Assembly: GCA_009914755.4 (NCBI GenBank)
Contig: CP068257.2
Coordinates: 40,864,001 to 40,928,000, forward strand
Source: the human T2T-CHM13v2.0 reference genome, Homo sapiens
Reading direction: 5' to 3'
DNA: 64,000 nucleotides
Part shown: positions 1-64,000 of the stretch, in pieces
Position numbering within the stretch: the first letter of the stretch is position 1
Layout: each line of letters starts with the position of its first letter
The notes under the pieces: generated by a model
The model's input: only the letters and a program-made list of their open reading frames with translations
The model's database searches: none
Told to the model about the DNA's origin: nothing
Made by a program: the position numbers and the translations under genes

Positions 1-16789: not shown

Positions 16790-17060
16790 TCCTTTACAGT
16801 AAACATGAGTAAAGTGCTTTCCTGAGTCCTATGAGCCGCTATGGCACATTATCAAACCTGAGTAGGGTGTTGTAGGAACCCCCAATTTGTAGCCGAGTCA
16901 GGTAGAACTGTGGGTACCCTCCGGATCCACAACTTGAGGTTGACATCTGAAGTGGGGCAGTCTTGGAAACTGAGCCCTTAACCTGTGGGGTCTGTGCTAA
17001 CTCTGGGTGGTGTCAGAATGGAGTTGCATCATTGGAAACTCAGTTGGTGTTCACAGAAGA
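16790..17060 (+). mobile_element. Diverged copy of an unnamed interspersed repeat family (...aaagtgctttcctgagtcctatgagccgctatggcacattatcaaacctgag...). A second copy lies at 50900-51200.
   Basis: The two loci share ~65-75% identity over ~250 bp in the same orientation: gtgtttccctgagttctacgagctgctctggcaaattaatcgaacctgagaagggg... The family name was not determined. Confidence 0.5.
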
Positions 17061-18474
17061 CTGGAGAAGTACATAGCATGGAAAATCCATGCATTTGGTG
17101 TCAGAGAAACAGTTACCCATTTTTAACCTTCATATTCAAAATTCCTTAAATCCCTTATCCTAAATATCTTCGTGTGTGTGTGTGTTGTTCAAATTGTATC
17201 AACATCTACACTAAAATCAAAAGTGACAAGAATGAGATTAGGTGCATAAGGATTTGGAAAGAATTAAATTAAGCCCCAAATTAAATTGTTTAAAGTTGAT
17301 TTAAAAAGCAGATGGTGCTTCTTATAGAGCAAGCCTTCTGGGATTTATGAAACAAAACAAAACAATTTCTATCTAACAGGGATGGTATTAAAACCCTCCA
17401 TCTTGGTCTCAGAATTGGACAGAATCATCACTGACATCTATTAAAATAAGAACCACCTACTGGTTCTTATTTTATCTAGGAGCAAAGCAAGCAACTATAG
17501 CTCGCACTTTGTAAGAATATGTCCTCCTCACTAAGAAGTGATGCTGTCACAAGTGGTACATCACAGTCCTAGCCCCAGTTACTGAGTGCTCACTATGGAT
17601 CAGGCAAGGTTGCAGGTGTCTCCCTGTGTTTATCCATTGAATCTTCATGCTACAGATGAGAAACTGAGGCAAGGAGATGTGAAGTCACCTATGCAAGCTC
17701 ACACCTATTGTCACCAGAGTCCAAGGTTAGGGTCACAGATCTTTTTGGAAATCTGAAGAAAACTAGACAATTTCTTTCTTCCTAGGGAAAAAACAAAAAG
17801 CCCAGAACACAGAATTTTATATACACTTTCTGAAGACTCACAACACGCTCCCTGCCGGTCCCCCTGCCCAGGTTTGGGATATCACTAATGTGGTCACACC
17901 AGGTGACAACGGCACAAGGGGCGGCAGGGAGGTTCTTGGAAATAAAGGAAAAAGAATCCTCCTCAAACATAACATTGGCCTGTAAGGACTTATGGCACAG
18001 GTAGGAAAAGTCAGTTTAACAAGGCAGGAAGACTCCCAGACAGGAAGCCCTGATGTAAGGAAACACTCGATCTGAAGAAATAACACATCCGTCAGATGGC
18101 GGGGTTGGTCAGAAATGGAAAATGCAAAGACAGGTTCAGGAAGATGAATGCCGCAGAGCAGCTGAAGCCGTGGGTCCACCAGCTGCGAGGCCTGCGTCCA
18201 CTCAGGAGCCTCCCTTTTGTCTGCTCCCAGGACATGGACATGCTGGCCACAGGGACAGATTTCCCACTACAGATTCATTAGTGAGTTAATTAATTACAAG
18301 GCTTTCCTATTTCTGCATCAACACTGTGAATATAGTAACACGATCTGTGTTCGTTGAATGAGTAACTGGAGAACTTTAAGCTTTCTCATACATGTCAGTA
18401 TTCACAGACAAGTTCAGTCATAAAGAAAGAAAAACTTCTGTAACACGAAAATCTGCTTAGTGATAACATTTTAC

Positions 18475-18580
18475 CTTCATATCTGGATCCATCTGGATAT
18501 ATAAAAGTGCCTTGACCGTGCTTTTTATTTCTAACATATTCTCCGATATATCGAGCACCATTTTTAAATTTGTAGATCCC
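18475..18580 (-). CDS. RSPH1: RSPH1 coding exon 3: [35 protein letters not shown](G) (MORN repeats)
   Basis: Acceptor tgtttcag|GGGATC and donor TATGAAG|gtaaaatg. Embedded in track ORF 18395..18832. Confidence 0.9.
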
Positions 18581-18682
18581 CTGAAACACATTGATTATAT
18601 CATTCATATCATTGCTGAATGTAGCATTTGCTAACAGAGTATTAAATAGAGAAAACCATCCAGTCAAGTCAACGGTTCTGAC

Positions 18683-18796
18683 CTGGCCATGTCTTTTACC
18701 GAATTCGTAGCTCCCTTCGTAGGTGTCCCCGTTGGGTAGCCGTGCCCTCCCACGTCCGTGCCTTTCGCCTGCCTCATTCCGACCCCCCTCATATTC
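18683..18796 (-). CDS. RSPH1: RSPH1 coding exon 2: [38 protein letters not shown] (MORN repeats)
   Basis: Acceptor cattacccag|GAATAT and donor GGCCAG|gtcaga. In frame with the exon-1 ending ...NDIG. Confidence 0.9.
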
Positions 18797-19469
18797 CTGG
18801 GTAATGAAAATTGACACAATTACAGCTACCATTCATTAAGCGCTAACCAGGTGCTAAGCATTTTGTAAATATCATACCCTTGAGTCATCCCACTATGCTA
18901 AACCCCCGGCACTATACTCAATTGTCCCACCTTTCCCACCTTAAAGTTGAGGTAGGTAACAACGCCTGGGCTAGATGAGGCACTGGACCAAGGCCACACC
19001 CCAGCACATGTCCAGGGCGGAAGCCTCATTCCCTCCCTCCAACACAGAGCTTGCAATTCATTGTGATAATCCTTTACCCTGTAAGCAAGGTTAACCAATT
19101 TGTGAAAAATGCTAGATACTCTAAGCTGTGTTCTTAGTAGGAACATGCTTGAAATAGTACATGCGGGTAGAACAGTTCAAGTCCACACAAATACCTCCCC
19201 GTTTGCTTCCTTCAGTAATCCAGGATTTCAAAGGCAAATGCCCAGAGAGAAGCAACTCTTCCCTCAAATGATCCCTGGGGCGGGGTGTGGCCTGAAGAGA
19301 CCTTTGCCCTGCAAGGAATTTCCGATGGAAGGGACAGGTTGGAGGGCACTGAGGAGTACACAGGGCTCCCTTGCTGATTAAGTTTATCTTATTTTTAAGA
19401 CCCCTAGCAAGAGACTTAAGGTTCGAACACTCATGACCCAATGCTGCAATAATTATGTATCTATCTGTG

Positions 19470-19762
19470 GTTTGTTTTTGTTTTTGAGACAGGGCCTCAC
19501 TCTGTTGCCAAGGCTAGAGTGCAGTGGCACAATCTCAGCTCACTGCAACCTCCGCCTCCCAGGCTCCAGTGATCCTTCCACCTCAGACTGCTGAGTAGCT
19601 GAGACTATAGGCATGCGCCACCATTCCCAGCTAATTTTAAAATTTTTTTGTAGAGACAAGGTCTCACTATATTGCCCTGGCTGGTCTCAAAGTCCTGGAC
19701 TCAAGCGATCCTTGGCCTCCCAAAGTGCTGGAATTACAGGTATGAGCCACCATGCCTGCTCA
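19470..19762 (-). mobile_element. Alu (minus)
   Basis: tttttgagacagggcctcactctgttgccaaggctagagtgcagtggcacaatctcagctcactgcaacctcc...gaattacaggtatgagccaccatgcctgctc. Confidence 0.93.
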
Positions 19763-20413
19763 ATTATGTGTCTATCTTAAAAGTAAATAAATAAAAAATG
19801 TGATCAAAGCTTGCAATTTTCCTATCCTTCAGAAAATAAATGTTCCTTAGCACCTAATACATGGGTATAGAGTGAATATAGTAAATAATAAAATGCTGAA
19901 AGCATCCAGTAATGATTTAACATGGGTATCTCATAACATCACACTGTATTTCTTAAATATACATAATAAAATTTATTAAAAATTAAAATTAAGAAATTGA
20001 ATTGGATGTATATAGACTTATTATAACACAAGTACTGACACACTACATTGAGGACTTCAGAAATAAACGTCTGTGCAATTCTTGCCCTTTTCTAGCACTG
20101 TTTGGACCACTAATTCCTGCCTAGAATATAAGGTAAAAATCTGCGACCTCACAGATTTGTTTCAGGGTTAGTTTACATCAAAATGTACAAAAGTCCCCTC
20201 CTTCTATCCAAGAGGCTTCCCAATACACCCAACACTGAGCCGCTGGGGTGGCTGAATAAGACAGAAATCCTTTAAAATGACCCCAAATGTGATCTGAACC
20301 TAAAAATTATAGGCACTAAAAAGTTACAAATCAGTGGGGCCATTTGAGGAGACAAACTAGAAATCTTGCTGGTCAAGTGTTGCAGGTTGGGTTCACCTAG
20401 AAACAGACCCTGA

Positions 20414-20747
<334 letters not shown>

Positions 20748-21849
20748 TAGTAAAGAGGGCAGGGAAGTAGACATGAAAGGGCAGGCAGCTAAGGAAGGAT
20801 GCCTTTGCAGGTGAAGTCCCAGACTTGGCCTAATCCAACAGGGACTCTGGGGGCATCAATCGCACTGCAGACTTTGTCCTGCTTCTTGCACTAGCTACTG
20901 GCTGTCTGGCCGGATGTGAATTTCAGGCACTTCTGGCTCTCCATACTGGGCAGGTAGTTCCAGCGCACAGAGGTGATAGCTTGAGTAGCAAATCAGGCGG
21001 AAGCTGGGAGATGAGTGCCCAGAGCTAGCAAAAAGGTCTGGGCAGGCACTGACAGCACCACTGCAGAGTCGCTAGATTTTTCAGTTAATTCTGAAAGTAC
21101 CTCAACTCTGTACTGTGCATGCAGACCATAGTGGCTGAGGTTCCCTACCTGTCAGCCATGGAGAGGTCACTCTCTGGAGTAGGGAGGAACTACTCTCTGG
21201 GTGATAGAAATATTCCCACACAGAACCCAGCTCACAGGCTGGATGTGCCCTCTTTCTCCTCTCTGCTGCCTAACTCAGGAAATAACTCCAAAGACCTGGG
21301 TCAGTTCAGATGGGGACTGAAGAAAGCACATGTGAGGATACGCCTATAAGGTAATATCTTCAGGAACCCTCTCCTGAGCCCAGGGCCTCCTCAGCATTTC
21401 TTGGAGGCTGCCAGGAAGCAACTATCCTCCATGCATCTAAATGCCGGGGGAGCAAATCTCAGCTACAGAAATGACTTATTCAAGGGCAGTATGGCAGCGT
21501 GGGATGATCTGCTCATCCGAGAAAACTGCCTCGATGGGAATTAACACAGGGAGGAGGAAACTTCCAAAGCCTTCCGCTGGGAAATCTTTGCCTTTAATGG
21601 GAGGCAGGATGGGGGTGGGGGAAGAACGAGGCGGCATGTGGTAACCAGACGTCACAGCGTTTCACTTTTCACCATCAACTTCCAGGACGCACGCAGGTGT
21701 GTCTGGCGTGGCCTTCGTCCCTGCCGGGGATCCTGGGGAGCTGTGGCTCAGACCTCTGGTTTCTGCGCCTCCTCACTCTCCAAACCCAACCTCGAGGTTC
21801 CCCCGCCGCTGCGCACCCTGGGAAGCCCTTTCTCACCAGGAGCTCTCAC

Positions 21850-21903
21850 CCCAATATCATTCTCTCCCTCCTCCTCCAACTCCTCCGAGCCCAGGTCCGA
21901 CAT
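21850..21903 (-). CDS. RSPH1: RSPH1 exon 1, coding part: MSDLGSEELEEEGENDIG. The 5'UTR continues to roughly 21950-22000.
   Basis: The reverse complement reads ATGTCGGACCTGGGCTCGGAGGAGTTGGAGGAGGAGGGAGAGAATGATATTGGG followed by gtgagag. The exon lies inside a CpG island. Confidence 0.88.
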
Positions 21904-22064
21904 GGTCTCGCCCCAGCCTGGATCACAGCCGCAGCGCCTCTAGCAGGTGGGTAGCAACCGCCTCCACCGCCGCGTCCCGCGTCGCCATGGAGACGCGGCC
22001 GGTCCCGCCTCCCTCCCAGCCCGGAAGATGGGGAGCGGGGACAGGCGACGCGGACGAAGCGGGA

Positions 22065-22251
22065 GGAGCCACTGGCAGCCTTTGCGTACTGTCATAGCAA
22101 CGGGAAGGGCACCTCGACCAATCACCGCCCGGGAATACGGAGGGGCGGGGCGGAAGGGACGAGGTGGAGCCAGTGGCAGCACTCTGGTGCCGTCATAGCA
22201 ACGAGGGGCCGCTTCGGCCAATCACTGCTCGGGAAGCGAGGGGGCGGGGAC
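22065..22251 (+). repeat. Tandem duplication (2 x ~87 bp, period ~101 bp) of a promoter module: ggagccaNtggcagc...gtcatagcaacg...gNccaatcac...ggggcgggg
   Basis: Direct alignment of 22065-22151 with 22166-22251. Each copy carries a CCAAT box, a GC box and the TAGCAAC motif. Confidence 0.8.
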
Positions 22252-25200
22252 TGGGCAGGGCCTGAGCGGGTTCTGTGCCTGGCTGCCCACCGGCTCTCTG
22301 ACCTGGACCTCGCCGTCGCTGGCCCCTGAAATCCATCACTTTTGTCGGCTGTTCTGTGACGCCACAACGAGGAGCCACCTGGGTACTGGGCCCTCAAGAG
22401 GAAGGACGCGGGAAACGCGTCCGGGCCAACTCTCGAGAGGGTTTCACCCCTGCCCAGTGCGGGCACTGCCCGCTCCCTTCCGCCCCCAGGCCTCGCAGGC
22501 CCCTCCGGGGGTGCTGCCCACCCCCACTTACCTTTCTAGGCTCTGCTGACCCTTCGGGATTCGCGGCTAGCTGTGATGTGTCCGCCAAGATCTCTTCTCT
22601 TGTCTGTAAACAACTTCACTCTCAAGGAGGCAGCTCTGGCCTCTCAGCAGGTGCGGCCTACAGTGATGTCCGTCCGGGTTTTACATCCTTCCCCGACCTC
22701 GACATGAGTCCCAGCCCCCTCGGGCCTCTGACTCTCAGGTGTCCCCTACGATCGCCGTCCTCTCCTCTCGCTCCTGGCTCCCCTACACTGTCACACACCC
22801 ACACAATCACAGACGCACACGCATGTACACGTGCAGGCTTGGAAATCTGCTTTACCTGACGCACTCCGCCTGCCGAAGGCCCCTCACATCTCCCATTTCC
22901 TCTGCCATCATCCCAGACTGCAAAGCTGTGTTATTTGTTGTTGCTGCAGGAGCTGGGGAGGAGTGACTGAATAACTATAGGATTTGGTCTTGATGGGAGA
23001 ATCCCAGAAGCCAAATCCACGCGGTGAATAAGCTGCTGATCTTCCAGAGCACACATCCCCTAGAGATTCTTCCCAATGCTAATATGAAAGGTTACAACCA
23101 TAACCCATCATCAGGCCCAAATATATTACTTACTGAATAAATACACAAGTTACAACAACACACGAGATTCCAAAATTATGTCGTTTTTTAGATGCAAAGA
23201 TAAAAATGTTGTAAACACCAAAATTTAACAGCTTTTCTTATGGGGAAAAGTGGGGAGTTAGGGATAACAGATGATTATTATTTTCTTCTCTACATATTGG
23301 CAGTTACCCAGTTACTACAATTAAGCATGTCCTATTTTTATAATAAAATGCCAGAAGCATTTTAAATGTTAGAAATCTAGAATGGTAACATAAGTATATG
23401 CAAATAAATACTCGTTTTTTACATTTAAAATGTCAGAAATTTAGCTTTCAAATTTGTCCTAACAATGACAGTAACCAGTGTTTACTAAGTTCTGACACTG
23501 TGTGTGGGCACTGTTTTAAGAATTTTATGAGTTATCTTATTAAATCCTCACTATCATTCCTCCATTGAACATCTAAGGAAAGGGAGTTATAGGGGGTTAT
23601 AAACTAAAAATAACCTCCTAAGCCCCACCACAGCCAACTGAATGGACCCCTCTTGGCCAAGAGGGCCCCAGAAACCTTAAAAACTGCGTTCTCAGCCATG
23701 ATGGGAAGGGAGGTCGAACATGCCTCACTAATACCCTTGTGCAGTTTAGACACAACAACTAACAAGCATTAATGTTAAAATAGAGATCATAAGACTGACA
23801 GAATGGACGCTGTGGCAGTAAGATACCAACTTACAAACAGGACCTAAGGCCATGCCAGGCATGAGTTAAGTCATGCATCCCTACACTTAAAAGAATAAAC
23901 TATATTTTAACTACCTGGAGAAGGTCTTATGACTCGTGTTTTACATCCTGTACTTGAGCAAACAATCTTACTGTGAATCTCTCAAATCGTATCATGAGTT
24001 CCTCAGACTGTTGATGTACTAATTAATACGTAAACTACTGACACTGAAAAGGATACTGATTTGTTTCTGAATCATGACGTTTCACTGATTGTCTTGTGCA
24101 TATGCAGAAAACATTTTAGCCTGTATGTTGTCATCTGTAGCCAATGATTGTAACCTCTATATTGTCCCTCCAATGAAAAAAGACAACTGCAATATGAGGA
24201 GTCCCCTTCCCATTCCTCAACTTTCTTATAAAAGCACTGCAACTTGTAACAGACTTTGGAACACACCCAACTTTGTTGGTGTGTCTTCCCCATTCAATCT
24301 TCAAATTTGGCTTTCAATAAGCCTTTATCAATTTCCGCCTCAACAGCCTTAACTTTGGTCGACAGCAGTTAAGATCCTTACCCAAGATCATACAGCTAGT
24401 GGGATTCAAATCAAGCCAGCTGACCCAAGAGCAACTGTTGCCCATCACTATACTGCCTCCCAGATCTGTGATATAAAGAAATAACTATAGTTTTCTGGCA
24501 GTGACTAAACCATCTACCAAGCAGAGGACCACTAGTTCAAATGCCTTGGATTGCAAACACCAGAGAGTGGCTTAAGCAAACCACATGGTTAAGCAAACCC
24601 TGTTCTGGATCACATCATTAGCAGCTAGACGTCTAGCTATAGCTATTAAATCCTAAGGTTTACAATTTGATTTCTATCCCATACGAATTAGCCAGGGTCT
24701 TCCCTCCCAAATCTTTCAGTCAATCTATAGTAATTTCACCACACTGTGGGTTTGGCAATTATCCAAATAATTGACACCAAAGGCAAGAAGGGGTGAACAA
24801 CAGGATGGGCCTCCCGGCATCTCCTGCAGCAGCACCTGGACTGGATTCTAAATTCCTCCTTCCAGAAAGAAGCTGCATCCCAGCCCAGATCCAGCTGAGA
24901 GCCACAGCTGCCAAGAGGCAGTCGGAGCTCTGGGCACCTCTCTGTGCACCCAGGAAGCCCCAGGAGGACTTCATCAAGCCAAGTCGATGCCTCACTCAGA
25001 GCCCCAGGATCCCTGACTCCTAACCCCACAGTGACCTGGAAATGCCTGGTGATGCCAGAAGCAGCGCTTTCCAATTCTGAAGGCCCTCAAAATGCTTGTT
25101 CAGCCCACCTTCCTCCTTTCCTGGGGCGTGGGAGTGGTGGGGAGATGAGAGGCAGAAAGATGAGGACATCATCAGGAGGTTTTTCCTTACTGGAAAATGA

Positions 25201-25261
25201 GAGGAAATCCTCTTTCACTACTTAAAAATCAAAAGGGGCTGTCCATATTCCTCTGGCAGGG

Positions 25262-25350
25262 GTCTCCCATCATCCCCCGCGAGGCATTCCCATTATCCCC
25301 TGCGGAGCTTTCCCATCATCCACAGAGGCCCTTCCCATAACCCCCAAGTG
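25262..25350. repeat. Degenerate ~23-bp tandem repeat x4 (tcccat[c/t]atcc[cc]...gcg[a/g]g[gc]...)
   Basis: ggtctcccatcatcccccgcgaggcattcccattatcccctgcggagctttcccatcatccacagaggcccttcccataacccccaagtggg. Confidence 0.7.
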
Positions 25351-26049
25351 GGAAGTTCGCGCAAGTGCGGCTCTGCAGGGAGGAGGGAGGGCCGAGGGGA
25401 AGGCCCTCGAGAGAGTGGAGGGCAACAGTGGCCACGGTTCCTCTGTACTTCGTTTCTTCCGTAAGAAATGATCTTCTTGTCCTTCTTAAGTATAAATGGA
25501 GCGATCCATTTCCTTTTACCCATTAACCCCTTCAAAAAGAAGAAAAACAGTCCCAGGCTGGCCATGGTTGATCTCTGCAGGGGGGCTGGTCAGGGTGCCT
25601 TCTGCTTCCTGGTGGGATGGCCTAGGCCGGGGAAACTGTTGAAACCACCCTGGGGCTGCCTTCTGTATTTTCCACAACCTTCCAGGCCCACCTCCCAGCT
25701 GGAGGCCCTGCAGCTTGGCAGTTGCCATGGCGACTGAGTCCCTAAGTGTGTCTCTTCTGAGCTCTCCTGGACAGTGTGGAGAAAAGGCCTTAAGAACTGA
25801 GGGGCTTCAGTAAAATGCAAACAGATTTTTTTTTTGTAGGCACTGTTCAGATAAAAAGCAGGGACTTTCAACAAAATGAGTTCAGGTCCATCTTAACTAT
25901 AGAACTATGAGGTTGTTTATTAGAATAATTGTACTCTGGTAAATTTACCAATTTCATATATATGCATATTTATAAACAAACATATTAGAGTATATAGATA
26001 GAAAAAGTTCTATCTACATGTAGAATCGAAAACTTTTTAAAATAGTGTT

Positions 26050-26250
26050 GGTAGTATCACACATTGCCATTTAGTGGATAGAGACAGACCCGAGATTGGA
26101 GCCCTAGCTCCGTATACTTCTTTCTGAAGTCAGTCTACTCATCTGTAAAATGGGCTGTTGTGAGGTCAAAATTAGATATTCATAATGAGAGTAGCATAGT
26201 GCCTAGCACAAAGTAAAGCACTTAGTAAATGGGAGCTATTACTATTAATT
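26050..26250 (+). mobile_element. MIR (mammalian-wide interspersed repeat) fragment. A second small MIR-tail piece sits at ~26800-26870.
   Basis: ...ctactcatctgtaaaatgggctgttgtgaggtcaaaattagatattcataatgagagtagcatagtgcctagcacaaagtaaagcacttagtaaatggg matches the MIR core. Confidence 0.75.
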
Positions 26251-27141
26251 GTACTGCTGTTAATCTTACAATAGGTTAAGCACCTTTTGTCTATCAGTAT
26301 GTTTGGGGGGGAATTTTAACTCAAGTTTATCTTAATCGTTTTCAGTCGTGTTTTTTTCTTGAAAAGAATCAAACTGCCAAAGATGATTCTGTCAGTTGTT
26401 TGTGACAATCAGAAGTTAGTCTGTGACGAACAGATTAGTTTTAATGCTCATATTCATTAGCACTAATATACATAAGGGTGGGGAGAGACTGAAGCTTCTG
26501 GAAATATATAGACAGGTAGATTCTTAAGCGTAAGTAGGTATTTGAACTGTTTGTGGATTATGTCTCATAAAATTGGCACCCAGCAAGGAGGAAAATGCCA
26601 GATACACACACGCCCATACCTGAGGTATGTAGGTCAATGGAAGGCTATTGAAACACAGTTGTCAAGAGAGAAATGTAAAGTATTTTTCACCCAGGAAGTG
26701 AGATTATTCAGTGATGCATCAAAACCAGTAGGGAAAACAGTTTAGTGGACACCAGTGTGGAGACGAGATGTCAGAAAATTGGATAGACTCGAATTTCACG
26801 TTGGGTAGCAACTCAAGGACATAGCTCAGTGCTTGGCACATAGTAAGTGCTCAACCAACACAGGTTTATCAAATTAAATGTTAGATATTATTTTGCAACA
26901 GAGCTGTGCTTTATGCAGCAGTAGGAAAAGAGAAAAATTGACGTGAAATTTTTTCTTTTTCTTGTTTTTTTATTCTTAAATCACACTCCATTTTCCGAGG
27001 GCTCTCTCAGGATATCAGTTGCTTAACTACGTCTGAGTGTCTTCTAGGTCGAGTACTAGGGGATTACAAGGAAATGAGAAAGAAATTACAGACCCATTGG
27101 GGGGCAAATTCTACATTAATCTACACTGTTAAAAAAATTTA

Positions 27142-27475
<334 letters not shown>

Positions 27476-28937
27476 CTACATGTTAATCCTTCATTCCAAA
27501 GTGGAGGTCACTCTTTCCTACTGGTGGATATGTAAGGCTGGTTCTAGTTTTGATGCTGCAGATAGCCTCACTCTAACCAGCAGTTGTGGTGGGAGATCCT
27601 GTGCTACATGGGGCTGTACTTTTCAAGGTCTAAGGGTGGATCAGATTTTCTAGAAAAGGGACAGGGAAAAAGGTGGCATGCTGAACCACGTGTCCATGAT
27701 TTTCCCAGAATAAGGCTCCCCCTACCCAACTTACAGGAAGGTCATGATCAAATAAGATAACGAGGATGAAATGATTTGGAAGTGCTATAGAAATGTAACG
27801 TGTATATTTAGCTCAGGTTTTAAAATCTTTTAATTATGTAACATTTGATGCATGCAAAAGAACACATATTCACGTATGCCAGCAAAGTAATACAGTGAAC
27901 ACCTGTGAACCCCTGCCCAAAGTAAATAGATGAATGAGTAAATGAAATAAATATTAACATCTGAATGCATAGATCTTTGTCCACATCTCAAATTCAGCTC
28001 TTTGGATTGCAGCTTTATAGAATTGAGAGATTGCTGAGCCTAAATACATGTTGCTGCATTGCCTCCGAGAATGGCCGGACCTATCCCCACTCTCACCAAA
28101 ACAGAGTGTGGGACTCACTGCTCCCTCGCCTACTGTAAGTCCTATTTTTCTTCTTTGCTAATCTGATGGACAGGCAGTGTCTCATAGTGACTTTAGTTTG
28201 TATTCATATTTTCTCGATTATTTGAGAAGATAAGCATTTTTCCCCAAATGTTTATTCTTCACCTATGATAACCCTTGTTAATTATTTAGATTAGTTTTTT
28301 GCAGGCCACTTTCATATATCTGTATATGTTGTTTTCTCTTTCTGAAATGTGATGCCCATGTTTCTCTACCTGGTGAACAATTTGTCAACTTTAATATCTT
28401 ACCAGATGTAACCTTCCTAGGGATGCTGTTTCTAACTGCTGCCGGCCCCTTCTTACCATCTCTCTGGTTGTGCTTCTGACGCATTCCCTACACAACTGGA
28501 ACGTGTTTCCAGGTCAGCCTCCCTAAGCACCTCCCAAGGCCTCCACCCCACAGTGTCGCACAGAACTTGACACATACCAGATGCTCCAATTATTAAATAT
28601 TACCGAGTACTTTTAGAAAATTGGGAACATACAATAAAGTATAATGAAGAAAATAAAGAAAACCAATAATCTCACTTCCCAAAGATAATAACTACTGCCA
28701 TTTTGGTGTGAATCCTTTCATGCTTTTAAAATGCATATATATGTCTATTTAATTGAAATCATTCTATTTGTCACTTACATTATCACATGTCATTATATGG
28801 TGCACATGTCAAAAAAAATTTCCAAAGTGTTTTAAAGACAATAGTATTTCACCTTAAGGATATACCAAAATTATTATGTCACAAATGTTGGATAAGAGAA
28901 TGAATGAAAATCTTTAATATGAAGTTGAACAAGGTAA

Positions 28938-29267
<330 letters not shown>

Positions 29268-32200
29268 CATTTTGTTTTTAAGAAAACAATGTGTCGGGTG
29301 TCTTTTCTCAGTATGTCATTCACTCATGTTTCTTGGGTGACTACCAGAAGTTCCTCAGCTCTGGGTACTGTTGCTGTCCTCCTCTCGTGGCGCTGGCATA
29401 CCTGCTTGTTTGAATTGCCTTTCTCCTCTCCTCAAGCCCATTTTTAATTATCTAGTTACTAGGACAAGCATCTAAATAGTTGTGGAGCAAATACAGTTAT
29501 CGGAAGAGCTAAATGAACCATTTCCCTCTCCCTCTACAAACAGGAAAGCCAGAAAGGTTTTAAACTGGACTGGTAATTTTAGGTTCCCCAGAGCTGGCTT
29601 TGTGCTATCTGACCACTGAGGCCCTGCACTGGGAGGAACCAGACGGGGCCCCTGGCAACCACATCCGGGTGGTACTAGAACATCTCAGTGCTGTTATCTA
29701 TGACCCCAGAACAGAGTCTCAGTTCAGGGGCCCTAAAAGAGTTTCCCCACTGAACAAGCATGGAAATGTGAAAATACGTATTTATTAAACAAGATAAGTG
29801 AAGATTGTTTCATTTAGAATGTGATTCACTAATGCATTTCTTTGATTACTTAGTTATCTTGGTATGTTCAAAATATTGTGGCTTTCTTTTTAGCAGTTCT
29901 TTATATTAATACATTTAAAGAGGGTCCCAGAAGGGCACCAGGCTTTAGGATGGCTAGAAATGGGGACATGGCCTGGTCATTTTGGGTCATCTTGGCCCTG
30001 GTCTCAGTTCCAAGGATGTGTTGGAGAGAGTATAGGGGTGATAGCTTAGGAAAACTCTCCGGAGTGAAGAGGCAGCTTGGCTTTATTAGGTTGTTTTCTT
30101 CACCTTAATCCTGAAAACCTTTTCAAGCTAACTGGCAGCAAGTTGGACATCGAGGTATGTGTTTAGTTCTAGAAACTTCTCTATGTGTGTCATGATATTT
30201 TCTTTTGTTACTATCTTAAGTCATGCACATATATGATATGTATTACAATGTAGTAGAAAAAGTAAAATTTATACAGTAAAGGGAGAAAAAGGACCCAGAA
30301 AGCAAGAACTCATTAGCCTGCCTGTGCCCAGCATGACCCTGCAAGACAGGCGTCTTACTCCCAAGTTCACTACCAGAATAAATGAATTAATTGACTCTAA
30401 AAGGGTTTTGAGAACAGTTTCAAGTTATTATTGCTTATGCTTCCTCCCCTACATTCCAGATCCCACAAAGAAGCCACTTCTTGGGCTGACCTTTTTATCA
30501 TCCACCTCAAACTCAACAAGGGCAAAACTGAACTTCTTCTCTCCGCTTTATTTCCTTATCTTAATGAAGGGCCCACTTGCTACCGGTTTACTAAGCCAGA
30601 ATCTGAACATCATCAATGTCAGGGACCAGTTCTTTCCTTCCCCCTTCCCCAACCAATCTCCAAATCCTGGAGAGTCTTCCTTCCAAATTATTCCAAATCC
30701 ATCTACTTTTTTCCATTCCCACTGCTTCTTCCTTAGTCAGGACACCATCATTTTCTGCCAAGAAGACGCCAACAGCCCAGGTGGTCTCCCTGCCCTTAGT
30801 CTCACTGTCTTCTAATCTATTTGCCACACTGACCAGAATAATCTTTTAAAACCACACATCTAATCACGTTGTTCTTCAGTTTAAAATCTTTCAGTAGTGA
30901 AGTCCAGACTCCCTCATTCGATTATTAGGCTCTGAATGATGTGGCCACTAAGTCCCTCCCCAGCCTCTTCTCTTGCCTTATGTTCACACACCACACTCTC
31001 TGCTGTGGCCATAATGACTTTCAGTTCCCCAAACCCAACTTTCTGTAGGATTGCTGGGCCTTTGCCTATGCTATTTGTTCTCTGCTTGGAACACCTTCCA
31101 CTCTTCTTTTGGGTAACTCGATGCCTTCTCCAGGTCTCAGCTCAGCTGTCACTTACACAACCCCATAGGCAGGCTTTATCCCCAACCCTTGTCCACAGTA
31201 TCCTCCAGGTGACTGTGTCTCCCAGGTGGGTAGCCCCTGAAGTAACCCTCTACACTCCATCACTGTCAGAGAGTTGGAAGGCTGGAGAGGCATGACCCCT
31301 CAGAGTCAACCTAGATCCTTGTGGCTTCAGCCCCCAGCAGGTAGGGAGCCCACCAAGCTTCAACTCTACAGCAGAGACACAGCCAAGGCTACTGGTATGT
31401 GCAAAACATTGGCTTGTGAAAATTACAGTATCCAAAACATGATTTTTTTTCTAAAAGAGCTTTTTAAATTTTGTTTTCTAAAAGTTAAAACCAGAAAATT
31501 TCTGATTTCTGACAGGTTAAGGATTTAGGGGAATTTTTAAGTTATGTGATGTGAGGTTCTCTGTAGTTTTGTACCAACTAGATTGTTCATTTCCTAAGAA
31601 TGAGGACCTCTCCTATTCATCTTTGTAATAGGGACAGTGTCTTACAGATGAAAACATTCAATGACCCTACATTAGAGGAGAAGAAACTGGAGCACAAATT
31701 GGTTGAATGTTCCCCCATGTGACACATTTAATAAGGCTAATGTTGTTGAAGTGGAGGCTGGGCAGGCAGTAAGAGGATTCCCTTGTATACTTGCACGGTG
31801 AACATGAGTACTGGCATCGCAGGCCTCGTTCAATGTTGATACTCTTGAATTTAAAGTGGCATTTCCATGTACTCTTACAGATGTTCCTTCATTTGCCATC
31901 AGAAGGATAGCTGTGAAGTGATATATAGGAACTTTGTAGGCATATTTGATTTTTAAACCTCTATTAACTTTGTGTCAAATAATCAAAGCTTAACAGGATT
32001 TATATTAAGGATGGTGAGAGGGAATCAAACTTCATTTTTAGAGAAAAATAGCAAATCAAAATAAGCTGATGAAAGGGACTTTGTGGTTCTCTCCTTCCTT
32101 CAGCTCCTGATATGAATCCTAGACTTTTTACATATTCATACTAATTAGCTGTGCTTTCCAATAATTAGAGTAGCCATAAGCATTTGTACACTAATTCACA

Positions 32201-32539
32201 GTTCCTAAAGCATTCTTAGGAATATTAGCATAAATGTTTATTGAATGTCTCCTGTGTGCCAGGCATGATTCTATACATGATAAGGATTCACTGATGAATA
32301 AAACCGGTTAAAAAATCTCTGCTTTCATGGTGCCTACATTCTAACACCTTACTTTCCCCATTCATCCATACATCAACCCCACAGAATCACACTAGGAAAA
32401 CTGGAGTTCAGGAGAGTAAAGTGACTTTCACAGGGTCCCAAAAATAGTAAGTTTGGGGTCACAATTTGAACTTGTCACTCCAGATTCCAAGTCCCATGCC
32501 TTTTTTTTTGCTAGGTCAGTATTCACTGTGGAATCATAA

Positions 32540-32939
<400 letters not shown>

Positions 32940-33244
32940 TAGAAAAGATTTAAGATACAAGAGTTAAATACTAATGGTCTTAACCATAAGAGTTAAAACT
33001 ATAAATTAACTGGAAAGGAGCAGCTGCCTAGAGGAACCCAGGGCATGCGCCTTCTGATGGCCACAGTGAGTGCTGAGGTCTTCAGTGTAGGCTGTGAGGG
33101 GGACTGGCTGCCTAAACTGTCAGCCTGTGGTAAGTAGGGTAGATTAAGCTGATGGAGCAGAAAGCCTCACCATCCAAAGCCATCCTTTCCCAGACTCCAT
33201 GTCTGGTGGGAATAGATAGGCAACCCGGGAAAGAGTACTAAAGT

Positions 33245-33668
33245 GTGTGTCTTAGTCCTTTTGGGTTGCTATAAAGGAATCCTCGAGGCTGGGTAATTTA
33301 TAAAGAAAAGAGGTTTATTTAGTTCATGGTTCTGCATGCTGAACAAGAAGCATGGCACCAGCACGTACTTCTTACGAAGGCCTCAGGAAGCTTCCATTCC
33401 TGATGAAAGGTGAAGTGGAGCAGGCCTCACATAGTGAGAGGGGAAGGAAGAGAGAGAGCATGGAGGGAGGTGCCAGGCTCCTTCTAATCAGTGCTCACAG
33501 GGACTGATACAGTGAGAACTCACTTACTACTGAGAGGATAGCACCAAACCATTCCTGAGAGATCTCCCCCGATGACCCAGACACCTCCCACTAGGTCCCA
33601 CCTCCAACAGTGGGGGTCAAGTTTCAACATGAGATTTGGAGGGGACAAATACCCAAACAATATCAGTT
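33245..33668 (-). mobile_element. MaLR (THE1/MST-type) LTR, minus orientation
   Basis: The plus strand ends ...gacccagacacctcccactaggtcccacctccaacagtgggggtcaagtttcaacatgagatttggaggggacaaatacccaaacaatatca, which is the reverse complement of the MaLR LTR 5' end. Confidence 0.8.
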
Positions 33669-33722
33669 TGATAAAGAGGATATGAGTAATTTCATTCTCC
33701 CATCAGACAGTGTTGTCCATAA

Positions 33723-34208
<486 letters not shown>

Positions 34209-35771
34209 TGACTCCTTAGTTGATGGGTCAGTTTCCTATTTCCACATACCTGACCTCATTCTACCTATAGGCATAAACTCAAGAGGAATTTACAACAGAT
34301 GGGCTCAGGCAACAAGTTAGCCCCAGAGTGGAGCTCAGCTACAGAGGAATGCTTCACTGAAAGAAATGTGAGTCCCTGAATCTGATTCAAGCCTTTATCA
34401 AGTCCTACTTCAGTTAGAATCCAGTTTACTCCCCAAATACCCGTGAGCACTCTCTCAGTTACTATTTCCCTTGCTACACATATAGAAGAAAAGCAAGAAA
34501 GTTACTCTGCTGGGAAACACTGCCAAGGGGTCTTAGAAGCAAGAAAATTTGCCTATTTTATACAGGTAGTTTAAAGAGAACCACCCTTATAAATGGGTGT
34601 TTGTCCCCTTATTATTTCAGGACACTTGAAAGCTCCTCTCCTCCAATATGTCTCTAATTCAAGTATCACAGTGTCTAAAATTCTACCACTAAAATGCCAT
34701 TACCTAAATTAAGCACAGCCTTCTGTCTTTATGTTGATATTTCTTTAAATATCATGCCAATAGTTTTAAAATCAAATGATACTAAAGGTATATAACAACA
34801 AACAGTCGGGCCTGGCTTTATCCCTTCAACTCCTCTGTCTCATTCCCCTACCATTTTCTACTCTTTTACCCATTTCTTCTGGTAGTTCCCTATATTTCTA
34901 AATAATATGAGTAAACTATGATTTTTATGTCCAATTTTAAAGCTTTTCTATGGACCTCTGGTTTTAGAGACAACATCTAGTTCTCTTACATCCCTTGCCA
35001 CTTCCCCTGATGCTGTAGGACAGACAGGTCTGTCCCACCCACGGTGACTCAGTCATTGTTGTTCATGGCCGCTGCCCGTTCTTCACGATCAAGGAGGAGA
35101 ATTCTTTGGAGGAAACAGAGCTTTCATACGTGAATCGACTGGGAAGCGAGTCAAAAGTACTGCAACTGGAAGTGTGGCATGGGGAGGGGGCCGTGGCCAG
35201 TCTCCTCACTGGGCTCCTGTAGGACTGGGAACGCCTACTCCTTCACACCTAATTATGTTTGCTGGATTGGGTTATAGTTCTTCAGTGTGTGGACTCTTGT
35301 CAGTTTTATATCCGTAGGCCGAGCACAATGCCTGGAATACAGAGCATGCTTAATAATCAGAGGCTTTTCATTGTATTTCTTATCAACAACACTAGTAACT
35401 GAATATAAATCACCCTTCCTCGCCAGTCAGTGCACCATACCATTAGAATTCTTGCTTTTTGATCAGTGGAGATAAAATGAGTTTCTTTTCTCCATGTTAA
35501 GTAATCAGGTTCTGATTTTCCCTTTTCTTTCTCTCTAATAGTGTTTAATGCTCTAATGCTTTCTAAGCATGAGGTATTTTCTTGAGCTCTGAAGCCCAGT
35601 ATCCTCAAAGCCCCCTTCAGGGAAACCTCAGTTCCCTGTCAGTCAAGGCCTGTCACTGGCTTTGCCTTGGCCTTCTCTGGGAGAATGTCTGCTCCTTAAG
35701 TTGATGGCATACAAGTTGAGGTGGGGAAAAATTAAAGTGTAGGATTTCTGTAGGCAGCTAATGTTTTATTA

Positions 35772-36022
35772 CTGGAGTGCAGTGATGCGATCTCAGCTCA
35801 CTGCAACCTCTGCCTCCTGGGTTCAAGCAATTCCCCTGCCTCAGCCTCCTGAGTAGCTGGGACTACAGGCACACACTACCACGCCCAGCTAATTTTTTGT
35901 ATTTTAGTAGAGATGGGGTTTCACCATGTTGGCCAGGATAGTCTCGATCTCCTGACTGCATGATCTGCCCGTCTCAGCCTCCCAAAGTGCTGGGATTACA
36001 GGCGAGAGCCATAGCGCCTGGC
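35772..36022 (-). mobile_element. Alu (minus), truncated: the poly-T end (the 3' end of the element) is missing
   Basis: ctggagtgcagtgatgcgatctcagctcactgcaacctctgcctcctgggttcaagc...gattacaggcgagagccatagcgcctggcc. Confidence 0.9.
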
Positions 36023-36029
36023 CTAAAAT

Positions 36030-37935
36030 GTATTATATAAGCATCATAGTGACCACAAAACAAAAACCTGCAGCAGATATACAAAATGTAAAGAGAAAGG
36101 AATCAAAGCATACCATTACAAAAATCATCACATTAGAAAGGAAGATAGTAAGGGAGTAACAAAGCAACAAAGGAACTACAAACCGCCAGAAAGCAATTTT
36201 TTAAATGGCAGTAGTAAGTCCTTATCTATCAATAATTAATGTAAATGGATTAAATTCTGCAATCAAAAGATAGAAGTGGCTGAATGGATATTAAAAAAAA
36301 AAAATCTAGGTGCTGCCTGCAGGAGACTCAGCTTTAAGGATACACATAGGCTGAAAGTAAAGGCATGGGAAAAGATATTCCATGCAAATGGTTACCAAAT
36401 AGAGAGCAAAAAAGATACTTATATCAGACAAAACAGACTTTAAGTCAAAAACTTCATAAGAGACAAAGTCACTATATCATGATAAAGAGATAAATTCATC
36501 AAGAGGATATAACAATTATAAATGTATATGCACCCAACATCAGAGTACCTAAATATATATTAACGGAACTCAAGAGAGAAATAGCAATACAGTAATAGCA
36601 GGGTACTTCAGTACCCCATTTTCAACAATGAATAGATGATCCAGACAGAAGATGAATAAGGAAACAGTGAACCTGAATGACATTCTAGAGCAAATGGACC
36701 TAACAGACATACAGAACACTCCTTCCCCCAGCAGCTGAATGCACATTTAAATGTACACAGAACATTCTCTAGGATAGATCATATGTTAGGCCACAAAACA
36801 AGTTTTAACAAATTTAAGAAGATTAAAATCATATCAAGTATCTTTTCTGACCACAATAACATGAACTAGAAATCAGTAACAGGAGGAAAATTGGAAAATT
36901 CACAAATATGCAGAAATTAAATACACACCTGAACAACCAGTGGGGTCAAAGAAGATATCAAAAGGGAAATCAGAAAATTCCTTAAGACAAATTAAAATGG
37001 AAACAACATACCAAAACGTATGGGATGCAGCAAAAGCAGTACTAGAGGGAAGTTTATAAAGAAAATGTGGTGTATAGCTGTATCTACACAATGGAATACT
37101 ATTTAGCCTTAAAAAAGAAGGATTTCCTGTCATTTGCAACAACATGGATGAACCCGGAGTACATTACACTAGGTGAAATAAGCCAGGTACAGAAAAACAA
37201 ATATAGGCCAGGCATGGTAGCTCACTTCTCTAATCCCAGCACTTTGGGAGGCTAAGGCAGGAAGACTGCTTGAACCTGGGAGTTCAAGACCAGCTTTGGC
37301 AACATATCAAGACCCTGTGTCTACAAAATTTAAAAAATTAGCTGGGCATGGTGGCATGGGCCTGTATTCTCAGATACTCAGGAGGCTGAGGGGGAGGATC
37401 ACTTGGGCCTGGGAAATCAAGGCTGCAGTGAGCCTTGACCATTGCACTCACGCCACTGCCCTCCAACCTGGGCAACAGAACAAGACCCTGTCTCAAAACA
37501 AACCAACAAACAAACAAAAAAGAAAAATATGCATGACCTCACTTATTTTTGGAATCTGAAAAACTTGAACTCAGAGAAGCAGAGCATATAATAATGGTGG
37601 TTACCAGGGGCAGTAGGTGGGAGAAATGGGGAGTCGCTGGCCAAAGAGTACAAAGTTTCACTTAGGAAAGATGAGTAAGTTCTGGAGGGCTAATGTACAG
37701 CTCTAATGTATAGTTAGTAATAATACATTGTATACTTGAAATTTGCAAGAAGAATAGATCTTAAATATTCTCACCACCAAAAAAAAAAAATAATGTGAGG
37801 TGATTGGATATACTAGCTTGACTGTGGCAATAATTTTACAATGTATTCATATATCAAAACATCACATCCTATACTACAAATTATGTAATTTTTATTTGTC
37901 AGTTATACGTCAGTACAACTGGGTGGGGGGGAGGG
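36030..37935 (+). mobile_element. L1 (LINE-1) fragment: ORF2 N-terminal region joined to the ORF2 C-terminus and the 3'UTR, interrupted by a nested Alu
   Basis: aatggattaaattctgcaatcaaaagatagaagtggctgaatgg (ORF2 start region). atggaatactatttagccttaaaaaagaaggatttcctgtcatttgcaacaacatggatgaacc (ORF2 3' region). The L1 3'UTR tail ...ggtggttaccaggggc...tatacttgaaatttgcaagaagaatagatcttaaatattctcaccacc(a)n...tatcaaaacatcaca. Confidence 0.85.
37207..37520 (+). mobile_element. Alu (plus) nested inside the L1 fragment
   Basis: ggccaggcatggtagctcacttctctaatcccagcactttgggaggctaaggcaggaagactgcttgaacctgggagttcaagacc... Confidence 0.92.
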
Positions 37936-38899
37936 GGGGTGGGAAGAAGCTGTCTCCATATGAGGCCGAGGTGTCCTATATATCCTGAGCTTGTATTATC
38001 GCCTTTCAAGTGTAAAACCTGTAGGTGATGGGATGCCCGAAAGGTTTGAAAATCAGGAATGACAAGATCAGATTTTGCTTTAGGAGGGCAACTTGAGGCA
38101 GCTTAAAGAGTGGATTGCAGGAGGTAGAACTTGGAAGTGAGAACGCTGTTGCACAAGTGCAGTGAGAGAGGGGTAGCCTCGAGCCGAACCAATGGCAAGG
38201 GCCAGGGCTGGGGAGACCATTGGAGAGAGGGGTGGGAGCCACACTGGGCTATCACCGGGAATGGAGAGCTAGAAAAGAGAGGAGAAAGCACTGGCACAGG
38301 GGGCCTGCGGAGAGAAAGAAGGTCTGAAGAAAACCTGGCCAAAAGGAGAAGACTGGAGCCCTGGGCCATCCCGCTTGCGGAATGAGGGGCCGGCGGGCTT
38401 CCTGGGGCTGAACCCTGCGTGGCAAAGAAGTGGGCAGGTTTTCTTTCTGCCTGCAGAAGGCTTCTCAAATGCCTAACAAAGTGATGGATTTCACGCAGCC
38501 CAGCTCAGCAAAGAGAGACACAGACATCAGAGTGTTCTAGAAACAAAGCAGGGCCCCAGGGGGAAACTGCGAGGCCTAGCAGGGCAGGGGAGCCAAACAC
38601 AGGGAAGAATGCCTTCTCCATTCTCCAGAGGGAAGCTCAACGTGCCTGGGGAAGGGTGCGAGGGGCACTGGCCTGTTGGGACATTTACAGCCAGGCCTCG
38701 GGTTGGTTTTATCCTTAAACATTGTTTTATCCGGGGGCAGGCTTTTTCCCCGGAAAATTTCCGCTCTGCCTCACTTTGCTCTTCCCCGAGGAGTGGGCTG
38801 GGAGCCCCCTCTGCTCTGAAGCCATCCTGGGGGTCCACTGTGGGTGTTCGGCAGTAGCTTCTAGGGGACTGGCCAGGCCCCTCCCTGGGGCTGCCTAAG

Positions 38900-40420
38900 G
38901 AGAAGAGTTGTTTCTGGGGTGACGTGGGAGCCTGTGTGCCAGGGCACTGGCCCGCAAGGGTAAGAACCCGGCGGGCTCCCGCAGCCTAACAGGGAGCTGC
39001 CTCTGTCACGTGCCTGCGAGGTGGGACACAAGTTGGCTTACAAGTTGGTTCGACATAGCCAAATCCGCGTGCCGCATTTCCACGCTATGGAGTGCTAGTC
39101 TTCATGATTGTGCCCCTTGACATGACACAATAGGAATAGAAGCCGGGAGGCCAAGCAAAGGCCCTCTTTGGGGGTGGGGGCGCGGCGGCATGTGACCCTC
39201 GCCGCCTGTGGGGAAGACCTGCCTTGAGGACAGAGCGCCAGGGGTGCAGAGGCCGCCTGGGACTGCCCGGAGGCCGGTGGGGAGCGCGCCAGCGAAAGCC
39301 CGTGCGCCCTCGGAGCCGGGGAAGGCGCGGGCCATGACCCGGGTTCGCCCGCAGAGGCCGGGCAGTGCCGCAAGGCGTGGGGGCGCCCCCGCCCGGTGGC
39401 CCCGGGGCTGGTGCGACCCTGGGCACGCCGGGGCCGGGGCCGGAGCCGGGGGTCGCGGCGGCCGGGGAGGGGGAGGAGCCGCGCGGCTCCGCCGGCGCCC
39501 CGCGGGCCAGGGAAAGTGAAAGGGCGGCGGGGCCTCCCGCGCGCCGCTCCAGGAAGTCGCGAGCAGGAAGCGCCCGCGGCGGCCGGGCCGGGCTGGGCTG
39601 CGGAGCGCGGGCCTCGGCGGCGCAGGTGAGGCGCGGGGCCGGGGCCGGACCGGGAGGCGGGGACCCCCCGCCCCACCGCCCGCACCTGCGGGGCAGCCGG
39701 CGCTCAGGCGCCGCAGCCGCTCAGCACCTGCGGCGCCCTCAGGGAGCCGGGCGCGGGGCCCTGCGCACTCGGAGCTCGGCTCCTCTCCTTCCTTTTCTTT
39801 TTTTTCGGGGGGAGGTGGGGGCTGGTTTGGATGTTTTCCGAGAGCCGGGGACGGTCTCAAGCTATTTTCGCGGAGGGAAGTCTTTGAAATACGACATCTA
39901 GAAGAGTGGCCCTCGGCGACAATGCCGGGCGTTCCCGGACCGGGGCAACGCTGGGATTCCGGGGAAGTGGAGGCAGAGGGAGCGGGCACGGGGCCGGCAG
40001 CCGCTCCACGGAGTCCCCGGCAGGGGCGAGCTTAGCTGTCCAGCCGGGTCCCCTGCCCACCCCGGCCCGGGCCGCGGTGACAGCTGAGGGTCCAGAGAGC
40101 CGGCAGGAGGGGACCCTGCGCATTGTCTGCCGCGATGGGGACGTGGGCGTGCCCGCGGAATTCACCTCCTCCGGGGACCAGCCGCCCAGGGAGGAGCCGG
40201 CACAGAACGCTGGCTCGGAGCGCCGGCACCCTGGGCCTTTGCGTTGTTTGTCGGCTGAGCAGCTGGTTCCCGGAGCCCGTGGGCCTCCTGGCCAATGCGA
40301 GTGACAGCGACCTTCTGGGTTTATAATAAAGGGCTTGACGCGCCGGAAAGTCCCCTCGCCGCTGGCCACCAGCCTTCCAGCCCTTACGGCCCACGCCGTA
40401 ATCCTGGTGACCGAGAAGGT
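38900..40420. promoter_or_regulatory. SLC37A1: Second, very GC-rich CpG island: candidate SLC37A1 promoter and non-coding first exon(s)
   Basis: Extreme CpG density. Strong donors on the plus strand: GCGCAG|gtgagg after 39625 and GAGAAG|gtacgt after 40418. It lies 4.5 kb upstream of the SLC37A1 ATG exon. Confidence 0.6.
39500..39625 (+). other. SLC37A1: Candidate SLC37A1 5'UTR exon 1. The 5' boundary is uncertain; the donor lies at 39626-39627.
   Basis: Consensus donor CAG|gtgagg in the CpG island upstream of the ATG exon. Both strands are ORF-free only by GC artefact, and no better evidence is available without a cDNA. Confidence 0.4.
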
Positions 40421-41427
40421 ACGTACAGTCTAAGGATTTGCATTTGAACGAAGGATACTGGCCAAGCCCCTTACCACCCCCACTCCCCGCTAACACCCCA
40501 GCCCGCGGCCCCAGGTTTGAATTTCCAAAGGAGGAATTGCTAAAGCCTGCCCTTTCCGGGTCTCCCTTAGCTCTTTGCCTGGAAGGTGCCTGCCTGCCTG
40601 CCTGCCGGCCCTTGAACTTAAATCGTCTGAAGTTGTGTAAGTGGATAAATATTTTAGACTTCCCCCGTTGTTTTTTTATTAATCCCCTTTGAGAGCAAGC
40701 TTGAAAACACCTGGCCCCAGACCTGTGATTCACCAAGTCATTTTGGAACTGCATTTACACGTTCTGTTTCATGCAGCCCACCTGTGATGTTCTCTTTGTT
40801 GGGGGTTGGAGGCAGGTAAGGGAGGTGGTGCAAATGGAATTCAGGTTCCTTGTACTTCAGCCAAGGGGAAAGAGATAGTGACCATTTTCATTCATCTTTA
40901 ATATGGAAAGCGCCTTTAAAAGCAAAAAGCCATAGAAAGAGCACACTCTGGACAGGAAGTTGTATTCTATCTCGTAATTTAAAAAAAAGAAAAGAAAAAA
41001 TGCATGAAAACTTTTGGAGGAGAATTGCATTTCTCACCCATCTTTGCCTGTAAAGTGAGACCCAGTTAAAAAAAAATGTCATAAAGTAGATTATTTAAAA
41101 TATCTGTGGGGCCGCTTTGATTATGTGTAATGCCACCTCAGCCCTAAAAAGACTGAGGAACCTTACTCCTGCTATTGCTCACTTCCTATCCCCATTATTT
41201 GAGTCTCTGCAGATTACTTGGAACCTTCTAGGCAGCGCAGATCACATGTGGGTGGGTCTGGGAGTGGAGCTTGTGAATGTTTCTTTCCTCAGCTTATTCT
41301 GTTTTACAGTTGCCTAGGGTGGGTTTTTTGAAGAAATAGGTATAAAACCATGTGTCTTTCAGAGTCTGTTTGTTTTTTTAACTTTTAGTTTCAGGGGTAC
41401 ATGTGCAGGTTTTACAGGTTGTAATAA

Positions 41428-41784
<357 letters not shown>

Positions 41785-44155
41785 TGAAACTGGACATTCT
41801 GCCGCTTTTCCTCCCTGGAATGGTAAGTTCCAGGGGGGCCTGTAGAGAGTGACTTTTTAAAAAAGTATCTCTTCTTTTTATGTACTTGGGCAGTGTGCCA
41901 AAAACTGGGTTTAAACCAAGTGATTTGCTCCCATTCTGCTGCCCTTTCTCTGCAGGGGATGGGCAGGAAGAAGAGTGGCTGGAGGGAGGAGGTGGCTCAG
42001 AGAAACAGGACAAACTGGAATCTGCCCCACTTATCCAGCTGACCCAGGCGAGCCGCCTAGCCTCATTTTTCTCCCTTGTGAAAAGAGCGCCCTGCCTCTT
42101 CAGGGTGGTCACGGGGCTCAAATGAGAGCATGTCAGTCATGGTTCGTGCTTCCAGAGGTCTTGACCCACTCAAAATGAAGTGGTCTTTAGTGGTGCTGCA
42201 CAGGCTAGGGAGGAAGGGCCTCATTAGTTGAGCTCTTAACATCCCAAATGTAAAATCACTGTCTTTGCACATCTTAACTGCACTCACTATGAGAATTTAT
42301 AGCACTTTTCTTTCACCCATTTTACAGGGAAAAGAATCCATCATTGTTTTAAAAAGAAATCAAAGAGGTTTTTTTTCCCTTCTTGATTTGTCAGTGCCTT
42401 CTGGGCCTTTGATGTTGTTGTCACAGGTTTTATCAGAGTTGGAGGTTTTTGATTTATTTAGTAGATGGCAATGGAATGTTTCCAGACACGCTGGACATGG
42501 AGAAGCAGCACTTGAGAGGAAGACGTTTGCTTCTGACCATCCGTTTCCAGACACTGTTGAACCAAATTCTTTACTCTGAAGTTGTCATCACAAAGTCATT
42601 TCCCAGAGTAGATCCAGACCCATTCTGGAGCCCACCCATTTTGAGCAAAATATTGCTTAAATCTAGAGGTTTGAGCAGACGTGGTTTTGAAGTATTTGTG
42701 GCTGTTCATTCAACGTGAGTTTCTTGAGCACGTGGTCTGTGCTAGGTTCTGGACAAGGAGATGGAAGTAGGACCTTGCCCTGCAGTCCCGGGCCTTCCTC
42801 TTTTGAATTTACAATGAGGATAATATCAGCTAGTGTTTGTTGCGCATTTACTACGTACCAGGCCACTTATCAAGTGCTTCCCATAGGTTATCTCATTGCA
42901 TGTTTATAACAACATGGATGCTATCATCCCCATTGTTTAGCCTTGAAGGAGAGGGAGCAGAAAGGTTAAGTGACTTGCCTCGGCTTACACAGCCCAGGGT
43001 CAGCCTTGGAAGGAAGAGGTATTGGAGTGGGGTGAATCCCACCTATTCAGGCCCTGTAGGACCTAGGAGAAAGGTGTAGTTCTGGCTGGAGCAGATAGAA
43101 GAGATGAGGGGCGGCTCCTGGGACGAAAGCTCAGCAGGGATTTTGAATCTTTTTGTAAAAGGTGGTATAAGGGAAAAATCCTTGGAGAATGTGCATTTTT
43201 GGAAGCTCACTTTCGAGGGAGGCAAAAGTGAATGTGGGGAACTGATTGGCTTTGGAGGACGCAGTGACTCAGGAATGTCATGAGTTTGACATTGGGATGG
43301 GAGACCAGGCCTGCCTGCTGTGCTGGGCCCCTTCTCAGTTCTCCGGCCTCCCTCCCCATTCCTTCCTATATTGCTCTGCCTTCAGCCCTGACTTCATAAT
43401 CAGGTCATTTTCTGTGACCTCTGAGGTGACCACAGGAGATGAAAAATGAAGAGGCAGACGAGGCAAATTCATTCCTCCTTTGGATTCAAATGGCAAAGTC
43501 ACAATTAAATGATTGGTTTGATCTGCCCTCTTGTCTAGGCCCACATTTCTCTGTCACTACGGTTCAAAGGTGGCCTGGTCCATAGGGGTGGAACTGAGGC
43601 AGTCCAGTGCCCTGGCATGCCTTGATATCTGGGCACATAGCGTGGCTGCTGGACACATACTTGGTTTTGTGAATGGGTTGATCTCTAGATGCCTCCCAGA
43701 TAGAGATGAGTTCCTTGGTTCCTTTTTATCCACCATCAGAACATTATTTGAAATTCATTTCCAGGTTCTCAGAACAAACCGCCTCAAGGGTAGATACTCC
43801 ACCTCATTCCCCCTCTTCCTAGTAACACTCCTGGCGGGGGCCCCTGCTTGTATCAGACGTGCAGCTTTGATCAGGACTGGGTACTGCTACTGTACGTGTG
43901 TGGTTACTTCTGCCAGTAACGCTGAAGGTGTGAATGTCACGACACTGGACTCTGAATGCCTCTCCTCCTCCTTGTAGAGAGCAGAGCCACTGCCAGAAGG
44001 AAGGGGACAAGACCCAGCAGGACACCTTCTTTCCACGCTTTCCAGCCTGTGGGAGCGGCAGGGGCAACAGAGAGAGGATCTGGAGCCAGGATTAATGACT
44101 CATTTATGAAGCATCTTATTCTGCGACCGAGGCTCAGTGGTCAGTGGCGACGTAA

Positions 44156-44211
44156 ATGGCTCGACTCCCCGCTGGCATTCGCTTCATCATCTCATTCTCC
44201 AGGGATCAGTG
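44156..44211 (+). CDS. SLC37A1: SLC37A1 coding exon 1: MARLPAGIRFIISFSRDQ(W). The exon starts upstream at ~44090 or ~44138 and its acceptor is uncertain.
   Basis: ATGGCTCGACTCCCCGCTGGCATTCGCTTCATCATCTCATTCTCCAGGGATCAGTG|gtgagt. The upstream in-frame ATG at 44096 hits TGA after 4 codons. Confidence 0.85.
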
Positions 44212-45658
44212 GTGAGTCCTGGTGGGGCAGGCCCTTGGCATGGAGCTGTGTATAGGTGAGGGCTACTGTGCAGGTAGTTGTGTTGCCCCAGTTTCATTAT
44301 AAAACACATAAAACTTGAATCACTGACCTCACCCATAACCGTTGAATTGCTTTTTGGTGGTGGAAGCCGTGACCCAGAACAGTGCTGAGGTGTCCTTTGT
44401 CCTTGGTACTGGCATTGTCAGATAGTGTTTGGGCTCCCGCGTGGTCTCCAGTGGTTTCTCTAAGAACCATGGTCCCTACAGAAAAATGACCACTGACTAC
44501 CAGCAGGGTTAGCAAATGGCTGTGGTGAAATAAGCACATAACTTATATATAAGTTACACAACTCTGAGATCAGATGAGTGGCCTTGCCGGGGCAGAACTT
44601 TCAGAGAGAAAATGAAATGTTCTGGTGCAGCCCAGAATGCTGCTTTCCGTTCAGAGAGTGCCTCGCCTTGCATATTCTGAGAATCCTTCTCTTAGGTGGC
44701 CTCATTAATTCCATTCTCCTTGAAGGAAACAGTTGACAAGCCCAGAGTCTGAAGCTGGGCTCCCTGGCCTCTAACTTGTCCTGCTGACCTCTTCTGGGAG
44801 AGGAAAAACTTTGCTTCTACCCTCGTAGGTTCTGTTTTGGGGGACCTGGGAATTAAACTGACAAAAGACAGACTAGCAAGAGAAAAGACAGATTTCACCA
44901 CTTATGTACGAGAGGTCATAGAAAAGTGTCCCTCAAAGGGGCATTTAGAATTCTGGGCTTATGCACCGTCCGTCCTTCACAGGGGAAGGGGAGTGAGAGA
45001 AAGGTACCTGTGGGCAAACGAATGGCTTTTTGGAAAGACAAGTGGGCCCTCAAGAGAACAGAGAACAGATGGGCGATGTGGTAGTTTTGTGATCATTCCT
45101 GTTTCAGTGCAGTGTGGAGGCTTCTCATCTCCAGTGGTAAGAGTCCTGTTTCCCTGGCCCCTCCTAAGGGACAGGATTTATAGCAGATGGATTCTTTTGA
45201 CTTCTTTTGGGGAACTCTGCTTTTCAGTAGCTAAGAGAATTCAGGAACGCAAATGCCTTCTGCTCAAAATGATTTTGATGCCACAGCGGCAGATTCTGGG
45301 CCCATTCATCTCCTCCACGCCAACCCCCTGGCAGCCCCCAGCCCTGTGCAGCTTCTCAGCCCTGCTGGTTGGTGGAGCATCCACAGGGTGTCTCAGGTTT
45401 GATTTGAGGGCATCTGTGTTCTTCAACCAGATTGCTTCTCTTCTTGACTTATTTCATGTCTGCTGTGAGTCTAGCCACAAGTGCCTGAACACTTAGGTTT
45501 TATTTAGTGAATGTCTAGCTTCTTCATTTTGTAAGTTTATTTTGATATAATTTCAAACTCACGTAACTTACTAACATCTGTAAGAATGTTCCTGTAGAAC
45601 CGCTGTATGTCAAAGATTAACATTTAGCCTCATCTGCTTCTCTCCCTGCCCCTCCACA

Positions 45659-45715
45659 GTGTGTGTGTGTGTGTGTGTGTGTGCATGTGTGTAGATGTAT
45701 GTTTGTACACACACA
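45659..45715. repeat. Imperfect (GT)n ... (AC)n microsatellite
   Basis: gtgtgtgtgtgtgtgtgtgtgtgtgcatgtgtgtagatgtatgtttgtacacacacac. Confidence 0.9.
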
Positions 45716-46332
45716 CTTTTCTGAACCACTTGAGAGTAAGTTGCAGACATCATACCCTCTTATTTGTAAATACTTCCGTGTGTATTTCCTATGAATAAGA
45801 CATTCTCTTATAAAACCACAGCAAAAAGATCAAAATCAGGAAATTTAACACCGATAAGATACTGTTATCTAACCCACAGTCCATGTTAAAAACGATATCA
45901 AATGTCAAATATCTGTGATAGCATTTCTTCTTCTGTTCAGGATCTAGTTCGGGTTCATACATTGCGTTTAATTATCCTATGGGTCTCGTCTCTTCATCTA
46001 GCACTGTTCCTCGGCCTTTTTTCATCTTTTCTGACCTTGGCTTTTTTTCCTTCTTCTTCTGAGACAATGGCCTTGTTGTGTTTGAAGAGTTCAAGCCACT
46101 TATTTTATAGAATGTGCCACATTTTAACTTTGTTATTTCCTCATCCTCATGATTAGATTCAGATTATGCATTTTTGACAGAAATCCCATAGAAATGAGGC
46201 AGCTTTCTCTTTAATGGAGAAGGAGCTATAGGCATGGGAAGAGGGAGGGGAACTGGAAGGAACTGAGTGAGGTTGGATTGGAATGAAAGTTCTCGGGATA
46301 AACTGGTGATGGTCGATATAGAAATAGAGAAG

Positions 46333-46368
46333 GGTGTGTGTGTGCGTGTGTGTGGGTGTGTGTGTGTA
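46333..46368. repeat. Imperfect (GT)n microsatellite
   Basis: gggtgtgtgtgtgcgtgtgtgtgggtgtgtgtgtgt. Confidence 0.9.
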
Positions 46369-47539
46369 AAATGCACCCCGCTAGGAGGTCCTGGGAACAG
46401 TAAGAGCACTAAAGTGAGCACACTTTGGTCCGGGATCTTGGTTTCTGCATGGCATCTCCCACTAAAAGGAGCCAGGAGTCCTTGGAGACCTGGCCAATGC
46501 CAGGACTGGGGCAGGGCAAGGAATAGATGAGCCCAGAACATCTTGTGCCAGAAAATAAGGAAGTACTTACAAACAAAGGGACTCTGACTTGTCAAATCTA
46601 GGACAATCTGAGATTTACAATAAATGAGACTCATGAATGATAGCCCATTGAATAGCGTAAGATTCGGCGAGTCCTACTGATATAACTAAAGAAGTAGGAG
46701 AAATGCACGCTCGCCGTACAGTGGAAGCTGGCCGCTAGGTGGAGCGGGGATGTGGAGCCGCTGCAGGGTACCCAGCGCAGGCACAGAACGCCATGGATGC
46801 ACCCCGTGGGGCGGCAGCTTGAGGAACAGGATATCTACATTATCTCAAAGCAGGTTCCCAGAAATTCCATATTCATTACTTAGAGGGAAACGTAGTGGTT
46901 TCACTGAGGAACTATGAGGCAGACAGCACTTTAACCAATGACCAACGTCAGTGTCACTGCCCTCCTGCACCTTCTGACGGGATACTCTGAACAGGACATG
47001 GCATCGCTTCTCTGTCTCAGAAAACATAGACAGAATTACAAAATAAAAAAGGATTTTGGGAGGGCTGTTTGGCTTCTGGGGGTTTGAGCCCATCCATGCT
47101 GCAGAGTGAAGCAGAGGATGTCTTTGGACTAATTTCTGCACCAAATCATATCACTCAGTAATTCTCAAAAGTGTTTCTTTATTCCTTATTTGCATGTGAT
47201 TGAGGTAATAACAGTCAAACAAGGAGACAGATATTTTGCATGGAGCCTCTCACCCTAAGCAGGCTGCCATTCACCTGAGAACACGTGGTCTTCCAGAACA
47301 TCTCTGAGGAGGCCCAGAGGGGCACCCCCATCTGGTGCTGTCATTGCTGAGACCTGCTTTTTTGCTAGAAATGTGGGATTTTTCATATTGGTGGAAGCCA
47401 AGCATGCTATAAGTAGTCATAACTGCAAAAAGTAAGCAGAACACTGAGGAGCAGATAGATTAGATCATTTATTTTTTTATTGTATTTGTTTTATATTCAT
47501 AAGTCTAAACATAACACAAAACAAAAATGAAAGGATTAT

Positions 47540-47985
47540 ATTAGCCTCCTGGGGCTGCTGTAACATGGTACCACAAGCTGGGTGTCTTGAAACAACAGGA
47601 ATTTACCCTCTCACATCCCTGGAGGTCAGAAGTCCAAAGTCAAAGTGTCAGCAGGGCCACACTTCCTCTGCAGGCTCCGGGGACAGACCCTTCCTTGCCT
47701 CTTCCAGCTCCTGCTGCTGCCGCCGTTCTTGGCTGGTGGCTGCATCACACCAGTCTCTGCCTGTGTGGCCACGTGGCCTCCCTTCCTGTCTCTGAGTCTT
47801 TGCGTGGCCTTCTGGTGAGGACGCCAGTCATTGGAATGAGGGCTCACTCTATCTAATATGACCTCACCTGAGCTAATCATGTCTACATGACCCTATTTCC
47901 AAATAAGGTCACGTTCTGAGGTTTTGGGTGGACATGAAATTATGGGGGATGATATTCAACCCAGTACAAAATGAACAAAAGGAAA
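47540..47985 (+). mobile_element. MLT1-family MaLR LTR
   Basis: ttagcctcctggggctgctgtaacatggtaccacaagctgggtgtcttgaaacaacaggaatttaccctctcacatccctggaggtcagaagtccaaagtcaaagtgtcagcagggcc...ccaaataaggtcacgttctgaggttttgggtggacatgaaat. Confidence 0.8.
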
Positions 47986-50900
47986 CATATCATCCAAAAC
48001 ATCTGCTTTATAAATGATAAAGAAAACGTAGATAGAATTACGAAATAAGAAAGGACTTCGGGAGGGCTGTTTGGCTTCTGGGGGTTTGAGCCCATCCATG
48101 CTGCAGAGTGAAGCGTCTGCCTACCCAGAGGCCAGGCGTATCGGGGTGACAACCAGCAAGGCAGCGGCCCGAGTGTGGCTGCCGCGGTTTAGCAATAGTC
48201 ACGGGAGCTGAAGTCAGACCTTTCAAAGAGGAAAGTCTAGCCTCCAGCCACTGCGTCCCCCATCCCCAAGCCCCAAGTCCTAAGTACAGAAGATGAAGAA
48301 ATGAGAGAGGAAAGACGAATTTGGAAATAGAAGTAGAGTTGGCCTGACACCAGCTAAATAAATACAGCGTTTTCCTCTTCAGTCTTTAGGGACATTCCAG
48401 TTTGCTGTGTAAATGGACCCTTCACCCAATTCTACAGGATGGCTTCTGTCAGCCTGGCTACACCGTGGCAGTGACTCTTCCCAAAGGGTCTCATTCATTA
48501 AGGTGTCTCCCTCCACACAAGGCTGAACTAAAGGTTCCAGAGGCATGTGCTGCCCCTTGTGTGCTCCTCAGTGTTCTCAGGGCATCTCTAGGCGTGTGCT
48601 GTGAGCACCAGCCGGGAGTCACCCCGCAGAGGAAGGCAGGAGCCCAGAACGCATCACCAGGGCCTGATCACCCAAGCAGCCCTGACCATTGGGAACGCGG
48701 TGTGTGTCGGGGCCTCAGCACTCTTCAGACCTCAGCCCGACAAAGGGAGACAGCCTTCCTTCTGGGCTGTCTGGGTGGAGAGTGGAGATGTGAACCCACA
48801 GCCCATAGGACAGAGCTGCTCTTCTCAAAATCCTTCCTAGCTGGGTGATAACACCTGTAGAACTGGCACTGTGGATGGAGAATCCTCCTGCATGGAGCAG
48901 GAGAGATGGTCCATGGACTTGTCTGAGACTGGGGAGGTGCTGGAGGCAACTTGGCCTGAGAACTTTGTTCACCTGTTTTGAGGAGATTGGAGAAGGAAAC
49001 CCTGTACTCCAGTGAGGGCCGATCAGGGTCACCCATCAGCCTTACTTGCCCTAGTCAGCTCCAGCAGGTGGGGTGGAAGTGACCAGTTTGTCAAGCTGTG
49101 GGCTGGACAAGTGAGCATTGAGGGCCGGTGAAGCCCAGTGGCCTGGAATCTTCCTGCACCAGCAGTCGAAGGCGTGAGAAGCAGTGGTGGCCTAACAGAG
49201 AGCTTCATCCAAAGCGCTGAGACTTTCTTTCCTTGCCAGAAAGGATGGTTTTCAGAAACACGAGGACAGAGGCCGGGGCTTCTGGAGCAAATCCACTGTA
49301 CCCACATAGCCTTTGTTCTTTGGGCTTTGGGATAAATGATAGGCTCGCCTTTTAGGGTTTCGCTTTTTTCCCATTTGGCCCTTGCCATGGGCTTGGAGAG
49401 GAAGAATTGGAGAAAGGCCATTGGAAGATAGTTCCCTGATGAAGAAGAGAGCACTGGGGAATTTCTGTCTTCAGTCAGCAGGTATTCTGCGAGTTGGTTT
49501 GGTTTGGTTCCTTCCCCAAAGGCACAGGCATTCCAAAGGTTGTAGTTTTGTGTCACACGGAGCCACCAACCTTTCTTTCCCACCTGAAATATGGCCTTTT
49601 TTTTTTTTAAGAAAAATCTGGAAATATTTATTTGACCCCTACTTTAGCTGGTGACCAGAGAAGAAGGCAGCTCTGGGATCCTAGGATTTTAGTTACTTGT
49701 GGAAAGCTTCCCTCGGAGTAAATCACAACATTAAAAATGTAGATGCGCAGCTGGGAGAAGCAACCCCTTATCCCAGGGACTCTCGGAAACGCTGCCTTTC
49801 TTTGTCCTGTGTAGGACGCCACCTTAGGTAATTATTGATTCAGGTTGTTGGTGGCGCCATTTGAAGTCTCTTCCCAGGCCACAAGCAGGACAGGTTCTCC
49901 AGGGTAGGGAGATGTGCCTAGGACACAGAAGAGCTGCCCCTCGCCTTCCACTCCTGTCAAATACTTCTTTCTCCCAACCCATTTTGTTGCCCCAAAAAGT
50001 ATTTTTCTATGCGGTGGTTGAGACTCTTAGACTGGAGTTGCCCTTTGTCTTCTTTCTAAGGCACCTTCTTTTCTTCTTTCTTCCTCACACTCATGCTGAC
50101 TCTTTCGGCTGCTTTTCTCCCAGCCAAACTGAGCGAGGGGCTTTGTACCAGTGTTTCTGTCACTGGCCTATTGAGAGCCTGCCAGCGTCACTGCCTTTTT
50201 CTCTTTGAGGGCCGTGAAATATTTATATGTCTGCCTTGCTTGTGTGCTTCTGAAAAGTTGCATAGAAACCAAAGAGCCAAAAATAAATATGATCTTAATT
50301 GCCCAGGATAGCAGGCTACGCCAGAAACTTGTGGTTAGTTTTGTTGTAAACTAAACATTTCATCGTGCTTGTTCTGCTTTGTAAACTCAAGTGTGCATCT
50401 CGAGTCCCAGGTTTCCCTTTGGTTACGGTTTCTTTAAATAGATGAATGCTTTTGATATTGTGACGTAATAATAAGAAACATGCTTTTGGTCTCTGGCCCT
50501 GGTTCTGGGCACACAGCTCCTACAACCTTTAGTGCTGAGTGTCTTTTTGTTTGCTAATGAGGTGACTGTGGCGGGCCCCAGGACAACCTCCTGGGGGACT
50601 GGTTGCCAGGGCAACCGACCACGTGATTAGAGGTTGGGACTCCACCCGTGGACCTCTGGGGAGGGGAGGGAGCCCGCAGAGGTGGAGTGGATCACCAGTG
50701 GCCGGTGTTCTGCTCGATCGTGCCTGTGTAATGAGGCCTCCACAGACTCCCTCAACGACAGCGTTTGGGGGCTTGCAGGCTGCTGAGCACGGGGAGGTTC
50801 CCGGAGGGTGGAGCCCTGGCGAGGGCACAGCAGCTCCGAGCTCCCTGCCCCATACCTCGCCCTGTGCATCTCTTCATCTGTATGTATTCTTTGTAACATC

Positions 50901-51475
50901 GTTTATAATAAAGCAGTAAATGTGTTTCCCTGAGTTCTACGAGCTGCTCTGGCAAATTAATCGAACCTGAGAAGGGGTTCTTGGGAACCACCCTGAGAGC
51001 CAGTTGGTCAGAGGAGCAGGTCACAACCTGGGGCTTGTTGCCATTGGCATGTGAAGCGGGGCAGCCTCGGCCGGAGCCCCGCCCTGTGGGGGCTGATGCT
51101 GACTCCTGGAAGACAGTGTGAGAATTGAATTCACTTAGAGGACATCCAGTGTCAGCTGGAGAATTGCTTGGTATATGGGGAAAACCCCTACACACGTAGT
51201 GTTAGAAGTATGGTATGTTGTGTGTTGTGCATGAGGGTAGGAAAAGCAGTCTGGTTTTTCCTGTCTCTTACAGTGTTCAGTTTCCATTTGGATAAAGCAA
51301 ACGTGGCAATATTTTTTAATGTTCCAATATTATAGTGACATAAGTAATATTGATAATGGCTGTAGAACTGAATGAATAATACACAGCATAAGAACGTTTC
51401 AGAACACAGTGATATGTATTCCTAACATAACTTCTGTTATTTCATATCATCCTCTCCCACTGTTTTGTGTTTCAG

Positions 51476-51557
51476 GTACAGAGCCTTCATTTTTATTTTG
51501 ACATTTCTGCTGTATGCAAGTTTTCACTTATCTCGAAAGCCTATCAGCATAGTTAAG
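51476..51557 (+). CDS. SLC37A1: SLC37A1 coding exon 2: (W)YRAFIFILTFLLYASFHLSRKPISIVK (first TM helix of the MFS sugar-phosphate exchanger)
   Basis: Acceptor ttttgtgtttcag|GTACAG and donor GTTAAG|gtaaga. The phase joins TG|G = Trp from exon 1. Confidence 0.88.
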
Positions 51558-54244
51558 GTAAGAATCATGGAAAGCACTGCCTGTCGTCTCTGTGAGGAGT
51601 TCGTCACTTGAAAAGCTTGTGGGGCAGAGGATGGGGATGGTAGCAGGTACATGGGGAAACAGATTATGTAGAAACAAGTTATTCTGCTGCTTTGGCTTTT
51701 CGGTTTCCCTTTGCTAAAATTAAAGTCTTTTAAATGTTTTTTGGATTTATACTTTCAGAGGTAGTAGACTTTTAGTTTTATTAGTTGACATTTCCAGAAT
51801 TTGAAAGCTTAGCTAAATATTTATTTTATCTTGTGTGACTGTTCCTTCCAAATGTATCCAGTCTTAAGTGGTTCCCCAAATTCCAGCTCTTCGTGCGATC
51901 CAACCCTAGGTCTGGCTGCGGAGGTGGCTCTCCATTGTTCTTGGAACGCTGCATTTTTGTCTGAGTGATGGGTGGGCAGGAAGTTGTTAAGCAGGTGTTC
52001 TACTAGACTTTGAGAAAAGAAGATTAAAGCAGACAAGCCTACATAATCACCAGTTATAACCTGGAGAAAAGCAGGAATAATTTTCTTACCCTCATTGGGA
52101 TTACGTCACCCGGCCTGTAGACCATCAGGGGCCTGAGAGGCATTAGAGTCTCTATCGTAGAAGAACGAGGAAATCATCCACTGCCAGAGACAGTGCATTC
52201 ACAGCCCAGTGGCCCCTCGCTCACTCTCCGGGAGTTGGCAGGGACCCAGCTCCAGGACTGCAATTCTGTGACCTTTGGAGCTGTGCTTCCTCCACTCCTG
52301 CCAGTGGCTGAGCCCTGGGTGGCTGCCCTCTGCAGCCCTGGTCGGCAGAGGCAATGCAGAGGCTGGCTGTTTTGTGACGGTCCTAGGTTCCCCACTCTCC
52401 AGCAGCTTTCAGGGGATGTTAAACATTCATTTACCCAAAAGATTCTAAAATTCCCCCTTGGCCCCTGATAAGCAAGAAACTTCCATGCCTCTCAAGTTGT
52501 TGACTGTGGAAAACGTTTGCAGACCTTTGAAAATGTGGTTTTTAAGAGAGAAGAATATGAAAAGAGGTGGTGGGCCTTAAACACTCATCCGCTTGACAAG
52601 AAACTCTCAAATCAGTACCAGTAACCAGTCATTATAAATCTGAATACTACTACTTCTTGTCTTTCTGGTTAGAGAAATATACAAACAGCTCAAGAAAATG
52701 GTAAATTATAAAGATGGAAGTGACTATTGAAGAGACTTGGTGAGCGTGTTGGAGTTGAAGGATCTGGTGTAGTTGGGGAGCTTGTGTGGGGTTTCAGGAT
52801 TGACCTAGAAAGGTTGGGTGTGGATTGTAGGGGAAGAAAAACAGCTTTACAGGTGGGAGAACTGCCTTGAGTGCTACGTGCAGGGATGGGCATCTCCATG
52901 AAGGCACCACCTGTTGGGCTGGGGGGCTGTTGGGGCAGATGTAGCGTGTAAGGTGGGCTGGCCTTTGGGGGAATCTTTGTCAGGCCACAGCTGTTGGGGT
53001 CCACCTGATGACTATGAGGGCCCCTGTGAGCCAGGAGCAAGTGGGAGCCCTGTCCCGGTCCCTCTCCCGGCTTTCCTGGTGGTCCATCTCAAAGCCCCCG
53101 CCCCTGACTCTCGTGTGTAGTGGTGTCCAGGCCACTCAAGACTTAGGGCTTCTGAGGAGGCGGCGTCAGGGTCAGCTCTTAGTTCAGTGTCATAAGTAAC
53201 AATATAAATAACTGCCGCTTACAGAGCCCTGGGGTATGACAAACTGCCACATACATTACCCCTGTGATCCTCACAGCAACCCTGCGAGTGCCCCTGTGAG
53301 GAAATTGAGGCTCGGGTCTTCGTTCCCCAGGCAGGGCTGCCACACACTCGAGAATTCCCTGTGGGTCAGGCTGCCTCCAGGGCCCCTACTCATCCTCTCT
53401 GTGCCTCAGGGTTTGTCCGGGTTTAATTACCTGAGTACAGTCCCAGCATCACCCTCAGAGCCTCCTAAACGCACAGATTTCCTGACCTAGCAGCTGCGAT
53501 GTGCCTGGGCATGGATTGGCTTGACGCTGAATCCTGTGGGTTTCTTTACCTTTCAAGATAGATCAGAACATCACACCACATCAAAACTAAACTTTATAGT
53601 GCCTTCTGAAGCGCCCGTGTGCTTGAGCTCATGATATAAATGGCATCAACGAAACTGAAAGTAGTAGTGATTCTGTTGACCCACAAAACAGTTGAGTGAT
53701 TATTTATAGCCTGCATTTCCCAGAATATTGTAAGCAAAACCAAAGCAAAATGTATTTGCTTACTTGAAATTGAACCAGAGGCTGTGAATTAGAAAGTGAG
53801 TCTTATTCTGTTATGTCATTTATAGAATGACACGGCACACCAGGTCACATTTAAGTTAGTTAAATGGAATGTTTAGACTTACCTTTGATCACTGCTGATT
53901 AATTGTATTTTTCTCGATGATGATGATAAAACCAGGGCTGGGAGGATAGTGGTGTTATAAGTGCAACCCTGTCCCTTCTATCTGCTGCTCCAGCTGTGGC
54001 CTAGCCTCAGGACTCAAGGCAAGCGTCTGCCCAAGCTGGTAGACAGGTGAGTCTGACTCCCAGCAGAGATCTTAGTGCGAGCTCTTTTCACCTGGACTGG
54101 GCCAGAAAAGAAACCTGAAAGCAGAGGCTTCCCGGAGAAGCTTAAACTGCAGGGGTCCCTGGAGCCAGGGGGATGGCAGCATTGATTTGAATGTGAGTGT
54201 GCCCACCCCTCTCTGGACACACAGGACTTAAAAGGAGAAAACTG

Positions 54245-54536
<292 letters not shown>

Positions 54537-54997
54537 TGAAATAAAATAATCCTCAGTGGCAGACAGAAAACAAAGTCTGAAAAGCTGGAAGTATGTACTA
54601 TGGGTGGGAAACTTGTTATTTGGAAAGTTCCAATTCTCCCAGTGTTAATATTTAAATAAAATGCAACTCCAGTGAAAATCTTAGCAGGGTTTTTTTTAAT
54701 TGAATAAAATAATCTTAAAGTTTGTATGAAAGAATGTCCAGGAATTATCAAGAAAAGTGTAAAGATAACATTTTATGATATGAAAATATGCAAAAGATTA
54801 ACATATTTTAATACCATAATCAAATTATGATATTACATGAGAATAGACAAAAAAGTCAGTAGAATAGATTAGAAAATATGGAATATTTGACAGAGCTTAT
54901 TTAATAAATTTAATAAATGGTGTCGGCACAACTGGTTATTCGTCAGGAAGAAATAAATGTTGAATCCCTATTTTATAAAAACAAATGGCCCGGGCAC

Positions 54998-55262
<265 letters not shown>

Positions 55263-56293
55263 AAAATAAAATAAATGGATTAAAGACATGAATGTAAAAT
55301 ACAAAAAGTACAAATCCAAGAAGAAAATTATGTTTATCGTAGGAGTGAGTGTGAAGTTAGGAAACCCAAAGAAACAACGGGCAAGGGGGATGAACAAGCA
55401 GTTTACAGACACGGAATTCAGATCGCCAGGAAATATGTGAATGGTGTTCGAGTCTGCCGGTATTCCATATGCAAATTAAGGCAACACTGTGCTCAGTGGC
55501 TGGCACAGCATTGCCCAGGGCAGTAAGCGCTATTCACTGGTCGTGAGGGGAGAGGAGTTTTCATGCGTTCTTGATGGGATGTCAAGCGTTAGCGCCTTTT
55601 GGTGACACCCAGTGAAATAAAAAACACTACAGCCTTCAGACATACTTCTGGGAATTTCACCCTAAAAATAAAAGCACCTTACTTAGGAATATCTTCATAA
55701 GCATCTTTATGGCAGCTTTGTAGTGACCAAAAAAAGCAAAAAGGAAAAAAAAACAATGCTGGATATCAAGGGAACCTAATAAGTAGGTAAAAGTTTGAAT
55801 AAATTATCACAAGTCCGTATTATGAAATGTGCAGGTCCCTAAAAGAATTCATCACAGGCAAACCAGTTGACTCAGAAACATTTCCAGGAGGTACTTTGAG
55901 TAAGAAGTTAACATGTGCATAAGGATGTATAGAATGATTCCATTTTTGAGAAGTAAACAATGACCAAGAAGCTCCTCCATCTATTTCTGTATCCTTCATG
56001 AGTGGAGCATTTGCGTGTCTGTCCCTGAGTGTGTATAATGCATTTCACGTGGCACCTGTGACTCATCGCAGGAGGCTGGCCGTGGGCAGGTGCTGTTGTC
56101 TGTGGGGGAGAGCCTGGCTGGTCGCTCCTACTTTTGGTACCAAAACTGTAATTGCTCTTCCAGGACTTAGATAATGCTTTGGAGAATTCTTGTAGCCTTA
56201 TAAAAGGAATGTGAAGGACTGGTTAGAATCAGTGCACCCACACAGCCTAATGAGCCACGTAAAGTTGACTAGACAGATCGTCAAATGCAGATG

Positions 56294-56295
<2 letters not shown>

Positions 56296-56363
<68 letters not shown>

Positions 56364-56370
56364 CCCCCCC
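56296..56370. repeat. Compound microsatellite (AC)~32 followed by (C)10
   Basis: acacacac...acacacacac cccccccccc. It lies in SLC37A1 intron 2. Confidence 0.95.
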
Positions 56371-56867
56371 CTCTGTGTTGGCTGAAGGTGGAGTGAAACT
56401 GGCCTAACCCCACTGTCCTCCAGGGGGATTCAGTGAGGCCTGAATCCCCTGCTCCTGTCCTGTCCTCTCACTGTTGCCTTTCAGTGGCTCCTGCACCCTC
56501 CAGACTGCCTGATAATCTCCTCTATTGGAGGCCACGTACCTGCTGCAGAGAATGTGTCGCGTGGCTGTAGTCTTAGGCAACTTAGGTGGGGCTGAGAACC
56601 CAGGGCCACTTCTGTCTGCGAAGTGGCTCAAATTCAGCATGGAAAGAACGGAGCCTTCATGGAATGCAGGCGAATACAGTGAATGTTTGTGCCTAAATGA
56701 CTGCGTGGGGCTCTGCAGGTGTAGGATGAGGGAGGAGTCCAGTCTTTTCTAGTGTCATGAAATTCCCACCGCAGCTGCCTGCTGCTCCCCGGACGGGATT
56801 TCCTCTCGCTGCCAGTGGGAGGGGTGGGGAGGGCTGGATGTGGCGAGGGAGTCTGTAGACAGAAGAC

Positions 56868-56968
56868 ATTGCCAGCTCCCAGCCCCACCGCCTTCCCCGC
56901 ACACTCGTCGCGCTGTGACTCCCGGCCCCGCCGCCTTCCCCGCACACTCGTCGCGCTGTGACTCCTGG
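56868..56968. repeat. 2 x ~45-bp CpG-containing tandem repeat (ccgccttccccgcacactcgtcgcgctgtgactcc[c/t]ggc)
   Basis: Direct comparison of 56876-56920 with 56921-56965. Confidence 0.85.
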
Positions 56969-59261
56969 CGGTTTTCTGTGTTCTTCCAGAAGATTGGCAC
57001 CTTTCTTCTCCCACCCCCACCCTCCACCCGCGATGGCATCTGCTGTTTATTTTTGTTGCTGTTCTGTGTGTTGCATGGACGCTTTAGCAGCCGTGACGCC
57101 CGCGTCTTCACAGGGCCCACTCAGCCTCCCGCCTCACATAAGTGTGGAGTTCAGTTGCTGCAGAGGCTTTTGCCTGATCAGTTTTTAATATCTACCTGAT
57201 GTCACAGGTTGATTTTGTATGTAACTTGTTGAAAGGCACTTGTGTAAAAAGGTGTAAAGAAAGCTGCTTTTATGAAAGCAGACGTTTCCCAAAGGACTTG
57301 ACCCCCTCCCCAAGTATTTCCGCAGGGATGGTGTGGCTATGCAGAGGTGAGGGTGCTTCCCTGAAGTGCTTTGGTGAGAATTTGCTCACCTGGCGAGGGG
57401 TTTGCTTACCAGTTCATCTTAACCTAATTAAGTTTGCATTGTCTCTGGAACGCCACGTTTGGGGGATAAAACTCATAGAAATACTGAAATATAGCAATGT
57501 TGTTGAAAACCTGTGGTTATGTAAATATCCTCAGAACTCTTTGTGCTGGAGTAATATGAAATCTCGATGGCTTTGGCAGCAGCCTTCCAACAGGTCTGCG
57601 GGGTGCGGGTGAAGGTGACCTTTCCAACATCAAGGAGAAGGGCCAGAGAGGCGCCCGGACTCACAGTGGCCCTTTCCTGGACCCTTCCCAGGGGCGGAGG
57701 GCCAGAGAGGCACACTCCGATTATGGTCCATCTTTATAGTAACGCTGGGACACAGGCATTGTCATGCCAACTCCATAACTGATGGCCAGGGAGTGTAAGT
57801 GATGTCACCAAGGCCAGAAGCCACAGAGAGGCACCAAGATCCCAGCTTAGGCCTGTCTGCTGCCGAAGCCTATATCCCTAACCAGGATGTGAGACCCCCA
57901 CTCATTACATAACAAAACTAGGAAAACTTTTCTGCTTATTTATGAAAAAAAGGGAACATTTCTAATCGGATATGTTTTCCACAGGTGGTTCCTCCCCAGA
58001 AATATTAAATCACAAAGGATATAAAATTCTGTTTTAAGCGGCGGCCTGCAGAATCTCTTTTTCCTTTCTTCTGCACCAGGTTAATGTTAGAAACTTCAGC
58101 TTCTCCCTGCACATGATTCTCCCTCAGCCGGGGAATGTCCTGTATTCCTGCCCTAGCTGTGGCTTTCTTCAGTCAGAGGTGAATTGTAGTGGCGATGCTT
58201 AGGCCCTTTGGGCGTGGCCAGATTGACTTCCATGGGAGGCAGCAGGGAAAGGTGGGCAGAAACACCTGGCTTCTGAAGGTGCCAAGGAGAAGTGTTCAAC
58301 AAGGCGGCGGGTGAACAGAGAAAGGCCACAGATACCAGCTTGATACAGAGAGGAAGGGCTGCAGGCACCCGCCCTGGGTCTCACGATCACACTCCCAGCC
58401 CCTCACGTCCACCTTGGGTGGAGAACTTAAAACACAAGCAGGAGCAGCCAGGGGGACCCAAGCAGTTGGGGAGCAAATGAAAGCACTCTCTTCCTGAGAT
58501 GCCAGGAGGTCAGCATGGCGCCTCCAGGGAGGACCAGCTCTGCCAAGGGAGCTGCTGGGCAGATGATGACTTTGCATTGTAAAGTAGAGCCCTTGGCTAG
58601 TTTTTGGGGACAGTGTTTAATTATAGCAGAACAGCCCAGTGATGACGGCAGAGTCACGTGACCGTGGAGCAGCTGCATCCCGTGTGACATGCCGGGACTC
58701 AGTGACGTGGCCCACGTGCTGCCAGCTGTAAATCAGGGTGTCTAGCTCCGATTCAAAAGCCCTGGCCTTTTGAAAGTGGCCAGCCTTGTTGGCCACTCCC
58801 TCCTGAAGAGGGGGGGCAGGACTTCCGGCTGCTGCCTGCCTGGGCACTGGGGTGGCTCCCTGCCCAGCGTTCTGTGCCCTGACCTGGAGCCAGCTTTGTG
58901 CACTGCCCTCCAGACCCCTGGCCTCTCTCAGGTTCCAGCTCACGAGGACACCCCTCTGGTATCACGGGCACTGAATGGGCACTCGATCCCCCTAAGGGAC
59001 ACCCCTCTGACCACAAGGACTTCACTTGCCGCCATCACTCACGCTTGATGGGGCAACTCCTTTGAATCTTGAATAGTGCAGAATGATCACTACAGAGACC
59101 CCTGAGAAGAGAAGCATGGGAGCGACAGAGGCCACCAGGGAGGGACACACAGTCACAGAGCACATTCTGTCTTCCTCAGTTTCCCCCGCAACAAGACGAG
59201 CCCCTGCCACATGTGGCGCTGTCCTGGAAGTGTTGTTCCTCTTCCCAAGGAATGCGCTGAG

Positions 59262-59362
59262 GAAGAGCCCACTTAGGCCCCTCTGCCTCCCAACGAGAAG
59301 CACCCACTCAGGCCCCTCTGCCTCCCAACGAGAAGCACCCACTCAGGCCCCTCTGCCTCCCG
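59262..59362. repeat. 3 x ~36-bp tandem repeat (cccact[c/t]aggcccctctgcctcccaacgagaagcac)
   Basis: ccacttaggcccctctgcctcccaacgagaagcacccactcaggcccctctgcctcccaacgagaagcacccactcaggcccctctgcctcccgaca. Confidence 0.9.
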
Positions 59363-60409
59363 ACACATGAGCTTTCCTCTCTGCCCAGGGTTTGTTTCAC
59401 AAGGGCCGTGTCATCCTAAGCTCTGTGCAAAAAGCCTGGTGTTCAGCGTCACAGGTCCCAGTGACTTCTGTAACTGGGCAGCAGCCTTGTCTGCAGAGGG
59501 GGAGACCGAGGCAGGGGCAGCAAGTAACATGCTCACACAGCCAGTCACCAAACTCCAGGGCGATGGCTTTCCCCTCCTCCCACCTCCCAGACAAGTGTCT
59601 CCAACCCTGGCCCTGCTTGCTGGTTCTGTGGACAGTTTGGTGGGTGGGTGGTCCCCTGCCCCAGGGATATTTTTAAATTGAGGTATGATTTACACTTACT
59701 AAGTATACAAATCTTCAGTGTACAGTTTGGCAGATCTGTACATGCCCATAGGGGTAGTCATCCTCTAGGTTAAGGGATGGACCCTTTCTGGCTCCCAGAC
59801 AGCTCCCCATCCCCTGTCCCACATTGTCCCCCTTTAGGTAACCGTGACTCTCACCTCTAGCCGCATGGATTCGTTGCCCATGCTTGGACTTCCTATGAGT
59901 GGAATGCTGCAGTCTGTACTCTTTCATGTCTGCCTCCTTCTGCTTCATGTTATGTTTGTGAGGTTCATCCTCATTGTTGCCTGGACCTGTAACTTGTTCT
60001 TTTTCACGGGTGTGTAGCATTCAGTTGTGTGAATCTAGGAAAATGTACCCCTTCTTCCTTGTGGACAGGTGGTCAAGGATGACAGGCAGTCGGCTTTCAG
60101 CTTGGAGCTCTTAGAACTAAAACTGCTCCCGAGGCTCGTCTTCCGGTGGCATATGAAGATGGCTTATGTTCGTCACGTGCTCAGGAGTGGGGTTGCTGGA
60201 GAGTCCTGCTGAAACGTCACCAGCAGGCATTCTTGTGGGTCCTGCAGACACACCGCCAGCAGCGCCTTGTGTCCCTCTTAGAATGCAGGGTGCAGGTGCC
60301 CTGGGCAGGCTGCTGGGAGAGGAGGGGTGACTGTTCCTCTCTGTGCCCCATGCTGAGCCTCACTGAGGGCACTTCCTCTCCCTGCTTCTGCCCTCCCATC
60401 ACGTCCCAG

Positions 60410-60542
60410 GGTGAGCTCCACAAGTACTGCACTGCTTGGGATGAAGCTGACGTCAGGTTCAGCAGCCAGAACAGGAAGTCTGGGTCCGCTGCCCCCCACC
60501 AGCTCCCTGACAATGAGACCGACTGTGGCTGGGCACCGTTTG
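60410..60542 (+). CDS. SLC37A1: SLC37A1 coding exon 3: GELHKYCTAWDEADVRFSSQNRKSGSAAPHQLPDNETDCGWAPF(D)
   Basis: Acceptor cgtcccag|GGTGAG and donor CCGTTTG|gtaagt. Only this 133-nt core of track ORF 60146..60895 is exonic. Confidence 0.88.
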
Positions 60543-61183
60543 GTAAGTCGATTATCGGTCCGTCCAGGAGCCGAAGCGGCTGTCCTTCCAGCCTTGCTAT
60601 TAATCACTTTAGCAGCAGTAATGCTGTTCCCAGATGTAACTGCATTTCCATGACAGCCCTCTCCTACCAAAAAGCACATGACTTCACCGCCACGGTGTCC
60701 ACAGTGCCTGTGCGCAGAGCTGTTCCTCCTGAAAGAAGGTTCTCTTTATGGGGAAATGTGCTGAAGATCATTTGCATTTTGTATTTTGGACTTGCAGGGC
60801 ATAGTTCTGTGGGTGAGAAGAAGAGAGAGACACGAGGCGCTGGTGTGGGTGCTGGCCTAGGCAGGTGTGCTGCAGAAAAGCCAGTGGACACGTAAAAGAA
60901 AAGGCATCAATCAAATGTGCAGCCACCATGCACAATGGGGATTTTATCTCATCTGAATGACGCCTGTATTATATTTAGTGATTATTTGAAACTGCGGTGA
61001 CTTCATTTTCCTTTGCAAGAAACTGAACGGAAAATGCACCGCCTTGTTTTCTATGTGGAAAACCACGCGTTTCACTAAGTACACCCCGATTTCGGGAACA
61101 GATGCTTTGTGTTTTATAGCCGTGCTCTAGAACATAAACTAAACAATACTGAGCTTGTCCTGCTGGTTTTCAAATTCATATAG

Positions 61184-61262
61184 ATAAGAACAACTATCAG
61201 CAGCTGCTTGGGGCCCTGGACTACTCCTTCCTGTGCGCCTATGCCGTGGGGATGTACCTCAG
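61184..61262 (+). CDS. SLC37A1: SLC37A1 coding exon 4: (D)KNNYQQLLGALDYSFLCAYAVGMYL(S)
   Basis: Acceptor ttcatatag|ATAAGAAC and donor CCTCAG|gtaggt. Phase G|AT = Asp with exon 3. Confidence 0.88.
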
Positions 61263-61739
61263 GTAGGTCTCCTTCAGTTTTCCAGACCCTTCCTGGTTAC
61301 CTGGCCCCTCCGTGCAGAGAAGACATCCGCTATGCTGAAGTGCACAGGCGCGCGGGATTGAGGCCCCCGCTTGCCACTGGCTTCCCTGCTGTTCCCTTCC
61401 CAAAGACGAGGCCAAGCTTAGGAGAGAGCAAGTGCGTGTGCTGTGCCCACAACACAGGACCTCGAGGCAGAGGATTTCCGTGTCCCGGGCACTGTGCCAA
61501 TTGACACAGGCTGCCCTCAGCTTTCCTGGCCCTGAAGTTTAGGACCTACCATGAATCCTGCCAATCCTGGGACGTGGTCATTCAGGAACAGAGGACTAGT
61601 TTCCTGTTCAGCAGAGCCCAACCTCTCCTGTGGTTCAGAGGTTGCCATCTGTTTACATGCCCCAAATAACGAATTTCACCTGATGATCGAAACAGTTGAC
61701 ACAGGATGTGCTGAACAGCTCTACCTGGATGCCCAGCTT

Positions 61740-62095
61740 GGCCCCAGAACTCTGAGCACAGCAGAGGCAGCCATGCATGGCGGGTGGGGAACTCCAGAGA
61801 GAGACCGGCTCGGATCTGAGTCCCAGCTCTGAGTACAGCAGAGGCAGCTCTGCGTGGTGGGCAGGGAACTCCAGAGAGACACCAGCTGGGATCTGAACCC
61901 CAGCTCTACCACCTGCTAGGATGTGGCCTTGAGCAAGTTACTATACCTCTTTGGGCCTCAGTTTCCCCTTTGCAACATGGAGGAAATAATAGTTCTTATG
62001 TCATAGGATTGGGGCAAAGATTGAGTTAATGTATGTAGAAGCTCACAACGGTGCCTGGCCTGTGCTGCCAGCCCAGCCCATTCTTGATCCCACTT
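61740..62095 (+). mobile_element. MIR element whose 5' segment (~70 bp) is tandemly duplicated
   Basis: ...aactccagagagacaccagctgggatctgaaccccagctctaccacctgctaggatgtggccttgagcaagttactatacctctttgggcctcagtttcccctttgcaacatggaggaaataatagttcttatgtcataggattg...gtgcctggcc. The preceding copy is ctccagagagagaccggctcggatctgagtcccagctctgag. Confidence 0.7.
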
Positions 62096-64000
62096 TGAAC
62101 TGACCAAGGCAGGTGGTGAATATTATATGGGTCATAGGACGTGTGATTGGCTGATTAAAAACTGCTATTGTGTCAGTCCAGCCAGGTTTTTTTTTAAAGG
62201 CAGTATAGGGATGTTCTAGCCCATTTTCTGTTGCTATTAGCACAATATCTGAGCTTGAGTAATTTATAATGAAAAAAGGTGTATTTAGCTTTTATCTAAC
62301 TGGGAAGTTCAAGATTGGGCAGCTGCATCTGGCAAGAGCCTCGTGCCACATTGTAATGTGGTGGAGGGCGTCACCTAGCAGAGGCCCCTGTGAGATGGGT
62401 TAGCAGTGAGCAGGGCATACAAAACAGACACAGCACAGGGGTGACGTTGCTTTATAGCAACCAGCTCTCACCTCTCACAATAGCTCATCAGTCCTGAGAG
62501 CGCGGCCACTCACTCCTGCGGATTCATTCCTTCGTCAAGGCGGATCCCTCATGACCCAAATGCCCTTCAAAGCTCCCTGTACCTCTCAACACAGTTATAC
62601 TGGGGACCAAGCCTCAACACAAGTTTTGATGGAGACCAACCATAGTCACACCACAGCCAGAGACTGAGGCATGTGGTCCCAAGAGGCTTTTGTTCAGAGA
62701 CAGAGGTCTTTACCGCCTGGAGAAACCCAGGGATCCCCATAAATGTTTAGCTGCTTCCCTGAGACCTGCCCAGAGTGTAGGATCATCAAGACCTGGGCCC
62801 CCCTACCCCGCTCAGAGCCCTGGTGGGTGGTTGGTGCCCAGGCAGGCAGTGTCTGCTATTGGAGGAGAGTGCATAGCTCTCCCTTTATTGAACGTGTGTA
62901 TTTGCCTCCTGCTGCAGAACTTGTCTGAGTGAACAAATGAATAATAAAGATTTGGAATCCCAGAGTGTGTGGTGTGCAGCAGACCAGGAGCCTAGCTGGA
63001 GAGTGTGGTGTGTACCTGGGGCTTCCTTAGCGCTTGGGTCTCAGCCAGGCTGCCAGACCTTCTCCACTTTGAGGTCAAATGTTTATATTCCCCACACTGC
63101 AGTCTTACTGAACACAAATAATCTGTGGTATAAAAAGACCCAAAGTGGGAGTGTGTTTTTCTCAGTTACTGGAAAACTGCATTTAAATCTGGTTCTCAGC
63201 TGGGGGCAGTTTTGTCTCCTAGGGGACATTTAGTAATGTCTAGAGACATTTGTGGGTGTCACAGCCAGGGAAGGGATGTTGCTGGCATCTAGTGGCTAGA
63301 AACCAGGGTGCTGCTAAACATCCTACAACACACAGGACAGCCCCTAACACCACAGAATTACCGGAGCCAAAGTATCAATAGTGCTGGGGTTCAGAAAGCC
63401 TGCTTTAAGTAAATAAACTGGTTTCTTGTTGCTTATTTACGGTAAAGATAATTCTTATGCAACTTGTCAGTAAGGTTATTAAAACAAAATTTGGTCTAAT
63501 GTGACATCTACACAGTAAACTCATGACTGAAAACAAGGGCACATGCTGCTGCATTGAAGGGGCCTTTTTGTGTGACAGTCCCTACCTGAGGTCTCAGTGA
63601 TGGGTGCTGTTTTGTTCGCTATGTCAGATGAAATCAGATCTGATAGGGTACAGCCATTCAGCCCAGGTACTGCCTGGTGGGTTCAAGCAGGTGCAGCGTG
63701 GACTTGAATCCCTGTATGAGTCCCATGTAATGTGAAATGGTGTTTGTTCAATTAGACCTTTTCTTTAAAATTTTTCAGTAGAGATCAAAGTAGGCCCAAA
63801 TCATATAGCAAGATTAGAGAATACTTCTAAGCCTAGCCAGCAGCACCCAGCTCTCAGGAGCCCATCTGGTTGTGCCAGCTGTGCTGTGACCTGGGCAGGT
63901 CAGCCAGCCTCTCAGGGACCTATCTCCTGGTCTCTGAAGTGGGCAGGTTGAAGTCAGTAACTCTCTAGCTCTACAATGCTCTTGAGTCTGTGTGTGGTGA

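What the first reader, a model, noticed from the sequence alone, without database searches (positions are those of the whole stretch)
22065..22251. Tandem-duplicated CCAAT / GC-box / TAGCAAC module in the RSPH1 bidirectional CpG-island promoter
Two ~87-bp copies at period 101 bp each carry an NF-Y-type CCAAT box, an Sp1 ggggcgggg box and gtcatagcaacg. A third ggtagcaacc lies in the RSPH1 5'UTR at 21948-21957. TAGCAAC fits the RFX half-site RGYAAC. RSPH1 is a motile-cilia gene and such genes are typically driven by RFX/FOXJ1, so the duplicated module may be a cilia-specific enhancer unit. The opposite-strand SLC37A1 transcript may start in the same island.
Basis: partly seen in the sequence, partly recalled or inferred. 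Interest (0 to 1): 0.55.

Follow-up and report, generated by a model that had tools for sequence, protein, structure and literature searches.

The report
Repeated NF-Y/RFX cassette in RSPH1 promoter
The promoter of the human motile-cilia gene RSPH1 carries two old tandem copies of a rigid 60-bp cassette (CCAAT box, RFX-type half X-box, a third box) that is conserved across placental mammals in one to five copies, which makes it a real but fairly ordinary piece of promoter architecture.

Summary
Window 22062-22162 and 22163-22263 are two tandem copies with a period of 100-101 bp and about 78% identity (BLAST E=5e-11; z=21 against shuffles). They lie in the CpG island directly upstream of RSPH1 exon 1.

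The duplication is not recent or neutral. Macaque, lemurs, meerkat, rabbit and armadillo also have repeated copies. Copy number varies from 1 (gerbil, sheep, tenrec) to 5 (rabbit).

Each copy holds a rigid cassette: ATTGG, then 15-16 nt, then GTTGCYATGAC, then GGCTCC 30-32 nt after the X-box start. The three boxes are 90-93% conserved, against 74% for the spacers. The GC boxes are looser in both sequence and spacing.

The X-like element is a strong RFX half-site, not a palindromic X-box. It is identical in 8 of 10 placentals sampled and is the better candidate for RFX1-3 binding. The third TAGCAAC site is confined to catarrhine primates.

Mouse Rsph1 carries an RFX2 ChIP-seq promoter peak in testis, but its expression does not change in Rfx2 knockouts.

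My best reading is a cooperative NF-Y/RFX/Sp promoter cassette. Cilia specificity, actual occupancy and transcription start sites were not testable here. Interest is moderate to low.

The parts
22062..22162 (-). Module copy P, the copy nearer the RSPH1 ATG. Read in RSPH1 sense it runs GC box, inverted CCAAT, X half-site, GGCTCC box.
   Evidence: It is 96% identical to macaque, 84-87% to meerkat and 84% to rabbit, but only 78% to its human paralogue.
22163..22263 (-). Module copy D, the copy farther from the RSPH1 ATG.
   Evidence: It is 93% identical to macaque. The primate-wide signature ATTGGCCGA (copy D) versus ATTGGTCGA (copy P) is shared with both lemurs.
22116..22125 (-). Y box of copy P. 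Reads GACCAATCAC on the + strand and GTGATTGGTC in RSPH1 sense. Candidate NF-Y site.
   Evidence: The Y-box columns are 93% conserved over 17 copies in 9 species.
22216..22225 (-). Y box of copy D (GGCCAATCAC). Candidate NF-Y site.
22089..22101 (-). X-like element of copy P. Reads GTTGCTATGACAG in RSPH1 sense. It has a strong RFX half-site (GTTGCT) and a degenerate second half.
   Evidence: Conservation is 90%, it always lies 15-16 nt after ATTGG, and it has 4 mismatches to the palindromic consensus.
22190..22202 (-). X-like element of copy D. Reads GTTGCTATGACGG in RSPH1 sense.
22065..22079 (-). Third conserved box of copy P. Reads GCTGCCAGTGGCTCC in RSPH1 sense. Its GTGGCT fits GTNRCY, so it may be a weak second RFX half-site or an Sp/KLF-type GGCTCC(G)CCC element.
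   Evidence: TGGCTCC is 92% conserved and starts 30-32 nt after the X-box start in 16 of 17 copies.
22166..22180 (-). Third conserved box of copy D. Reads GCTGCCACTGGCTCC in RSPH1 sense.
22142..22150 (.). GC box of copy P (GGGGCGGGG). Candidate Sp1/KLF site.
   Evidence: It is changed to GGAGCGGGG in macaque, and its spacing to the Y box varies from 13 to 32 nt among copies.
22241..22249 (.). GC box of copy D (GGGGCGGGG).
21981..21994 (.). Near-palindromic X-box. Reads GTCGCCATGGAGAC on the + strand and GTCTCCATGGCGAC in RSPH1 sense, 78-91 nt upstream of the ATG.
   Evidence: 3 mismatches to consensus; identical in 8 placental loci, one change in Otolemur, and replaced by GTTCTCCTAGGCAAC in tenrec.
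21950..21959 (-). It is specific to human and macaque and is probably not part of the conserved system.
21850..21903 (-). RSPH1 exon 1 coding part (MSDLGSEELEEEGENDIG). It anchors orientation and distances.
21700..22550 (.). CpG island that contains all the elements above.
   Evidence: GC 0.675, CpG o/e 0.69

Best explanation
The interval is the core of the RSPH1 CpG-island promoter. It contains two ancient tandem copies of a rigid composite cassette.

**Anatomy, read in RSPH1 sense.** Each copy has an inverted CCAAT box (GYGATTGG). A strong RFX half-site (GTTGCYATGAC) follows 15-16 nt later, about two helical turns centre to centre. A GTGGCTCC box starts 30-32 nt after the X-box start, about three turns. 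Loosely spaced Sp/KLF GC boxes flank the cassette.

**Proposed mechanism (inferred).** NF-Y binds the Y box and helps an RFX protein occupy the adjacent half-site from the same face of the helix. Sp1-family factors keep the island open. Repeating the cassette raises occupancy and gives robustness. The repeat number drifts by unequal exchange between the GC-rich unit ends, so mammals carry 1 to 5 copies. The cassettes probably act together with the deeply conserved near-palindromic X-box 78-91 nt upstream of the ATG, which is the more likely docking site for RFX2/RFX3 dimers in ciliated and male germ cells.

**Shown.** The duplication, its age, the conservation of the boxes and the fixed spacing.

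**From the literature.** RFX2 occupies the mouse Rsph1 promoter, and Y boxes are enriched at RFX1-3 sites.

**Inferred.** Which proteins bind which box, cooperativity, and any effect of copy number on output.
For: - **Duplication is real:**
- **Duplication is old:** it is present in macaque. Copies are found only at the orthologous promoter position in 9 placental species, with none elsewhere in about 350 kb of fetched loci plus window.
- **Paralogues are diverged:** human copy P is closer to the meerkat, rabbit and lemur copies (82-87%) than to human copy D (78%).
- **Boxes are conserved:** Y 0.93, X 0.90 and TGGCTCC 0.92, against 0.74 for spacers.
- **Human versus macaque:** 0 of 76 box positions differ against 9 of 108 spacer positions, p=0.007.
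- **Spacing is fixed:** Y-X is 15-16 nt in all 17 copies, and X to the third box is 30-32 nt in 16 of 17. GC box to Y varies from 13 to 32 nt.
- **X-box variation fits RFX tolerance:** changes fall at positions RFX tolerates (GTTGCC/GTTGCT, ATG/AGG), while GTTGC is kept.
- **Palindromic X-box:** it is conserved once per locus at -64 to -98.
- **Mouse Rsph1:** it carries an RFX2 ChIP-seq promoter peak within -500 to +50 in testis (PMC4498915).
- **Y-box enrichment:** the Y box is enriched in common RFX1-3 peaks in ependymal cells, and the authors propose X-Y cooperation (PMC7498320).
- **Precedent:** the RFX/CREB/NF-Y enhanceosome evicts nucleosomes and positions the TSS at MHC-II promoters (PMC2677874).
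- **Sp1 motif module:** RSPH1 falls in an Sp1-motif cilia co-expression module (PMC5514134).
Against: - No occupancy data for the human site were available.
- The ChIP-seq entry is for mouse and does not say which X-box is bound.
- The gerbil, the closest proxy for mouse, has only one cassette.
- Rsph1 is not differentially expressed in Rfx2-/- testis.
- The module X element is only a half-site, with 4 mismatches to the palindromic consensus. This is the published preference of RFX5/RFX7 rather than RFX1-3.
- Otolemur has lost the X element from both units, and Microcebus from one. The X half-site is therefore dispensable in at least one lineage.
- Copies are related by descent, so part of the conservation and spacing is inherited rather than independently maintained.
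- The TSS positions are unknown here. An orangutan gene model reaches into copy P, so part of the cassette may be transcribed.
- All motif assignments rest on consensus matching. No curated PWM library was available.
Confidence: 0.6

Rival explanations
1. The cassettes are RFX5/RFX7-type X-Y modules. A non-palindromic X half-site next to a CCAAT box would recruit RFX5-RFXAP-RFXANK or RFX7-ANKRA2 together with NF-Y. This would give broad or stress/immune-linked basal activity, possibly for the divergent SLC37A1-side transcript. Cilia and testis specificity would come from the separate palindromic X-box and a forkhead site.
For: RFX5 and RFX7 bind the half-site CCTAGCAACA, often near CCAAT boxes, whereas RFX1-3 prefer the palindrome (PMC11344851 and PMC8287911). 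The module reads CATAGCAACG in human and CCTAGCAAC in gerbil. It fails the palindromic consensus at 3 mismatches or fewer. On the + strand the box order (GGAGCC box, TAGCAAC, CCAAT) points towards SLC37A1, as S-X-Y points to the TSS in MHC-II genes.
Against: The geometry differs from the MHC S-X-Y module. The CCAAT pentamer is inverted relative to TAGCAAC, the gap is 16 nt rather than about 28 nt (the HLA-DRA sequence is from my memory), and there is no CRE-like X2 box after X1. I could not find RSPH1 or SLC37A1 in any accessible RFX7 target table because no supplements were held. Several species have GTTGCCATGAC, which is closer to the RFX1-3 palindrome.
Confidence: 0.2
2. The TAGCAAC element is not an RFX site. 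It would instead be read by another factor, for example A-MYB/MYB (YAACKG overlapping CAACGG) in spermatocytes, or MEIS/TGIF on the adjacent TGACAG. On this reading NF-Y and Sp1 are the main activators of a generic CpG-island promoter.
For: CAACGG or CAACTG, which fit YAACKG, are present in 10 of 17 copies by my reading. TGACAG is present in most copies. RSPH1/TSGA2 is a meiotic and post-meiotic testis gene, and A-MYB is upstream of RFX2 in that programme (PMC2797782, listed but not read). Rsph1 is unchanged in Rfx2-/- testis.
Against: The MYB consensus is lost in 7 of 17 copies, including human copy D, whereas GTTGC is kept in 13 of 17 and differs by one base in the other four (sheep, rabbit -267, armadillo -230, tenrec). 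The conserved core spans GTTGCYATGAC, which is longer than a MYB or MEIS site. Variation follows RFX degeneracy. The mouse promoter is RFX2-bound.
Confidence: 0.12
3. The duplication is a neutral by-product of slippage in a GC-rich island, and the motif matches are chance hits of short, common consensus sequences.
For: The single motifs are at or near background frequency in the window. Copy number differs freely among species, and some copies have lost the X element.
Against: The cassette is retained at the orthologous place in nine placental species from six orders (primates, lagomorphs, rodents, artiodactyls, carnivores, xenarthrans) plus an afrotherian. The boxes are much better conserved than the spacers, and the spacing is fixed. 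The composite pattern is expected 0.00 times by chance.
Confidence: 0.03

Closest known systems
MHC class II/I S-X-Y (SXY) enhanceosome module (RFX5 complex, CREB, NF-Y)
   Same: It is a composite of an RFX half-site-type X box and an NF-Y Y box, plus a third upstream box, held at fixed helical phasing close to the TSS. The precedent shows cooperative RFX/NF-Y binding, nucleosome eviction and TSS positioning (PMC2677874). A gene can carry more than one module, as with S-Y and S'-Y' at HLA-DRA.
   Different: The Y pentamer has the opposite orientation relative to TAGCAAC. The X-Y gap is 16 nt rather than about 28 nt. There is no X2/CRE box in the expected position. The third box (GGAGCCA) does not match the S box. 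The copies are in direct tandem. The gene is a cilia/testis gene with no known CIITA or NLRC5 dependence.
Palindromic X-box promoters of ciliary genes (RFX1-3; DAF-19 in worms)
   Same: RSPH1 is a motile-cilia gene, and a conserved 14-nt inverted repeat (GTCTCCATGGCGAC) sits close to the start of the gene, as is typical for RFX2/3 targets (PMC4498915). Mouse Rsph1 is RFX2-bound.
   Different: The duplicated module itself does not contain a palindromic X-box, only a half-site. Even the palindrome has 3 mismatches to GTTGCCATGGCAAC.
RFX7/RFX5 target promoters with X-box plus CCAAT box (for example PDCD4, MXD4, RFX5)
   Same: They have a non-palindromic X half-site with a nearby NF-Y CCAAT box in a proximal CpG-island promoter.
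   Different: Those papers report no defined spacing that I could compare with. RSPH1 is not among the targets I could check. The expression pattern is tissue-restricted rather than p53/stress-responsive.
Homotypic tandem promoter repeats with CCAAT/Sp1 boxes in bidirectional CpG-island promoters
   Same: CCAAT and GC boxes are repeated about 100 bp apart in a CpG island that probably fires in both directions.
   Different: The repeat unit here is a conserved multi-box cassette with lineage-variable copy number, not just scattered CCAAT and GC boxes.

Membership tests
CpG-island promoter of RSPH1 | GC above 0.5, CpG o/e above 0.6 and length above 200 bp, directly upstream of exon 1 | tested here: met
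   GC is 0.675 and CpG o/e is 0.69 over 21700-22550. Exon 1 ATG is at 21903 on the minus strand.
Bidirectional promoter (RSPH1 / SLC37A1) | Two divergent TSSs less than 1 kb apart | not testable with these tools
   SLC37A1 coding exons lie on the + strand from 44156. No TSS, CAGE or cDNA data were available. An orangutan RSPH1 gene model reaches window-equivalent 22084.
NF-Y Y box (CCAAT box) | CCAAT pentamer with RR upstream and C/G-A/G downstream flanks | tested here: met
   GACCAATCA and GGCCAATCA match RRCCAATCR.
NF-Y Y box (CCAAT box) | Evolutionary conservation of the pentamer and its flanks | tested here: met
   CGATTGG columns are 93% conserved over 17 copies, and there are 0 human-macaque differences.
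NF-Y Y box (CCAAT box) | NF-Y occupancy in cells | not testable with these tools
   No ChIP data were accessible.
Palindromic X-box (RFX1-3 dimer site) | 14-nt inverted repeat GTNRCC-N0-3-RGYAAC / GTTGCCATGGCAAC | tested here: not met
   This row concerns the module elements. They have 4 mismatches and are not recovered at 3 mismatches or fewer. Only the GTTGCY half is intact.
Palindromic X-box (RFX1-3 dimer site) | The same feature, applied to the element at 21981-21994 | tested here: inconclusive
   It has 3 mismatches to consensus, a level reached by chance about 4 times in the window. However, it is identical in 8 placental loci and replaced by another X-box-like sequence in tenrec.
Palindromic X-box (RFX1-3 dimer site) | RFX occupancy of the promoter | tested here: inconclusive
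   Mouse Rsph1 is marked ChIP-Seq = yes for RFX2 in testis but is not differentially expressed in the knockout (PMC4498915 Table S1). The data are for the mouse orthologue, are not resolved to a box, and there are no human data.
RFX5/RFX7-type half-site X box with CCAAT box | Non-palindromic CCTAGCAACA-like half-site with a CCAAT box nearby | tested here: met
   CATAGCAACG lies 16 nt from CCAAT in both copies. The definition is from PMC11344851.
RFX5/RFX7-type half-site X box with CCAAT box | RFX5 or RFX7 occupancy or dependence | not testable with these tools
   No supplements were held for the RFX7 paper.
MHC S-X-Y module | S, X1, X2 (CRE-like) and Y boxes in conserved order, orientation and spacing | tested here: not met
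   There is no CRE-like box after TAGCAAC. The Y pentamer is inverted relative to HLA-DRA, and the gap is 16 nt rather than about 28 nt. This is direct reading against the HLA-DRA sequence recalled from memory.
Sp1/KLF GC box | GGGGCGGGG core, conserved | tested here: inconclusive
   The core is present in both copies, with 5 in the window against 0.44 expected. One is disrupted in macaque, and position relative to the Y box varies from 13 to 32 nt.
Polymorphic tandem repeat (VNTR) | Copy number varies within the human population | not testable with these tools
   No population data were available. Between species the copy number varies from 1 to 5.

The most novel reading that the evidence does not exclude
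The Y - 2 turns - X - 3 turns - GTGGCTCC cassette is a dedicated enhanceosome distinct from the MHC S-X-Y module. In it NF-Y would lock an RFX protein onto a half-site and a second weak half-site (GTGGCT fits GTNRCY). The cassette arose in the placental ancestor from a single perfect X-box, of the kind the opossum has (GTTGCTATAGCAAC). Its copy number has since been repeatedly expanded and trimmed, tuning RSPH1 dosage between species. If the same geometry recurs at other motile-cilia or testis promoters, it would define a grammar for RFX1-3/NF-Y cooperation, which has so far been reported only as motif co-enrichment.
Probability: 0.15. Interest if true: 0.6.

Novelty: new member of a known kind. 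Interest (0 to 1): 0.35.

Why it matters
RSPH1 is a primary ciliary dyskinesia gene, and I found no paper describing its promoter (no hit for 'RSPH1 promoter'). Three things follow from this work.

- **Variant interpretation.** A map of the conserved boxes tells clinicians and geneticists which non-coding positions are likely to matter.
- **A test case for X-Y cooperation.** The fixed Y-X phasing gives a concrete, testable example of the cooperation between X and Y boxes that Lemeille et al. (2020) proposed for RFX1-3 from motif enrichment alone.
- **A natural experiment.** The 1-5-fold copy-number differences between mammals show how tandem amplification of a composite site affects promoter output.

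None of this overturns current understanding. It is a well-behaved example of known promoter logic.

Tried and rejected
- **TRF.** Default-type scoring did not detect the duplication because the copies are too diverged. The repeat finder and alignment did detect it.
- **Recent human duplication.** Rejected, because the duplication is present in macaque and beyond.
- **Dispersed repeat or transposon fragment.** Rejected within the data held. BLAST of both copies against the window plus 10 orthologous loci hits only the orthologous promoter positions. No Repbase-type library was available.
- **Structured RNA.** There are no Rfam hits in 20500-24000.
- **One-to-one orthology of human and non-primate copies.** The NJ tree and pairwise identities are unresolved. 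Human copy D is closest to the meerkat proximal copy and human copy P to the meerkat distal copy. I therefore cannot say whether the duplication predates the placental radiation, recurred independently, or was homogenised by gene conversion. Only orthology within primates is supported.
- **Descent of the module X element from the opossum perfect X-box.** The local alignment is not significant, with a score of 23 against shuffles of 16.9 +/- 2.7 and a maximum of 28.
- **More species from host contamination in metagenomes.** A scan for the conserved X-box-to-ATG pattern found nothing.
- **TSS from the gene span.** The last RSPH1 exon and the poly(A) site lie outside the window.
- **Cluster of CCAATCA at 14.8-15.1 kb.** It is a (GTTG)n-type simple repeat, not a promoter.
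- **YY1 (ATGGCG core) for the palindromic element.** This was considered. The tenrec keeps an X-box-like sequence but loses ATGGCG, which favours RFX, though on a single species.
- **Literature.** Rsph1 was not found by name in Lemeille 2020 (the apparent hits are Rsph14 and Rsph10b), nor in the supplements held for Chung 2014. The supplements of Lemeille 2020 and of the RFX7 paper are not held.

Full report
**What the window is.** tblastn with the human RSPH1 protein finds seven coding exons on the minus strand. The first coding exon, MSDLGSEELEEEGENDIG, ends the series with its ATG at 21903. SLC37A1 coding exons lie on the + strand from 44156. The interval 21700-22550 is a CpG island with GC 0.675 and CpG o/e 0.69.

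**The observation.** The repeat finder reports a direct repeat at 22062-22102 and 22163-22203 with spacing 101. Gapped alignment extends it to about 90-100 nt at about 78% identity (BLAST E=5e-11). The adjacent-block alignment score is 73, against 16.6 +/- 2.7 (maximum 34) for dinucleotide shuffles. Each copy carries four elements at the stated places: GGAGCCA[C/G]TGGCAGC, GTCATAGCAACG, G[A/G]CCAATCAC and GGGGCGGGG. The composite GATTGG-N14-17-GTTGCYATG occurs twice in the window against 0.00 expected. The individual short motifs are close to background.

**Comparative evidence.** I retrieved the RSPH1 locus with upstream flank from ten other mammals, using orthologous proteins and their encoding contigs.
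- Macaque has both copies.
- Anchoring on ATTGG shows the same unit in every placental sampled, always within about 150-650 bp of the ATG and nowhere else in the loci.
- Complete units number 2 in human, macaque and meerkat. There are 4 plus one truncated in rabbit and 3 in armadillo.
- Gerbil, sheep and tenrec have 1, and the tenrec unit is degenerate. Mouse lemur has 1 plus one truncated, and Otolemur has two truncated units.
- The opossum has no such unit. It has a perfect palindromic X-box, GTTGCTATAGCAAC, at L007:2667-2680.
- Within primates the two units are orthologous. They share the signature ATTGGCCGA (distal) versus ATTGGTCGA (proximal) in human, macaque and both lemurs.
- Human copy P is more similar to the meerkat (84-87%), rabbit (84%) and mouse-lemur (82%) copies than to human copy D (78%).

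The duplication is therefore old. Orthology between orders is unresolved, so I cannot distinguish one ancient duplication with later gains and losses from repeated independent duplications or gene conversion.

**Anatomy of the unit.** An alignment of 17 complete copies gives this consensus in RSPH1 sense: CCCCGCCCC ... CTTCCCGGGCG-GCGATTGG-yCGAGGCGCCCTTCCC-GTTGCTATGACAG-(about 12 nt)-TGCCAGTGGCTCC-gCCC.
- Conservation to consensus is 0.93 for the Y box, 0.90 for the X element and 0.92 for TGGCTCC, against 0.74 for spacer columns.
- Between human and macaque there are 0 differences in 76 positions of these three boxes, 2 in 18 GC-box positions and 9 in 108 spacer positions. For boxes versus spacers, Fisher p=0.007.
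- The ATTGG-to-GTTGC gap is 15 or 16 nt in all 17 copies.
- The distance from X start to GGCTCC is 30-32 nt in 16 of 17 copies. The GC-box-to-Y distance ranges from 13 to 32 nt.

The conserved object is thus a rigid cassette of about 60 bp, with three boxes roughly two and three helical turns apart and loosely attached GC boxes. The truncated copies in lemurs and rabbit look like deletions between GTTGCT and the similar GTGGCT 31 nt downstream. These deletions leave GTGGCTCC at the X position.

**What the X element is.** The second half, GACAGY, is degenerate. The 14-mer has 4 mismatches to GTTGCCATGGCAAC and is not recovered at 3 mismatches or fewer. Variation among copies (GTTGCC/GTTGCT, ATG/AGG) falls at positions RFX tolerates.

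According to the literature, RFX1-3 prefer the palindrome. RFX5 and RFX7 bind a half-site, CCTAGCAACA, often next to CCAAT boxes (PMC11344851, PMC8287911). The Y box is also enriched in peaks shared by RFX1, RFX2 and RFX3 in ependymal cells, and the authors suggest X-Y cooperation there too (PMC7498320). The architecture is not the MHC S-X-Y module. The Y pentamer has the opposite orientation relative to TAGCAAC, the gap is shorter, and no CRE-like X2 box follows X1. This comparison uses the HLA-DRA sequence from my memory.

A near-palindromic X-box lies at 21981-21994, 78-91 nt upstream of the ATG. It reads GTCTCCATGGCGAC in RSPH1 sense. On its own it is a weak match, with 3 mismatches, a level reached about four times by chance in the window. 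However, it is identical in eight placental loci. It has one change towards consensus in Otolemur and is replaced by GTTCTCCTAGGCAAC in tenrec. RFX2 sites in testis targets are 14-nt inverted repeats very close to the TSS (PMC4498915). This element is therefore the better candidate for RFX2/RFX3 dimers. The third TAGCAAC at 21950-21959 exists only in human and macaque.

**Occupancy.** The only direct evidence I could reach is Table S1 of Kistler et al. 2015. Mouse Rsph1 is marked ChIP-Seq = yes, meaning an RFX2 peak within -500 to +50 of the TSS in testis. It has no differential expression in Rfx2-/- testes at P21 or P30. A motif-based study places RSPH1 in an Sp1-motif cilia co-expression module (PMC5514134). 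No paper in the library contains the phrase 'RSPH1 promoter'.

**Mechanism.** I commit to a cooperative NF-Y/RFX/Sp promoter cassette, repeated in tandem, acting together with the TSS-proximal palindromic X-box (confidence about 0.6).
- *Shown:* the duplication, its age, selective conservation of the three boxes, and rigid spacing.
- *Inferred:* the identities of the bound proteins, cooperativity by helical phasing, nucleosome exclusion by analogy with the MHC-II enhanceosome (PMC2677874), and any effect of copy number.
- *Rivals:* an RFX5/RFX7-type module (0.2), a non-RFX reader such as MYB or MEIS at the X element (0.12), and neutral duplication (0.03).

**Limits.** No TSS data, no human ChIP or ATAC data, no curated PWMs, no repeat library and no population data were available. 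The orangutan Gnomon isoform X1 (P0003) has a predicted CDS that maps up to window 22084. This suggests that some transcripts start within or upstream of copy P. It is an automated model in another species.

**Verdict.** This is a real, conserved piece of promoter architecture in a known cilia gene. It is a new, well-documented example of X-box/Y-box promoter logic rather than a new kind of element. Interest is 0.35.

Noticed in passing
window 25721-25734: A near-perfect palindromic X-box, GTTGCCATGGCGAC, with 1 mismatch to consensus. It lies 3.8 kb upstream of the RSPH1 ATG on the SLC37A1 side, outside the CpG island (CpG o/e 0.25). Together with the site at 50602 this makes 2 such sites against 0.01 expected. 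The macaque orthologue reads GTCGCCATGACAAC (RSPH1 sense) within a block that is 96% identical. It could be a distal RFX-bound element.
   Followed up: partly
window 50602-50615: A second near-perfect X-box, GTTGCCAGGGCAAC (1 mismatch). It is in an SLC37A1 intron, about 0.9 kb before the coding exon at 51477.
   Followed up: no
window 22500-22690 (forkhead-like GTAAACA at 22606-22612; splice donor at 22526-22535 read on the minus strand): A block 600-790 bp upstream of the RSPH1 ATG is conserved from primates to sheep and tenrec. It contains a forkhead-type site: TTGTTTAC in human, TGTTTGCAAACA in tenrec and TTTATAAACA in meerkat. It also contains a conserved RSPH1-sense splice donor, AGAAAG|GTAAG. 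This suggests an upstream alternative first exon and a possible FOXJ1 input outside the duplicated module.
   Followed up: partly
L007:2667-2680 (Gracilinanus, 334 nt upstream of the annotated ATG): The opossum promoter has a perfect palindromic X-box, GTTGCTATAGCAAC, and no CCAAT cassette. A link to the placental module X element is tempting because both begin GTTGCTAT, but it is not statistically supported.
   Followed up: partly
L002 about 2700-2790, L008 about 2730-2850, L003 about 2840-2900: Truncated cassette copies in mouse lemur, Otolemur and rabbit. In Otolemur (proximal copy) and rabbit the junction (CCCGT|GGCTCC) fits a deletion between GTTGCT and the similar GTGGCT 31 nt downstream. 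This points to recurrent microhomology-mediated loss of the X element, and it leaves a GTNRCY-like hexamer at the X position.
   Followed up: no
window 2460-3009: A 41-bp GC-rich minisatellite of about 12 copies at 81-91% identity. It sits in an RSPH1 intron and abuts the 3' end of the coding exon at about 2992-3159.
   Followed up: no
window 274-348: An exact tandem duplication of a 38-bp unit, CAGCGCTCAGGGGAATTACCGATCACGAAAGTCTATGC, at 100% identity, in the last RSPH1 intron covered by the window.
   Followed up: no
window 14706-15133: A (GTTG)n-type simple repeat of about 430 bp. It produces six CCAATCA matches on the minus strand and inflates the NF-Y consensus count for the window. It is not a promoter.
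   Followed up: yes
window 22084-21849 and 19077-18931 (minus strand): The orangutan Gnomon isoform X1 (P0003, 399 aa) translates the RSPH1 5' region in another frame, from a start equivalent to window 22087. It also uses an extra exon at 18931-19077. This hints at transcripts that begin inside or upstream of module copy P.
   Followed up: partly
window about 22126-22136 and 22226-22236 (CTTCCCGGGCG in RSPH1 sense, immediately 5' of each Y box): An additional block next to the Y box is 81% conserved across copies. I could not assign it to any factor. ETS, E2F and ZNF143 consensus sequences do not fit well.
   Followed up: no
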